Assembly (NCBI GenBank): GCA_002441145.1
Contig: DJVK01000006.1
Span: forward strand, 41 to 64,040
DNA: 64,000 nt
DNA from: Candidatus Saccharibacteria bacterium UBA6258
Lineage (GTDB): Bacteria > Patescibacteriota > Saccharimonadia > Saccharimonadales > Saccharimonadaceae
Direction of reading: 5' to 3'
A program made the position numbers and the translations under genes. Below, in pieces: positions 1 through 64,000 of the stretch (position 1 is its first letter; every line of letters starts with the position of its first letter). The notes beneath the pieces were generated by a model. The model searched no databases. It was not told where the DNA came from and saw only the letters and a list, made by a program, of their open reading frames with translations.

Positions 1-82
1 TGTCATCGCAAAACTCGATACAGCCAGCTAGCCCATGGCTAGACTTTTATCTCTGTTTTTAGTAAAATAACACTTGCCGTCT

Positions 83-229
83 GATCTCATCGTCTAACGT
101 GAGGATTGCCAGTGGCAATTCGCAAGGCCGGAAGCCGGATGGAATTTATTCCACCAACCGAGGCGGGGTCGAGCGCAATTCCAAAGGAATCGACGGGTGA
201 CTAGGACATCAGGTTCTCATCCATCCGCA
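83..229 (+). pseudogene. tRNA-Glu-like remnant (anticodon-loop CTC) split by a ~96-nt hairpin-rich insert
   Basis: 83-105 GATCTCATCGTCTAACGTGAGGA matches the acceptor/D-arm of the intact tRNA-Glu at 260 (GGTCTCATCGTCTAACGGTTAGGA). 202-222 TAGGACATCAGGTTCTCATCC matches its D/anticodon arm (TAGGACACCAGGTTTTCATCC). No T-arm or 3' acceptor strand follows. Confidence 0.4.
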
Positions 230-259
230 CCAAGTACATTTCATACAACACAACATCAT

Positions 260-334
260 GGTCTCATCGTCTAACGGTTAGGACACCAGGTTTTCATCCT
301 GGCAATCCGGGTTCGATTCCCGGTGAGATCACCA
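260..334 (+). tRNA. tRNA-Glu (anticodon UUC), CCA encoded
   Basis: Manual cloverleaf: acceptor GGTCTCA/TGAGATC; anticodon stem CCAGG/CCTGG with loop TTTTCAT; T-arm CCGGG-TTCGATT-CCCGG; discriminator A plus CCA. Confidence 0.9.
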
Positions 335-342
335 TAGAAAGA

Positions 343-367
343 ACGTCACCCTTTGGTGGCGTTTTTT
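343..367 (+). terminator. intrinsic terminator after tRNA-Glu
   Basis: Hairpin ACGTCACC-CTTT-GGTGGCGT followed by a T run. Confidence 0.7.
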
Positions 368-388
368 CTATAGCGCATTTCTGCGCGG

Positions 389-445
389 GGATCGAACCCG
401 TCGCGGTTCGCTAATGCCCGGCAACTTGTTGCGACGGCGCATTAT
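389..445. repeat. 57-nt structured element, copy 1 (paralog at 57578-57634)
   Basis: 53/57 identical to copy 2 by manual alignment. Internal hairpin GCAA-CTTG-TTGC. Enclosing pairing CCGTC...GACGG. Confidence 0.8.
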
Positions 446-452
446 ACAAAGT

Positions 453-469
453 ATTCCCGGTGAGATCAC
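453..469 (+). repeat. perfect 17-nt direct repeat of the tRNA-Glu 3' end (att-like)
   Basis: ATTCCCGGTGAGATCAC at 316-332 (inside the tRNA) and again at 453-469. Decayed copies at 499-515 and 520-536. Confidence 0.8.
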
Positions 470-622
470 GTGAAGTTTCGGGGTCGCGGAACGTGACCGA
501 TTCCCTGATTAATGAAAATTATTCCTGGTGAATTCCTGCCTTGCTGGTTTTTTAACAACAAACGTGCTATAGTCCGATTAGTATCAGGTGGATAAGTGTT
601 ACCAATTGAGAAGGGGAAAGAC

Positions 623-3058
623 ATGACCATTCAGCGAGACCGCACTAAGTTCGGTTACTTACTTACAAATAGAATTATTAAACGAGCAGGACTACTATTG
701 CTCGCAGTGGCGTTGATTGCGCAGCCATTTGGCACACTGGTAAGTGCGCTACAGGTAATTAATTATACAAATACAGCCTTTACTCCCGCAGAAGTTAGTA
801 CTAACTGGTTCAAAGATCGTACATTGCCGTCTGGTAACTACGGTTCGGTAGGCTTTGGCGACCGCACTAATGTGCTTGAGATGAATGTAGATAAAAATAT
901 TACAAGTCCTTTGGGCGAATGGTACTGGACCGAGGGTCTACAGCGTGATATCCCAAACAGTGACGGCATAAAAGCCGACGTGTACGTGGATAGCAGCTGG
1001 ACTGGTAAAAAAGTACGCGCAGGACTTTGGGGCGTGGGCAATACTCAAACGGGCGCGTTAAGCGACTCGTACCCAATCATCGAATTTACCACGGATGGCT
1101 ACACGGGTTGGCGAGTTTGGGACGCGACTGTCGGGTGGGTTTCACTACCCGGCATAGCTTACAATACTGACGGCTGGAATACCGTTGCAATCAAACACAA
1201 CGATGCAAATGACACCTATACCTTCGGAGTAAACGGAACGGATGTAAAAACGATTCAGGCAAATGTAGCTACGGATCATTTTGGTGCGGCTATTCTAAAT
1301 AGCAGGAACTATGCACTGGACAACTACAATGTTCACTGGAGCAATTTTGCATACGGTAGTTACGACTTTGTAGCCGAGATTCCAACTAATGCTAAGTTCA
1401 CTAATCCATCGGTATGCGGTGGCGCAACAAACCAAAAGGTTACAGTCGCGACATGGTCGCCAGTAGTAGATGCTGCGTCGTACGTATATAAGGTGTGGAA
1501 AGATGGCGACGCAAAGTACGGGTCATTCAATAGCGCATATACCGTGAATGTCAGTGGCACTTCGCAACCGGGTGAGTTTAATATCGGTGAGGGTATATAT
1601 CGCTTTGCAGTACAGGCTATCTATGCCAACGGTGAAAAATCTGGATGGTCAACCCCTTGTTCTGCAACGTATGACACGACTGCGCCAGCATCAACTACGC
1701 TAGTTAGCCCAGGTAACGGAAGTATCGTGAACGGCGCCAGCCTAACGCAGAAATGGAATGCTTCTACTAGCTCTGACGTACACCACTATGTTTACGAAAG
1801 TTACAATGACGCCGCAGCAGCGAGCTTACGATGGAGCCAAAATGTTAGTGGTACAAGCAAGACAGCTACCGGCGTAGCCGACACGACATATTGGTGGAGG
1901 GTCAAAGCGGTTGATGCTGCCAGTAACCAAAGCAGTTGGAGTCCACTATGGAAGCTTACTGTCGATAATATCGCACCAGTGGTTAATATTATCGCTCCTA
2001 CTGAAGGTGAGATAGTACGTGGTTTAGTGAACGTTGTAGGCGCGGTTACCGATGCTAATCCACAGAACAGCTATTTCTTGATTACTGGACCTAACAATTA
2101 TAGTAAACCTAGTTTCTTTGGAGATGGACGCAAAACCCATGAATATAATTGGGATACAACAAACGTTCCACAAAATGGAACATATACAATTAAGTTTGAG
2201 GCTAAGGATAAAGCTGGTAATAAAGACCCCGGCTCAGTTAAGACTATTAAAGTTGAAGTAAATAATCCACTACCTACTCTTGATAAAGAAGACTTCGGTG
2301 TTGGTTCTTGGACGATTGCAAATAACGGATTCACTGGGTTTAACGTCGGCTTTAGCATTCACGACTTTAAAACTGTGAGTAATATGACCGTCGATCTTTA
2401 TAACAAGGATGGCAAGATTGATACAAATACAGCAAGCTCGGCATTGCTAACGATGGTAAATGCTGGTGACTCAAAAGTGCTCCCTAGCTTGAGCACCCCA
2501 TTTGTTACACAAGGTAACTTAATTGACGACTGGTGTAACGGTAGCGCATGTTGGAACATGGGCGGCTATGAATGGGAATCTAAAGATAAAATTCCAGCTA
2601 AAGCTGTAATAACCGTAGTCGGTACAGATGTGTACGGTAAGCCTGTAATTAAAACCGTTGAAAATACACAGTTTAGTGAAGCAGCAGGTGAATATACGAC
2701 TATCTTGCCTCACTTGATATTCTTGCCAGCCCCTGTAGGTCAAACTCCAGCTGCAAATAATGTCGGTGGCAATAATGAACAGGCAGCTACTGTACGGAAT
2801 GTTACCCCGACTGTACGAGTAAATACTCCAGCGGAGCCTGAAGTCGTCGTAGTTGAAGATGACGAACAAGGTGAGGTCCTTGGCGCATCTACCGATAAGA
2901 CGGCGGTACTCGCTGCAACTGATACAGCAGCAGACGAAGATGAACAGCCTCAAGCATCTAACAAGGGTGTAGCTGGCTGGGTATGGTGGACAAGCGGTGG
3001 CGGCGCAGCCCTAACGGGTGCATGGTGGGCCCTTGCGGCTCTTCGACGTCGCGAATAG
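623..3058 (+). CDS. large secreted/surface protein: lectin (LamG)-like N-domain, FN3/Ig-like repeats, C-terminal Gly-rich + hydrophobic + RRRE tail
   Basis: ORF 596-3058. The ATG at 623 follows a purine-rich SD-like run (GAGAAGGGGAAAG). N-terminal hydrophobic segment LLLLAVALIAQPFGTLVSA. Repeat signatures WSPVVDAASYVYKVW and YWWRVKAVDAASNQSSWS. Tail TSGGGAALTGAWWALAALRRRE. Confidence 0.85.
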   Translation: MTIQRDRTKFGYLLTNRIIKRAGLLLLAVALIAQPFGTLVSALQVINYTNTAFTPAEVSTNWFKDRTLPSGNYGSVGFGDRTNVLEMNVDKNITSPLGEWYWTEGLQRDIPNSDGIKADVYVDSSWTGKKVRAGLWGVGNTQTGALSDSYPIIEFTTDGYTGWRVWDATVGWVSLPGIAYNTDGWNTVAIKHNDANDTYTFGVNGTDVKTIQANVATDHFGAAILNSRNYALDNYNVHWSNFAYGSYDFVAEIPTNAKFTNPSVCGGATNQKVTVATWSPVVDAASYVYKVWKDGDAKYGSFNSAYTVNVSGTSQPGEFNIGEGIYRFAVQAIYANGEKSGWSTPCSATYDTTAPASTTLVSPGNGSIVNGASLTQKWNASTSSDVHHYVYESYNDAAAASLRWSQNVSGTSKTATGVADTTYWWRVKAVDAASNQSSWSPLWKLTVDNIAPVVNIIAPTEGEIVRGLVNVVGAVTDANPQNSYFLITGPNNYSKPSFFGDGRKTHEYNWDTTNVPQNGTYTIKFEAKDKAGNKDPGSVKTIKVEVNNPLPTLDKEDFGVGSWTIANNGFTGFNVGFSIHDFKTVSNMTVDLYNKDGKIDTNTASSALLTMVNAGDSKVLPSLSTPFVTQGNLIDDWCNGSACWNMGGYEWESKDKIPAKAVITVVGTDVYGKPVIKTVENTQFSEAAGEYTTILPHLIFLPAPVGQTPAANNVGGNNEQAATVRNVTPTVRVNTPAEPEVVVVEDDEQGEVLGASTDKTAVLAATDTAADEDEQPQASNKGVAGWVWWTSGGGAALTGAWWALAALRRRE

Positions 3059-3075
3059 TGACTCTTATATAAACA

Positions 3076-3105
3076 AATGAGCCGGTAGTAAACCGGCTCA
3101 TTTTT
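3076..3105. terminator. bidirectional intrinsic terminator
   Basis: TGAGCCGGT-AGTAA-ACCGGCTCA flanked by an A run and a T run. Lies between the convergent genes ending at 3058 (+) and 3224 (-). Confidence 0.8.
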
Positions 3106-3223
3106 ATACGTAATTTAAGAGAGGCTACTGCCACCGACGCAAACGCATCAAGCATGGCAATAACCTCTTCGGGATAATTATTTATTGTCAGTCCCGCAGC
3201 TGACATTGGTAGTTGGAGCTCCC

Positions 3224-3559
3224 CTAGTGCAAGGGGATGATAGCGGCCGTGCGCACCTGGTTGAGCTGGTGCTCAAGCGGTACTAGACCGACTGCGTTGT
3301 GATGCTCTCGCATCACACTCGTGCTGACCGTGATGATGCATCTTCCTGCGCCCGAGAAGTACAAACGAGCGCAGTCGCTCACCTGGACTGCAACGGTCGT
3401 CCCATCTCCTCGCAGGGAGAGTTGGAACCAGACGCCTCCAGGGGGCGCCTCGGCGATCAGGGGCATCGGAGTCGTGGCGCCCATTGCTGTCGCCTCGGCT
3501 AGCTTATCGCTCACCACGTTCGCGGCGAGTTGTGCTAGCATCGTATCGGCTTTGATCAT
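3224..3559 (-). CDS. GC-rich orphan hypothetical protein (111 aa from the ATG at 3559)
   Basis: The ORF track gives 3224-3568 with a GTG start, but AGGAG (3572-3568) overlaps that GTG and sits 8 nt before the ATG at 3559. Third codon positions are mostly G/C. Hand counts are 34-43 G+C per 60 nt across 3241-3480. No family recognised. Confidence 0.65.
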   Translation of the reverse strand: MIKADTMLAQLAANVVSDKLAEATAMGATTPMPLIAEAPPGGVWFQLSLRGDGTTVAVQVSDCARLYFSGAGRCIITVSTSVMREHHNAVGLVPLEHQLNQVRTAAIIPLH

Positions 3560-3638
3560 CGGTATCACTCCTTGAAAAGAACAAAAGAGCAGGTACTATA
3601 CCTCTCTCGAATGAGGCTAACTTTGGTGGCCTCTTACT

Positions 3639-3667
3639 ATTGTATCACTTTTTAGTATAAATGTCAA
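3639..3667 (-). promoter_or_regulatory. consensus sigma70-type promoter for the GC-rich ORF
   Basis: Minus strand reads TTGACA-17 nt-TACAAT (-35 at 3667-3662, -10 at 3644-3639). Confidence 0.6.
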
Positions 3668-3765
3668 TTTGGTAACGCCTAACCTTGTCATACAATTACC
3701 TCGCCGGGGAAGCGAGGTAATTGGGCCTGGATGCCGTTAGATATGAGTGGGTAGGGTATATCTAT

Positions 3766-4674
3766 TTAGGCGGCAAGTACCTCGTCTTGATGTCCGGGAG
3801 GCACCCAGCCATCAGTAGTTGTATTGAATGAGTCTTCAATGCCAACTTCTACGTCGATGTTAGTCTCAGTGGTCGTCTCTGTAGTTGTCGTATTGTTAGA
3901 GTCGTTAATCTCAGTCGAAGTTTCGTTATTGAATGAATCCTCGGTGTTTACGGAGTTGTCGGTATTGGTTACCTCGTGATTGAACGAGTCGTTTACGATA
4001 GTAGTATTAGTCTCGGTAGTAGTATTATACGAATCCTCGTTAAAGCTATCATCGATAGAGGTATTAGTGGTCGTCGTTTCGTTGTTGACGCCGATGTCTA
4101 CATTCTTTGCATCTTCAACGCTGATCTCGGTAGATGTAGAGTTGTTTGAGCCGACAGTGTTGTGACTGTTCGTGTGGTTAACAATCGAGCTCGAACTGTT
4201 GTAGACCTGTGACATGTACGAATAGTATGCGTGCCATGCCGAGGCTGTTTCGGCTGGAGGGGTAACATTGCCGCGCCCGCCTACTTGCCGCATAGATGGT
4301 GCACCCATCATGGATACGGTCGATACGGCACCACCACCTGCTCCCATGCCGCCTGCAGCTGCTTGCTCCATATCAGGTTCGGTACAACTACCGCCGCCTA
4401 GCGATACGGTACTTTTTGCGTCGCCCGATTCTGCGCTTGCTAAGTAGCCTTGGTTATATGCATAGACGAACTTTGCATAATCAGCTTGAGCGCCGGTACT
4501 TTGCGATGAGGTCGCCGAAGTTTGACCTTCGAGAGCGCTTACGCCGTTGTTCGGTGAATACATAGAGGCTACAAGCGGTACAGCCGCTAATATACCTACA
4601 AACGACGCCGCCGCAGTAGAAATTAATGTCTTCTTTTCTTTAGTGCTAGAGTGTAACATAAACAAATCTCGCAA
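3766..4674 (-). CDS. secreted/anchored protein with an Asn/Thr/Ser/Asp-rich C-terminal region carrying reiterated DSFN motifs
   Basis: N-terminal hydrophobic segment LISTAAASFVGILAAVPLVA. Five (D/E)DS(F/Y)N motifs. The track start is TTG at 4674; an ATG at 4659 is an alternative start. Confidence 0.7.
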   Translation of the reverse strand: MRDLFMLHSSTKEKKTLISTAAASFVGILAAVPLVASMYSPNNGVSALEGQTSATSSQSTGAQADYAKFVYAYNQGYLASAESGDAKSTVSLGGGSCTEPDMEQAAAGGMGAGGGAVSTVSMMGAPSMRQVGGRGNVTPPAETASAWHAYYSYMSQVYNSSSSIVNHTNSHNTVGSNNSTSTEISVEDAKNVDIGVNNETTTTNTSIDDSFNEDSYNTTTETNTTIVNDSFNHEVTNTDNSVNTEDSFNNETSTEINDSNNTTTTETTTETNIDVEVGIEDSFNTTTDGWVPPGHQDEVLAA

Positions 4675-4831
4675 TCCCTAACTACTCCACGTAGCTAGAT
4701 TAGATGTCTCGGAGGCGCTTCCAAGCCTGACTATACGTTATGTGAATTTATGGTTCAGTAACGAATCTTACATCAAGCTTGTGGTATTTATTACAGTTAC
4801 TAGAGGTGATGGCAAGAAAGTGTCAAAATAA

Positions 4832-5515
4832 TCATGGCATTTTTTGGTTTAATGGCCCCAAAAATTCCGATAAGCTTTCGTCACCGATGCGTTGCATTAG
4901 CTTGGACTTATCGATGATAAAATGCTTACGATCGTAGCTGATGATACCCTTGCGCTTCAATTTGATCAGCTCGGCTGCTGCCGTTTCGCGTGCCAGGCCC
5001 ATCATACTGGCAAAGGTGGCGTGTGTCAGTTGTATATTGATGGCAAATTGCCCGGGCTTGCATTCTTTACCGTAACGGTACAGCATATAATTTAACGTTA
5101 ATAGTACCTTTTCGGTTGCGCGTGACTGCTCGAGTGCAGAAACTTGCAGCATTAAACCCGTGTAATTTTTTAGCAAGTTCAAGAACAAGCGATCTTTTAG
5201 GTGCGGTTGTCTTTCGAGCAACCTAAGTAGCTCATCGCGTTCAATGGTCAACACTTCTGAAGTCTCGATAGCTTCGTAGTAGTACATTGTGGACGCCGAC
5301 ATTCCGAATATCCACCCCTCAGAAAAAAGGTCGCCCGCTGTTTTAAAGCCGGCGACCTGTTCTTCTCCAAAGTTCCCTAGGCGGTACATTTTAAAGCATC
5401 CGCTTATTACTATGTATACCTGTTTAGGAACCTCCCCTTGGTAGAGTAGGATAGTTCTTTTCTTTACCTTGCGCCGGGTAGTGGCGTACGGCAGATACTC
5501 TGCAACATCCTTCAT
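4832..5515 (-). CDS. Crp/Fnr-family transcriptional regulator
   Basis: cNMP-binding-like N-domain (LLYQGEVPKQVYIVISGCFKMY) and C-terminal HTH (THATFASMMGLARETAAAELIKLKRKGII). Confidence 0.85.
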   Translation of the reverse strand: MKDVAEYLPYATTRRKVKKRTILLYQGEVPKQVYIVISGCFKMYRLGNFGEEQVAGFKTAGDLFSEGWIFGMSASTMYYYEAIETSEVLTIERDELLRLLERQPHLKDRLFLNLLKNYTGLMLQVSALEQSRATEKVLLTLNYMLYRYGKECKPGQFAINIQLTHATFASMMGLARETAAAELIKLKRKGIISYDRKHFIIDKSKLMQRIGDESLSEFLGPLNQKMP

Positions 5516-5610
5516 CGTACTGTCATAATACCATTATTTTGTAATCGTGCGAAGTTTACGTTACTGTATGCGCCGATAAGACTGATAAATGCTTATGTTA
5601 TACTGTTAGC

Positions 5611-6120
5611 ATGATACGGAACCGCTCATTTAATAATGCATTTACAATCATAGAGCTACTTGTCGTACTGGTAATTATTTCGATACTCGTGGCGATAACA
5701 TACGTTAGCTATAGCTACATCCAAAACACCTCACGTATGACAGCTAAAGAGACCACAGCGACAACGGTCCATCAAAAAATGGATAAATATTTTTTGTATA
5801 ACGGCCATTATCCAGATACTGTCGCTATTGCGACTACCGACGAATCGTTGCTAAAACCACTTATGGGTGGCACGTTGTCGACGCAAATATCACCTTGTAC
5901 CGACAAGCTTAAAGTGTGCTTTTTAGCCTCTTTTGATGATACAGATATAGCGGCAGGCAATACAGGATACTCAATCGGCTACTGGGATTCTAATAGTAAC
6001 TTTTGGCGGGTAGTGCAATATGCACGTACGCCAAAGACGGGTGCGAGTACAGTTACTACGCGTAACTGTGGTGTTACTACCTCGTTAACCGCATCATACA
6101 GTACCTGCACGGCTATTTAG
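5611..6120 (+). CDS. type IV pilin-like protein (prepilin N-terminal methylation motif; Ala at -1)
   Basis: MIRNRSFNNA/FTIIELLVVLVIISILVAI. Confidence 0.8.
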   Translation: MIRNRSFNNAFTIIELLVVLVIISILVAITYVSYSYIQNTSRMTAKETTATTVHQKMDKYFLYNGHYPDTVAIATTDESLLKPLMGGTLSTQISPCTDKLKVCFLASFDDTDIAAGNTGYSIGYWDSNSNFWRVVQYARTPKTGASTVTTRNCGVTTSLTASYSTCTAI

Positions 6121-6999
6121 CTAGTACAGCGAGTAGATAGCATCTTTAACTGCAGTCACGGTCACCTGCGTGTTCTCGTGGAGCGTTTCGATTTCGCCAT
6201 CAAGCTGAACTGGCGTTACGTTGGTAGTCGTAAAGGTGTAGGTTTGCGCTTGTGGTGACTTTGCGTTACCAAAAATAACGGAACGTAGTAGTTCCCAAAG
6301 CAAGTGTAATTTGCCGTGGTAATCGAACGATATAATTTCGAATTTACCGTCATTCAGTTCATTCTGTTCGGTGTCGAGTTTGACGATTTTTGCCATGGCG
6401 GGAATATTTGCAAAGAGCAGGCTACTGTACAGATGCTCTTCACCGTCGTGAACAATAGTGAAAGGCTTAAACCTAGCAAATGATCGAACCACAATGAGCG
6501 CTTCGAGAAAACGATTTAATTTGTGTTGATTTAGTTCAACAGCGACTTCGGGCGTGATGCCAAGCCCGATGTATGAATGGGCAAAACGATCGATGGCCTT
6601 AGTTTTTATATGGAGCAGATCGAGCGGCTTAACATCGTGCGCCAGAATAAGTTCGGTTAGTGGGGCATCGCGTGTCGTACGCTTGTGATCGTTGGCATTG
6701 CCGGCGCCTATTATCGCGACTACCGGTGTTTTGTTGGTATCTTTTTTAGCGAGCATCACACCGTTGATTAGTTCGTTGTATCCACCGTCACCGCTGACAG
6801 ACACAATTAGCGGGTGATTGTATTGCGCGACGATTTCGGTCGCCATTTCGGCGGCATGGCCCGCATGGTTGGTCGGGTACATTTCGACAGTGATACCTTT
6901 TGCTTTTGCGTTATCACGAAAAGCCTCTGCCTTAGCAATGGCATTATTGGTGCTAATGGGATTATAGATAACAATTATCGCGTCGAAGGTATCGGGCAT
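6121..6999 (-). CDS. diacylglycerol/lipid kinase family protein (YegS/BmrU-like)
   Basis: DAGK catalytic-domain signature SVSGDGGYNELINGV; length 292 aa. Confidence 0.8.
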   Translation of the reverse strand: MPDTFDAIIVIYNPISTNNAIAKAEAFRDNAKAKGITVEMYPTNHAGHAAEMATEIVAQYNHPLIVSVSGDGGYNELINGVMLAKKDTNKTPVVAIIGAGNANDHKRTTRDAPLTELILAHDVKPLDLLHIKTKAIDRFAHSYIGLGITPEVAVELNQHKLNRFLEALIVVRSFARFKPFTIVHDGEEHLYSSLLFANIPAMAKIVKLDTEQNELNDGKFEIISFDYHGKLHLLWELLRSVIFGNAKSPQAQTYTFTTTNVTPVQLDGEIETLHENTQVTVTAVKDAIYSLY

Positions 7000-7011
7000 A
7001 TGTATTAGTAT

Positions 7012-7046
7012 AAATCAAAATCCCCCGCTCAGCTAAGAACGGGGGA
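7012..7046 (-). terminator. intrinsic terminator of the LPXTG gene
   Basis: Minus strand: TCCCCCG-12 nt-CGGGGGA followed by TTTTGATTT. Confidence 0.75.
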
Positions 7047-7066
7047 TGATTGATATTGTTTACCTT

Positions 7067-8023
7067 CTATTCGTAAAGTCGCTTAGGTTGCGCGAAATAT
7101 GCGGCACCGTATGTTGCAACTGCTGCGAGTAGCGCAATGAGTGCACCCATTTCACCGGGACCGGTTGTTGGGAGTTCGCTCACGGTTGAGCCAGTACCTG
7201 ACGTAACTACAGGGCTAGCAGGAGTTGGAGGGGTAACTACGCCACCGCTACCTGGCTGGTCGCCCTCACATTTAGGGACATCAAACATATATACCCATGG
7301 AGATCCGTCATCTTCCCATAGAACGTTATGGAAGAATGCGCTGATTGTAACTTTAGCTGGCACTTTAATTTCGTAGGTGCCTGCGTCGACATTCATAGTT
7401 GTGTCTGAGCCAATCGTTACATTGTATGTAAATTCAGAACTTTTAGGGATAGTATAAGTTGCTTTGTCTGTACAAGTAGCAGGAGAGAACGTTGGTTCTG
7501 GTGCGGTAATTACTTGTGCATCGTTGCCGCATGATTTTGGTAGCCAAAATACTTTATATTTCGTATCTTTTCCCTGTGTGCCGTCTGTCGTGACCTCAAT
7601 TTTTACATGGTATCCTCTAGCTTCGGCTGGGCCGGTAAATGAAAGCGTGTAGGCCTTTTGATTGGACTGGGTATTTCCATTTTCACGAGCGGGCGCAGTG
7701 AAAGTAGCATTCTGTGGCCCGATAGGTGATTTGAGTTGATATTTCTTGGTAGGGGCTTGGCTAGTAAAGGTCACAGTAGATTTGCGTTCACCTTCATCGA
7801 AACCGTGCCATCGAACGATAACTTCACATGTAGTTAGCTGAGGCTCGTTCCCGTTACCTGGATCATCCTCGAAAACTTCATCATTGATTTTTACTGTACC
7901 ATTATTTCCTGCAGGCGCATGGTTATCAGCGTATGCAGCGCTAACAGGCAACAAGGCCTGAGCGAAGAACGCCATTACTAGCGCGAGAGAAATTCCCGCA
8001 CTCTTTGATAAATTCTTAATCAT
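7067..8023 (-). CDS. LPXTG-anchored cell-surface protein (sortase substrate)
   Basis: Signal peptide (AFFAQALLPVSAAYA). C-terminal LPTTG + hydrophobic stretch + KRLYE. AGGAG SD upstream. Confidence 0.85.
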   Translation of the reverse strand: MIKNLSKSAGISLALVMAFFAQALLPVSAAYADNHAPAGNNGTVKINDEVFEDDPGNGNEPQLTTCEVIVRWHGFDEGERKSTVTFTSQAPTKKYQLKSPIGPQNATFTAPARENGNTQSNQKAYTLSFTGPAEARGYHVKIEVTTDGTQGKDTKYKVFWLPKSCGNDAQVITAPEPTFSPATCTDKATYTIPKSSEFTYNVTIGSDTTMNVDAGTYEIKVPAKVTISAFFHNVLWEDDGSPWVYMFDVPKCEGDQPGSGGVVTPPTPASPVVTSGTGSTVSELPTTGPGEMGALIALLAAVATYGAAYFAQPKRLYE

Positions 8024-8170
8024 AACCGTTTACTCCTGTACCACCCGGTTGATTTAGTTTATAATACACTTAATTTACAAATTGTCAATAATATTCTAAA
8101 CATAACCAAAATGAAATGACACAACCAGTGTTCTAAACGATTAAAAACAGGGGTGTTATAATAGAGATAT

Positions 8171-8887
8171 ATGCAAGAAGAAAACAATAATAATATTCCT
8201 ACAAATTCACAAAGTTCTACAGAAATGCTTAATAAGCTCCGTGCTGGCGTGCTTGGCGCCAACGACGGTATCGTTTCGACATCCGCCGTACTAATGGGTG
8301 TTGCCGGTGCAACAGACAATACAGGCGCTATCTTTACTGCTGGTCTAGCTGCATTAGTCGCCGGTGCGCTATCTATGGCGGTTGGCGAGTATGTATCGGT
8401 AAGCAGCCAGAGTGATGCCGAAAAGGCGTATATCGAAAAAGAACGCAAAGAACTCGAAGATGACCCAGAGGGTGAACTTCATGAGTTGGCCGAAGAATAT
8501 ATGAAATTAGGGATTAGCGAAGAAACCGCGCATGTCGTAGCCGCTGAACTAACCGAGAAGGATGCCTTAAAGGCACACTTACGCGTACAGTTTAATCTTG
8601 ATGAAGAAGAAGTCGTTAACCCGACACATGCCGCCGTCGTGTCGCTACTATCATTTAGCGTCGGTGGATTAATTCCATTCCTCGCGATTATGCTCACTCC
8701 GCACGACATTCGTATCTATGCGACTATAATCGCGGTTGTCTTTGCGTTGTTTATTACCGGCTACTTTAGCGCAAGCGTTGGTGGTGCATCAAAGCGCCGT
8801 GCGATTTTGCGCGTGGTTGTGGGTGGTTTGCTTGCGATGATTGTTACTTACTACGTTGGTATGCTATTTGGAGGAAAGGTCGTATAG
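8171..8887 (+). CDS. VIT1/CCC1-family iron/manganese transporter
   Basis: GANDGIVSTSAVLMGVAGA motif and C-terminal TM helices. Confidence 0.85.
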   Translation: MQEENNNNIPTNSQSSTEMLNKLRAGVLGANDGIVSTSAVLMGVAGATDNTGAIFTAGLAALVAGALSMAVGEYVSVSSQSDAEKAYIEKERKELEDDPEGELHELAEEYMKLGISEETAHVVAAELTEKDALKAHLRVQFNLDEEEVVNPTHAAVVSLLSFSVGGLIPFLAIMLTPHDIRIYATIIAVVFALFITGYFSASVGGASKRRAILRVVVGGLLAMIVTYYVGMLFGGKVV

Positions 8888-8888
8888 T

Positions 8889-9884
8889 TTGGCTAAATTG
8901 CACGGTGTAAATTTAGGTGGCTGGCTGATTTTAGAAAAATGGATGACGCCAAAGCTATTTGCCGGTACAAAAGCGACCGACGAATACACCTTTATGCAAA
9001 CGCCGAGCGCACGCGACAAACTACGCGAGCATCAACGCAACTTCATCCGCGAAGAAGACTTTAAGTGGATGAGTAACAATGGCGTCAATGCCGTGCGAAT
9101 CCCGGTTGGCTACTGGGTATTTGATGGCGATACACCGTACGTGTCGTGTATCGGCAAACTTGATTGGGCATTTGCTATGGCCGAAAAATATAACATCCAA
9201 GTACTTATAAGTTTGCATGGCGCGCCAGGTTCGCAAAATGGGCGGGATCATAGCGGACGAATAGGTAAGGCCGAGTGGTACAAAAATCCTGCCGCACCCG
9301 AACAGACGATTGGCGTGCTTGAACGATTAGCGCATCGTTATCGCGACCACGTGATGTTTTGGGGTATCGAATTATTGAACGAGCCTAAAGCCGGACTGTT
9401 CCAACATAAGTTACGCAAGTTTTATAACCAGGCATATAAACGGTTAGCGCGAATTGTATTGCCTAGTACGCGAATCGTGTTCCATGACGCATTCACGCCA
9501 CGGTTACTATCTGCTGTCATTTGGGACGATAGCGTACATCATCCGGTGATGGATATACATTGGTATCATTTTGCATTTGGGTTACGACGGTTTCTACCGT
9601 TATGGTTATATTACCGAGTTGTCGATAGGCGCAAGTACTTGATTAGGCGACTGCAGCGTTGGCAGGGGATCATTATCGGGGAATGGAATGGTATTGTTGA
9701 CGGCAAGATTTTAGACAAATACCCAAAGGGTGAGCACGATCGCGTAGTGCGCGAGCACATCGCACGGCAGTTGCGTGCATACTCCGTTGCAGACGGTTGG
9801 TTTTACTGGAACTACAAAACCGAAGCGCGTGGCGTGTGGCATTTTAGATCAATGGTTGAGGACGGTGCTATCGTTTTGGACTAG
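8889..9884 (+). CDS. glycoside hydrolase family 5 (beta-glucanase-like), no obvious signal peptide
   Basis: LHGVNLGGWLILEKWMTP, ELLNEP (acid/base Glu) and IIGEWN (nucleophile Glu). The track ORF starts at 8841 inside the VIT gene. An in-frame TTG at 8889, just after the VIT stop and downstream of GGAGGA, is my preferred but uncertain start. Confidence 0.8.
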   Translation: MAKLHGVNLGGWLILEKWMTPKLFAGTKATDEYTFMQTPSARDKLREHQRNFIREEDFKWMSNNGVNAVRIPVGYWVFDGDTPYVSCIGKLDWAFAMAEKYNIQVLISLHGAPGSQNGRDHSGRIGKAEWYKNPAAPEQTIGVLERLAHRYRDHVMFWGIELLNEPKAGLFQHKLRKFYNQAYKRLARIVLPSTRIVFHDAFTPRLLSAVIWDDSVHHPVMDIHWYHFAFGLRRFLPLWLYYRVVDRRKYLIRRLQRWQGIIIGEWNGIVDGKILDKYPKGEHDRVVREHIARQLRAYSVADGWFYWNYKTEARGVWHFRSMVEDGAIVLD

Positions 9885-9918
9885 ATTTAACAGATGTGAC
9901 ATGCTATATTAGATACTA

Positions 9919-11343
9919 ATGAATACAATTTTCAAACGCACCAAGATCCTGGCTACTTTAGGGCCAGTAACCAACAACCCCGAGTCAGTCAAAAAACTTA
10001 TGCAAGCCGGAGCAAACGGTTTTAGGCTTAACTTTAGTCATGGCAACTACGAAGAACGCCTTGAGCAAGTTGAATGGATTCGTGCAGCCAGCGCCGAACT
10101 TAATCGCCCAGTTGCGATCCTACAAGACCTTCAAGGCCCTAAGATTCGTCTTGGTGCATTGAATGACAATAATCAGCCGGTTAAAAAGGGTGACGAAATC
10201 GTCCTTGATTACGCAGCAGAACACAACGGCCTCACGATGCCTGTTCAGTATAACCTTGCCGAAAAAGTAAAAGTTGGCGAGCCTATTTACTTGTTCGACG
10301 GTAAAATCCGTACTACCGTAATCGAAATTCCATCCGAAACAGCTATCAAATTACGCGTCGAAAACGACGGTACGCTAATGAGTAAAAAAGGTATCAACCT
10401 GCCCGACACCGACTTTGGTGGCGACATCCTTACGCCAAAAGACATGGCAGATATCGAATTCGGTGCTGACAAAGACTTTGACTATGTAGCACTAAGTTTT
10501 GTTCAGTCGGAAGAAGACATTAACAACCTACGCCAAATCTTAGTTGGCCTTGGTTCGACAGCGCATATTATTGCCAAAGTTGAAACCAAGGCAGCTATCA
10601 AACCAGAAACCCTCGAAGCCATCGTTATGGCGAGTGATGGCGTAATGGTAGCCCGCGGTGACTTGGCGGTTGAAGCTGGTGCCGAAATTGTCCCAATCGT
10701 TCAACGACAGATTATTTCACTTTGTCGCAAGCACGGTAAACTAAGCATCGTTGCGACACAAATGATGGCAAGTATGGTTGACGCTCCAGAGCCAACTCGT
10801 GCTGAAGTTAGCGACGTTGCGACAGCGACCATCATGGGTGCTGACACCGTAATGCTTAGCGACGAAACCGCCAACGGCAGTTACCCGATCGAATCTGTTG
10901 CAGCAATGCGTAAGACTATTATGTACACTCAAGAAAACTGGGAAGTTGATGGCAGTAGCGATCAAATCGTTTCTGCTGAAGAAAGCCGACGCAACGCTAT
11001 TGCGCGCGCGGCGGTAAACATTGCTCAAGAACTTAACGTAACGGCTATCATTGCCGAAACGAAGAGCGGTGCAACCGCTGAAAACATCGCTGCGGGTCGC
11101 CCACACTTGCCAATTTGTGCAGTGACAAGTTCGCCACGTGCTGCACAGCAGTTGGCCCTCACGTACGCTACGCGTAGCTTTATTCGCCCAGATGGCGACA
11201 AAGCTGGCTTAGAACTTGCCAAAGAGCTTCACGCCCAGCGATACTTTGGTGAAGATGGTGCACTAACGACGGTTATCGTGAGTGGTAGACAGCCAGGCGT
11301 AACCGGCGGTACTGACACGCTTCGTGTACGTATCATCGAATAG
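9919..11343 (+). CDS. pyk: pyruvate kinase
   Basis: RTKILATLGP, NFSHG and MVARGDL motifs; 474 aa. Confidence 0.95.
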   Translation: MNTIFKRTKILATLGPVTNNPESVKKLMQAGANGFRLNFSHGNYEERLEQVEWIRAASAELNRPVAILQDLQGPKIRLGALNDNNQPVKKGDEIVLDYAAEHNGLTMPVQYNLAEKVKVGEPIYLFDGKIRTTVIEIPSETAIKLRVENDGTLMSKKGINLPDTDFGGDILTPKDMADIEFGADKDFDYVALSFVQSEEDINNLRQILVGLGSTAHIIAKVETKAAIKPETLEAIVMASDGVMVARGDLAVEAGAEIVPIVQRQIISLCRKHGKLSIVATQMMASMVDAPEPTRAEVSDVATATIMGADTVMLSDETANGSYPIESVAAMRKTIMYTQENWEVDGSSDQIVSAEESRRNAIARAAVNIAQELNVTAIIAETKSGATAENIAAGRPHLPICAVTSSPRAAQQLALTYATRSFIRPDGDKAGLELAKELHAQRYFGEDGALTTVIVSGRQPGVTGGTDTLRVRIIE

Positions 11344-11414
11344 TAGATAATTTATCAAAAAATAGGAGCCCTTACACCGAGGGCTTCTATTGTTTTTGTG
11401 CTACCATAAGTAGT

Positions 11415-12653
11415 ATGAATACCGGTGGGAAATTTTACAAAAAAACAATGAATGATGTGCCGATTCGTGGCAAAATCGTGCTCGTGCGCGCTGACTATAA
11501 CGTGCCGCTGACGCGTGACGGCAAAGTTGCCGACGATTACCGAATCCGTTCGAGTATACCAACAATTAACAAGTTGCTTGAATACAGGTGTAAGGTGATT
11601 ATTGTCAGTCACTTAGGGCGACCTGAAGGCAAGGTTAATCCTGAATTTACTCTAGAGCCTGCGGCTCAGCGACTCGCTGAACTACTTGGTAAGCCCGTAC
11701 GTTTTGTTGATAGGTGTGTCGGTGATAAGGCGCGCATGGCGATAAAACGTGCGCCAAAAATCAGCGTTACAGTGTTAGAAAACCTGCGATTCCACCCCGA
11801 AGAAGAAGCCAATGACATGCAATTTGCTCAGCGACTCGCAAAAGATTCTGGCGCCGACTATTTTGTGCAAGACGGCTTCGGTGTCGTTCACCGCGCTCAC
11901 GCATCGACGGCCGCGATCACGAACTATTTGCCAGCAGTGTCTGGCCTATTGCTCGAACATGAGTACATGATCATTACCGAGGCTATGAAGCACCCGGCGA
12001 GGCCGCTTGTTGCCGTAATGGGTGGCGTTAAAGTGAGCGATAAGATTCAGGTCATCGAAGCGATGATACCGGTCGCGGACACGATAATCATTGGTGGGGC
12101 TATGGCAAATACCTTTTTGGCACATAAAAAGTACCGCATGGGCAAAAGCAAGATTGAGGCCGACCAGGATAAGGTAATAGAATCTATATATAAAGCGGCA
12201 GCAAAAAAGGTTGGTGAAGACAATGTCGATTCATTCATCGTATTGCCAGTAGATCTAGGCACGGGCACTTCGCTCGAACCAACGGCAACCAGGCGCAACG
12301 TATCGTTGCTTGGTGTGGCCGAGGATGCCTACGCGCTCGATATCGGTCCGAAATCTGTCGAAAAAATGCTTGATATCGTCCATAAGGCGCGCACAGTAAT
12401 TTGGAATGGAACGCTCGGGTACGCCGAAGTGCCAGCCTTTGCGACAGCATCGACGGCATTAGCCAAAGCAATCGCCGGGCATACAGAGGTGGATTCAATT
12501 ATCGGCGGTGGCGATACGGCTGATTTTGCCATTAACTGGGATCCTGGGCACGGTAGCAATTTTACGCACGTTTCGACAGGTGGCGGAGCAAGCCTCGAAT
12601 TGATGAGTGGAGCGAAGTTACCGGGAATCGAAGCTTTGCTAGACGCTCGATAA
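11415..12653 (+). CDS. pgk: phosphoglycerate kinase
   Basis: VLVRADYNVPL; full-length PGK-like, 412 aa. An alternative start is M at 11448. Confidence 0.95.
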   Translation: MNTGGKFYKKTMNDVPIRGKIVLVRADYNVPLTRDGKVADDYRIRSSIPTINKLLEYRCKVIIVSHLGRPEGKVNPEFTLEPAAQRLAELLGKPVRFVDRCVGDKARMAIKRAPKISVTVLENLRFHPEEEANDMQFAQRLAKDSGADYFVQDGFGVVHRAHASTAAITNYLPAVSGLLLEHEYMIITEAMKHPARPLVAVMGGVKVSDKIQVIEAMIPVADTIIIGGAMANTFLAHKKYRMGKSKIEADQDKVIESIYKAAAKKVGEDNVDSFIVLPVDLGTGTSLEPTATRRNVSLLGVAEDAYALDIGPKSVEKMLDIVHKARTVIWNGTLGYAEVPAFATASTALAKAIAGHTEVDSIIGGGDTADFAINWDPGHGSNFTHVSTGGGASLELMSGAKLPGIEALLDAR

Positions 12654-12698
12654 AAAATAGAGTACTATAGAGAAAAGAAGCATAAGTAGTATATAAAA

Positions 12699-13475
12699 GT
12701 GGGCAAAAAACTTATAATCGCGAACTGGAAGATGAACCTCACCGTAAATGAGGCGAGTTTATTCGTGCATAAATTAGCAGACCTTATCGAAGTGCACCGT
12801 GACGTCGAAGTCGTACTGGCGCCAACGCTGCTTGCACTACAATCCGTATCGCTACAAACGAATCATCACCAGTTTAAACTGGCAGCACAAAACTTTTACT
12901 GGCGAGACCACGGAGCCTACACTGGCGAGGTTTCCGCTAACCAGTTACGCGGGCTTGTGCAGTACGCGCTAGTCGGCCACTCTGAACGCCGACATGTATT
13001 TGACGAACGACCTGCAGATATCCGCAGTAAGGTACAGGCCGCTTACCGTAATGGCATTACACCGGTACTGTGTGTTGGCGAAACAGCTGGCGAACGAGCG
13101 ATAGGTGAAACGAATGACGTATTACACGATCAACTTGTCGGTGGACTTAGCAACGTCACTAGCGAAGAAGCTGAAAGTATCGTTATCGCATACGAACCTG
13201 TTTGGGCGATTGGTACTGGCAAAAATGCAGTTCCTGGCGACGTAGAGGCCGCTACTAAAGCGATTCGCAGCCAAGTCAAACATTTGTTTGGTGTTGAAAC
13301 TGCTAAAAAGATTCGCGTACTTTATGGCGGTAGTGTTACCGTCGATAACGCAGCTAGTTATCTAGCAGCATCTGGCGTCGACGGACTATTAATCGGTGGC
13401 GCAAGCCTTGATGTCCACGCGTTTGCCGATATCGTTAAGAAAGCTCATGAACAATCAAACAAAGGAAAGAAATAA
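12699..13475 (+). CDS. tpiA: triosephosphate isomerase (GTG start)
   Basis: IIANWKMN, VGHSERR and AYEPVWAIGTG motifs. Confidence 0.95.
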   Translation: MGKKLIIANWKMNLTVNEASLFVHKLADLIEVHRDVEVVLAPTLLALQSVSLQTNHHQFKLAAQNFYWRDHGAYTGEVSANQLRGLVQYALVGHSERRHVFDERPADIRSKVQAAYRNGITPVLCVGETAGERAIGETNDVLHDQLVGGLSNVTSEEAESIVIAYEPVWAIGTGKNAVPGDVEAATKAIRSQVKHLFGVETAKKIRVLYGGSVTVDNAASYLAASGVDGLLIGGASLDVHAFADIVKKAHEQSNKGKK

Positions 13476-13481
13476 GCGAGT

Positions 13482-14630
13482 ATGACAGAACTAGATTTTG
13501 ATGAGCTCGATAAGGCTGTAAATAACCTGATGGCTGACGTGGGGTCAGAAAAGCGTGCCACGACACCCGAGGGTGGCGAAGACATTACATTATCAATTAT
13601 CCCACCCGTGCCAGTCGCTTCATCTACTCAGTTGCTTAGTATTACAGCCGAAGAGCGCTCAGAGCAGGTTGCTCAGCAAGAGCCTGTACAAAGGGTATCC
13701 GAACCAGTTGCGCGACCACCGCTTGCCGTCAAGCGACGTGGACGATTCATGGATGTCGTACACCCGTCATCAGACATGAAAACGACCGGCAGTTCTGTAC
13801 CAAGGCGCGAAGGTGTGTCTATCGAACCTAGTGGAACGGCTGTCGTTCCCGAACCTACGGCTGCAGAACAGACAAATAGCGATGCAGAAAACTATGACTT
13901 TGCCGCTGCCTTTGATATGGAATCGACAAAACCTGCAGAACAAACCACTGAACAGACTGCGCCTGAAGAAGCCGAAGTCAAGAATGAATGGCCAGATCCC
14001 ATCGAATTCACTCAATCGCACGATTCACAATCAGAGCCTGCCTCTGCTGTAGCTGATGTGCCCGCCGAGGTAATCTCAGAAATCGCAGAGCCTAGTGCTG
14101 AACAGCCTCTATCATCACCATTTTTGACTGATGCGAAAGTTGAAAAGCGTCCATTGGGCGGAACTATTCCAGTTACCGATAATCCAGTAGAGAGTATGAA
14201 CTTTGCTTCTGAACCGTCTGCGCCTATCGACGACGATACGCAAATGGTAGCAAAGCCAGGTAGTTTACCTGATGAGTTACGTACTGATGTTATGGCTCTA
14301 GAGTCGTCCGATACCGTAACTGGCAGCGAAATCACCGAACCCGCACCTGAGCCTGAAGTCGCCGTAGATAGTCCCGAAAAAGTTGCCGATGAAGTGGTTC
14401 AACCGACTCAACCTAGTGCCGGTGGAGCAATTGCTCAGCAATACGCCGAACAGCCAAGTACGAGCGACCAGACAAGTGGTTCGATATACGACACCGCAAC
14501 TTACCACCAAGCCCTTGAACACCCTGAAAAGCATAAATCTGGCTGGACATGGATTATCTGGATCTTACTGTTGTTGATTGCCGGCGCAGCTGCCGGAGCT
14601 GCTTACTTCTATTTCACAACACAAGCGTAA
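13482..14630 (+). CDS. acidic low-complexity protein with a single C-terminal TM helix (tail-anchored)
   Basis: Short N-terminal helix MTELDFDELDKAVNNLM. A long E/P/S/T/A-rich region. C-terminal WIIWILLLLIAGAAAGAAYFYF. Confidence 0.7.
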   Translation: MTELDFDELDKAVNNLMADVGSEKRATTPEGGEDITLSIIPPVPVASSTQLLSITAEERSEQVAQQEPVQRVSEPVARPPLAVKRRGRFMDVVHPSSDMKTTGSSVPRREGVSIEPSGTAVVPEPTAAEQTNSDAENYDFAAAFDMESTKPAEQTTEQTAPEEAEVKNEWPDPIEFTQSHDSQSEPASAVADVPAEVISEIAEPSAEQPLSSPFLTDAKVEKRPLGGTIPVTDNPVESMNFASEPSAPIDDDTQMVAKPGSLPDELRTDVMALESSDTVTGSEITEPAPEPEVAVDSPEKVADEVVQPTQPSAGGAIAQQYAEQPSTSDQTSGSIYDTATYHQALEHPEKHKSGWTWIIWILLLLIAGAAAGAAYFYFTTQA

Positions 14631-14654
14631 GCATAGGTTGGTATAATAAAAAGA

Positions 14655-16757
14655 ATGGATATTCTTGCGGGGCTTAATGATGCACAAAAATCTGCTGTCG
14701 AAACGACACGCGGACCATTATTAATTTTAGCCGGAGCGGGGAGCGGTAAGACAAAAACGCTGACTCACCGAATCGCTCATTTATTGGCGAACGAAAGTGT
14801 TTGGCCGAACGAAATTTTAGCCGTGACGTTTACTAATAAGGCAGCCCGCGAAATGCGCGAACGGTTGGCCCAGCTAACAGGGCAAGCAAATACGCGCGGC
14901 TTTATGCCCTGGATGGGAACGTTCCACGGTATATGTGTACGCCTGTTGCGGCAGGATGGTGATAAAATTGGCATTCAAGCAAACTTTGTCATTTACGATG
15001 AAGATGATCGCCAAGGTTTAATTAAACAGGCGATGAAAGAGCTTTCGATTAGCTCGGACCAAGTAAAGCCACGTGCCGTCAGCAGTGCTATATCAAGCGC
15101 AAAAAATGAACTTATCGACCCTGCCGAATACGCCGTAACCGCTAATTACCCGTTCCAGCAATCGGTTGCAAAGATTTACGCTAAGTACGAAATGATGCGT
15201 AAAGCAGCGGGTGCATTGGACTTTGATGATCTATTAATCGAGACTGTGCGATTATTCCGCGAGTCAGTAGAAGCTCGTAATAAATACCGCACCCAGTTTA
15301 AACATATCTTGATTGACGAGTATCAGGACACTAACGCGGCGCAGTACAACATTGTTAAGATGCTGGTTAACGATGACCACAATATCTGTGTCGTTGGTGA
15401 TGACTGGCAATCGATTTATAGTTGGCGCGGCGCTGATTTTAAGAATATTCTTAATTTCGAGCGTGACTTCCCGGGTGCGAAAGTAGTTAAGTTGGAGCAG
15501 AATTATCGTTCAACTGCGGCGATTCTTGAAGCTGCTCATAGCGTGATTAGTAAAAACGTCGAACGTACCGAAAAGAAGTTGTGGACGGATGCAGAAGCAG
15601 GAGCTCCCGTGCAAGTACAAGGCGTGTATGACGAAGCAGAAGAGGCATTCGCGATTGCGAGCCGCATCAACGCACAGGCGACGATTGGCGCGCGTAAGTA
15701 CGGCGAATTTGCCGTGCTGTACCGCATGAACGCACAAAGTTATGCGCTTGAACGCGCATTCATGCAGCATCGAATACCATATCAATTGGTCGGTGGTGTT
15801 CGCTTTTATGATCGTAAAGAAATCAAAGACGTCATTGCATACCTAAAGTTGCTCTTTCAGCCAAATGACAGGATGAGCTTTAGTCGCATCGTTAATGTTC
15901 CGACGCGTGGTATCGGTGCGACAAGCCTCGAAAAGTTTTTGCTATGGCAGAGCAATTCGGGCATGGATATTATATCGGCGCTAATTAATGTCGAACAAAC
16001 GAGTACTCTACAGGCGCGCGCCAAAAATGCACTGGCCGCACTTGGCGAATCACTGCGATCACTACAGGCGCGAATCGAAGCTGAATCGAATCCGAGCGAT
16101 ATCATAGAGCAACTTATCGAATCGACAGGGTATCGCCGCTATATCTTGGACGGTACGCCCCAAGCAGAAGATCGCGAAGCTAACCTGAGCGTACTGGTTT
16201 CGGATGCTAAGTCATTTGCGACGCTTGCTTCATTTTTAGAAGAAGTGGCATTGATGTCGAGCGTCGATACCGCAAGCGACGAACAAAAAGTCACACTGAT
16301 GACGTTACATGCCGCTAAAGGTCTGGAGTTCCCAGTAGTCTTTATGGTCGGTATGGAAGATGGTTTATTCCCAAGCTCGCGAGCTCTCGAAGAAGGCCCG
16401 AAGCAGCTCGAAGAAGAGCGCCGTCTTTGTTATGTAGGTATGACCCGTGCTCGCGAAGAACTACACTTGCTTTACGCGCAGAGTCGCTTGCAGTTCGGTC
16501 AACGGAGCTACGGGTCACCCTCTAGGTTCTTGGAAGATATGGGCCATGCGGTCGCTACTATGCCATCACCAAGCATGCAACGTCACGATGACTTTACTGA
16601 TTTTGTCATGGAATACGATATTGGCGATCAAGTCAGGTCGAGTCAATTTGGTGTGGGAGAAATCGTCGATATCGACGGAATGGCAGTGTCGGTGCAGTTC
16701 TCGACAGGGGTGACAAAAAAGCTCAACGTTGAATATGCGCGGCTTGAGAAGCTTTAG
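14655..16757 (+). CDS. pcrA: ATP-dependent DNA helicase PcrA/UvrD family
   Basis: Walker A AGAGSGKT, DEYQDT, and QNYRS motifs; 700 aa. Confidence 0.93.
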   Translation: MDILAGLNDAQKSAVETTRGPLLILAGAGSGKTKTLTHRIAHLLANESVWPNEILAVTFTNKAAREMRERLAQLTGQANTRGFMPWMGTFHGICVRLLRQDGDKIGIQANFVIYDEDDRQGLIKQAMKELSISSDQVKPRAVSSAISSAKNELIDPAEYAVTANYPFQQSVAKIYAKYEMMRKAAGALDFDDLLIETVRLFRESVEARNKYRTQFKHILIDEYQDTNAAQYNIVKMLVNDDHNICVVGDDWQSIYSWRGADFKNILNFERDFPGAKVVKLEQNYRSTAAILEAAHSVISKNVERTEKKLWTDAEAGAPVQVQGVYDEAEEAFAIASRINAQATIGARKYGEFAVLYRMNAQSYALERAFMQHRIPYQLVGGVRFYDRKEIKDVIAYLKLLFQPNDRMSFSRIVNVPTRGIGATSLEKFLLWQSNSGMDIISALINVEQTSTLQARAKNALAALGESLRSLQARIEAESNPSDIIEQLIESTGYRRYILDGTPQAEDREANLSVLVSDAKSFATLASFLEEVALMSSVDTASDEQKVTLMTLHAAKGLEFPVVFMVGMEDGLFPSSRALEEGPKQLEEERRLCYVGMTRAREELHLLYAQSRLQFGQRSYGSPSRFLEDMGHAVATMPSPSMQRHDDFTDFVMEYDIGDQVRSSQFGVGEIVDIDGMAVSVQFSTGVTKKLNVEYARLEKL

Positions 16758-16781
16758 ACGATTAGGATAATCGCTAACATT

Positions 16782-18107
16782 TTGATACAATTAATGATAC
16801 GTACTCGAGAGGTTGAGTTCGACACAAATATGAGCCCATTACAGATAACATCACGTAAGTATCACGCTATATTCTTCGCAGTGCTTTGTGCACTTGCGCT
16901 TTTTGGTATATACGCAGCGACCATTCGTAGCGCTCATGCCGAATCGAGTGTCGTATCAGCTGACGAGCATATCATTACTTTGCACGATGACGGTATCGAG
17001 CGCGGATTTATCACTGGCGCTAAAACGCTACGTGCAGCTTTGCAAGAGGCTGATATTCGGTTGGATGAAAACGACCGTACCGAACCTGGGCTCGACGAAC
17101 CACTGGTTGCCCCATCATATGAAGTGAATATTTACCGAGCTCGACCGGTCATTATCCGCGACGGTAGCTCTGAAACGAAAGTGATTACTGCCTATCGTAC
17201 CGGCGAACAAATTGCCAAACAGGCTGATATATCGTTGCAAGACGAAGATGTCATCGCCTTGACACCGTCACGCGATATTATCGCCGATGGTGCGGCAGAG
17301 ATTATGACAATCGACCGAGCGACGCCGTTCACCTTTGTATTTTATGGCAAGACAACGCAAAGCTACACCCAAGCGACAACTGTTGCTGAAATGCTGAAAG
17401 AAAAGAGCATCACCATGACTGCTGCAGACGTAGCGCAGCCAAGTGGATCGACGCCGATTGTCGCAGGCATGACTATCAGCTTATGGCGTAACGGTATTCA
17501 GACTGTCACTCACGAAGAAGATATTGCGTTTGAGACCGAACAGGTTCGCGACGTCAACCGCGAGCGCGGCTATAAGGAAGTTAAAACACCTGGTGTTAAC
17601 GGTAAGCGTACAGTAACGTATGAAATTAATATGCTTAATGGCGTTGAGGTGTCGCGCAAAGAAATTAATAGTAACGTTACGACTCAACCGGTCAAGCAAG
17701 TAGAAATAATTGGTGCAAAGGGAAGCTTTACGACCCCAAGCGAGAACGAAAAAATTACATGGGGATTCTTGATTAGCCAAGGCTTTAGTCGCGAGCAAAC
17801 GGCGGGCATTATGGGTAACCTAAAGCAAGAACATGGATTTAGGACTGACGGTGATGGCTTAGCGCAGTGGACCGGTGGCCGAAAAGCGGCATTGATGGCA
17901 TTGCCTGATCCATACAACATTTACACGCAATTAGAATTTATGATGAGCGAATTGAACGGTCGCTATAGTGGCGCTAAGAATGCGATTCTGGTATCGACAA
18001 CAGTTGAAGCTGCGACTATTGCATTCCAAAACAAGTACGAAGGCTGTGGTATCTGTGTACAAGACCGTCGTATTCAATACGCCTACGATATATTGGCGAG
18101 TCATTAG
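16782..18107 (+). CDS. membrane-anchored cell-wall hydrolase: DUF348 repeats + G5 domain + phage-tail-lysozyme-like C-domain
   Basis: TM helix FFAVLCALALFGIY. G5-like KTPGVNGKRTVTYE...VKQVEIIGAK. C-terminal TAGIMGNLKQEHGF. The start is uncertain (TTG 16782, ATG 16794 or ATG 16830). Confidence 0.8.
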   Translation: MIQLMIRTREVEFDTNMSPLQITSRKYHAIFFAVLCALALFGIYAATIRSAHAESSVVSADEHIITLHDDGIERGFITGAKTLRAALQEADIRLDENDRTEPGLDEPLVAPSYEVNIYRARPVIIRDGSSETKVITAYRTGEQIAKQADISLQDEDVIALTPSRDIIADGAAEIMTIDRATPFTFVFYGKTTQSYTQATTVAEMLKEKSITMTAADVAQPSGSTPIVAGMTISLWRNGIQTVTHEEDIAFETEQVRDVNRERGYKEVKTPGVNGKRTVTYEINMLNGVEVSRKEINSNVTTQPVKQVEIIGAKGSFTTPSENEKITWGFLISQGFSREQTAGIMGNLKQEHGFRTDGDGLAQWTGGRKAALMALPDPYNIYTQLEFMMSELNGRYSGAKNAILVSTTVEAATIAFQNKYEGCGICVQDRRIQYAYDILASH

Positions 18108-18108
18108 T

Positions 18109-18879
18109 ATGCCGACGAACAAGTCTCTTGGTCAACACTGGCTACATGATCGCGATATCCTTGCAGAAATTGCCGATGCTGCTGAACTAACACTTACAGA
18201 TACCGTACTTGAAATAGGCCCAGGGCTCGGTACACTTACTAGTGAAATCTTACGCCAGGCTAACAATGTAGTGGCGGTAGAATTCGATAGTGAACTCGCG
18301 CGTAAACTACCTGGCCAGTTCCCGGGTAAAAACCTAACCGTCGTCAATCACGACATCCTTACTTACGACCTCGATACATTGCCCGCTGGTTATAAGGTTG
18401 TCGCAAATGTGCCGTACTATATTACGAGCAAAATCGTACAAAAACTGATGACTGCAAAGAACAAGCCGTCAATCGCCGTCATGTTAGTTCAAAAAGAGGT
18501 CGCCGAGCGTATTGCCGCAAAACCAGGTGATATGAGCATCCTAGCAGTCAGCGCGCAGATATACGCAACAGCAGAACTCGGCATCAAGGTGCCGGCTAAA
18601 TATTTTACTCCTCCACCTAAGGTTGATTCACAGGTCATTATTTTAAAAACACGAGACGAGCCTTTTGTCGCCGCTGAAGATGAACGCGCGCTGTTCCGCG
18701 TTGTCAAAGCGGGCTTTAGCGCTAAGCGTAAAAAGCTCCGCTCTTCTATATCTGCAGGGTTAGCAATCAGCAAGCCAGCAGCCGAAGAATTATTACGCCA
18801 CGCTAATATCGACCCCGAACAGCGGGCCGAAGATTTGTCGCTCGAAGACTGGCGCCGTTTAGCACGCGACGCTGTTTAG
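18109..18879 (+). CDS. rsmA: 16S rRNA (adenine1518/1519-N6)-dimethyltransferase
   Basis: MPTNKSLGQHWLHD start, with the ATG at 18109 two nt after the upstream stop. LEIGPGLGTLT SAM motif. The track ORF extension from 17968 overlaps the preceding gene. Confidence 0.9.
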   Translation: MPTNKSLGQHWLHDRDILAEIADAAELTLTDTVLEIGPGLGTLTSEILRQANNVVAVEFDSELARKLPGQFPGKNLTVVNHDILTYDLDTLPAGYKVVANVPYYITSKIVQKLMTAKNKPSIAVMLVQKEVAERIAAKPGDMSILAVSAQIYATAELGIKVPAKYFTPPPKVDSQVIILKTRDEPFVAAEDERALFRVVKAGFSAKRKKLRSSISAGLAISKPAAEELLRHANIDPEQRAEDLSLEDWRRLARDAV

Positions 18880-18959
18880 AGTTGACTCGCTGGCTCTTGT
18901 CTGGCTTAATTATAGATGAGGTATCCACCTAGATTGCCCTACTCGAAAGAGGAAGAGAA

Positions 18960-19268
18960 ATGGACGCTGTGAAGGTCGTAAAAGATGGAATGACTCGAAC
19001 CTATTGGTTCGAAGAGCCAGTGTTCGCTTGTGCGCACACATGGGCGAATCTCAATGTTCCATTCAACAAGCTACGCTGTGAACACAGGATCTGCCAAGTG
19101 CGCGTCGCCAGACTACTGCGCGTCAATGGCGTATTCTACGTCGGTGCCGGCAGCTTGAACGAGCGCGCCTTGTTCATCACTCTTGTCAAAGGCGCTGATT
19201 GGGATGCGGTCGAGCCAGAGGTCATAGGTATAATCGAGACCTTTGAGCCCGCGGTCTTGGACCAATAG
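18960..19268 (+). CDS. orphan hypothetical protein (102 aa), modestly GC-elevated
   Basis: AGAGGAAGAG purine run before the ATG. No family recognised. Followed by its own GC-rich hairpin. Confidence 0.55.
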   Translation: MDAVKVVKDGMTRTYWFEEPVFACAHTWANLNVPFNKLRCEHRICQVRVARLLRVNGVFYVGAGSLNERALFITLVKGADWDAVEPEVIGIIETFEPAVLDQ

Positions 19269-19278
19269 TCCTCATACT

Positions 19279-19319
19279 CCCGTTTCCTTCTGCAGGGCGT
19301 CCGCTCCGGAAGGGACGGG
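19279..19319 (+). terminator. GC-rich hairpin after the orphan ORF
   Basis: CCCGTTTCCTTC...GGAAGGGACGGG imperfect 12-bp stem with only a weak T tract. Confidence 0.45.
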
Positions 19320-19340
19320 CGCTTTGCTATAATAAGGACA

Positions 19341-20078
19341 ATGATTCAGACAGATCAACCGACTTGTTTTCCGCCTGGCGTGTTAGTGCGCGTCTCTTCA
19401 AAGTATAATGGTACAGTATTAAACAAAGCCGTCGGCACGCACGAAGGTGTTGGTATGACTAATCGCCAACAATTTTGTAGCGATAACGGCGTAGAGTATC
19501 GTAACGTTGTGTACCAGCGGATCAAATATGGCGATGATCATACCTACGACGTGATAACTGATGTCGACGCATCCGATACGACTGAGTATGTTAGCGAGCG
19601 CGCTGGTGACGCACTATTTACACGTTCAGTAGGCGTAGGGCTCTTTTTGCCCGTCGCTGATTGTATTGCAACGGTTATTTATGACCCGTCACATAAATAT
19701 TTGGCTTTGCTGCACCTCGGCAGGCATTCAACGATGGCTAATCTTATGAGTAAGACTATAGACCATTTCGTAGAGCGGGGCAGTAAGGCCGAAGAGTTGA
19801 TTATCTGGATGGCGCCAAGCGTCCAGAAATCGCACTATGTCATGCAATACTTTGACCACAAGGATGAACCGGAATGGCAGGGGTACGTAGAGGTTAGAGA
19901 TGACGGAATTTATTTAGACTTGCACGGGTATAACCATAGTCAAGCTCTCGAACATGGTGTATTGGCTAAAAATATCCATCAATCAGATGTAAATACGGCG
20001 ATTCACCCAGATTACTACTCACATTCTCAGGGTGATAAGACCGGTCGTTTCGCCGTGCTCGCTATAATCCAGTCTTGA
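19341..20078 (+). CDS. pgeF: polyphenol-oxidase/laccase-domain protein (YfiH/PgeF, DUF152 family)
   Basis: ADCIATVIYDP, LHLGRHS, and a C-terminal YYSHSQGDKTGRF pattern typical of the family. Confidence 0.75.
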   Translation: MIQTDQPTCFPPGVLVRVSSKYNGTVLNKAVGTHEGVGMTNRQQFCSDNGVEYRNVVYQRIKYGDDHTYDVITDVDASDTTEYVSERAGDALFTRSVGVGLFLPVADCIATVIYDPSHKYLALLHLGRHSTMANLMSKTIDHFVERGSKAEELIIWMAPSVQKSHYVMQYFDHKDEPEWQGYVEVRDDGIYLDLHGYNHSQALEHGVLAKNIHQSDVNTAIHPDYYSHSQGDKTGRFAVLAIIQS

Positions 20079-20595
20079 CGTTACGATAGTAACTAGAAGA
20101 ATAGTTTGGGCCGAGAGTAGGTGCGGTACATTCGCCGTCGCTAAACGTCTTAACTTCTCCTGATTCGAGTCGGTAAAGTATAAGGTACATCTGTGCGTTC
20201 GGTACACCACAATATTGACCGGAGTAGTATGCGTAGTTAAAGTTGCCAGCGTTCGTTACTGAGCCGACATTATTCTTTGGATCAATTGGCAACTTGTCAA
20301 TCGCCTGTACGCTTTGCAGTTCAGAATTAAACGTGTTCCAGCTGGTAGTATCTGAACTGTACCAAGATGAATTTACTGTAGAGTTAGTTCCGGTAGGATC
20401 TGGATAAGAACCTACCTCATCGTAGTAAATCTCGAGAGCTTTGGCTATATTTGCAACGTCTGTTAGACGCTTGGTGTCGCGACTGCGTTGCTGGAACGCA
20501 TTATACGATCCGAGTACGATCGCTGCGATAATACCAATTACTGCAATGACGATGGCTAGTTCTACGAGCGTGAAACCGCTTCTGCTTTTTGTCAT
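20062..20595 (-). CDS. type IV pilin-like protein
   Basis: MTKSRSG/FTLVELAIVIAVIGIIAAI starting at the ATG at 20595. The track ORF extension to 20745 overlaps metG. Confidence 0.85.
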   Translation of the reverse strand: MTKSRSGFTLVELAIVIAVIGIIAAIVLGSYNAFQQRSRDTKRLTDVANIAKALEIYYDEVGSYPDPTGTNSTVNSSWYSSDTTSWNTFNSELQSVQAIDKLPIDPKNNVGSVTNAGNFNYAYYSGQYCGVPNAQMYLILYRLESGEVKTFSDGECTAPTLGPNYSSSYYRNVKTGL

Positions 20596-20680
20596 AGTTG
20601 TAGTATACCGATTTACTCCCGCATTCCACAAGTGTTGCCTACTATCACAATCTATGGTACCTCTGGTATAATTAAATGTA

Positions 20681-22165
20681 ATGGGAAAAAATCTATACAT
20701 AACAACTGCAATTCCGTACGTCAACGGCACGCCGCATATTGGCAACGCCCTTGATTATCTTTTGGCCGACATCTGGACGCGCTATCAAAAACAAAATGGG
20801 CGCGAAGTGCGGTTCCAAGTGGGCACCGATGAGCATGGTAATAAAATTGCCGCAAAAGCAGCTGAAAATAACATGGATCCACAGGCCTATGTCGACAGTA
20901 TGTACGGCAACTTCCAAATACTCATGGGTGCGCTGGGTGCGGAGTATACCGACTTTGTCCGTACCACCGACGGTCACCACAAAGGGGCGGTTCAGTATTT
21001 ATGGCAACAGCTCGAACCTTACATTTATAAGGGTTCATATGAAGGCTGGTACTGTGTAGGCTGTGAAGCATTCGTTACCGATAAAGAGGCGACTGAAAAT
21101 AACGGTATTTGCCCTGACCATAATCAGCCTTACCAACGCCTTAGCGAAGAAAACTTTTACTTAAAATCAAGCGCATTTACCGATAAGATTCGCGAAGCGA
21201 TCGAAACCAACAAGATGCGTATAATTCCCGAATTCCGTAAAAAGGAATTCCTCGAACTTATTAAGGATGGCGTGCAAGACGTTTCGATTTCGCGACCGCG
21301 CAAACACCTCAGTTGGGGAGTTGGCGTGCCTGGCGATGACACGCAAGTCATGTATGTTTGGCTTGATGCCTTGGCGAACTACATAACGGTTCTTGGTTAC
21401 CCAGACAATGAACAATGGAAAGAATTTTGGCCAGCAGACGTACAGGTTGTTGGTAAAGACATCCTTCGTTTCCACGCGGGTATATGGCCGGCGATGTTGC
21501 TTGGTATTGGCCTTTCGTTGCCAAAAGTATTGCTCGTTCATGGTCACGTTAACGTAGCTGGTGCAAAAATGAGCAAGTCGGTGGGTAACGTCGTTAATCC
21601 TATGGAAGTTATCGAAGGCTATGGTGCCGATGCGTTTAGGTACTACTTTGCACGTCATATTGCGACGCAAGATGACGGTGACTTTACGTGGGAGAAGTTT
21701 GAAACTGCCTATAACTCAGAACTTGGTAATGATTTGGGAAATTTGGTACAACGCGTCGCGTCGATGATCACTCGCTATCAAGCAGGTGTTATTGGCGAGG
21801 CGTCACAATCTGAACACGACATGGGTCCTTACCGTGAAGCGATGCAAAAGTTTGAATTTAATAAAGCAGTCGATGAAGTATGGTTGACTGTCCGTTCACT
21901 TAACCAATACCTCGAAAACGTAAAGCCATGGGAAATCGCCAAGAACCGCGAAAAAGACACTGAAGCAGCCGAGCACCTCAGTGAAGTGTTAGCGTATGCA
22001 TCAAGCACTCTCGTCCAAGTTGCCGACCTATTAGCGCCGTTCATGCCAACGACGTCGAAAGCAATCCATGAATTATTCGAAACCGGAGTCGTCCCGGCAC
22101 AGCTTACGCCACTGTTCCCAAAGGTCTACTTGCATACTCAAGACCCACGCGCGCCAAAGGCATAA
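20681..22165 (+). CDS. metG: methionyl-tRNA synthetase (short form, no C-terminal tRNA-binding appendix)
   Basis: HIGH-type PHIGNALDY and KMSKS motifs; 494 aa. Confidence 0.95.
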   Translation: MGKNLYITTAIPYVNGTPHIGNALDYLLADIWTRYQKQNGREVRFQVGTDEHGNKIAAKAAENNMDPQAYVDSMYGNFQILMGALGAEYTDFVRTTDGHHKGAVQYLWQQLEPYIYKGSYEGWYCVGCEAFVTDKEATENNGICPDHNQPYQRLSEENFYLKSSAFTDKIREAIETNKMRIIPEFRKKEFLELIKDGVQDVSISRPRKHLSWGVGVPGDDTQVMYVWLDALANYITVLGYPDNEQWKEFWPADVQVVGKDILRFHAGIWPAMLLGIGLSLPKVLLVHGHVNVAGAKMSKSVGNVVNPMEVIEGYGADAFRYYFARHIATQDDGDFTWEKFETAYNSELGNDLGNLVQRVASMITRYQAGVIGEASQSEHDMGPYREAMQKFEFNKAVDEVWLTVRSLNQYLENVKPWEIAKNREKDTEAAEHLSEVLAYASSTLVQVADLLAPFMPTTSKAIHELFETGVVPAQLTPLFPKVYLHTQDPRAPKA

Positions 22166-22168
22166 TGT

Positions 22169-22921
22169 ATGCTGATTGATACGCATTGCCATATCCACGA
22201 CTCTGAATTTTATTTAGAAAACAGGGAAGAGGCTTATAAAGAATCGGTAGATGCCGACGTAACAATGATTTGCGTGGGCACCGACGAACGAAGCTCGCGT
22301 GAGGTTGTTGACTTTGTCGCGACTCACGATCGTACATACGGTATCGTCGGCGTTCATCCGCACGAAGCAAAGCATGGATGGAGCGATATCGAACGAATTC
22401 TCAGTGAGGACCACGAAAAGATTATCGGTATCGGCGAGATTGGGTTAGATTATTTTTATAGCCATAGCACTAAAGAGATTCAGATTGAGGCGCTTGAAGC
22501 GCAATTACAGCTCGCGCTTACGTACGATTTGCCCGTTAGCTTCCATGTTCGCGAGGCCTTTGATGACTTTTGGCCGATTTTCGACCAATACCCTGGTATC
22601 CGTGGCGTATTGCATAGTTTTACCGATACGCAGCAGAATCTTGATAAAGCGTTGGAGCGGGGCTTATATATTGGTATTAACGGCATAAGCACGTTCACTA
22701 AGGATGAATTGCAAAAAGAGGTCTATAAAAACGTCCCAATCGAGCATATTCTGCTCGAAACTGACGCTCCCTTCTTGACGCCTGCTCCATTACGTGGTAA
22801 AATGAACTTACCAGCGTATGTAGGTAGAGTCGCGGAGCATCAGGCGATGCTAAAAAGTGTTCTGCCTGATGAGATAATCCGACGCACTACTCAAAACGCC
22901 AAGGTGTTGTTTAGGATTTAA
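22169..22921 (+). CDS. TatD-family metal-dependent hydrolase/DNase
   Basis: LIDTHCHI, GEIGLDY and ETDAPFL motifs. Confidence 0.9.
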   Translation: MLIDTHCHIHDSEFYLENREEAYKESVDADVTMICVGTDERSSREVVDFVATHDRTYGIVGVHPHEAKHGWSDIERILSEDHEKIIGIGEIGLDYFYSHSTKEIQIEALEAQLQLALTYDLPVSFHVREAFDDFWPIFDQYPGIRGVLHSFTDTQQNLDKALERGLYIGINGISTFTKDELQKEVYKNVPIEHILLETDAPFLTPAPLRGKMNLPAYVGRVAEHQAMLKSVLPDEIIRRTTQNAKVLFRI

Positions 22922-22923
22922 CT

Positions 22924-23289
22924 ATGATTACTACTACTCGAATAGATGACTACCCGAGCCCATTCTTGCCTGAAGAAGGTCGTGATTTTCGTGACTTTAT
23001 AGAGGCTGATTTGCCACCTAAGTCACCAGAAGGTGTCCAAGAGCTTACTCGCTCGGCATTTGCGCTTGCAGAATCTATCAGCACGTTTAGCCCTGAGAAC
23101 ATTGATCCGAAACGGGTTGAATTTGGTAATACGGTAGTAGCACTTACAGAAGTGACAGACCAACGCGCGCTCAACCATGCCGAAGGTTTGTTATCAAACT
23201 CACTGTCTGCTGTTAATGAACGCATCTTAACTTATCGTAAGCTCGAGCAGCAAGATGTAAGGCAGCAAGATCTCGATCTGGCTGCATAA
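22924..23289 (+). CDS. hypothetical protein (121 aa)
   Basis: Tightly packed ORF 2 nt after tatD. No family recognised. Confidence 0.6.
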   Translation: MITTTRIDDYPSPFLPEEGRDFRDFIEADLPPKSPEGVQELTRSAFALAESISTFSPENIDPKRVEFGNTVVALTEVTDQRALNHAEGLLSNSLSAVNERILTYRKLEQQDVRQQDLDLAA

Positions 23290-23298
23290 AGGACGTTT

Positions 23299-23730
23299 AT
23301 GCCTACCATATTTCAAAAAGCACTTAACCTACTCATCGGCGATCCTGCTGACTTTGAGTTGATGCGTGTCCCTAAAGGACGCCCGTTAAAGCATTTAACC
23401 GAACGTGAACTCTTGCGGCTCGAAAGCGAAATTGGCTCGCAACTATTTGGCCCAGTTCCACGCGGTCGTCGTCGTGAATTCTTTTGCCTAGATGAAAATG
23501 CATGGATTTGGCATGAAGAATGGATTGACGAGCACCGCAAGCTTAAGGTGAGCACTATACGCTACGAGATTCAAGACAAGGGCGTGCTAAAGGTGCAAGA
23601 AGGTGCGCGCTACAGCTACCTAGATGGCGAAGAACTACGCAATTTCGTACTAGCTGTACGAATGTACCACGAACGTGTCGCTCGCGAAGTCTATCATCGC
23701 GACCCTGAAACCGGCCAAAAACTGGTATAA
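23299..23730 (+). CDS. hypothetical protein (143 aa)
   Basis: ORF 9 nt after the previous one; basic, W-rich core FFCLDENAWIWHEEWIDEH. No family recognised. Confidence 0.6.
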   Translation: MPTIFQKALNLLIGDPADFELMRVPKGRPLKHLTERELLRLESEIGSQLFGPVPRGRRREFFCLDENAWIWHEEWIDEHRKLKVSTIRYEIQDKGVLKVQEGARYSYLDGEELRNFVLAVRMYHERVAREVYHRDPETGQKLV

Positions 23731-23738
23731 TTAAGCTA

Positions 23739-24893
23739 GTGGATACTTCAATTTTGTATTTAGATCATGCTGCTTCGACGCCCATGGACGAGCGCGTATT
23801 GACTGCTATGCAGCCATATTTTTCTGATAAATTCTTTAATCCTTCGAGTCCGTATGCTCCAGCCGTCGCGGTACGTCGTGAATACGAAGATGCCAAGCAT
23901 CGATTGGCTATGTGCATCGGTGCAAAAGGTGATGAACTTATAATTACTGCTGGTGCGACTGAATCAATTAATTTGATGTTTGCCAGCGTCGCCGGGCACG
24001 TTGTGACAGCGAATATCGAGCACCATGCTGTTCTTGAGGCTGCCAAACGCCATGAATATACCTTAGTCGAATCTACCGAAAAGGGCATTGTTTTAGCCGA
24101 TACGATCCGCGCTGCAATTCGCCCAGACACTCAACTTGTCAGCGTAGCGCTTGCTAATAACGAGCTTGGCACTATTCAACCTTTGCGCGACATTGCCGAG
24201 GTTGTAAAGCATGAACGTACGCGACGTCTTGAGTCTGGCGATATGACGCCAATCTATTTACACACCGATGCTTCGCAGGGTGTTGGTCAGCTTGACGTTA
24301 ACGTTGCTCGCTTAGGTGTTGACGCGATGACGATTAACGCAGGTAAAATTTACGGGCCAAAACAAGTTGCATTATTATGGACCGCAAGTTATGTCCGTTT
24401 GGAGCCGCAGGTTGTTGGTGGCGGGCAAGAACGGGGGTTGCGTAGTGGTACAGAAAACGTTGCAGGTACGATCGGGTTCGCGACTGCCCTTGAACTTGCG
24501 ATGGACCACCGAAAGTTTGAGTCAGAGCGACTTACGAAGCTGCGTGACTCACTACAGGCGAAATTATTAACGGCATTTCCTACTGCCGTTGTTTCGGGTA
24601 GCCAAAAAAAGCGGCTTCCAGGCCACCTGCATATCTCATTCCCAAGTGTCGATGCAGAGCGTTTGATTTTTGCGTTAGAATCTAAGGGGGTACTTGTCGC
24701 GACCGGTAGCGCATGTGCCGCAAACAAGGGCACTCGTTCGCACGTGCTGACAGCGATTGGTCTTGCACCCGAAGTGGCGGATGGTAGCTTAAGGATCACG
24801 CTTGGGCGGCTGACGGACGACGTTGTTATTGAGCGCGCCGGCGAGCTACTGGTAGCTGCTATTACTCATGAAGTCGAGCGGAGTCGGGCATGA
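23739..24893 (+). CDS. cysteine desulfurase (class V aminotransferase, NifS/IscS/YrvO-like), GTG start
   Basis: PLP-lysine context INAGKIYGPK and active-site Cys context ATGSACAA. Confidence 0.9.
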   Translation: MDTSILYLDHAASTPMDERVLTAMQPYFSDKFFNPSSPYAPAVAVRREYEDAKHRLAMCIGAKGDELIITAGATESINLMFASVAGHVVTANIEHHAVLEAAKRHEYTLVESTEKGIVLADTIRAAIRPDTQLVSVALANNELGTIQPLRDIAEVVKHERTRRLESGDMTPIYLHTDASQGVGQLDVNVARLGVDAMTINAGKIYGPKQVALLWTASYVRLEPQVVGGGQERGLRSGTENVAGTIGFATALELAMDHRKFESERLTKLRDSLQAKLLTAFPTAVVSGSQKKRLPGHLHISFPSVDAERLIFALESKGVLVATGSACAANKGTRSHVLTAIGLAPEVADGSLRITLGRLTDDVVIERAGELLVAAITHEVERSRA

Positions 24894-25504
24894 ATTTTGT
24901 TAAGACAATAGCTGTAATTATTTTGATTTTCTTGGGAATCGTTTGGGGTATCGGTTCGTATTTAGCAGTTGATGACTTAAAAAAGTGTGACGCACAGCCG
25001 AACAGCGCGAGTGGGTGTGAGCCTGCGGACGCGATTATTGCCGTAAGCGGTGGTGATACAGCTGCGCGAGCCACTGAAGCCATTAAGTTGTACCAAAACG
25101 GTTGGGCAAAGTGGCTTGTATTTTCGGGCGCGGCAGCCGATAAATCTGGCCCAAGCAATGCGCTCGTTATGAAGCAATTAGCTATTGATGCCGGCGTGAG
25201 CCCAAGTAGTATTCTGATTGAAGAGCAGAGCGAGACGACAAAAGAAAACGCCGAAGAGACGAAGAGCATATTAGATCAGCATGAAATCAAGTCAGTAATT
25301 TTAGTAACATCCGCATACCACGAACGCCGTGCGACGCTCGAGTTTAATAAACGCGCCCTCGGCATTACGGTGCGCAGTCATCCTGTTGCCACCGACAAGC
25401 ATTGGAGCAAATTGTGGTGGTTGACGGCGACTGGCTGGAGCTTGGCGATTCCTGAATTTTTCCGTTCGTTAGTTATCTCTACGGGTGGAATCGATAGGTC
25501 ATGA
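24890..25504 (+). CDS. DUF218 (YdcF/ElyC-like) domain membrane protein
   Basis: N-terminal TM helix. VSGGDTAARATEAIKLYQNGWAKWLVFSG. ATGA overlaps at both ends. Confidence 0.8.
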   Translation: MNFVKTIAVIILIFLGIVWGIGSYLAVDDLKKCDAQPNSASGCEPADAIIAVSGGDTAARATEAIKLYQNGWAKWLVFSGAAADKSGPSNALVMKQLAIDAGVSPSSILIEEQSETTKENAEETKSILDQHEIKSVILVTSAYHERRATLEFNKRALGITVRSHPVATDKHWSKLWWLTATGWSLAIPEFFRSLVISTGGIDRS

Positions 25505-26541
25505 CGCGTGTTTATGTAGGAATGAGCGGTGGCGTTGATTCGTCACTGACGGCAGCGCTGCTGGTTGAACAAGGATATGACGTCACCGGCGTCTATATGA
25601 AGAACTGGACGCAGGATTTGCCAGGTATGCGTTGCCCATGGGCAGATGACTTAGCCGACGCTAAGCGCGTCGCTGTTCAGCTCGGTATAGATTTTAAAGT
25701 GTACGACTTTGAGCGCGAATATAAGCAAAAGGTCGTTGATTATATGATCGACGAATATCGCGCTGGCCGAACACCGAACCCTGATATTATGTGCAACCAA
25801 GAGGTTAAGTTTAAGCTATTCCTCGAGTCTGCGTTAGACGATGGCGCGGACATGATCGCTACCGGCCACTACGCGCGAGTCCGTGACGGCGTGTTGCTCC
25901 AAGCTGTTGATGCAAATAAAGATCAGACATACTTTTTATATCGCGTTACTGGCGAAGCACTGCAAAAGACTTTATTCCCACTTGGCGAGTACACAAAACC
26001 AGAGGTCCGTCGCATGGCCGAGGAGCGTGGACTGTACACTGCGAATAAAAAAGACTCGCAAGGCATCTGCTTTGTGGGTAAGATTGGTATTCGCGAGTTT
26101 TTAGGGCAGTACATTACTCAGGTACCTGGCAATATTATCGATAAAACTACCGGCAAGGTATTGGGTCGGCACGACGGCGCGATATTTTACACGCTCGGGC
26201 AGCGCCACGGCCTTGATTTAGGCGGCGGATTGCCGTTTTACGTTGTTGGAAAAGATATGGATAAGAACGAGGTGTACGTTAGTACGAATCTGAATGATGA
26301 GACGATGTGGCGTAATACCCTGACTCTACACTCGGTGCATTGGATTAATGATGCGCCTGCTGATGGTGATTATCAGATGCGCATTCGTCACCGCGCCCCG
26401 CTCGTGAGCGTTGGAATAGCGAAGAACGACGATGGCTCAGTGACACTTAGCTTGCCTGATGCTCAGCGTGCTGCAACGCCAGGTCAGTCGGTCGTATTGT
26501 ATGACGGCGACGTTTGTCTGGGTGGCGGAATCATCGCGTAA
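25501..26541 (+). CDS. mnmA: tRNA 2-thiouridine(34) synthase
   Basis: PP-loop VGMSGGVDSS; full-length MnmA-like. Confidence 0.95.
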   Translation: MTRVYVGMSGGVDSSLTAALLVEQGYDVTGVYMKNWTQDLPGMRCPWADDLADAKRVAVQLGIDFKVYDFEREYKQKVVDYMIDEYRAGRTPNPDIMCNQEVKFKLFLESALDDGADMIATGHYARVRDGVLLQAVDANKDQTYFLYRVTGEALQKTLFPLGEYTKPEVRRMAEERGLYTANKKDSQGICFVGKIGIREFLGQYITQVPGNIIDKTTGKVLGRHDGAIFYTLGQRHGLDLGGGLPFYVVGKDMDKNEVYVSTNLNDETMWRNTLTLHSVHWINDAPADGDYQMRIRHRAPLVSVGIAKNDDGSVTLSLPDAQRAATPGQSVVLYDGDVCLGGGIIA

Positions 26542-26597
26542 GGGGCGAGTAGCAAGCCGTTGTACCGCAAAGTCACCTCTGTTATACTAAGAGGTAT

Positions 26598-28478
26598 ATG
26601 AACGCACAAGACATCCGCAATCAATACATTCAATTTTACAAAGAACGTGGTCACGAAATAGTTCCACGCGCCCCACTTGTTTTATCAGGTGACCCAACAA
26701 CGCTATTTACTGGTTCAGGCATGCAGCCGATGATTCCATACCTGCTTGGTGAACCTCACCCTAAGGGCGTACGCATTGCGGATAGCCAGACGTGTCTACG
26801 TGCGCAGGATATTGATGACATTGGCGACAATCGTCATACGACGTTTTTTGAAATGCTTGGCAACTGGAGTCTTGGCGATTACTTTAAAAAGCAGCAAATC
26901 GAATGGATGTTCGAATTCCTAACCGAGGTTGTCGGTCTTGATGCGAGTAAGCTTTATGTAACCTGCTTTATTGGCGCGCCGGAATATGGTATTCCAAAAG
27001 ATACCGAAGCGGCTGAGGTATGGAAGGGATTATTCGAATCAAAGAACTTGAGCGCTGGCACGGCTGACTTGGGGTCAGAGGCGTCAGGTGCTGCACGTGG
27101 CATCAAAGATGGTGAGCGAATCTTCTTTTACGACGGTAGCAAAAACTGGTGGAGCCGCAACGGTGCCCCAGAAACTACGCCAGTCGGTGACCCATGTGGC
27201 CCCGACAGCGAAATGTTCTATGACTTTGGTATCGAGCACAATCCATCATTTGGCGAATTCTGCCACCCTAACTGTGATTGTGGTCGTTTTATGGAAATCG
27301 GCAACAACGTCTTTATGGCGTACAAAAAAGTTGACGAAGGTACCTTTGAACCACTTGAAAAGCCAAATATTGATCACGGCTCTGGCCTCGAACGCATAGC
27401 GGCTGCGAAACTTGATGACCCGGATGTCTTTAAAATCAGCGTCATGTGGCCAATTATTGAAAAGTTACAGACACTGAGTGGCAAAAACTATGAATCACAC
27501 ACCGAAAGCATGCGCGTGATTGCCGACCACCTGCGAGCCGCTACCTTTTTGGCGGTTGACGGCTGCGTTCCAAGCAACAAAGAGCAGGGTTATGTCATGC
27601 GCCGACTACTACGTCGCGCGATTCGCTACTCGTTTGATCTTGGTATCGAGCAGAACTTCTTGCAAGAAGTCGTACCCGTGATTGCAGACCTATACGTCAA
27701 CGACTTCCCCGAAGTTGCCCAGAAGCGCGAAGAGGTGATTGCTGTACTCGTTAAAGAAGAAAAAGTATTCCGACAGACGCTTCGTAACGGTTTGAAGCAG
27801 ATGCAAAAGTTTGCTGCGAACGGCTTAACCGGCACAGAATTATTTACCCTGTACGATACCTACGGATTCCCAGTCGAATTATCAGCCGAAGAGGCATATA
27901 AGCAAGAAATCACGCTTTCGCCTGAATGGCGCGAGGAATTTGACGCAAAAATGCAAGAACAGCGTGAGCGTAGCCAGACCGCGGCCAAAGGTACCTTTAA
28001 GGGTGGTCTTGGTGGGCAAACTATGGAGCATCGTAAACTGCATACAGCCAACCACTTGATGTATGCCGCACTTAAAAAAGTTGTCGGCGAACATGTCACT
28101 CAACACGGGAGCAACATTACCGAGGAACGATTACGATTTGACTTTAATAACGACGAAAAGGTAACTCGCGATCAGCTTGATGAAGTTGAACGCTTGGTAA
28201 ACGATTGGATTCGACAAGACTTACCGGTGAGTTATAAAGAATATCCAACTGACGAAGCCTTTAGTATGGGTGCTATTGGCGCGTTTGGCGATCGCTATGG
28301 CGAAACGGTCAAAGTATACCAAATGGGCGAAGGTGACCACCGAGCAAGCTTCGAAATTTGTGGTGGCCCACACGCTGATCATACTGGGCAACTAGCCGAA
28401 GGCGGTAAAGTCTTTAAGATTACCAAAGAAGAAGCTTCAAGTGCGGGTATTCGCCGCGTCAAAGCCATTCTTGCTTAA
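26598..28478 (+). CDS. alaS: alanyl-tRNA synthetase, compact 626-aa form lacking a C-Ala domain
   Basis: N-terminal FYKERGHEIVP...FEMLGNWSLGDYFK. Editing-domain motifs HTANHLMYAAL and CGGPHA. The ORF ends ~35 aa after the latter. Confidence 0.93.
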   Translation: MNAQDIRNQYIQFYKERGHEIVPRAPLVLSGDPTTLFTGSGMQPMIPYLLGEPHPKGVRIADSQTCLRAQDIDDIGDNRHTTFFEMLGNWSLGDYFKKQQIEWMFEFLTEVVGLDASKLYVTCFIGAPEYGIPKDTEAAEVWKGLFESKNLSAGTADLGSEASGAARGIKDGERIFFYDGSKNWWSRNGAPETTPVGDPCGPDSEMFYDFGIEHNPSFGEFCHPNCDCGRFMEIGNNVFMAYKKVDEGTFEPLEKPNIDHGSGLERIAAAKLDDPDVFKISVMWPIIEKLQTLSGKNYESHTESMRVIADHLRAATFLAVDGCVPSNKEQGYVMRRLLRRAIRYSFDLGIEQNFLQEVVPVIADLYVNDFPEVAQKREEVIAVLVKEEKVFRQTLRNGLKQMQKFAANGLTGTELFTLYDTYGFPVELSAEEAYKQEITLSPEWREEFDAKMQEQRERSQTAAKGTFKGGLGGQTMEHRKLHTANHLMYAALKKVVGEHVTQHGSNITEERLRFDFNNDEKVTRDQLDEVERLVNDWIRQDLPVSYKEYPTDEAFSMGAIGAFGDRYGETVKVYQMGEGDHRASFEICGGPHADHTGQLAEGGKVFKITKEEASSAGIRRVKAILA

Positions 28479-29494
28479 AACTCAATTGCTGCAAATTGTT
28501 CAGCGGCCTTGGCGATAGAATGATAAAATTCGTGGGGTTTTTCGCGATAAAATTCGGCAATATTTTCGAAGCGTGATTCACGTCGGTCGGGTGTGTTCTG
28601 ATGGTCTCGTGTGAGGACTGCCATTCCGAGGTTTGCCTGCCACTCACGACGGCCTCGTTTACCGACAGCTTGCTTTAAGTTGAGTGTCAGCTGGGTAGCG
28701 TCGTCTGGATGACCGACATGCGGTAATTGCTGGTGAACATGGACTGAATATGACGATACGCGAGAGATCTTATTGCGAATATGCTCTTCAAGCTCCGCTT
28801 CGATGGCAAGACCGCCAAGTTCTGCGCCGCCCCCTGTTTTGAAGTATTTATCCTCTGATGCGTCGTATAGTTCGCGTACTTGTTCAGAAAATGATGGCAT
28901 CGGCAGGTCGCCTGTTCGGCGTTCGGTGATGCTCGTAAGAAAATCTAGGGCCAGTTTGCCATCGAGCGGAGTGCGCTCGATAATGCCTTGGGTCGTTGCA
29001 TCACGTTCCTGTACCTCAAACTCGCCAGTTTCGGCAAGTCCATTTTCGGGGTCAAGAAGTCCGGAGAGCTCATAGTATACGCCATTTGGCGCTCTCTCAT
29101 CTATACCGGCTACGGCAAACTCGGACATATCACCCTTTGACGTGCTAAAGCTCATGAATGCATAGTTGATACCGTGCTGTGCGAGGGCATTATGAATAAA
29201 TGTACGGTGCTCTGTCGACTTGATTTCTTCGGGAGTGGCGGTCATAAGCGCCGCTTCGCGGTTAAGCCACGATATAGGGACGCCGCCTTCGCGGCTCGCG
29301 TGTGCCTCTTCGTAGGTGTTGTGGAGCAACAAGCCTTGGCGCAAGTGGTCGGGGATGGTCGCTCTGACAAGAGTGTCAATCTCTGGGTCGCGACGATCCA
29401 CTGGAAAGCGTTCAATAAAAAAGCTACCAGCAGGGCTGTCGCCGATCTGTGGTACATGATTGCAAAGATATGCGCGTTTGCTATGCTCACTCAT
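28475..29494 (-). CDS. orphan hypothetical protein (~339 aa), the only minus-strand gene in a long plus-strand run
   Basis: Long ORF with no TM helix or signal peptide and no family recognised. The start is placed at MSEHSKRAYL (ATG 29494), 7 nt downstream of a TATAAT box. The track start is 29533. Confidence 0.65.
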   Translation of the reverse strand: MSEHSKRAYLCNHVPQIGDSPAGSFFIERFPVDRRDPEIDTLVRATIPDHLRQGLLLHNTYEEAHASREGGVPISWLNREAALMTATPEEIKSTEHRTFIHNALAQHGINYAFMSFSTSKGDMSEFAVAGIDERAPNGVYYELSGLLDPENGLAETGEFEVQERDATTQGIIERTPLDGKLALDFLTSITERRTGDLPMPSFSEQVRELYDASEDKYFKTGGGAELGGLAIEAELEEHIRNKISRVSSYSVHVHQQLPHVGHPDDATQLTLNLKQAVGKRGRREWQANLGMAVLTRDHQNTPDRRESRFENIAEFYREKPHEFYHSIAKAAEQFAAIEF

Positions 29495-29571
29495 CATTAA
29501 CATTATAGCATAAAAAGTAAAAAAATGCAACATGAATAGCGTGAGCGAATTGGTGTATAATAAGGGTAATT

Positions 29572-30837
29572 ATGGTATTTGATAAACTCTTGCATAGGTC
29601 TACAAATGATACCGAACCTGACTATATCGTCGGACTCGATATTGGTACTGAGTACGTAAAGGCATTAATTGCCCACGTAAAGGGCGAAACGATCGAAATT
29701 GTTGGGGTAGGGCGTGCCCATCAAGAACTAAGTGATATGCATTCAGGTGCGATATCTGATATCGCCGGCGTTGTGCGTAATTGTGAAGATGCCCTGTCGC
29801 AGGCCGAAGAACAGGCCGGCTTGCAGGGTAAACGAGTCGTCATCGGTATTGCCGGCGAACTGGTTAAGGGTGTTACTAACACGATTCGCTACCGTCGTCC
29901 GCAGCCAGATCGCCCGCTTGATGAAGCCGAAATGGAATTTATCATCGAAAAGGTGCAAGATCGTGCCGCCGCCAAGGCACAAAAACAGATTGCACTCGAG
30001 ACTGGCAATGAGGATGTCGAAGTAAAACTCGTCAACTCGGCTCTTGTTAGCATTCACATTGATGGCTATAAAGTAAGTAATCCAATCGGGTTCCAGGGCA
30101 AAGACGTCGCAGTTCAGATATATACCGCGTTTGCACCGATGGTTCACATTGGGGCACTCGAACGAGTCGCAGACGAACTTGCGCTCGAATTAGTCGCTGT
30201 TGCTGCCGAGCCGTTTGCCGTTAGCCGCAGCCTGCTTGGCACCGATGCTAACAGCTCGCTTACCGCGATTCTCGCCGATGTCGGCGGTGGAACGACCGAT
30301 ATAGCCGTCGTAAACGATGGTGGTGTCGAAGGCACGAAAATGTTTGGTATCGGTGGGCGTAGCTTTACGCATACGATTGCCAATGAGATGTCGATTAGTT
30401 ATGAAAATGCTGAAAAACTTAAGGTGAATATTGATCACGACCAAGTAAAGCCGACAGTCAAAAAAGATGTCGAGAAGGCAATTGATAAAACCCTTGAAGT
30501 ATGGCTAGGTGGCGTCGAACTGGCACTGAGTGAGTTTGACTCTGTTGATCACCTGCCAAACCGAATCTTTTTATGTGGCGGTGGCGCAAGCTTAAAACAG
30601 CTCGTTGCCGCGCTCGAAACACGCGATTGGTACAAAGATCTGCCATTCACTAAACGGCCGACTATCAAGCATATTTCGTCTAAGGATGTGCTCGGAATCG
30701 TGGACACGACAGAGAAGGCAAGCGACCATACCTACATCACGGCCATGGGATTGCTAAGGGTTGGTTATGATACAATGATAGGTACAAGTGACGCTGATAG
30801 CATAAAAGACAAACTAAACCGGATGTTACGAATATAA
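29572..30837 (+). CDS. ftsA: actin-like cell division protein FtsA
   Basis: VGLDIGTEYVKAL, ILADVGGGTTDIAVV, and LCGGGASL. C-terminal amphipathic helix IKDKLNRMLRI. Confidence 0.85.
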   Translation: MVFDKLLHRSTNDTEPDYIVGLDIGTEYVKALIAHVKGETIEIVGVGRAHQELSDMHSGAISDIAGVVRNCEDALSQAEEQAGLQGKRVVIGIAGELVKGVTNTIRYRRPQPDRPLDEAEMEFIIEKVQDRAAAKAQKQIALETGNEDVEVKLVNSALVSIHIDGYKVSNPIGFQGKDVAVQIYTAFAPMVHIGALERVADELALELVAVAAEPFAVSRSLLGTDANSSLTAILADVGGGTTDIAVVNDGGVEGTKMFGIGGRSFTHTIANEMSISYENAEKLKVNIDHDQVKPTVKKDVEKAIDKTLEVWLGGVELALSEFDSVDHLPNRIFLCGGGASLKQLVAALETRDWYKDLPFTKRPTIKHISSKDVLGIVDTTEKASDHTYITAMGLLRVGYDTMIGTSDADSIKDKLNRMLRI

Positions 30838-30839
30838 TC

Positions 30840-32465
30840 ATGCAAAAAGACGTAATATACATCGATGTCGAAGACGATATCACGGCGATTATCGGCAAAG
30901 TAAAAGCTGCCGACCATAAAATCGTTGCGCTCGTTCCGCCTAAGCGGATCGGGGCTATTCAGAGCGCAGTTAATCTTAAACTAGTACAACGCGCAGCGGA
31001 TACGGCGGGCAAGCGCCTCGTTATTATTAGCAACAATGCAGCACTGATCGCACTCGCGGCATCAACAAGCATCCCTGTCGCAAAAAATTTGCAAAGCAAG
31101 CCTGAGCTCGCTGAAATTCCAGCACTTGAAATTGACGAAGGTGAAGATGTGATTGATGGCGCAGAACTGCCCGTAGGTGATCACGCTAAGATGGCCGAAG
31201 ACGCCACGAATGATGCCGCCGCGCCTGCCATGGGTGCTACAGCCGTAGCTTCAGCAGTAAAATCGCGTGCAGATATCGCCGGAATGGCTGCCAAATCACG
31301 TGTTAACGTGCCTAATTTTGATACCTTTCGTAAGAAATTATTCCTAGGCGGTGTTGCCGGTGTTGGACTTATCGCACTTTTGGTCTGGGCGCTCGTCTTT
31401 GCACCGCTTGCAACGATCGTCATTACAGCGCGTACGACCGATGCGGCGCTAAATAGTAAGGTATCCGTTGGTCCGGCACTAACTTCTGATCTAAAAGCAG
31501 GAACAATCAAGGCGGTGACAAAGACTCTTAAAAGCGAGTTATCGATACCATTTACTGCAACCGGTAAGAAGGACGTCGGCGAAAAGGCGACGGGTACGAT
31601 TAAGCTATCTAAATTATCTCCAACCGACACGAGCGTGCCCGCTGGAACTCAATTCCAAAGTACAAGTGGCATGGTGTATACATCAAACGCTGCGGCGGTC
31701 ATTCCAGCCAGCCAGCCATGTTTCCCTAGCTTTTGTGCTCAAAGTACCAGTGTCGGCGTCACGGCCGTAGAGGGCGGAACTAAATATAATGGGGCCACTG
31801 GTTCTGCGAGTAACTCTGCGGGTGTCAGTGCGACCTTTGTTGGTTCGACAAGTGGCGGAACCGACAAGACGATTACCGTGGTGTCACAGGAAGATGTCGA
31901 TAAAGCAGCAGAAGACGTTAACAAGACAGAGGATGGCAATACAGCTAAAAAGGAGCTAACCTCACAGTTTGGCACCGAATACACGATTCTTGATTCGTCA
32001 TTCAAGTCCGATGCATCCGGCGTAGCACCTCAACCTGCCGTTGGCGCAGAATCGACCGACGGAAAGGCTGTGCTGACAGGTGATGTTACCTATTCATTGA
32101 CCGCATTGCCAAAGAGCGAAGTTAATAAATATCTCGACGCCTACTTTAAGCAACAGCTTGACGGCAAACGTGATCAGAAGGTTTATTCTAACGGTCTAGC
32201 AGACGTGTCGTTCACTAATATCTCACCTATTGAGCAGGGGTTCACGGCTACTATTTCGACTAACGGTAAGATTGGTCCGAAAATCGACGAAGTATCACTC
32301 AAGGAATTCGCAAAGGGTAAGAAATACGGTGAAATCCAAACTCATGTTCAACAGACTAATGGCGTGCAAGATGTAGACATTAAGTTCTCGCCATTCTGGG
32401 TAACCAAGGCCCCAAATGATATCAATAAGATCAAGGTAGAGTTCAAAGTAAATGGGGCAAAGTAA
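30840..32465 (+). CDS. bitopic membrane protein: ~95-aa cytoplasmic domain, acidic linker, one TM helix, ~350-aa extracytoplasmic domain
   Basis: Starts 2 nt after the ftsA stop. TM helix LFLGGVAGVGLIALLVWALVFAPLATIVI. No family confidently recognised. Confidence 0.7.
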   Translation: MQKDVIYIDVEDDITAIIGKVKAADHKIVALVPPKRIGAIQSAVNLKLVQRAADTAGKRLVIISNNAALIALAASTSIPVAKNLQSKPELAEIPALEIDEGEDVIDGAELPVGDHAKMAEDATNDAAAPAMGATAVASAVKSRADIAGMAAKSRVNVPNFDTFRKKLFLGGVAGVGLIALLVWALVFAPLATIVITARTTDAALNSKVSVGPALTSDLKAGTIKAVTKTLKSELSIPFTATGKKDVGEKATGTIKLSKLSPTDTSVPAGTQFQSTSGMVYTSNAAAVIPASQPCFPSFCAQSTSVGVTAVEGGTKYNGATGSASNSAGVSATFVGSTSGGTDKTITVVSQEDVDKAAEDVNKTEDGNTAKKELTSQFGTEYTILDSSFKSDASGVAPQPAVGAESTDGKAVLTGDVTYSLTALPKSEVNKYLDAYFKQQLDGKRDQKVYSNGLADVSFTNISPIEQGFTATISTNGKIGPKIDEVSLKEFAKGKKYGEIQTHVQQTNGVQDVDIKFSPFWVTKAPNDINKIKVEFKVNGAK

Positions 32466-32868
32466 TACACTTCTTGCGCTTGACGTAGGTGAGAAGCGCA
32501 TAGGGGTGGCTCTGGCGGATAGTTCGGTGCGTATTGCTATTGCCTACGATACGATCGAAGTCGACGGTACCGAGCTGCAGCAAATCGCCAAACTGATCGC
32601 ACTTGAAAGTGTCGATACCGTCGTGGTGGGATATCCGCGCAATCAGTCGGGGGAGGCCACTAAGCAAACTGACTACGCAGTAGCTTTTGCAGATTCACTA
32701 AAAGAAATTGCACCGCACGTTGAATTCCAGGACGAGTCATTGACTAGTGTTCAAGCAGAAGAGCGCTTGAAAGCTCAGAAAAAACCGTACACCAAGGGCG
32801 ATATAGACGCATTAGCAGCAAGTCTGATATTACAAGATTATTTGGAGTTGAATTATGGACGGGTTTAA
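32452..32868 (+). CDS. ruvX: putative pre-16S rRNA nuclease / Holliday-junction resolvase-like YqgF
   Basis: LLALDVGEKRIGVALAD; 138 aa. Confidence 0.9.
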   Translation: MGQSNTLLALDVGEKRIGVALADSSVRIAIAYDTIEVDGTELQQIAKLIALESVDTVVVGYPRNQSGEATKQTDYAVAFADSLKEIAPHVEFQDESLTSVQAEERLKAQKKPYTKGDIDALAASLILQDYLELNYGRV

Positions 32869-34087
32869 GCGACCGCTCCGGCGACCACAGCCAGAACTAG
32901 AGGCGAGCCGTATGCTACCTCGACCCGTTGTGCCCGGTGCGTTACCAGAGCACGGTACACCGGATGCACCTGTTCAATGGGATCACCAGGCTCCAGACAT
33001 CGACCTTAACCTTCAGGGCGCCGGAACACCCGTTGGTACTCCGAAGCGGGGTAAAACAGGTAAAATCATCGCAATAATCATTGCCACCATCGTTCTTGCT
33101 GTCGCCGGCATGGGAGTTTGGGGGATTGAGCAGCTAAAACCGGTTGATGCCAGCGATACGATCGAGCAAAAAGTGCAAGTCGTAGAAGGCACGGCGTTTA
33201 CTTACGTCAGCTCGCGACTTAAAGAGCGTGGACTGATACGAAATACCTTCGTATTCGATATTTATGCACGTCTTTCGGGGCAGCGAAGTGCCATACAGGC
33301 TGGAACGTGCAAGCTCAGTCCGGCAGATTCGTCGCAAGAGATATTAAAGAAACTGACGGCGGGATGTCAAGATTTTATATCCATCATGTTCTTTCCAGGC
33401 GCCACGTTAGTAGATTCGAAGTATAAGCCAGCAAAGCAAGACGTAACGTCGGTACTATTAAAGGCAGGGTTCTCTGAGGCGGAAATATCCGCAGCCCTGA
33501 GTAAACGTTATACGGGGCCGCTATTCGCAGATAAACCAGCCGACACAGACCTTGAGGGATACGTATTTGGTGAAACATATTACGTGGACACTAATTTTAC
33601 GGTAGAGCAGATTCTTCAGAAGTCGTTTGACGAGATGTATGCGCAAATAACAGCAAATAATTTGATTCCAAAATTCGAAAAACAAGGGCTGACATTATAT
33701 CAAGCGATTACTCTCGCCTCTATAGTTCAGCGCGAAGTTCATTCGCAAGAAGATATGAACCAAGTTGCACAAGTATTCATAGACCGTTACAAGAGTGATA
33801 TGTCGCTCGGTTCAGATGTGACATTCATCTATGGAGCAGATAAACTAGGGGTCGCGCCAACCGTTGACCTTGATTCACCGTATAATACGCGAAATCGTGT
33901 AGGGTTGCCACCTGGGCCAATCTCATCGCCAAGCATAATGGCGCTTAAGGCCATAGCTAATCCTGCCCCTGGCGATTACGTTTACTTTGTCGCTGGTGAT
34001 GATGGTAAAACCTACTTTGCGCGTACAGAGGCCCAGCACCAAGCGAATATCAAAAAATACTGCCAAAAGTTGTGTAGCGAGCTCTAA
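32855..34087 (+). CDS. mltG: endolytic murein transglycosylase (YceG family)
   Basis: N-terminal TM helix. PYNTRNRVGLPPGPISSPS and GDYVYFVA motifs. Confidence 0.9.
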   Translation: MDGFKRPLRRPQPELEASRMLPRPVVPGALPEHGTPDAPVQWDHQAPDIDLNLQGAGTPVGTPKRGKTGKIIAIIIATIVLAVAGMGVWGIEQLKPVDASDTIEQKVQVVEGTAFTYVSSRLKERGLIRNTFVFDIYARLSGQRSAIQAGTCKLSPADSSQEILKKLTAGCQDFISIMFFPGATLVDSKYKPAKQDVTSVLLKAGFSEAEISAALSKRYTGPLFADKPADTDLEGYVFGETYYVDTNFTVEQILQKSFDEMYAQITANNLIPKFEKQGLTLYQAITLASIVQREVHSQEDMNQVAQVFIDRYKSDMSLGSDVTFIYGADKLGVAPTVDLDSPYNTRNRVGLPPGPISSPSIMALKAIANPAPGDYVYFVAGDDGKTYFARTEAQHQANIKKYCQKLCSEL

Positions 34088-34126
34088 ACACACCTCTTGC
34101 TAACAGGGGCGGAGCCCGAAAAAACG

Positions 34127-34156
34127 TTGACAACATAGCCGCTCGGTTGGTACAAT
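34127..34156 (+). promoter_or_regulatory. sigma70-type promoter of the hydrolase leader
   Basis: TTGACA (34127-34132), an 18-nt spacer, then TACAAT (34151-34156). Confidence 0.6.
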
Positions 34157-34159
34157 GCA

Positions 34160-34280
34160 GGAAGCACATTGGCACGAGGGAACTCGAGAGCGAAATCTTT
34201 CGCGGGAACCACGAGCGGGAAATCAAAACGTTTCAATGAGCCTACCTTTAAATGTCGTACGAACGCCGAAATAAGCATCT
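34160..34280 (+). promoter_or_regulatory. structured 5' leader; candidate c-di-AMP (ydaO/yuaA-type) riboswitch
   Basis: Pseudo-repeated ACGAG(C)GGGAA(C/A) motifs (34173-34183, 34211-34224), GCGGGAACCA, and a 3' ACGCCGAAATAAGC. Sits upstream of a LysM/CHAP hydrolase. Matches the consensus from memory only partially. Confidence 0.35.
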
Positions 34281-34417
34281 TTTTATAATATTAATTAATA
34301 AAATCGGTCGACACGCGCGTTCTTTTCTCTAAACCGGAGAAGTAAGACAAAGTGAGGTAGTTATATCGCTAGTAATAGCGCTATAGGAGAAAGATTATTC
34401 GTAATCACCAACTTGCT

Positions 34418-35572
34418 ATGAGCCCATCGGCTCAGGCATCCACCATCGAACTTAATCAGCCCGAGACACGAGCTCGTGCTCGTCACCTATCAGTATCAGC
34501 CTCTACTATTGCGTCGTACTTCGGCGTATTCTTGCTGATCATGTCTATGGTAGCTATGGGCTACCACCCGCCAGTACGCAGCGGTGCGCTGTCTAATGCT
34601 GCTACAGGATCTGTTGCACCAACAACTGCCGCTTCTACAGAAGCCACCGTGGACCAGCTTATGGCTACTAATATTGCAGCCACTATTGCTGAGAGTACTG
34701 ACCTACCGATCATGAACAACGTCGCGAACCTTTCGCAATCACTTGCAATCGAAAGCACGCTTGCTCAGACCGACACTAACGTCATCAGTAAGCCCCAAAT
34801 CGTTCAACCAACGGCAGATAGCCGTTCTACGCAGAAGTATGTAGCGGTTGCCGGCGACAACGTACAGGGTATTGCTCAAAAGTTTGGCGTGTCTGCCACG
34901 ACTATTAAATGGGCTAATAAACTAACCTCCGATGCCGTCGAAGCTGGAAAAGAGCTCTCTATCCCACCTGTTGATGGTGTTATCTACACTGTTAGAGCGG
35001 GCGATACTATCGATAGTATCGTCTCGAAGTATAAGGCCGACCGAGACCGCTTGGTTGCCTTTAATGACCTCGAACTCAGCCAACCTGTCGCTGGATCACA
35101 AATTATCATCCCTGGCGGTGACCTTCCAAGCGAAGAGCGACCAGGCTATGTAGCACCACGCGTCAACGCCGGTGTTAACTACGGTAGCTATTCGGGCGGC
35201 TATGGCTCGAGCTACAACGGCGGTGCGACAGCCGGTAATCGTTACGCCTGGGGCAACTGTACCTGGTATGTATACGAGCGTCGTTTGCAACTAGGACGTC
35301 CAATCGGCTCACTATGGGGCAACGCAACGACATGGGCCTACAGCGCTGCGGCAGCAGGCTTCCCAGTCGATGGCACTCCTCGTCCAGGAGCTATCATGCA
35401 GAATGGTGGCGGTTACGGACACGTTGCGGTTGTCGAAGCGGTTAACCCTGGTGTTTCTATCACGATTAGCGAAATGAATGGATACCGATTCGGCGGCGGG
35501 TTCGCTCGTGTCGGACACGGCGATATCCCTTGGGGTGAGGCCGTTAGCGGTATGTACCGTTACATCCACTAA
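34418..35572 (+). CDS. peptidoglycan hydrolase: two LysM domains + C-terminal CHAP/NlpC-P60-like domain
   Basis: LysM: YVAVAGDNVQGIAQKFGVS and YTVRAGDTIDSIVSKYKAD. CHAP-like GNCTWYVYERR...GYGHVAVVEAV. The AGGAG lies 28 nt before the ATG, so the start is somewhat uncertain. Confidence 0.88.
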   Translation: MSPSAQASTIELNQPETRARARHLSVSASTIASYFGVFLLIMSMVAMGYHPPVRSGALSNAATGSVAPTTAASTEATVDQLMATNIAATIAESTDLPIMNNVANLSQSLAIESTLAQTDTNVISKPQIVQPTADSRSTQKYVAVAGDNVQGIAQKFGVSATTIKWANKLTSDAVEAGKELSIPPVDGVIYTVRAGDTIDSIVSKYKADRDRLVAFNDLELSQPVAGSQIIIPGGDLPSEERPGYVAPRVNAGVNYGSYSGGYGSSYNGGATAGNRYAWGNCTWYVYERRLQLGRPIGSLWGNATTWAYSAAAAGFPVDGTPRPGAIMQNGGGYGHVAVVEAVNPGVSITISEMNGYRFGGGFARVGHGDIPWGEAVSGMYRYIH

Positions 35573-35594
35573 AATAACATAATTACGAAATCAC

Positions 35595-35626
35595 AAAACG
35601 CCTCTGTCAAATATGAGGCGTTTTTG
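35595..35626 (+). terminator. intrinsic terminator
   Basis: AAAACGCCTC-10 nt-GAGGCGTTTT followed by TTG. Confidence 0.8.
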
Positions 35627-35643
35627 TTATAATGGTCATAGAT

Positions 35644-36933
35644 ATGTTTGTTGATACAGCGAAAGTACAGGTTCAGGCAGGTAAAGGCGGCGATGGTGCC
35701 GTTAGTTTTCGTCATGAAATCTATGTCGATAAGGGCGGTCCGGACGGCGGCGATGGTGGCCGTGGTGGTGACGTTATTTTTGTTGCTACAGAAAGCCTTA
35801 ATACATTGCTCGACTTTCGCTACAAACCTGAACTTAAAGCCCAGCCTGGAGCTGGTGGTAGCAAACGACGCTCAGCGGGTCGTTCTGGCCAAAGCTTGTA
35901 CGTAAAAGTACCTGTCGGTACGATTGTGCGTCGCGACGGCGAAGTTATCGCTGATTTAACAGAAGACGGCCAGCAATTCGTTGTTGCTCAAGGTGGCGAC
36001 GGCGGGTTCGGTAATGCACACTTTAAGTCATCTGTGCGTCAAACTCCACGAATGGCCGAACTTGGGGAGCCAGGTGATGCGTTCGAAGCAGAACTTGAGC
36101 TTAAGCTATTGGCAGACGTAGGCCTTGTTGGATTCCCTAATGCCGGAAAATCGACATTCTTGTCGGTTGTCACGAATGCACGCCCAGAAATCGCCGATTA
36201 TGCATTCACGACCCTAACTCCGAACCTCGGCGTAGCCGACATAGACGACGGCAGTATCCTTATTGCCGACATCCCAGGGCTCATTGAAGGCGCAAGCGAA
36301 GGCAAAGGGCTCGGTGACGCGTTCTTGCGGCATGTCGAGCGTACAGCGGTCTTACTGCACCTTGTTGACGCATACACAGACGATGTAGCTGGAGCCTATT
36401 TAACTATTCGCAATGAACTCCAAAAATATAGCCCAGAGCTTGCGACGCGACCCGAAGTAGTCGCACTGACGAAATGCGAAGGGTTGGACGACGATATCAT
36501 TAAAATGCAGATGGATGAACTACGTACGGTAGTGCAGCCTGATACAGAATTATTCACACTTTCGTCAACCGCACACCAAGGGCTAAAAGAAATTCTTCGT
36601 GCACTGCGCGCCAAGGTACTTGCTGTTCGTGCAGCCGAACCTCAAATCGAAGAAGTCGAAGATGACTCAGATGTCATTACACTTTCTGAAAAAGAACTTT
36701 CTACCCACTGGGAAGTCGAATACCTTAAGGATGAAAATCTTTACCAAGTTAACGGCGAAAAGATTGAAAAATTTGCGCGCCGCACTAACTACGACCAATT
36801 TGAAAGCGTCAATCGATTGCGTGATATTATGCGCAAGCTTGGTATATTCCACGACTTAACGCGCAAGGGTGCGACTGGCGAGAGCGTTATACGCATTGGC
36901 AATTCTCACGAATTCAACTTAACGGAACAATAG
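35644..36933 (+). CDS. obg: GTPase Obg/CgtA
   Basis: MFVDTAKVQVQAGKGGDG start. G1 GFPNAGKST. The track start at 35632 lies inside the TATAAT box. Confidence 0.93.
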   Translation: MFVDTAKVQVQAGKGGDGAVSFRHEIYVDKGGPDGGDGGRGGDVIFVATESLNTLLDFRYKPELKAQPGAGGSKRRSAGRSGQSLYVKVPVGTIVRRDGEVIADLTEDGQQFVVAQGGDGGFGNAHFKSSVRQTPRMAELGEPGDAFEAELELKLLADVGLVGFPNAGKSTFLSVVTNARPEIADYAFTTLTPNLGVADIDDGSILIADIPGLIEGASEGKGLGDAFLRHVERTAVLLHLVDAYTDDVAGAYLTIRNELQKYSPELATRPEVVALTKCEGLDDDIIKMQMDELRTVVQPDTELFTLSSTAHQGLKEILRALRAKVLAVRAAEPQIEEVEDDSDVITLSEKELSTHWEVEYLKDENLYQVNGEKIEKFARRTNYDQFESVNRLRDIMRKLGIFHDLTRKGATGESVIRIGNSHEFNLTEQ

Positions 36934-36996
36934 ACCGTCTCTTCTAAGCCTGCGCGGATAGTTTGCTATAATAGGAACACTTACCGAGGAGGGTAA

Positions 36997-38415
36997 ATGG
37001 CTACGACGTTTTTCTTTTATGACCTAGAAACAAGCGGACTCTCTGCGCGCGATGATCGCATCATGCAGTTTGCAGGGCAGCGCACCGACATGAACTTAAA
37101 TCCAATCGGTGAACCATACAACCTGCTTGTCGCGTTGAATGACGATACGCTGCCGAGCCCCGAGGCCCTCATGGTCACGGGTATTTCACCACAGAAGACT
37201 GTCGACGAGGGTTATACCGAAGCGCAGTTTGCTAAAATTCTTGCCGAAGATGTGTTTACCGAAGGTACCATAGCTGTCGGATTTAATAGTATACGATTTG
37301 ACGATGAATTTGTCCGCCATTTATTTTGGCGTACTTTTTATGACCCGTATGAATGGACATGGCGCGATGGCCGTTCACGCTGGGACTTGCTCGATGTCGT
37401 ACGTATGACTCGCGCTCTACGCCCCGAAGGAATCGAGTGGCCTACCGATGCAAACGGTGATTCGACGAACCGCCTCGAACTACTGACTAAAGCGAACGGC
37501 ATCAGTCACGAGGCTGCCCACGACGCGCTGAGTGACGTGACGGCACTAATCGAGGTGACTCGCCTCATCAAGAACGTGCAACCGCAGTTATACGAGTATT
37601 TATTAAAAATGCGCGATAAAAAAGAGATTCAGAAGATCGTTAACCTTGATGATAAAAGACCGTTTGTTTACACTAGCGGTCGATATGATAAAGAGTACGC
37701 CAAAACCACTGTGGCGTTCCCGCTGACTAGTGGCAAGAATAGTAATGTCGTGGTTTATGACTTGCGATATGATCCAACCGAACTCGTCGGCCTATCGGTA
37801 GAAGAGCTCCAAAAGCGTCTGTTCGCAATTTGGGAAGAACGTCAGAACCCAACATTCGTTAAGGTGCCCGTAAAAGAACTGCAGTATAATCGCGCTCCAG
37901 CAATTGCGCCGCTGGGTGTCCTTGAGCAGGCCGATGGTTGGTCTAAAATATCTCTCGACTTAGCAACTGTCGAAAAGCACAAAAAAATTGTGCTCGAGAA
38001 TCCTCACTTTGCTGAAAATATTCGTAGCCTGTTCGAAAATCGCCCAGAGTTCAAAAAATCAACCGATCCTGAGGCTCAATTGTACGATGGCTTTTTAGCA
38101 GACCGCGATAGGCTGCGCGTCGAAACCGTGCGTAATGCCGATGAGCGACAACTAGCAGATTATAATCCAGAATTTGTTGACGAGCGTCTTTCGCCATTAT
38201 TACTGCATTATAAAGCGCGTAATTACCCGCGCACACTGAGTCAGTCTGAAATTGAAGCATGGGAACAGTGGCGTTCGGCTCGTATTAAAGCCCAGCTACC
38301 CGCGTTTAGCGAATCGCTCGCAAAATTAACAACCCAAGAACTAAGCGAAGGCAAGCGGTTTATTCTGCAAGAACTTCAGCTTTGGGCAGAGTCGATTATC
38401 CCCGCCGAAGACTAA
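36997..38415 (+). CDS. sbcB: exodeoxyribonuclease I
   Basis: FFFYDLETSGL, HDALSDV; 472 aa; GGAGGG SD. Confidence 0.9.
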   Translation: MATTFFFYDLETSGLSARDDRIMQFAGQRTDMNLNPIGEPYNLLVALNDDTLPSPEALMVTGISPQKTVDEGYTEAQFAKILAEDVFTEGTIAVGFNSIRFDDEFVRHLFWRTFYDPYEWTWRDGRSRWDLLDVVRMTRALRPEGIEWPTDANGDSTNRLELLTKANGISHEAAHDALSDVTALIEVTRLIKNVQPQLYEYLLKMRDKKEIQKIVNLDDKRPFVYTSGRYDKEYAKTTVAFPLTSGKNSNVVVYDLRYDPTELVGLSVEELQKRLFAIWEERQNPTFVKVPVKELQYNRAPAIAPLGVLEQADGWSKISLDLATVEKHKKIVLENPHFAENIRSLFENRPEFKKSTDPEAQLYDGFLADRDRLRVETVRNADERQLADYNPEFVDERLSPLLLHYKARNYPRTLSQSEIEAWEQWRSARIKAQLPAFSESLAKLTTQELSEGKRFILQELQLWAESIIPAED

Positions 38416-38663
38416 GAGCTTGTACTGCGTCGGTTCGACGTCATTCGACGTCTGAGCGAGAAGAGGTCTTCGACAAAGTGAGTTACGAGGACTGTGATCG
38501 CGAAACAATACAGTGTCATCATCATCCAAAACGGAACGGTGGCCGATGTGCCCGGTATCGTGCCGGCAACAAGAAAAGCAAGCAACGCACCGCCGATTGA
38601 GCCGTTCGAGTAGATACTTACTGCTAAGAGAAGGATGATACCGGTGATAATTCGCTGTTTCAT
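38412..38663 (-). CDS. small membrane protein (83 aa, 2-3 TM helices)
   Basis: MKQRIITGIILLLAVSIY... from the ATG at 38663. Its stop overlaps the sbcB stop (CTAA). Confidence 0.55.
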   Translation of the reverse strand: MKQRIITGIILLLAVSIYSNGSIGGALLAFLVAGTIPGTSATVPFWMMMTLYCFAITVLVTHFVEDLFSLRRRMTSNRRSTSS

Positions 38664-38810
38664 ATTGGAGTCCAAGACAAATGTTATTAGAGTCAATTTT
38701 AGTCGATATGTCAAAATAATGCAACAATAAGCATTTTAGACGCTACATTTAGCGTATCTGTAATATATGTCACTGGAATTTTTAATGAAAATAGTGTACA
38801 ATATGAAGCC

Positions 38811-41621
38811 ATGTCAGAAGTGATAAAAGTACAAGGCGCCAGAGAACACAACCTCAAAAACGTTGATGTTGAAATACCTCGCGACAAACTTGTTGTCGTT
38901 ACTGGATTATCAGGAAGCGGCAAATCGTCGCTTGTTTTTGACACGATATACGCTGAAGGTCAGCGACGTTATGTCGAAAGCCTGAGTAGCTATGCTCGTC
39001 AGTTCTTAGGTATTATGGATAAGCCTGATGTTGATAGTATCGATGGATTATCACCGGCGATTTCGATCGACCAAAAATCTACCAGCCGCAACCCGCGCTC
39101 TACGGTTGCGACAGTGACAGAAATCTACGACTACATGCGTCTTCTCTATGCACGTATTGGCGTGCCGCACTGTCCTGTATGTGGCAAAGCAGTGCACCGC
39201 CGCACGGCTCAGGCAATCATCGACGAAGTCATGAAGCTACCCGAAGGTTCTAAGATGATGGTCCTTGCACCAATCGTATCGCAGAAAAAGGGAGAGTTTG
39301 CACATATACCTGAACAGTATGCGCGCACAGGATTCGCTCGTGCACGAGTTGATGGTGTCGTGTACGCGCTCGATGAATTCCCTGAACTGCAGAAGTCGTA
39401 TAAACACGACATTGAAATTGTTGTCGACCGTATCGTTATCAAGCCTGATGTCGTTAGCCGCGTAACTCAATCGGTTGAGCAGTCACTCGAAATTGCCAGC
39501 GGTGTTGTCCAACTTCTCGATGCTGATACTAACGAAATCACTACCTACAGTCAGCGATATGCCTGTGTCGATCACCCAAGCGAAGATATCCCCGAACTTG
39601 AACCACGACTATTTAGCTTTAACTCGCCGCAAGGTGCTTGCCCGGTATGTACGGGGCTTGGTTCACGGCTCGAAATTGATCCTGATTTAGTGTTTAACCC
39701 TAATCTTACGATTGCCGAAGGCGCGATACGCCCGTATAACCGTGTCAATAGCGACGCATGGTACATGAAGCGCCTTATCGAGGTTGCTCAGTCTCACGAC
39801 TTCAGTGTCCATGTTCCGGTGCGCGAGCTGCGCGAAGAAGATTTGCATAAAGTACTGTACGGTACTGGTTCACAAAAGTACCGTGTGCGTCTTTCGGGCG
39901 GGCGTTTTTACGACTCAACATACGAAGGCGTGATTCCTAACCTAGAACGGCGCCACAAAGAGACCGATAGCGAATTCATGCGCAAAGACATCGAGCGCTT
40001 TATGCGCGAGCGTACGTGTACCGCCTGTAGTGGCGCGCGCCTCAAGCCGGTCGTTTTGTCGGTAACTGTCCACGGTCTCAGTATCATGGATATTTGTAAT
40101 CTAGGCGTCGACGATGCAATTGACTTGTTCAACAATCTTACATTGACTGATGAGGAACAATTTATCGCTCGTCAGATTTTTAAAGAAATTATGGCGCGAC
40201 TAGGGTTTATGAGCAACGTCGGCCTGAGCTATCTCGAACTATCGCGCGCGGCAAACACCTTGAGCGGTGGTGAAGCACAGCGTATTCGCTTAGCAACACA
40301 GATTGGTTCAGGGCTTCAGGGTGTATTGTACGTACTCGACGAACCTTCTATCGGACTGCACCAACGTGACAACGACCGGTTAATCGGTACGCTCAAGCAC
40401 TTGCGCGACCTCGGTAACTCCGTATTGGTTGTTGAGCACGACGAAGACACAATTAGGCACGCCGACTATCTGCTTGATGTCGGTCCTGGCGCCGGTATAC
40501 ATGGTGGGCAAATCGTTGCAGCCGGTACGCCCGAAGAAGTTGCAAAGAATAAAGACAGTATCACCGGTCGGTATCTTGCCGGTATCGAGAATATTCCGGT
40601 GCCTAAGAAGCGCCGTCCTATCGAAAAGGGCCGTAACTTGATCGTTCGCGGTGCAAAAGAAAATAACCTGAAAGATATCGATGTCGAATTCCCGTTGGGA
40701 CTAATGACGGTCGTCAGTGGTGTCAGTGGTAGTGGTAAATCTACCCTAGTTAACGATATCCTTGCTAAAGAACTTTCAGCACGGCTGCACCGCGCGCAAA
40801 CCGTACCGGGTACGCACGAAAACATCGAAGGTATTGAGCATCTCGATAAGGCGATTATCATCGATCAATCTGCTATCGGCCGTACGCCTCGCTCTAACCC
40901 AGCGACTTACACCGGTGTATTTACGCCGATCCGTGAGCTATTTGCAGGTACTCCCGAAGCAAATATCAGGGGTTATAAAGCCGGCCGATTTAGCTTTAAC
41001 GTCAAGGGTGGTCGGTGCGAAAACTGTCAGGGTGACGGTGTAATCAAGATTGAAATGCACTTTTTGCCAGATGTCTACGTTACCTGTGACGAATGTCACG
41101 GCAAACGCTATAATCGCGAAGCGCTTGAGATCACGTACAAAAACGCGACAATCAGTGATGTTCTTGATATGACCGTCGAGCAAGCAGCAGAGTTCTTTGC
41201 TAACATCCCAGCGATCGCCCGTAAATTAGATACACTTGTCGACGTAGGGCTAGGCTATATTAAGCTTGGCCAGCCAGCCACGACGTTTAGTGGTGGTGAA
41301 GCTCAGCGGATCAAGCTTGCTAGTGAGCTAAGTCGCCGTAGTACAGGTAAGACGTTGTATATATTAGACGAACCTACTACCGGTTTGCACAGTGCCGACG
41401 TCAAAAAGCTACTCGAAATTTTAGATAAGCTCGTCGAAGGTGGTAATACGATGATTGTCATCGAGCATAACCTAGATGTTATCAAATGTGCCGATCACGT
41501 TATTGATATGGGTCCAGAAGGTGGCCAGGGCGGCGGTGATATCGTGGCCACTGGTACTCCCGAAGAAATTACTAAGGTCAAAGCTTCGTTTACGGGCAAA
41601 TACCTTAAAACGATGCTTTAA
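38811..41621 (+). CDS. uvrA: excinuclease ABC subunit A
   Basis: Two ABC modules ([18 protein letters not shown], and LSGGEAQR twice) and zinc-finger cysteines; 936 aa. Confidence 0.97.
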
Positions 41622-41635
41622 AAGCTAGTATGCAA

Positions 41636-41667
41636 CTAAAAACGACCCGTTTCTGGGTCGTTTTTAG
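41636..41667. terminator. bidirectional intrinsic terminator (uvrA / dedA)
   Basis: AAAAACGACCC-GTTTCT-GGGTCGTTTTT. Confidence 0.85.
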
Positions 41668-41690
41668 TTGTGCGTATAAGGGGTAATTGT

Positions 41691-42344
41691 TTACTTTTTA
41701 CGCCCGAATACGATTGCGATTTCGCGTTTTGTGCCCTCGATTAGTTCAAGGCGGCGATTCTTATCTTTGAGAGCGTGGTAAAACATCGGTGATACAGACA
41801 AAAAGATGATGATAAGCGCGGCAACTTCGACATTAACCCCTAAGGCGTGTAGCCATTTGCCAGCAAAGTAACCGATATAAGTGAACGAAGCGACCCAAAG
41901 TGCCGACCCGATTAGGTTATAAGCAATAAACTGACCGTAGTGCATCTTGCTAATGCCGGCTACGATAGGGGCGAATGTGCGTATAAAGGGGACAAATCGC
42001 GCAATAACGATCGTTTTGGCACCGTGTTTTTCGTAAAACTGCTCTGCGCGGACGAGGTTTTCTTTGCGGAAGAATCGTGAATTCTCACGTTCAAACAATT
42101 TTCGGCCCGCTTTTTGGCCAAAGGCATACCCCGTGCTGTCACCTAAGGCAGCGGCAATAAACAGTAAAAAGACAAACAGGTGAATGTTTATTCCGAATAT
42201 ACCCTGTTGAGTCAAAAACCCAGCGGTGAATAAAAGACTATCGCCAGGCAGGAAAAACCCGATTAAAAGGCCTGATTCGGCATAAATAACGGCCAAAACG
42301 GCCCAAAACCCATGTTCAGTGATAAGTGTAATAAGTGCTTCCAT
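41691..42344 (-). CDS. DedA-family membrane protein
   Basis: LPGDSLLFTAGFL, and a multi-TM profile; 217 aa. Confidence 0.88.
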   Translation of the reverse strand: MEALITLITEHGFWAVLAVIYAESGLLIGFFLPGDSLLFTAGFLTQQGIFGINIHLFVFLLFIAAALGDSTGYAFGQKAGRKLFERENSRFFRKENLVRAEQFYEKHGAKTIVIARFVPFIRTFAPIVAGISKMHYGQFIAYNLIGSALWVASFTYIGYFAGKWLHALGVNVEVAALIIIFLSVSPMFYHALKDKNRRLELIEGTKREIAIVFGRKK

Positions 42345-42404
42345 TGACCTCTATTGTAGCACAGCCCCTAAGGGGCATAAAGCTAGTGATTATATACAAT
42401 ACTA

Positions 42405-42433
42405 TTGACAAAAGCGCTAATGTATAGTACAAT
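42405..42433 (+). promoter_or_regulatory. sigma70-type promoter plus 5'-UTR hairpin of the LPXTG gene
   Basis: TTGACA-17 nt-TACAAT. An 8-bp hairpin CAGTTACA...TGTAACTG (42440-42467) abuts the GGGAG SD. Confidence 0.6.
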
Positions 42434-42478
42434 GTAGCACAGTTACAAAATTAGTGTTGTGTAACTGGGAGAAAATTT

Positions 42479-43033
42479 ATGTTAAAGAATGTTATTATTG
42501 CGAGTTTACTCGTTGCATCAGTCGCTGTTAGCGGCCTTGCAATGCCCCAAGTAGCATCTGCTACTAAAAGCGAAAAAGTGACTATTTGTCACGCGACAAG
42601 TTCACACAAGAACCCTTACGTTAAGATTACGGTTAATACGTCGTCAATTAACGAAAAGAACAATAAAGAATATAATGGCCACGGCGACCACACTGGTGGC
42701 GTATGGCGCAGCGGTATCGCTGATCACTCATGGGGTGACATTATCCCTGCGTTCACAAGTCCTAAGGGAATGGAATTTCCTGGACAGAACATGGATGCAG
42801 CTGGGACAGTTATCTTAGGCAACGATTGTAAAATTCCTACTGTTAAGGCTAATGGTCCTGTAACGAGTACGGTTGATCCAGTCGAAGTCGGCAAGGGTGA
42901 GACAAAAAACCCAGTTGACGAAATGCCACTTGAACTTCCACAAACCGGTCTTGGCCTTGGCCTAATCGGTGGCGGCGCATTCGCTAGCAGCCTTTCATAC
43001 GCAACTGCATACTTCTTGCAAAAGCGTAAGTAA
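42479..43033 (+). CDS. LPXTG-anchored surface protein
   Basis: Signal peptide ending ASA/TK. LPQTG + hydrophobic stretch + KRK. Conserved-looking core VTICHATSSHKNPYVKITV...GHGDH. Confidence 0.85.
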   Translation: MLKNVIIASLLVASVAVSGLAMPQVASATKSEKVTICHATSSHKNPYVKITVNTSSINEKNNKEYNGHGDHTGGVWRSGIADHSWGDIIPAFTSPKGMEFPGQNMDAAGTVILGNDCKIPTVKANGPVTSTVDPVEVGKGETKNPVDEMPLELPQTGLGLGLIGGGAFASSLSYATAYFLQKRK

Positions 43034-43052
43034 CCCTTACTGGTTACATATC

Positions 43053-43084
43053 AAAAACCCGCACCAGTATAGTGCGGGTTTTTG
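43053..43084 (+). terminator. intrinsic terminator
   Basis: AAAAACCCGCAC-7 nt-GTGCGGGTTTTT. Confidence 0.85.
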
Positions 43085-43187
43085 ATTATTGTGACATATA
43101 TCACTATTTTCTATTTATGGTTAACGTACAATAAGGAGACAATATAATTTACCTCCGAACAGGTATCCACTATAGAAAGGGAGAGAC

Positions 43188-43910
43188 ATGGGAGATAAAG
43201 TAACACTCAAGATTGATGCACGTGAGGTGCACGGTAAAAAAGTAGCACAATTACGTCACCAAGGCTTAACACCGGGCGTCGTATATGGTGCAGGTATGGA
43301 ACCACTGTCAGTTCAGGCAGATACTGGTGAGGTTTTGCGCGCAGTCGCAGCTGCCGGTAAGCATACTCCAGTGCACCTAACCGGCACTAAGCGTCGCATC
43401 GCAATGATTAAGGACGTTGATTATGACCCAACCCGCCATGGTCGTATTCGTCACGTATCATTTCACGCCGTAAAGGCAGACGAGCCAGTTATTGCAGTAG
43501 TCCCAATCCACTTGGTTGGTGAAGGTGAATCACCTGCAGAAAAAGCAGGGCTAGTCGTTTTACAGGCGCTCGATAAAATCGAAGTCAAGGCTTTGCCGAT
43601 GGACTTACCAGAATCCCTCGAAGTTTCAATCGTGGAACTTGCCGAAGCTGGTGATCGAGTAACTGTAGGCGACATTACTATGCCTTCAGGTGTCGAACTA
43701 GTCGATCACGACGATGGTCGTAGCGATGATGAAGACGAAGAATCGGAAAAACAGTCAGTTACCGACCTTGTTGTTGCTAACGTCTACGAACCAGGTGCGC
43801 TGCAAGCCGCAAACGAAGCAGCTGCGGGTGACGCTACCGATGACAATGCGGACCAAGTAGAGTCTGATAACGGTGAAGCTGAAGTCCTCGAATCCGAAGA
43901 AAAACAGTAG
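43188..43910 (+). CDS. rplY: 50S ribosomal protein L25/Ctc with an acidic C-terminal tail
   Basis: REVHGKKVAQLRHQGLTPGVVYG...VHLVGE; GGGAGAG SD. Confidence 0.9.
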   Translation: MGDKVTLKIDAREVHGKKVAQLRHQGLTPGVVYGAGMEPLSVQADTGEVLRAVAAAGKHTPVHLTGTKRRIAMIKDVDYDPTRHGRIRHVSFHAVKADEPVIAVVPIHLVGEGESPAEKAGLVVLQALDKIEVKALPMDLPESLEVSIVELAEAGDRVTVGDITMPSGVELVDHDDGRSDDEDEESEKQSVTDLVVANVYEPGALQAANEAAAGDATDDNADQVESDNGEAEVLESEEKQ

Positions 43911-43923
43911 CATTGTTTATAAC

Positions 43924-43965
43924 ACAACCAAAACCGGTTACATTTTAGTGACCGGTTTTGGTTGT
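43924..43965 (+). terminator. long hairpin terminator after rplY
   Basis: 15-bp stem ACAACCAAAACCGGT...ACCGGTTTTGGTTGT. Confidence 0.7.
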
Positions 43966-44017
43966 TGGTGCTATACTGACAGCAGATTACAAAATCTTGG
44001 GGGAAACGAGATAACAC

Positions 44018-46738
44018 ATGACAGAATCTGCTGTATTTTTTGCGCACGAACGAATTACTGAAACACCCGAATTGCCAGTCGAAGCCTATCGCGAACAAAT
44101 TACAGACTTAGTCGAAGAAAACCAGATTACTATCATTTCTGCTAAAACAGGAGCAGGTAAAAGTACGCGCGTTCCGCGCTTTTTGTTTGATACGGGCAAG
44201 TATAATCGCATATTTATGACGCAGCCACGAATCATGGCGGCGCGCAACGTTAGCAACCGAATTATCGACGAGATGAACGCCGATGGCCTGCCAGGTAACG
44301 TGCTTACAGGGTATCAAACTGCGCACGAAGGTAATATTACCGAAGAGACGAACGTGAACGTTGTCACGGATGGCCTGTTACTCATGAAGATGCTCGACGA
44401 GGGTCAGATTACAGAACATGACGTCGTCGTGATTGACGAGTTTCATGAGCGCAACACGAATATGGACGTGGTGCTGGCATTATGTATCGAAAAGGGTATC
44501 AAGGTCGTGATTATGAGCGCGACGATTGACGTTGATCGACTGAGTCAGCACTGTGAAAACATTGTAGGTACTGACAATGTCGGGAGTATCGATATCCCCG
44601 GCGTTGTATTTGACGTCGAAGAACATACTACGCCAGAAGACCGTGAGCGAACGATGTCTGCTACGATTGTTCAGGCTGCAAAGCGCGGTGAAAACGTTCT
44701 TGCGTTCGTACCGGGGCGACGCGAAGCGCAGTTGCTCGAAGCGTTGCTGCGTAAGCAGCTCGGTGGCGGAGGCGCATTGATTTTGCAGCTGAATGGTGAC
44801 CAAACGCCAGAGCAACAGCAGCTTGCAATTGACTCTTACGACAGAGGGAAGATAGTTATTTCGACCCCAGTTGGTCAGACGAGCATTACTATTCCCGATA
44901 TTGATACGGTTGTTGACTGTGGGTGGGGGCGAATTGGCGAATATCTGAAGGGTGTCCACGGCGTGCCGGTACAGTCTTGTTCAAGCGCGTCTCTTGATCA
45001 GCGTCGTGGGCGTGTCGGTAGGGTCAAACCCGGCAAATATTACCAGGCGCGTCTTGATAAAGGTCCGGCATTTCCACGGATTGATGCAGAGGGCGATGAT
45101 CAGTATGATATTCCAGAAATATTACGGACTGATATATCAGACGTTACCTTGCGACTTGCTAATGCGGGATTTCGGTTGGCGGCGCTCGAAGGTCTATTTG
45201 ACAAGCCGAAAGACGGCGAAACTGCGCGTGTCGAGCGTCGATTACTGAAACTTGGTGCATTTGCAATTGGTGCTGCAGATTCGGAATATACCATCACCAA
45301 CGAAGGTCGTGGCATGATTAAATATCCACTCGATGCCACTTACGGCCGAATGATTGTCGAAGCTGAAAAGCATTCACCTGAACTACACTTGCAAAGTATC
45401 GCGATGGCGGCAGCGATGCAAGTTAACGGTATTGTGTCGACGAGTCCGGATAATAACGGGTGGAGTGGTTTGGTAAAACAAGAAAATCGGTCAGACCTAG
45501 TCGTCCAGCTAAAGGTTTTCTACGAGGCGCTTATCGCAACGGAGGAAGAGCGCGTATCGTATGGTGTTTACGAGCAACGATTTCAGAAGGCGAAAAAATA
45601 TTACGAGTCCATAGCTAAGGCCGCGGAGCTAGATCCGCTCAATCTTAAGTATCCAAGCGATGAGCAGGTTGAGAAACTGATAGACTGTATTATCGTCAGT
45701 AGTGAAGATGTATTTGTGCGTAGTAGTGAAAAATACCGTGGTGCTACGGGGTCAGCGCGCAAACCGTCGGGTAGCAGTGTGGTACGCCCCGAGTATGCGA
45801 CAATCGCAACTGGCAAACCAATCGATATTGGTAAGATGACCAAAAATGGACCCGAAAAGGATCGGCTAGTCGTTGATCTTACGGCTGTTAACATTGAGCG
45901 ATTGGCGTCAGTTTTGCCAAGCCATCGAGTCGACCGCAAAGTTGTCGGGCACGATATCGTCAAGGGTAAAGTCGTTGAACGACACCAGATAAGTATCGAC
46001 GGACGAACGATGCCACAAACGCTTCGCGGCGAGGTTTCGATGCGCAGCAAAGATGCCGTCGAGACTGGCCTGACCGCCATCTTCGAGCGATTCAGGAGCG
46101 TTGAAGGTATGGAGCTCGCGTCTAATATCGAGAAGTCGCAGATTCGCGAACTACGCGCGGCAATAGATGAACTAGTCGAATTGCAACATCGTACTGACGA
46201 AGACCTAGCGATTGACCGTAAGATACGAGAAATTATCGAAGACGTCGTTGAACGTCATCACGGCCTATATGATGATGACGCAAGCGTTTCGAACATCGCA
46301 AAATTAATCCCCGAAATCCTAAGCGTTGCAGATATCGTTAGCGAGACCAAACGACGCGAACTTGTCGACGGTGCACCTGTGCATATCGAACTACACGGTA
46401 CTCAGGTAGAAGTTTCGTACCATAATAACGTCGCGCATATCGACGCGACAACCGAGACGATATTGGCCGTAACCGACGAAGATATGGATTCCCTAGAAGC
46501 GCAGTTGAACAATCGCGAACTACGTTTCAGGGCAAACAATTTGCCGGGCGCAGGTAAGCGATATTTCACGATCATTGACGCTCAAGAGCGTTATTCTCGA
46601 CGCAGTCGCAGCGAGCGACGCGGTCCGGTTGCACCGCGCACGATTGACATAGAGCGTGAAAACATGAAACACCTTACTGCTCTAAAGTTAGCACAAGGAG
46701 AGTCGGGGACGTTTTATCGTCGTCCCGTCAACGCCTAG
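44018..46738 (+). CDS. DEAH-box ATP-dependent helicase (HrpA/HrpB-like) with a long uncharacterised C-terminal region
   Basis: SAKTGAGKST, VVIDEFHERN, and QRRGRVGR motifs; 906 aa. Confidence 0.88.
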   Translation: MTESAVFFAHERITETPELPVEAYREQITDLVEENQITIISAKTGAGKSTRVPRFLFDTGKYNRIFMTQPRIMAARNVSNRIIDEMNADGLPGNVLTGYQTAHEGNITEETNVNVVTDGLLLMKMLDEGQITEHDVVVIDEFHERNTNMDVVLALCIEKGIKVVIMSATIDVDRLSQHCENIVGTDNVGSIDIPGVVFDVEEHTTPEDRERTMSATIVQAAKRGENVLAFVPGRREAQLLEALLRKQLGGGGALILQLNGDQTPEQQQLAIDSYDRGKIVISTPVGQTSITIPDIDTVVDCGWGRIGEYLKGVHGVPVQSCSSASLDQRRGRVGRVKPGKYYQARLDKGPAFPRIDAEGDDQYDIPEILRTDISDVTLRLANAGFRLAALEGLFDKPKDGETARVERRLLKLGAFAIGAADSEYTITNEGRGMIKYPLDATYGRMIVEAEKHSPELHLQSIAMAAAMQVNGIVSTSPDNNGWSGLVKQENRSDLVVQLKVFYEALIATEEERVSYGVYEQRFQKAKKYYESIAKAAELDPLNLKYPSDEQVEKLIDCIIVSSEDVFVRSSEKYRGATGSARKPSGSSVVRPEYATIATGKPIDIGKMTKNGPEKDRLVVDLTAVNIERLASVLPSHRVDRKVVGHDIVKGKVVERHQISIDGRTMPQTLRGEVSMRSKDAVETGLTAIFERFRSVEGMELASNIEKSQIRELRAAIDELVELQHRTDEDLAIDRKIREIIEDVVERHHGLYDDDASVSNIAKLIPEILSVADIVSETKRRELVDGAPVHIELHGTQVEVSYHNNVAHIDATTETILAVTDEDMDSLEAQLNNRELRFRANNLPGAGKRYFTIIDAQERYSRRSRSERRGPVAPRTIDIERENMKHLTALKLAQGESGTFYRRPVNA

Positions 46739-46791
46739 TACTCAGTACGGTATCAAACGAGCATGGGCGTATCCAGTAAATCCGACGTTAC

Positions 46792-48540
46792 TTACTCTTC
46801 TATAAACCCGCCTGATTGGTGCTTCCAAAGTTTTGCGTATGTACCATTTAGTGCCAGCAATTCTTGGTGCGTGCCGTCTTCGACGATCTTGCCCTGGTCT
46901 AATACGACGATGCGGTCTAACTTAGCGATTGTCGAAAGCCTGTGAGCGATAACGATGCTGGTGCGATGTTCCATGAGGGTCGCGAGTGAATCTTGAATGA
47001 GTTTCTCGCTCTCACTATCGAGCGCAGACGTGGCTTCATCCAAAACGAGAATTGGCGCATCTTTAAGCAACGCACGTGCGATTGCGATACGTTGTCGTTG
47101 GCCGCCACTCAACTTAACACCACGTTCACCAACGAGCGTATCGAGACCGTCCGATTGCTTGCTGATGAAGTCGTAAGCGTTAGCATCCTTTGCGGCTTTG
47201 ATGATTTGTTCGTCAGTCGCATCCGGCATGCCATAGGCGATGTTTTCGCGCAGGGTTCGGTGAAAGAGCATAGGTTCTTGTGGAACGTAAGATATTGCAT
47301 GGCGTAAGCTATCTTGTGTAACTTCGCGAATGTCCTTGCCGTCAATGCGGATAGCCCCGTCCGTTACATCTGCAAAGCGCAGCAATAAATGCGTGACAGT
47401 AGTTTTACCTGCGCCTGATGGGCCAATAAGTCCAACTTTTTGACCTGCCGGAATAGCTAATGTAATGCCGTCAAGTACATCAGATTTGTTGTCGTCGTAG
47501 CGATAACGTACATCAGTGAAGTTAATCGATGGAGACGCAACAGAGAGTTCGACTGCGCTTGGTTTGTCATCAACGATATTGCGCTGAGAGAGCATGTCAC
47601 TCATCGGTGCGGCATCAAGGAGTGCTTGGTCGTACCCATTAAGCATGTCGCCCAGCACGAAAAGTTGCGAACCGATTCGCTGCATATAGGCAAGGACGAA
47701 AATTGCGATTGCAATATCCATACTGCCGTTAAATACCAAATAAGCACAAAGGGCCACTGTACTGATTTGTACGACGGTCATTAAAAGTACTCTAGAAGAC
47801 CCTTCGGTTGTTAAGAAGCCGATATCTTTGAGGTACACTTTTCGGTATCGTGCTGTCTGTTCGCTAATTTTGGCCGTCTCGATGCTCTCATTTGCAAATG
47901 TCTTAACAATCAGGTTGTTCGTAATAGCGTCAGCGACATTGCCGTGAATCTTGCCGCGCAATTCTTTACGCTCCGTGCGCCATTCGGTACGGTGCTTAAT
48001 GCTCCACTTAACTTGGATGATCAGCGCTATGATAAATCCTCCAAGCACGAGTGCTAGCGGCCACATTTGAAACGCAAGAATAAGTAATCCTGAGCCGACG
48101 CTTAAGACGAATCCAAGCGTACGGATGATGAGTAAATCTTGTAGGGCTACTGAACTTCGGACGAAATCGATATAGCGGCTCGTCAGCGCGCCAACTTTTT
48201 GATTAACGAAGAAGTTCATATCTTTGTTTATCACGGTATCGAACGTTGCATTACTCAGTTTTTGAGTGACCGCTGATTCGTGATAAATCATCGTCTTGAA
48301 TCCAATAAAATTTAGTATCGCCCCGCCCAGCCCTACTATCGCGGCTAGTAAAATGTAGTGATAGGTTGCTGGTGCATCCAGTTTGGTCATGGCGCCGATT
48401 GCTTGACTAGAGAAGTAAGGTAGAATCGTATCGATAAGTAATGCGCCGATCGGTATCGCACAAAGCATGATGAAGAAGCTTGGTTTATGTTGTTTAATCT
48501 GTTGCCAATAGAGCCACAGCGTATATTTATTTGTACTCAC
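46792..48540 (-). CDS. ABC exporter, fused permease/ATPase (MsbA-like), GTG start
   Basis: Six-TM N-domain. GPSGAGKTT, LSGGQRQRIAIARAL, and ILVLDEATSALD. AAGGAGG SD. Confidence 0.92.
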   Translation of the reverse strand: MSTNKYTLWLYWQQIKQHKPSFFIMLCAIPIGALLIDTILPYFSSQAIGAMTKLDAPATYHYILLAAIVGLGGAILNFIGFKTMIYHESAVTQKLSNATFDTVINKDMNFFVNQKVGALTSRYIDFVRSSVALQDLLIIRTLGFVLSVGSGLLILAFQMWPLALVLGGFIIALIIQVKWSIKHRTEWRTERKELRGKIHGNVADAITNNLIVKTFANESIETAKISEQTARYRKVYLKDIGFLTTEGSSRVLLMTVVQISTVALCAYLVFNGSMDIAIAIFVLAYMQRIGSQLFVLGDMLNGYDQALLDAAPMSDMLSQRNIVDDKPSAVELSVASPSINFTDVRYRYDDNKSDVLDGITLAIPAGQKVGLIGPSGAGKTTVTHLLLRFADVTDGAIRIDGKDIREVTQDSLRHAISYVPQEPMLFHRTLRENIAYGMPDATDEQIIKAAKDANAYDFISKQSDGLDTLVGERGVKLSGGQRQRIAIARALLKDAPILVLDEATSALDSESEKLIQDSLATLMEHRTSIVIAHRLSTIAKLDRIVVLDQGKIVEDGTHQELLALNGTYAKLWKHQSGGFIEE

Positions 48541-48696
48541 AGTCCTCCTTACGGGGTAATCCGCGAATGAGTTCGCAGAGTTGATGGTTTATATGTTTTA
48601 TTCTTGATCGCTAGCGGTTCTGCTCGTCAGAACGTTTGCGAGTAGAGGAACCTGGCGGTTCATAGTATGTACAAGTATAAGGTATAATGGTTACAT

Positions 48697-49593
48697 ATGC
48701 AAAAAATTATCCTTTATTATAAATTTGCTCCTGTTGCCGACCCGCTCCTCTTGAAGCTATGGCAAAAGACGCTTTGCGACTCGTTAGACTTACGTGGCCG
48801 CATTCTTGTCAGCCCGCACGGCATTAATGGCACACTAGGCGGCGATATTGAAGATCTCAAAAAATACATCAAAGCCGCGAAAGAGTTCCCTGGTTTTAAA
48901 GACACAGTCTTCAAATGGAGCGACGGCACTCGCGAAGATTTCCCGCGGATGAGCGTGAAGGTTAAAAAGGAGCTTGTAGCATTTGACGCGGCTGACGAAA
49001 CGGTAGTCGACGAAAATGGCGTGGTTGGTGGCGGCCCGCATCTTAAGCCCGAACAAGTGAACGAAATGGTAGAGCAGTATGGTGACGACGTTGTATTCTT
49101 CGACGGGCGTAATCATTACGAAGCGTTGGTCGGGAAGTTCAAAAACGCAATCGTGCCAGATACGCGTACCTCTCGTGATTTTATCCGCGAGCTTGAAAGC
49201 GGTAAGTATGATGACATCAAGGATAAGAAAATAATCACGTACTGTACGGGTGGCGTGCGTTGCGAGCTGCTGAGCTCGATGATGAAAAAGCGTGGCTTTA
49301 ATGACGTGTATCAAATAGATGGCGGTATCGTTAAGTACGGCGAGAAATATGGCGACGATGGTTTATGGGAAGGCAACTTGTACGTATTTGATGGGCGTAT
49401 GGGTGTCGATTTTAGCGATCATGCCAAGACAGTAGGTAAGTGTACTCATTGCAACGAGCCTACCAGCAAGTTTGAAAACTGTGCGCTGCCAACATGCAAC
49501 GCGCTGGTGCTAATTTGTAAAAAGTGTTCTGAGACTAGTCAAAACCGCTTTCATAAGGTAGAATGTTATCGACAAACGACGCTAAAAGCCTAG
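48697..49593 (+). CDS. trhO: rhodanese-domain tRNA uridine(34) hydroxylase (YceA/UPF0176)
   Basis: YKFAPV start and rhodanese active loop YCTGGVRCE; C-terminal Cys cluster. Confidence 0.85.
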
Positions 49594-49624
49594 GTAAATT
49601 AGCAAAGAATACAACAATAATTGA

Positions 49625-49654
49625 TTGACAAGGTATTGTAAACCATTTACAATA
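49625..49654 (+). promoter_or_regulatory. promoter with an overlapping 9-3-9 palindromic operator (candidate Fur-family box)
   Basis: TTGACA (49625-49630), a 17-nt spacer, then TACAAT (49648-49653). Perfect palindrome TATTGTAAA-CCA-TTTACAATA at 49634-49654. Confidence 0.6.
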
Positions 49655-49663
49655 ATATAAACT

Positions 49664-50077
49664 ATGATAGTAAAACGCAGATCAACAAAATACACCGCCG
49701 AAGTGCGACGGATTATTGCCTCATTTGGGCATGCAACGAATGCTCAGATAGCTTCGAAATTACGCGAAGATTACCCTGCAGTGAGTGATACCACCGTGCA
49801 CCGTGTGACGCAGCGTCTCCACGCAGACGGTGATATTGGTGTTGCGCCTAGTTCACTGACAGGCTGTATGCGTTATGATGTAACCACCGAACAGCACGAC
49901 CATTTCGAGTGCTTAGAATGTGACAACTTGCGCGATATTCACGTTCCCGATGCGGCACGCGAACTTATCCAGGCGGAGCTAGGTATGTGCAAGCTGAACG
50001 GCCCGCTAACCGTGACTGGTGGATGTGGTAACTGTGTAGATGAACAAGGCGCCACTGCGGCGACGGTATGTCACTAA
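49664..50077 (+). CDS. Fur-family metalloregulator (Fur/Zur/PerR-like)
   Basis: Winged-helix N-domain (ATNAQIASKLREDYPAVSDTTVHRVTQRL), HDHFECLEC, and a C-terminal CGNC. Confidence 0.85.
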   Translation: MIVKRRSTKYTAEVRRIIASFGHATNAQIASKLREDYPAVSDTTVHRVTQRLHADGDIGVAPSSLTGCMRYDVTTEQHDHFECLECDNLRDIHVPDAARELIQAELGMCKLNGPLTVTGGCGNCVDEQGATAATVCH

Positions 50078-50409
50078 TGGCATTATTGAACACGCAAACT
50101 CATGAAGAATTTAGTAAACAGGTGCTTGAGAGCAAAAAAGTTGTCTTGGTAGACTTTTGGGCTGTTTGGTGTCCGCCATGCCGAATGATGGCGCCTATCT
50201 TAGAAAAAATTGCAAAAAGCATGGATGCTGATGTTGATGTCGTGAAGGTTAACGTCGAAGAGTCTCAAGACAATAGTTTACTGGCGCAAAACTATGGCGT
50301 CCAGGGTATTCCTAATATGCAGATATTTAAAAATGGCGTCGTCGTCAAAGAACTTGTCGGCATGATGCCCGAACCTGTCGTCGTCGACGAACTCAAAAAA
50401 TATATTTAA
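50068..50409 (+). CDS. trxA: thioredoxin with a WCPPC active site
   Basis: VLVDFWAVWCPPCRMMAP. An alternative in-frame start at 50077 forms a TAATG overlap with the regulator's stop. Confidence 0.9.
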   Translation: MSLMALLNTQTHEEFSKQVLESKKVVLVDFWAVWCPPCRMMAPILEKIAKSMDADVDVVKVNVEESQDNSLLAQNYGVQGIPNMQIFKNGVVVKELVGMMPEPVVVDELKKYI

Positions 50410-50463
50410 CATATGCGCTCTGGTCGTCTATCGACTAAACATTAGCTGCGTTATACTAATAGG

Positions 50464-51942
50464 GTGAACAAATCACTCGAAGCCAAACTGAAGACATTGC
50501 CAAATTCTCCTGGCGTTTATTTTCATAAGTCAGCTACGGGCGAAATTATCTATGTCGGTAAAGCGGCGGTATTAAAAAACCGCGTACGACAGTATTTTCA
50601 GAGTAAAAAAGATTTCGATGTAAAGACGTTGGCGCTTGTCGCCGAAATTGAAGATACCGATTGGCTCGAAACGGAGAGCGAGATTGACGCACTATTTCTT
50701 GAAAGCGAAATGGTTAAGCGGTATATGCCACGTTTCAACGTATTGCTGCGTGATGATAAATCACAGACGTTCGTTCGTATCGATATGAAAAGCGAATGGC
50801 CAAGCGTCACGTTTACCCGTAATCCTGCAGACGATGGAGCAAAGTATTTTGGCCCATTTTATAACGGTTTTGCTGTCAAAAAAGCGCTCCGCTATTTGCG
50901 ACGCGTGTTCCCGTATTACACCAAGCCGCCAAGTGGCAGTCGCCCTGATTTAGATGCACATCTTGGCTTAGCGCCGGGGCGTGATGTAACGAGCCACGAG
51001 TACAAGGCAAGCTTACGCAAGCTTATCAAATATATCGAAGGCGGTCGCGCTACGATAACGAACGAAATTGAACGTGACATGAAGCGTGCGGCACGTCTAC
51101 GCGAATTCGAAACGGCAGCGCAGTTGCGCAATAAACTTTCGTATCTTAAAGAGTTGCAGCGCCGCATAATGTTTGGCGACAAAGAATTTTTAGATATTAG
51201 CAAAGACCGGGCGTTGCAAGATCTGCAAGAGTTGCTGGCACTCCCAAAGACGCCATCGCGAATCGAAGGCTACGATATTTCGCACATGAGTGGCACGAAT
51301 GTTGTTGCGAGTATGGTGGTATTTACTAATGGTGTTAGTGATCGCAGCCAGTATCGTAAGTTTAAAACCCGAGTCGAGCATAATGACGATTTCTTTAATA
51401 TGAATGAAACCATTGGGCGAAGGTTCAGCGAAAAGAATGTCAAAGCGTGGGGTATGCCGAAGTTGGTGCTGATAGATGGCGGTAAAGGGCAGCTGGACGC
51501 TGCCTTGCAGGCGCGTGATGAGCGTGAAGTCGCCGTACCTATGATTGGGCTCGCCAAACGGCAAGAGCAAATCGTTATCCATCACACAAAATCGAACGTG
51601 CAACTAAACAAACAAAAGCTCGATGAACTTGGTGGACATTATATGACATCAGATACTTTTACGTTGGTCAGCTTGCCGCATAGCACGCATATTGTAAAGT
51701 TATTGCAACGTATTCGCGACGAATCTCATCGTTTTGCGGTCAGTTATCACACCACGCTTAAGCGGGGCGGCCAGACAAAGAGCAAGCTCGACGACGTACC
51801 GGGTATTGGGCCAGTTACGCGTAAGAAACTTATTAGAACGTTTGGCAGTTTGCGTGGGGTCCAGGCTGCGTCAGAGCAAGAACTGACTAAGGCCGTTGGT
51901 CAATCGCGTGCTCAGGCCATCAAAGCATATTTGAGCCAGTAA
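50464..51942 (+). CDS. uvrC: excinuclease ABC subunit C (compact, 492 aa, GTG start)
   Basis: GIY-YIG (PGVYFHKSATGEIIYVGKA), UVR (FETAAQLRNKLSYLKEL), IEGYDISH, and a C-terminal HhH (VPGIGPVTRKKL). Confidence 0.92.
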   Translation: MNKSLEAKLKTLPNSPGVYFHKSATGEIIYVGKAAVLKNRVRQYFQSKKDFDVKTLALVAEIEDTDWLETESEIDALFLESEMVKRYMPRFNVLLRDDKSQTFVRIDMKSEWPSVTFTRNPADDGAKYFGPFYNGFAVKKALRYLRRVFPYYTKPPSGSRPDLDAHLGLAPGRDVTSHEYKASLRKLIKYIEGGRATITNEIERDMKRAARLREFETAAQLRNKLSYLKELQRRIMFGDKEFLDISKDRALQDLQELLALPKTPSRIEGYDISHMSGTNVVASMVVFTNGVSDRSQYRKFKTRVEHNDDFFNMNETIGRRFSEKNVKAWGMPKLVLIDGGKGQLDAALQARDEREVAVPMIGLAKRQEQIVIHHTKSNVQLNKQKLDELGGHYMTSDTFTLVSLPHSTHIVKLLQRIRDESHRFAVSYHTTLKRGGQTKSKLDDVPGIGPVTRKKLIRTFGSLRGVQAASEQELTKAVGQSRAQAIKAYLSQ

Positions 51943-51966
51943 TTCGGCTTATGGTATAGTGAAACC

Positions 51967-52335
51967 ATGAACAAAACTCAAGGACGAGGATTTACGATTA
52001 CCGAACTATTGGTAGTACTCGTCGTGATTGGGGTGTTGGTGACAATCACCATTTTCGGCTTTGGGGCGTGGCGTACACGAACGGCTAAGACCGAAGTCAA
52101 AAGTGAGCTGACTCATATTCAGACAGCAATCAAAAACTATCGTAACTTTAATAATACGTACCCGGCGGCACTGTCGGCTATTCCGTACGTGACAAAAAAT
52201 GGCATCACGGTTACCTACACGCCATACGCGAGTGATGCCGGGTATTGCCTGTCTGCATATAGCACCGAAGCCACGACGGGTACATGGTATATAGGTACGA
52301 CTGGTTCGACGACTCCGTCGACAACCGCGTGTTAA
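51967..52335 (+). CDS. type IV pilin-like protein
   Basis: MNKTQGRG/FTITELLVVLVVIGVLVTI. Confidence 0.85.
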   Translation: MNKTQGRGFTITELLVVLVVIGVLVTITIFGFGAWRTRTAKTEVKSELTHIQTAIKNYRNFNNTYPAALSAIPYVTKNGITVTYTPYASDAGYCLSAYSTEATTGTWYIGTTGSTTPSTTAC

Positions 52336-52350
52336 TGGTAAGCTGTAAGT

Positions 52351-53544
52351 ATGAACCAAGCCTTTCACGTTGCTAATAGAAAACGATTTGCCGAAGCAAG
52401 TAGTGGCGGCTTGGTAGTTTTGGCTGGGTATCAGGCTATGCAAGAATCTGGCGATATGGCCGCGCCGTTTGTTCAAGAGGCAAATTTTTGGTGGCTGACG
52501 GGCATTGAGCAACCGGGATGGCATGTCATTATCGACACTGCACGGCATCATACGACGCTTGTACGACCCGCTATGACAACTGTTCAAATTACGTTCGAGG
52601 GTCAGATGAGCGACGAAGATGTAACGGCTATTAGTGGCTGCGACAATATTATCGCCAGCAAAGATTTTGAGGCTGAATTACGACAGTTGCGCCGTAAGCA
52701 TAGCGTCGTTCATACCGTATACGAAAAGAACCACTATGATTTTGTCGCTAACCCAGCTGCTCACGAACTGCATGCTACGCTGAGCCGAATATTTAGTTCG
52801 GTATTGCAGTGCGACAAGCAACTGCATGCCCTGCGTGCGATTAAGCAACCCGAAGAAATCGCTCGTATGCGCAAGGCTATCGCGTTGACCTGCGACGCAT
52901 TCAAGGCAGTACGAGGACAGTTACAGGAATACAAACATGAGTATGAAATCGAAGCCGATTTTACGCGTACCTTCAGGCGCAAAAATGCTCGACATGCCTA
53001 TACGCCGATAGTTGCGCAGGGCGATAATGCTTGCACGTTACACTATGTTGATAATAGCGATAAAGTAACGCAGCGTAAGATGATATTGATTGATATTGGT
53101 GCACGCGTCGACGGGTACTGTGCTGATATCACACGGACATACGCCATCAATCCCACTAAGCGCCAGATTGCCGTTCACGCGGCCGTGGAGCGCGCCCAGC
53201 GACGTGTCATCGCTTTGTTGAAGCCAGGCCTGTTGGTTACCGACTATATCCATGAGGTTGATGAAATCATGAAGGATGCTCTTCAAGAAGTAGATCTATT
53301 AAAAGACAGGAACGATACCGATACCTATCGTAAATATTTCCCGCATTCGATTAGTCATGGGCTCGGTATCGATCCTCACGACAGCCTGGGTTCGCCTCGT
53401 TATTTCGAACCCGGCATGGTGTTAACTAGTGAACCGGGGATTTATATACCCGAAGAGGGAATTGGCGTACGTATCGAAGATGACATTTTAATCACTACGT
53501 CCGGTAGTGAGAATCTTAGCCGCAGCCTACCGACCGCCTTATAG
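52351..53544 (+). CDS. M24-family Xaa-Pro aminopeptidase
   Basis: DIGARVDGYCADITRT, HSISHGLGIDPHD, and EPGIYIP...GVRIED metal-ligand pattern. Confidence 0.88.
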   Translation: MNQAFHVANRKRFAEASSGGLVVLAGYQAMQESGDMAAPFVQEANFWWLTGIEQPGWHVIIDTARHHTTLVRPAMTTVQITFEGQMSDEDVTAISGCDNIIASKDFEAELRQLRRKHSVVHTVYEKNHYDFVANPAAHELHATLSRIFSSVLQCDKQLHALRAIKQPEEIARMRKAIALTCDAFKAVRGQLQEYKHEYEIEADFTRTFRRKNARHAYTPIVAQGDNACTLHYVDNSDKVTQRKMILIDIGARVDGYCADITRTYAINPTKRQIAVHAAVERAQRRVIALLKPGLLVTDYIHEVDEIMKDALQEVDLLKDRNDTDTYRKYFPHSISHGLGIDPHDSLGSPRYFEPGMVLTSEPGIYIPEEGIGVRIEDDILITTSGSENLSRSLPTAL

Positions 53545-53586
53545 CTAGCGCTCACGGCCAATAAAAGGTATACTGTAAGGTAATAT

Positions 53587-53982
53587 ATGAAACGGCAATT
53601 GTTTATATTTACTATCCGATGGATACTAAATTCCTTTGGCTTATGGGTCGCAGTCCGTATTTTCGGTACCGGCTACAGTGGTGCTGAAATTGACGCCAGC
53701 GCATCGGTGTTTTTAGTTGCCGGGTTGATCTTCTCAGTTGTTAACGCGGTATTGAAGCCCGCGGTTATTATATTGGCTCTCCCCGCGATTCTTATTACGC
53801 TCGGTTTGTTCACTATCGTCGTCAACGGCCTGATGGTCTATATTTCGCTTAAGCTCGCCCCTGGCCTGATGATGACATTCTGGCACTCGGTATTAACCGG
53901 ATTAGTGTTAAGTCTGGTAAACTATATAGTAAGTAGCGCACTCGAATTAGAATATACGCGCGTACGCAAGGAGAAGATATGA
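53587..53982 (+). CDS. phage-holin-family-4-like (YvlD-type) small membrane protein
   Basis: Four predicted TM helices; FSVVNAVLKPAVIILALPAILITLGLFTIVVNGLM. Confidence 0.7.
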   Translation: MKRQLFIFTIRWILNSFGLWVAVRIFGTGYSGAEIDASASVFLVAGLIFSVVNAVLKPAVIILALPAILITLGLFTIVVNGLMVYISLKLAPGLMMTFWHSVLTGLVLSLVNYIVSSALELEYTRVRKEKI

Positions 53983-54212
53983 GTTTAGATAGTATTTTGC
54001 AGATTGTGACCATTGGCTCGGCTCTGCTTATGATCATTGCAATTTTACTGCAGCAACGCGGTGCTAGCTTGGGTGCCGGATTCGGTGGTTCGAGCGAACT
54101 TTACACGACCCGTCGCGGCCTCGACAAGAACTTATTTGAAGTTACTATTTTTCTTGCCATTACCTTTATTTTGTCGATACTGGTCGGCCTCGTGCTCCCT
54201 AACCTTAAGTAA
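53979..54212 (+). CDS. secG: preprotein translocase subunit SecG
   Basis: Two TM helices flanking LLQQRGASLGAGFGGS; 77 aa. Confidence 0.85.
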   Translation: MSLDSILQIVTIGSALLMIIAILLQQRGASLGAGFGGSSELYTTRRGLDKNLFEVTIFLAITFILSILVGLVLPNLK

Positions 54213-54226
54213 GGACTATTCTTCTA

Positions 54227-56023
54227 GTGGAAGACGATACACGCGGGTGGAAAAAATTTGACAGAATCAAGCTTGACCGCAAGCAACTTGCTAAGCGTGT
54301 CAAAAAGGCAGAAGGTGCCACTCAACGCCATGCGCACCGATTCGTCATCCGACGTATTGATAACATTCGTCTAGTAACCCGCGAAATAACCGTATGGTTA
54401 CTGCTCGTCGGCGCAATGATTGCCGGGCTTGGCCTGCAACTGATGTGGGGGCAAGATAGCTACATGACCGAAGGTCGCCAGGACGGTGGAACCTACGTTG
54501 AAGGTGCGCTAGGTTCGATTGACACGCTGAACCCGCTGTTTGTTTCGACAAGTGCTGAAGCTTCGGTAAGTCGACTGATATTTTCTTCGCTCTACGACTA
54601 TGATACGACGGGCAGCATTCACCAAGACGTAGCGACAGGTATGAAAATCGACGCATCGGGGCAAGTGTACACCGTGACGATCCGCGATGATATTTCGTGG
54701 CACGATAACACGCCATTGACCTCAAAAGATATCGTTTACACGATTAACTTGATCAAAAATCCGCTCGTTCGTTCACCGCTACGCGTCAACTGGCTCGACG
54801 TATCAGCAAAGGCTATCGATAATGAAACTGTTGAATTTACACTGCCTGCAACATATGCGGCGTTCCCATATGCGTTAACGTTCCCGATCTTGCCAGAGCA
54901 CGTGTTAAAAACCGTTATGCCTGGTGCGGTGCGCGAAAGTACATTCAGTCGTAACCCTGTAGGGAGTGGACCGTTCAGCTTCCGCCGCTTGCAGTCTGCC
55001 GATGGCCTAAGTGCGCACAAGACAGTGCATTTGGTCGCTAGCCCCAGCTATTACGACGGCAAGCCAAAGTTAGACCGATTCGAAATTCACGCTTACGATA
55101 CAGAAGAGGCAATTATTCAAGCACTAAAATCGCGTGAGCTAAGTGGAGCTTCGGACATTTCGGTTAGCGCTTTCGACGATATTCCTAAGGGTGCTTATAA
55201 CGTAACCCCACAAGCTATTAATAGTGGTACATATCTGCTGCTCAACACGACAAACCCAATCCTCAAAGACGAGAAGGTACGCCAAGCTCTACAGGCAGCG
55301 ACTGATACGGTAGCTCTTCGTAAGGCACTGGGCGGACAAGTGTTGCCGCTTGACTTACCTGTACTAAACAGCCAGCTTAAGGGCGATGATGTTCCGCATC
55401 TCGGCCCTGTTGATGTCATGAAGGCTCAGGCATTATTAGATGAGGCTGGTTGGAAGATGTCGGGTAGCTACCGCGTAAAAGATCAGCAAACCTTGGAATT
55501 GACGATTACAACGACGAAAGATAAAGAGTATCAGTTATCTGCTGACATCGTAGCTAAACAGTGGCAGCGCATTGGCGTAAAGGTTAATCAAAAAAGCGTC
55601 GACACCACGACCGTGTCATCGACATTCGTCCAGGATACCTTGCAGGGGCGTAACTTTGATATATTGCTTTATGAACTGGCTATTGGTGCCGACCCCGACG
55701 TGTATGCATACTGGCACTCTTCACAAACAGGGCAGAGCGGATATAACTTCGCGAACTATAGTAATAAGACCGTCGATGCGACACTTTCTAGCGCGCGCTC
55801 ACGGCTAGAGCCAGAATTGCGTAACGCCAAATACAAGCAATTTGCAAAGCAATGGTTAGCGGACGCTCCGGGGATTGGTCTGTATCAGCCCGTCATGGTG
55901 TACGTATCGAATAAGAATGCTCAGACTGTCAAAGAAGGCTCGACACTCGTGTCTTCAGCAGATCGTTACGCCAATGTTCAGTACTGGACTATCGGGGGCG
56001 GCAAGGTTTACAAGACCCCTTAA
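54227..56023 (+). CDS. family-5 ABC substrate-binding protein (Opp/Dpp-like), TM-anchored, no transporter partners nearby
   Basis: Basic cytoplasmic N-terminus plus TM helix (VWLLLVGAMIAGLGLQL). SBP_bac_5-like body (SLYDYD..., ISWHDNTPLTSKDIVYT). GTG start. Confidence 0.85.
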   Translation: MEDDTRGWKKFDRIKLDRKQLAKRVKKAEGATQRHAHRFVIRRIDNIRLVTREITVWLLLVGAMIAGLGLQLMWGQDSYMTEGRQDGGTYVEGALGSIDTLNPLFVSTSAEASVSRLIFSSLYDYDTTGSIHQDVATGMKIDASGQVYTVTIRDDISWHDNTPLTSKDIVYTINLIKNPLVRSPLRVNWLDVSAKAIDNETVEFTLPATYAAFPYALTFPILPEHVLKTVMPGAVRESTFSRNPVGSGPFSFRRLQSADGLSAHKTVHLVASPSYYDGKPKLDRFEIHAYDTEEAIIQALKSRELSGASDISVSAFDDIPKGAYNVTPQAINSGTYLLLNTTNPILKDEKVRQALQAATDTVALRKALGGQVLPLDLPVLNSQLKGDDVPHLGPVDVMKAQALLDEAGWKMSGSYRVKDQQTLELTITTTKDKEYQLSADIVAKQWQRIGVKVNQKSVDTTTVSSTFVQDTLQGRNFDILLYELAIGADPDVYAYWHSSQTGQSGYNFANYSNKTVDATLSSARSRLEPELRNAKYKQFAKQWLADAPGIGLYQPVMVYVSNKNAQTVKEGSTLVSSADRYANVQYWTIGGGKVYKTP

Positions 56024-56061
56024 CTCAGGTATAATCAATTTCTGAGTTACGCTATACACAT

Positions 56062-56149
56062 GCGGTGGTGGCGGAATTGGTAGACGCGCTAGCTTGAGGG
56101 GCTAGTGGGCATTGCGCCCGTGGAGGTTCAAGTCCTCTTCACCGCACCA
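56062..56149 (+). tRNA. tRNA-Leu (anticodon GAG), long variable arm, CCA encoded
   Basis: Acceptor GCGGTGG/TCACCGC. Anticodon stem CTAGC/GCTAG with loop TTGAGGG. T-loop GGTTCAAGTCC. TATAAT at 56030-56035. Confidence 0.9.
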
Positions 56150-56160
56150 AAGAAACATCC
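56144..56160 (+). repeat. left copy of the direct repeat (tRNA-Leu-GAG 3' end)
   Basis: GCACCAAAGAAACATCC versus GCACCAAAGAAATAACC at 57245-57261 (15/17). Confidence 0.7.
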
Positions 56161-56483
56161 TTGGAGTGAGCGAGCTTAAAAAGCTCGTTGACCCCAGGGA
56201 TTTTTTCTATTTTCAATGGTTCCGCAATTGATTTCTGCGTAGCTTGGCGCCTAATCGAAGATTACGCCAAGTATCGGGCTCTTGGTATTGGACGACAGTG
56301 GTCAATAAGTAAATCTTTCATGTGTTCCACAAAGTATTTAAAGTATGTCAACAGATGCTCGACTGATCCTTATATTTCACTATGACGACCTCCATCATAA
56401 CCCCTGTAATTGACCTAAGCGGCTTATTATATTAGTATATTTAAGCCAGGGAGATACTCTGGCAGCTCATGTAAGGATTAGTG

Positions 56484-56834
56484 ATGAAGAATCTGAAGAA
56501 GAAAGTCATGGCGATCAGCGCCGCGGCCGTCTTGTCACTCGGCCTGTCCATGGCCGTCACCACTCCCGCCAACGCCTTCTCGACGATTGAGATGCACCAA
56601 GCGTGTCGACTCGACAACTTCGGCCACCATCAGGGTTCGATCCTCTGGACAGCCCAACTCACCTACCCGAGTCAGGGCGTGTACGGATGGCGCTGCTACT
56701 TCGACGACTCGCCGACAGCATGGTCGACCGCTCCGAAGTACGGCATGAAGGTTCAGCTCATCTGCGACTACATCTACGGAGGCTCCGCTCGGTTCACTAA
56801 CCAGAGCGACGCATACTCCTGGTACTGCGGCTGA
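56484..56834 (+). CDS. GC-rich small secreted protein with four Cys (116 aa precursor)
   Basis: AAGGA SD 6 nt before the ATG at 56484 (the track uses GTG 56481). Signal peptide ending TTPANA/FS. G/C-ending codons dominate. Confidence 0.75.
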   Translation: MKNLKKKVMAISAAAVLSLGLSMAVTTPANAFSTIEMHQACRLDNFGHHQGSILWTAQLTYPSQGVYGWRCYFDDSPTAWSTAPKYGMKVQLICDYIYGGSARFTNQSDAYSWYCG

Positions 56835-56848
56835 TCACATGAGCGCAA

Positions 56849-56874
56849 GCCCCGGTGTCGAAAGGCACCGGGGC
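56849..56874 (+). terminator. GC-rich hairpin terminator of the secreted-protein gene
   Basis: GCCCCGGTG-8 nt-CACCGGGGC. Confidence 0.6.
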
Positions 56875-56912
56875 GTCTCATATTTCATAATACTCATGCT
56901 ATAATTTGAAAT

Positions 56913-57197
56913 ATGAAAAGTAATTCCTCACAAAAACCGCAAATCAATACAAGTTCAACAGTTAGCTATATATTGCATGCAGTCTCCGTAGCAATGATTA
57001 TATTTTTAGTCTATAAGGTCAACTTATTAGAATATAGAGTTGAAACGATAAATAAAAAAGGAACTGAATTGAATATGCAGATGCTGCAGTTCAATGCACG
57101 CACAAATAACCTAAAAGGCTGCTGGCAAAATAACGACTACGAATGTCCGGAAAACAAATATTTTGACGGAAGTCGGTTTGTTGAAGGAAATAAATAG
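56913..57197 (+). CDS. AT-rich small membrane-anchored protein (94 aa)
   Basis: TATAAT 7 nt before the ATG. TM helix ILHAVSVAMIIFLVYKV. Cys pair CWQNNDYEC. Confidence 0.6.
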   Translation: MKSNSSQKPQINTSSTVSYILHAVSVAMIIFLVYKVNLLEYRVETINKKGTELNMQMLQFNARTNNLKGCWQNNDYECPENKYFDGSRFVEGNK

Positions 57198-57244
57198 ACC
57201 TTACCCGTTTGGGATAATCTGGTTCCACAATAGGTCGCAGAGGT

Positions 57245-57261
57245 GCACCAAAGAAATAACC
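57245..57261 (+). repeat. right copy of the tRNA-Leu(GAG) 3'-end repeat
   Basis: GCACCAAAGAAATAACC. Overlaps the left arm of the hairpin AGAAATAACC...GGTTATTTCT (57252-57286). Confidence 0.7.
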
Positions 57262-57288
57262 CGAGATGTTTTCTCAGGTTATTTCTTT
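57252..57288 (+). terminator. intrinsic terminator after the AT-rich gene
   Basis: 10-bp stem AGAAATAACC/GGTTATTTCT, then TT. Confidence 0.6.
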
Positions 57289-57337
57289 GTCGCATTAATA
57301 GAGTATTGTGCAGTAATCTGATATAATTTAATGCAAT

Positions 57338-57411
57338 GGCGCGTTGGCGGAGCGGTTACGCAGAGGTCTGCAAAACCTTGTAGACGGGTTCGACTCCCGT
57401 ACGTGCCTCCA
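57338..57411 (+). tRNA. tRNA-Cys (anticodon GCA), CCA encoded
   Basis: GGCGCGT...ACGTGCC acceptor, anticodon loop CTGCAAA, and T-arm ACGGGTTCGACTCCCGT. TATAAT at 57322-57327. Confidence 0.9.
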
Positions 57412-57437
57412 TGAATTAATGGAGCAATACAAAATTT

Positions 57438-57523
57438 GCGCGGATGGCGGAATTGGTAGACGCGAGGGACTTAAAATCCCTTGACCAAAAGTCGTGCGGG
57501 TTCGATTCCCGCTCTGCGCACCA
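57438..57523 (+). tRNA. tRNA-Leu (anticodon UAA), CCA encoded
   Basis: GCGCGGA...TCTGCGC acceptor, anticodon stem AGGGA/TCCCT with loop CTTAAAA, a long variable arm, and T-loop GGTTCGATTCC. Confidence 0.9.
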
Positions 57524-57528
57524 ACGAA

Positions 57529-57564
57529 AATGTCGAGGCTTGTCCTCGGCTTTTTCGTTGGTAT
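57529..57564 (+). repeat. 36-nt direct repeat, copy 1 (contains the tRNA-Leu-UAA terminator hairpin)
   Basis: AATGTCGAGGCTTGTCCTCGGCTTTTTCGTTGGTAT, identical at 57665-57700. Confidence 0.85.
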
Positions 57565-57577
57565 CGACGTAGTCGAA

Positions 57578-57634
57578 GGATCGAACCCGTCGCGGTTCGC
57601 TAATGCCCGGCCATTTATGGCGACGGCGCATTAT
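57578..57634. repeat. 57-nt structured element, copy 2
   Basis: See copy 1 at 389-445. The hairpin here is GCCA-TTTA-TGGC. Confidence 0.8.
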
Positions 57635-57664
57635 GTGAAACCTTCCCGCTTCTAGTGATATTGG

Positions 57665-57700
57665 AATGTCGAGGCTTGTCCTCGGCTTTTTCGTTGGTAT
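57665..57700 (+). repeat. 36-nt direct repeat, copy 2
   Basis: Perfect duplicate of 57529-57564. Confidence 0.85.
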
Positions 57701-57784
57701 GACAACCGAGCTTCTGTCGAGTTTTTGTCACAAAATTGCTATACTAATAGATACTAACATTGACTACGAAGGAATCTACACTTG

Positions 57785-58654
57785 ATGCAACGTGCAATTG
57801 CTGAGAATAAGCGAAATACCGCGATTATCATGGCCGTATTTGTCGGAATAATAGGGGCCATTGGTTGGATTGTCGCCTCGATTAACGGTAATACTTCGAT
57901 GATGTACGGCATCATTGCCGCCGCTGGTGCGTATGCGTTCGCTCAATACTTTTTTGCCGACAAGCTTGCGCTGATGGCAACAGGCGCAAAGCCAATTACT
58001 CAGCAAGATAATCCTCGACTTTATGATATGATCGCCGATCTTGCAAGGCGCACGAATAGCCCTATGCCCAAGGTCTACATGATTGATGATCCAGCACCTA
58101 ACGCATTCGCCACAGGTCGCGACCCAAAGCATGCAGTTGTAGCAGCAACAACGGGCATTATGGAAGTAATGGACGACCGTCAACTTAAAGCGGTACTGGC
58201 GCACGAAATGGGGCATGTACGTAATTATGATATCCGCGTGATGATGATTGCGTTCGGGCTCGTGAGCGTCATTGGTATTCTTTCTGATTTTGCTTTGCGT
58301 ATGTTTATCTGGGGTCGCGATTCTGACGAAGAGGTCAACCCGCTTGCATTAGCAATCGGTGGCGTTCTGGTGGTAGCAGCGCCTTTTGTAGCGATGCTAA
58401 TCCAGCTTGCGATTAGTCGCCAGCGTGAATATCTGGCAGACGCTACGGGTGCCGAGACAACACACGATCCCGAGGGGTTGGCGCAAGCACTGCAAAAGTT
58501 GCTTGAATTTGGGCGCCCACTGCAGCGACAAAGCAGCACGACCGCACATCTATTCATATCTAACCCATTGCGCGCCGGAGTGGTCGCGAAACTATTTAGT
58601 ACGCACCCGCCATTAGAGTTGCGAATTGCGCGATTGCGCGGAGAGAGTAAATAA
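57785..58654 (+). CDS. htpX: zinc metalloprotease HtpX (M48)
   Basis: HEMGHVRNYD; TM helices. The track starts at TTG 57782; an ATG follows at 57785. Confidence 0.92.
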   Translation: MQRAIAENKRNTAIIMAVFVGIIGAIGWIVASINGNTSMMYGIIAAAGAYAFAQYFFADKLALMATGAKPITQQDNPRLYDMIADLARRTNSPMPKVYMIDDPAPNAFATGRDPKHAVVAATTGIMEVMDDRQLKAVLAHEMGHVRNYDIRVMMIAFGLVSVIGILSDFALRMFIWGRDSDEEVNPLALAIGGVLVVAAPFVAMLIQLAISRQREYLADATGAETTHDPEGLAQALQKLLEFGRPLQRQSSTTAHLFISNPLRAGVVAKLFSTHPPLELRIARLRGESK

Positions 58655-58655
58655 T

Positions 58656-59792
58656 ATGCCATCAAAAAAAGCTCCACGTAAAGCTGCCGTCAAAACGGTT
58701 AAATCGAAGACCGTAAAAAAAGCGCAGTCAGCCGAGCCGGCATGGTCTATTCGTGGTCCAGTAGCAATGGTCGCAATGATGAAAATTAGAACAATACGTA
58801 AACGCATGAGCGTTCGATACGCATCGTTTATGGCACGTCGGCCGCATCGCAGTTTTCAGACGACGCGACGCCGCGACTATGTACGTTCACTTAAGCTACC
58901 TGGATACATCGCATTCACTGCGCATGTAAACGGCATACTAAAAAAGCACAAAAAGCTGTTCATCACTTTAGTCGTGTTCTACGCTGTCGTTATGTTGTTA
59001 TTAGGTGGAGTAACGAGCCAAGAGACGTATAGCCAAATTAACGACTTGGTCAAAGAATCAAGTGGCGAGGTTATGACAGGCGCGTGGGGTAAGGTCGGTG
59101 AAGCGGGACTATTGCTTGTATCGGCGTTTGCTGGCGGCCCCGGCACGTTGACTGTTGATCAGCAGATATACTTATCATTTTTGCTGTTGCTCGTATGGTT
59201 GACTGCCGTATGGCTGTTGCGCGAACTGTTCGCTGGCAGGTCGCCGCGACTTCGCGATGGTTTGTATAATGCCGGCGCGCCAATCGTTTCGACGCTAGCG
59301 GTACTTGTGCTGCTCATCGTACAATTACTGCCTATCGGCCTACTTGCGCTTATTTACCCCGGGTTTCTTTCGACAGGGTTGATTACCGAAGGGTTCGGCT
59401 CGATGCTCTTCTATTTGACGGCAGCCGCGGTCGGGACGCTGGTCTTGTATTGGGCAACTAGTACGCTTTTGGCGCTCGTAATCATTACGCTGCCAGGCAT
59501 GTACCCAATGAACGCATTGCGAGCTGCGGGTGATCTTGTTGTCGGGCGACGATTGCGGGTATTGTATCGATTCTTGTGGGCGCTCCTAATGATAGTTCTA
59601 GCATGGGCGGTGATAGTTATACCTCTCGTCCTTTTGGATACGCTGATAAAAGACACATGGCCAAACATTGCAGGATTGCCAGTAATGCCTGTTGTAGTCG
59701 CATTCATGAGCGCTGCGACGACTGTATGGTTTTCTAGCTACGTGTACATCCTCTATAGGAGAATTGTCGATGACGATGCAAAACCTGCCTGA
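58656..59792 (+). CDS. polytopic membrane protein with a Lys/Arg-rich N-terminus, unknown function
   Basis: The ATG at 58656 lies 1 nt after the htpX stop (MPSKKAPRKAAVKT). At least 6 hydrophobic helices. Confidence 0.7.
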   Translation: MPSKKAPRKAAVKTVKSKTVKKAQSAEPAWSIRGPVAMVAMMKIRTIRKRMSVRYASFMARRPHRSFQTTRRRDYVRSLKLPGYIAFTAHVNGILKKHKKLFITLVVFYAVVMLLLGGVTSQETYSQINDLVKESSGEVMTGAWGKVGEAGLLLVSAFAGGPGTLTVDQQIYLSFLLLLVWLTAVWLLRELFAGRSPRLRDGLYNAGAPIVSTLAVLVLLIVQLLPIGLLALIYPGFLSTGLITEGFGSMLFYLTAAAVGTLVLYWATSTLLALVIITLPGMYPMNALRAAGDLVVGRRLRVLYRFLWALLMIVLAWAVIVIPLVLLDTLIKDTWPNIAGLPVMPVVVAFMSAATTVWFSSYVYILYRRIVDDDAKPA

Positions 59793-61803
59793 TAGAAACG
59801 CCGCACAAGAGCGTATTGCTAAGTTGCGAGACATCATCAACGAATACAGGTATCACTATCATGTTCTTGATGAATCGATTATGAGTGAATCTGCTGCTGA
59901 CAGTTTAAAGCACGAACTTTCCCAGTTAGAAGAAGCCTACCCGGATCTTATTACGCGAGATAGCCCGACGCAACGTGTCGCGGGCGTAGCGCTCGATAAA
60001 TTTAAAAAGATTGCGCATCTTACGCCGATGATTAGCCTGCAAGATGTCTTTAATCGTGAAGAAGTCGAAGCATGGGTGCGGCGAACGGATAAATTATTAC
60101 CTGCAAAATCAGACGAATTCTTTTGTGACGTAAAAATGGACGGATTGGCTTGTGCTCTGACTTACCAAGACGGGGTACTCTTACAAGCAGTCACGCGAGG
60201 CGATAGTAGGATAGGCGAGGACGTCACTCAGAATGTTCGTACGATTCGTAATGTGCCACTACGTCTACGATCCGCGCCAGGCTTTGAACATTTTTTGGTT
60301 GGTCGTGCTGAGATTCGTGGTGAAATAATCATGACTAAAAAAGAATTCGCCGCACTGAATGAGCGTCAGCGAGTTGCGGGCAAGCCAGAATTTGCGAATC
60401 CCCGAAATCTTGCAGCCGGTACCATTCGACAACTTGACGCACGATTAGTCGCAGAACGACCACTTAGTTTTGTCGGTTATGACTTATTGCGTGATGACGC
60501 AGATGATGTGCCAACATACGGATATGCATATGATGCTATGCGTAACTTAGGAATTACCGCCAATGTTCATGCACGGGTTGTGAAGGGCGTGCATGATGTA
60601 ATGGAGTTCGTTGATGCGTGGGATGCAAAACGCGATACGCTGCCATTCAATACTGACGGAGCGGTTATCAAAGTCAACGACCGCACGCGCTATCACGAGC
60701 TTGGCGTCGTCGGTAAAACTCCACGCGGGGCCGTAGCATACAAATATGCCGCCGAAGAAGCAACGACGGTGGTCAAAGATATCGTCATATCGATCGGTAG
60801 GACGGGCGCAGCGACGCCGGTTGCTGTATTTGACCCGGTACAGGTCGCTGGCACGACTGTGCAGCATGCGAGCTTACACAATGCCGACGAGATTGCTCGC
60901 TTGGATGTCAGGATTGGCGACACGGTTATTATTTACAAAGCCGGTGATATTATTCCTCAGGTAGAGCGTGTCCTTATTGATTTGCGGCCAAAAGACGCCA
61001 AGAAGATTGCTTACGAAGACGAGCTAGCGCGTCAATACCCAGAACTAGAGTTTGAACGACCTGAAGGTGAAGTTGTCTATCGCGTGAAAGGACTAACTGG
61101 TCCGATTATCCTCAAGCGAACCTTGCAACATTTTGCGAGCAAGGGCGCGTTGGATATCGATACGTTAGGTGAAAAGAATGTCGAAGCACTCGTCGATGCC
61201 GGGCTCGTTAATGATATCGCCGACATTTATACGCTTAACGCAGAACAGCTAATAGCATTGGATCGCTTTGCTGAACTTTCGGCAAAGAAACTTGTTGATG
61301 CAATCGATCAAAAACGAACCCCGCCGTTGGAACGATTTGTATTCGGCCTCGGTATTCGCCATGTCGGTATCCAGACAGCTATCGATCTTGTTAAGACATT
61401 TAAATCACTCCGAGCGTTAGCTCATGCGACGATTGACGAACTTAAATCAATCGAAGGCGTCGGTACTGTCGTTGCCGAAAGTGTTGCCGCTTGGTTTGCA
61501 GATGAAGATAACCTTGCGATGCTAGACAAGTTTGCTGCACTCGGCGTACGCCCGCACTACGAAGCAGCGACCGGTAAGCTTGCAGATACGAAGTTTGTCA
61601 TTACAGGTAGCCTTGAATCTATGAGCCGCGACGAAGCTGCCGATAAAATTCGCGCACTTGGCGGTGTATTCCAATCAAGCATTGGCAAAGATACAAACTA
61701 TCTTATTGCTGGTAGTAAGGTTGGTGCGAGTAAGCTCGCTAAGGCTCAAAAGAATGGTACGACCGTCATTGATGAGCGACAATTACTGGAGATGCTGAGA
61801 TGA
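59770..61803 (+). CDS. ligA: NAD-dependent DNA ligase
   Basis: KMDG adenylation site (CDVKMDGLA), OB/Zn/HhH/BRCT order. AGGAG 8 nt before the ATG at 59770. The track start is TTG 59764. Confidence 0.95.
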   Translation: MTMQNLPDRNAAQERIAKLRDIINEYRYHYHVLDESIMSESAADSLKHELSQLEEAYPDLITRDSPTQRVAGVALDKFKKIAHLTPMISLQDVFNREEVEAWVRRTDKLLPAKSDEFFCDVKMDGLACALTYQDGVLLQAVTRGDSRIGEDVTQNVRTIRNVPLRLRSAPGFEHFLVGRAEIRGEIIMTKKEFAALNERQRVAGKPEFANPRNLAAGTIRQLDARLVAERPLSFVGYDLLRDDADDVPTYGYAYDAMRNLGITANVHARVVKGVHDVMEFVDAWDAKRDTLPFNTDGAVIKVNDRTRYHELGVVGKTPRGAVAYKYAAEEATTVVKDIVISIGRTGAATPVAVFDPVQVAGTTVQHASLHNADEIARLDVRIGDTVIIYKAGDIIPQVERVLIDLRPKDAKKIAYEDELARQYPELEFERPEGEVVYRVKGLTGPIILKRTLQHFASKGALDIDTLGEKNVEALVDAGLVNDIADIYTLNAEQLIALDRFAELSAKKLVDAIDQKRTPPLERFVFGLGIRHVGIQTAIDLVKTFKSLRALAHATIDELKSIEGVGTVVAESVAAWFADEDNLAMLDKFAALGVRPHYEAATGKLADTKFVITGSLESMSRDEAADKIRALGGVFQSSIGKDTNYLIAGSKVGASKLAKAQKNGTTVIDERQLLEMLR

Positions 61804-62045
61804 CGCACGAGCGCCCACAAGCAACCGAAAGCGAGACTATTGCCGGGCTCTATAAGCATCATAAGGGCGCTGAATATACGGTGCTCGGCACCGGTACGCA
61901 TACTGAGACTCACGAAGAATTTGTAGTGTATAGATCCGATGATATGCCTGAGGACGAATTTCATATACGTCCGAAAGCAATGTTTTTTGATCAAGTCGCA
62001 AAAGAGGGAATCACCAAATTGCGCTTTAAAAAGAAAGATGAATAA
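61800..62045 (+). CDS. DUF1653-family small protein
   Basis: YKHHKGAEYTVLGTGTHTETHEEFVVYRS...IRPKAMF. ATGA overlap with ligA. Confidence 0.75.
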   Translation: MTHERPQATESETIAGLYKHHKGAEYTVLGTGTHTETHEEFVVYRSDDMPEDEFHIRPKAMFFDQVAKEGITKLRFKKKDE

Positions 62046-62046
62046 T

Positions 62047-62595
62047 ATGCTCCCAACATTTATTACTGGCAATCAAAACAAAGCTGATTATTTATCTCGT
62101 CAACTTGGTGTCGAGCTGAAGCATCATAAACTCGATCTCGATGAGATTCAGTCGACCGACTTGCACGTAATCGTCGAACATAAGTTGCGTCAAGCATACG
62201 AACAGCTCAATGTGCCGGTACTCGTTGAAGACGTTAGCTTAGCATACGACGCATTAAATGGCTTACCCGGCCCGTATATAAAATGGTTCGTCGACCAGGC
62301 AGGCGACGATGCATGTTGCCGAATGCTCGATGGGTTTGATAATCGCGGTGCGATTATCCGGTGTACATTTGGCTACTTTGACGGGCAGCGAATGGAGTTT
62401 TTTGATAGTGAGTTGGCGGGTACGATTAGTGATACTCCAAGGGGCGAGAATGGCTTCGGATTCGATCGATTTTTCATCAATAACGGGTATGACATTACGC
62501 GTGCTGAAATGGATCAAGCAGAAAACGAACGTACCTATGCCGAGCAGATGAAACCGTTTGGCAAGGTCCGCGAATTCATCAAGACGCTTGTATAG
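62047..62595 (+). CDS. rdgB: non-canonical purine NTP pyrophosphatase (HAM1/RdgB family)
   Basis: FITGNQNKADYL, GLPGPYIKWF, and FGFDRFF. Start at the ATG at 62047, after the upstream stop. Confidence 0.85.
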   Translation: MLPTFITGNQNKADYLSRQLGVELKHHKLDLDEIQSTDLHVIVEHKLRQAYEQLNVPVLVEDVSLAYDALNGLPGPYIKWFVDQAGDDACCRMLDGFDNRGAIIRCTFGYFDGQRMEFFDSELAGTISDTPRGENGFGFDRFFINNGYDITRAEMDQAENERTYAEQMKPFGKVREFIKTLV

Positions 62596-62619
62596 ACAAT
62601 GGTGGTATCATAGGGGTAT

Positions 62620-63381
62620 ATGCGTTACTTAAAACCTACTCGACTGTCTTGCTTTTCACCGCCAGTGATGATGGCCACGTTCCTTATTGAAATCGCGCTC
62701 GCTGTGTACATTAGCTGGCGCTACACGTTATCTGCAGTTACTAGGCTTGCCGTCGCGATATTATTCTTTTTAGCAATTTTTCAGCTTGCCGAATACAACG
62801 TGTGCGAAGGTAGTTTTGGTATTGATAGCCTGAACTGGGCGCGTTTGGGATATATCGCGATTACGATGTTGCCGCCACTCGGATTTCACTTGGCGACACG
62901 TATCGCTGGCGCCGAAAAGACGGGCTTGGTCACAGCGGCGTACGTTTCTGCCATTGCGTTTGCCGGATTTTTCGCGTTTTCTGGCCAAGGTATAACATCG
63001 CAGGCGTGTCTTGGTAATTACGTGATATTCTCGACGGCCCCAGGCGTGTCAGCCCTCTACTCAGCGTACTACTACGGTTGGCTCATTGTCGGAACTGTAT
63101 ACGCATTTTCGATGGCAAAGGTTGTTAGTAAGCCTGGGCACGCTGCAGCTCTACGCGCGCTGGCTGTCGGCTACCTGGCTTTCATTCTGCCAACCACGAC
63201 AGTGAATGTAATCGATCCTTCGACAATATCGGGTATTCCATCAATCATGTGCGGTTTCGCGGTCATATTGGCGATCCTTCTTGCTGGCGAGGTCTTGCCA
63301 CAGTACTATAAGCAGCCGTCGCTTAGCGGTAAATTACGTGGCTCTGGTATAATGAAGCCACATGGTAAAATTACCAAATAA
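62620..63381 (+). CDS. polytopic membrane protein (about 7 TM helices), unknown function
   Basis: Hydrophobic profile throughout. No soluble domain and no family confidently recognised. Confidence 0.65.
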   Translation: MRYLKPTRLSCFSPPVMMATFLIEIALAVYISWRYTLSAVTRLAVAILFFLAIFQLAEYNVCEGSFGIDSLNWARLGYIAITMLPPLGFHLATRIAGAEKTGLVTAAYVSAIAFAGFFAFSGQGITSQACLGNYVIFSTAPGVSALYSAYYYGWLIVGTVYAFSMAKVVSKPGHAAALRALAVGYLAFILPTTTVNVIDPSTISGIPSIMCGFAVILAILLAGEVLPQYYKQPSLSGKLRGSGIMKPHGKITK

Positions 63382-63721
63382 GACGCGGAAGGTACTCATT
63401 GGCTTTGCCGGCTGGACCGTTCTCTTGGTGGGACTCGTGATGGTGCCATACCCTGGGCCAGGCTGGGCGGTTGTCTTTATCGGTTTAACTATCTTGGCGC
63501 GAGAATTCCAATGGGCGCACGATCTCCATGTGTTCGCACACGGTAAATACTCAGCATGGCAAACATGGCTTATGCGTCAGCCAACGCACATCAAAGCCGC
63601 ATTCTGGGTGCTTACGTCCGCAACCGTAATCATCACTATTTGGCTGCTCAATGGATACGGATTGATTAATAATTGGTTCAGTCTCGGTCAAGACTGGATT
63701 GAATCTCCATTTTTTAAGTAA
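63362..63721 (+). CDS. PGPGW-motif small membrane protein
   Basis: VMVPYPGPGWAVVFIGLTILAREFQWA. Confidence 0.75.
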   Translation: MVKLPNKTRKVLIGFAGWTVLLVGLVMVPYPGPGWAVVFIGLTILAREFQWAHDLHVFAHGKYSAWQTWLMRQPTHIKAAFWVLTSATVIITIWLLNGYGLINNWFSLGQDWIESPFFK

Positions 63722-63755
63722 AAAAATATCCGCCCGGTTAAGGGCGGATATTTAA
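63721..63755. terminator. bidirectional intrinsic terminator
   Basis: AAAAAATATCCGCCC-GGTTAA-GGGCGGATATTT between convergent genes. Confidence 0.85.
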
Positions 63756-63775
63756 GTTTGGTTGCTAGGTATTAA

Positions 63776-64000
63776 CTACCAGCTACGCTGACGGAATGAA
63801 CCACCACCGTTGCCACCACCGTTACCACCGCGGTCGTTGCCGCCGAAGTCACGACGAGGTCGGTCTTCTTTTGGCTTAGCGATGCTTACAGCAATCGCGC
63901 GACCGTCAAGGTCTTGGCCGTTAAGCTGGTCAACAGCTTTTTGGTTGTTTGCTTCATCTTTGAATTCAACAAAGCCGAAGCCCTTTGAACGACCAGTGTC
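63776..64000 (-). CDS. RRM-type RNA-binding protein with a Gly-rich tail (3' part only; runs off the window)
   Basis: My minus-strand translation is ...DTGRSKGFGFVEFKDEANNQKAVDQLNGQDLDGRAIAVSIAKPKEDRPRRDFGGNDRGGNGGGNGGGSFRQRSW*. RNP-1 motif KGFGFVEF. Stop TAG at 63778-63776. Confidence 0.8.
   Translation of the reverse strand, partial: DTGRSKGFGFVEFKDEANNQKAVDQLNGQDLDGRAIAVSIAKPKEDRPRRDFGGNDRGGNGGGNGGGSFRQRSW

Follow-up and report, generated by a model that had tools for sequence, protein, structure and literature searches.

CIMEs (cis-mobilisable elements) are decayed elements that keep both attL and attR and at whose attR later elements accrete in tandem, next to the 3' end of the target gene, as in the Streptococcus ICESt1/ICESt3 family (PMC5704250). 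Islander-type islands occupy tRNA genes and leave a displaced tRNA 3' fragment (PMC4383910), and the tycheposons of Prochlorococcus form island arrays with partial tRNAs (bioRxiv 10.1101/2020.12.28.424599).

The unit described here, found after two tRNA genes of a Saccharibacterial genome, resembles a CIME in that it carries no integration or transfer genes and in that recombinase-bearing elements enter its distal att copy, giving tandems. However, it is ~137 bp long without remnant genes, whereas known CIMEs are kilobases long; also, it lies at tRNA genes of the CPR and contains a conserved structured palindrome. As in Islander-type islands and tycheposons, an intact tRNA and a displaced partial 3' copy mark the ends, older copies are pushed outward, partial tRNAs and degenerate elements are scattered nearby, and the cargo is rich in defence genes. 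The difference is that the unit has no integrase and that the recombinases of the hot spot are of the large serine type at the CCA end, whereas those of the described islands are mostly tyrosine integrases. Moreover, the unit is MITE-like in being small, gene-free, multi-copy, patchy and flanked by a target repeat, although its ends (the start of term1 and the linker/T2) share no inverted repeat, the repeat that flanks it consists of 8-19 nt from one particular tRNA end and not of a short duplication of fixed length, and there are very few copies (2 in 64 kb).

The genomes of Saccharibacteria are tiny, and few mobile elements have been recognised in them. Serine-recombinase elements and defence genes frequently land at the 3' end of tRNA-Glu and, in some lineages, at that of tRNA-Leu(UAA), and the site is marked by a conserved palindromic module that has had no annotation so far. 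If mobilisable, this module would rank with the smallest known integrative elements and would offer a way to follow gene flow in the CPR; if it is an RNA, it would be an undescribed family. The covariance model obtained in this analysis (R1) is usable for annotating the module under either reading.

Layout of the unit at two tRNA loci

An earlier sequence-only reading of the window (the whole stretch of 64,000 nucleotides analysed here) had located two copies of a 57-nt element at 389-445 and 57578-57634, and both are present there on the + strand, with 53/57 positions identical. There is no mismatch over the first 33 nt, a match of which none is expected by chance (100 shuffles), and a repeat finder pairs 389-459 with 57578-57648. 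As had been observed, all four differences fall within one small hairpin, GCAAC-TT-GTTGC versus GCCAT-TT-ATGGC, with pairing kept; the one compensatory pair already recognised stands, whereas the two changes formerly assigned to the loop are, with a 2-nt centre, one more compensatory change. The copies are not immediately 3' of the tRNA genes, as had been proposed, each being 54 nt past the CCA end, from which a 36-nt terminator hairpin and then a second, small hairpin separate it.

The 57-mer is the conserved core of a larger gene-free unit of ~137 nt (~135-145 bp), whose parts follow the same order at both loci: tRNA CCA end, term1, hp, core, linker and T2. T2 is a second copy of the last 8-19 nt of the tRNA, starting in the T-loop, and the T1-to-T2 period is 137 nt at both loci of the window. 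The features are the following.

260-334, + strand: tRNA-Glu(UUC), target of unit 1 (ARAGORN; Rfam tRNA, 63.1 bits)
316-332, + strand: T1 of unit 1, ATTCCCGGTGAGATCAC, from the T-loop end to the first C of CCA, 17/17 identical to 453-469
335-370, no strand assigned: term1 of unit 1, a 16-bp hairpin preceded by an A-tract and followed by a T-tract, which by its fold resembles a two-way terminator
373-386, no strand assigned: hp of unit 1, GCGCA-TTTC-TGCGC, conserved in structure and not in sequence
389-445, + strand: core copy 1, with P1 at 393-410 (left arm an inverted T-arm motif) and P2, a three-part hairpin, at 412-444
446-452, + strand: linker of unit 1, variable, 6-9 nt among homologues
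453-469, + strand: T2 of unit 1, the second tRNA-Glu 3' end, 137 nt past T1
499-536, + strand: two decayed tRNA-Glu 3'-end-like pieces, GATTCCCTGATTAATGA (499-515) and TTATTCCTGGTGAATTCC (519-536), both weak matches
57438-57523, + strand: tRNA-Leu(UAA), target of unit 2 (ARAGORN, Rfam)
57506-57564, + strand: T1 of unit 2 (TTCCCGCT, 57506-57513), acceptor 3' strand with CCA, and term1 (57529-57564)
57565-57575, no strand assigned: hp of unit 2, CGAC-GTA-GTCG
57578-57634, + strand: core copy 2, with P1 at 57582-57599 and P2 at 57601-57633
57635-57642, + strand: linker of unit 2
57643-57700, + strand: T2 of unit 2 (TTCCCGCT, 57643-57650), a scrambled 14-nt acceptor segment (57651-57664) and an exact second terminator (57665-57700)

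The flanking duplications reported in the earlier reading are thus real, at 316-332/453-469 for the tRNA-Glu end and at 57529-57564/57665-57700 for the 36-nt terminator. In unit 2, the spacing inside the second copy, from T2 to the terminator, equals that of the first, the period being the same 137 nt. Since T2 copies the last 8-19 nt of the tRNA, the unit is bracketed by direct tRNA 3'-end repeats in the manner of attL and attR, and both loci of the window show the intact tRNA and displaced direct repeat of its 3' end that define a tRNA-integrated architecture. The pieces at 499-515 and 519-536 may be older displaced tRNA-Glu ends, as far as such weak matches suggest. The term1 of locus 2 is recognised as a terminator on both strands, and among homologues term1 keeps the same architecture with a different sequence in every one; likewise, a 4-7 bp hairpin occupies the position of hp in every homologue, the sequences being unrelated. 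No ORF is found in the 137-bp interior, and tblastn with two serine recombinases gives nothing over the window.

An island spanning the whole window, with the two 57-mers as its attL and attR, is rejected because the offset between core and adjacent tRNA is the same at both loci, each core being part of a local 137-nt unit. A fixed 81-nt ruler measured from the T-arm is also rejected, the distance from CCA to core being 65-74 nt in homologues.

ARAGORN detects only four real tRNAs in the window and no tRNA-like fold over the core on either strand. Neither core copy is matched by any family of Rfam 15 on either strand, even at E<=10, and cmscan of 1-700 at E<=10 gives nothing on 389-445 on either strand, so that the check proposed in the earlier reading yields no clean match to a known RNA family or to a tRNA pseudogene. 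The inability to fold either copy into a cloverleaf agrees with ARAGORN and with the Rfam tRNA model on both strands, and a tRNA or tmRNA fragment is rejected because neither program reports a tRNA-like fold at the core. The T-arm-like motif described earlier holds as an 11-nt inverted T-arm motif, and does not extend to the core as a whole being a tRNA or pseudogene. The covariance model scores 86.3 bits on copy 1 and 80.9 bits on copy 2.

Copies in related genomes

A first search pattern, ATCGAACC-N7-GGTTCGCTAATGC, gave no matches in the genome and metagenome collections because it was too specific to the A...T variant of the window. A second pattern, relaxed at one position that is substituted in L084, returned 23 metagenome loci. 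The full unit architecture is present in 15 of them, from other Saccharimonadia and with nine distinct core sequences, and the remaining eight are rejected as chance matches in high-GC coding DNA. The further copies that had been called for exist, and on these 15 contigs all of them follow tRNA-Glu or, in L092 and L095, tRNA-Leu(UAA). Eleven distinct cores align well, the apparent conservation of the 20-mer used as search pattern being inflated by the way in which the homologues were found. Beyond these, searches with nhmmer and the covariance model yield only one more full copy, the second in L096, and, in L090 and L109, second copies that are degenerate, and the covariance-model search for more diverged copies gave nothing new. 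Viral contigs gave no matches or only chance ones, and phage records only chance ones.

Among the homologues, the period is 134-145 nt and the exact T1/T2 repeat reaches 19 nt, being 16-19 nt in L089, L094, L103, L107 and L109, and 10 nt at the Leu locus of L092. The closest HtpX relative, of a sister species, is 85% identical, and the Logan contigs that carry it all break just upstream of htpX. L084, from this sister species, starts inside the element and has two substitutions in it. The sister species has lost, at its Leu locus, the second terminator, T2 and the right half of the core; thus, the unit is not essential.

Every short-read contig from the sister species or from a second sample of the species of the window (L084-L087 and L002) has its break 54-114 nt upstream of htpX. 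These breaks, inside or beside the unit, fit the unit or its terminator being repeated in those genomes.

The unit as an insertion

In L097, 134 nt lie between TCACCA and the terminator, whereas in L113, L152 and L154-157 the orthologous terminator follows the tRNA directly, the response regulators of filled and empty loci being 95-96% identical. This comparison shows the unit to be an insertion relative to the empty sites of close relatives, and the filled (L097) and empty (L113, L152, L154-157) sites correspond to what is expected of a tRNA-integrated element. The unit is absent from all of the 48 response-regulator/tRNA-Glu loci and from at least 20 tRNA-Leu(UAA)/htpX loci collected independently of it, and no copy occurs in 80 HtpX-syntenic loci.

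Across lineages the cores are 77-95% identical and the flanks 38-59%, which is near random. L094 and L109, which are 96-97% identical genome-wide, have an identical core with differing term1 and hp. Within the window, the two cores are 93% alike and their flanks 55%, whereas the unit at the Leu locus compared with its L092 orthologue has flanks 82% identical and a core of only 80%. This argues that the cores of the window have been homogenised within the genome, and gene conversion or copying between tRNA loci would keep the two alike.

The tRNA 3' end as an integration hot spot

Mapped junctions show that the tRNA 3' end (TCACCA) is a hot spot and crossover point for large-serine-recombinase elements and defence islands. 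Close relatives have at least five different continuations that split exactly after GGTCACCA, and TCACCA is common to all mapped junctions. The recombinases found there combine Resolvase and Recombinase domains, being of the large serine type, and are accompanied by Replic_Relax, FtsK/SpoIIIE and DUF3768 genes. Upstream of the unit, the true tRNA end has taken up islands in L110, L090, L093 and at the right end of the L096 element; T2 of the unit has done so in L107 and at the left end of the L096 element. The serine-recombinase elements of L107 and L096 begin right after the ...TCACCA of T2, which corresponds to the accretion expected of a CIME. These positions show that both the real tRNA end and the second copy carried by the unit receive new elements.

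The recombinase ORFs cross the junction, extending 40 nt antisense into tRNA-Glu in L123 (7635-9347) and L135 (4690-6408). In L107 and L096 they run through T2 into the core and stop at a TAG in the P2 tip, with the shared tail ...MVILPGILRYIAPL; the C-terminus of the recombinase would then differ between the integrated and the excised form. A coding constraint on the core from these ORFs is rejected because indels in the linker break the frame and because the shared tail is found in one species only.

The defence-type cargo after tRNA-Glu varies by strain (L115 10645-14399; L158 7064-10032; L110 5492-9481; L107 and L096). It includes Gabija-type Pfam domains (OLD-like/AAA_15 and UvrD helicase), Hachiman-type ones (HamA and helicase) and a NACHT-type NTPase. 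By reading of the proteins, we assign a putative NPPY methyltransferase motif to the 1012-aa cargo protein of L107, and the 634-aa one of L096 is presumably ATPase-like.

Some serine-recombinase elements carry a second, different tRNA-Glu(CUC) in inverted orientation (L133 12535-12609; L135 9755-9829). The core as a decayed inverted tRNA-Glu of this type is rejected, the similarity being limited to the T-arm.

Folding and covariation of the core

Two helices find support in the alignment of the cores: P1, formed by CGAACC/GGTTCG, and P2, formed by TAWTGC/GCAWTA, CCG/CGG and a variable tip. The longer-range CCGTC...GACGG pairing suggested earlier does not hold on the alignment of 13 homologues, where no compensatory pair is seen and two of its five pairs are broken in about half, and it is rejected. 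In the two-helix alignment, the paired cells amount to 94%, both partners have changed in six pairs, and the covariation score is reached in none of 500 shuffles. The added copies keep pairing by compensatory changes, as the covariation check of the sequence-only reading had asked, and the A...T variant that the window has at one P2 pair is itself compensatory relative to all other lineages. This shows that two palindromes able to form hairpins persist in the core by way of compensatory changes.

Several observations refer to the level at which this constraint acts. In 11 full copies, 213/220 pairs are Watson-Crick, and G-U and A-C combinations are equal in number (nine each), with no strand bias. 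Fold energies are similar on the + and - strands and lie below those of shuffled sequences on both (z of -1.1 to -2.3 for the core and of -3.3 to -4.2 with its flanks). The innermost covarying pair adjoins a 2-nt TT centre, a pair that an RNA hairpin could not form. The Watson-Crick pairs, the equal G-U and A-C counts, the similar energies of both strands, the 2-nt centre and the lack of a promoter favour a constraint on a DNA palindrome over a strand-specific RNA.

P2, a ~36-bp imperfect palindrome with a non-palindromic TT centre, presumably has the size and form of an attB/attP of the phiC31 or Bxb1 type. It differs from the sites of large serine recombinases in that the length of its centre varies (2, 3 or 4 nt), and no element is split at the central dinucleotide of P2, all mapped junctions being at TCACCA. 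The second unit of L109, conserved on the left and diverged on the right, is only suggestive of a split at the palindrome.

Other types of site were compared by eye. In integron attC sites, the RYYYAAC and GTTRRRY boxes stand at the base of an imperfect palindrome. An attC site is rejected, CAAC/GTTG being at the hairpin tip instead of the base and off the consensus, and dif and IS200/IS605-type sites are a poor fit.

A proposed CIME-like gene-free module

We give about an even chance to the reading of the unit as a minimal gene-free integrative module, CIME-like, in a hot spot at tRNA 3' ends, the core being a DNA palindrome that acts in cis. The module would be an integrative element stripped of all its genes with both attachment sites kept, and in some Saccharimonadia it sits behind tRNA-Glu and tRNA-Leu(UAA) genes, at their 3' end. 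The core, probably a DNA palindrome needed in cis, would act at the DNA level as a palindromic site for a putative recombinase or accessory protein in recombination or mobilisation. The miniature insertion element considered in the sequence-only reading agrees with the direct repeats, the presence and absence of the unit and the hot spot, whereas its derivation from a tRNA applies only to the inverted T-arm motif and to the downstream copy of the tRNA 3' end.

Some points count against a CIME-like module. No parent element, with the core beside its own recombinase gene, was found among the homologues, and the interior of the unit holds no recombinase gene, as a tRNA-integrated element would. 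Also, the serine-recombinase elements have other sequences at their right ends, and the TCACCA crossover is 26-83 bp from the core, which is outside a canonical serine-recombinase site of ~50 bp. A circle of 137 bp is very small for excision, and neither an excised nor a circular form was seen. Moreover, conserved bulges and hairpin tips that range from 1 to 13 nt would suit a folded single strand better than a classic duplex binding site.

It is possible, although on balance doubtful, that the units represent a new family of ~137-bp non-autonomous elements that would move between Glu and Leu tRNA genes by recognition of a folded palindrome and would be mobilised in trans by the recombinases of the islands, or else a new horizontally spread structured RNA carried on such a mini-element.

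Alternative explanations

An unlikely alternative is that the core is a small structured RNA, either transcribed from the minus strand (starting near the linker/T2 and ending at the two-way terminator that it would share with the tRNA), or an extension made by read-through of the tRNA, or the cargo of a mini-module. Compensatory changes in both hairpins, bulges that are conserved and tips that vary would suit an RNA, as would fold energies below shuffles on both strands, a term1 with A- and T-tracts that at locus 2 is a terminator on both strands, and a -10-like TATATT/TATAAT conserved on the minus strand. However, this motif, noticed earlier as TATAAT, is conserved as a -10-like sequence and does not amount to a promoter, having no -35 partner: a consensus scan (sigma-70-type) calls no promoter on either strand at either locus, and no fixed -35 is possible within T2 because the linker varies by 3 nt in length. 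The absent G-U strand bias, the similar + and - energies, the 2-nt loop left by the innermost covarying pair, the lack of an Rfam family even at E<=10 and the deletion of the right half of the core in the sister species also stand against an RNA. Of the traits of a small RNA gene running from promoter to terminator, the two-way terminator is present, whereas the promoter and a G-U excess are absent, and the ~100-nt convergent small RNA of the sequence-only reading receives no positive support. Nor is the core a cis-regulator of a specific gene, since the downstream genes differ between the loci.

Somewhat more improbable is that the host keeps the unit as a feature of the hot spot, T2 serving as a second landing pad and the two-way terminator shielding the tRNA gene from incoming elements and recombinase transcripts, with the core as a putative host-protein site. 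The landings at T2 (L107, left end of L096), the two-way term1 and the recombinase ORFs that otherwise enter the tRNA gene by 40 nt (L123, L135) are consistent with such a role. On the other hand, the real tRNA end, upstream of the unit, also takes up islands (L110, L090, L093 and the L096 right end), the unit is absent from most relatives, close ones included, and partly deleted in the sister species, and there is no known candidate for the host protein.

A neutral remnant without present function (an inverted tRNA gene in decay or the scar of an old att site, the window copies being alike through recent duplication) is very improbable and is largely refuted by conservation and covariation: although P1 has an inverted T-arm motif as its left arm (11/11 in numerous copies) and the loci are rich in decayed tRNA-end fragments, ARAGORN and Rfam find no tRNA-like fold on either strand, the cores exceed the flanks in identity across lineages (77-95% versus 38-59%), and neutral decay would not preserve pairing through compensatory changes.

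Neighbouring islands and other observations

The window corresponds to the ENA contig k141_950172 (L083), with 100% identity from 253 on and a wholly different sequence upstream, the break being 7 nt before tRNA-Glu. Positions 1-252 contain the 5' half of a degenerate tRNA-Glu (85-99 and 202-222), whose D-loop is split by a hairpin-rich insert of ~100 nt, and their counterpart in L083 (8565-9657) holds a high-GC ORF at 9035-9537.

Near the other locus, tRNA-Leu(GAG) (56062-56149) is followed by an insert of ~1.1 kb (56125-57256) with a high-GC ORF at 56481-56834, whose hydrophobic N-terminus suggests a secreted protein. The insert ends with a degenerate second copy of the tRNA-Leu(GAG) 3' end and GCACCAAAGAAA (57221-57256), and thus forms one more small island with a tRNA 3' repeat as its boundary. 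The gap between tRNA-Leu(GAG) and tRNA-Cys is only ~80 nt in L003, L008 and L013, and ~600-700 nt in others. The ORFs of small islands at tRNA sites (L083 9035-9537; those downstream in L110 and L097; 56481-56834 of the window) have a GC content far above the Saccharibacterial background, which hints at acquisition from high-GC genomes, possibly those of actinobacterial hosts.

In at least two relatives, L003 and L008, an ORF of 185-188 aa, which from its translation we take to be lemA, lies between tRNA-Leu(UAA) and htpX, and several other loci have the same spacing of ~690 nt. The window (57524-57785), the sister species and L092 are without the lemA-like ORF and have the unit or a remnant of it there instead.

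A second type of module is present in L124 (7676-7900), L109 (206-300 as oriented) and L094, with a two-way terminator, a small hairpin and the palindrome GAACCnGGAGGGTTCG, and without P2; in L124 a tRNA-end-like ATTCCCGGTGA is found farther on. Finally, two RNAs in the window mark its lineage as Saccharibacterial, a lysM-TM7 RNA at 34240-34389 (117.8 bits) and an MDR-NUDIX RNA at 48608-48666 (77.6 bits).
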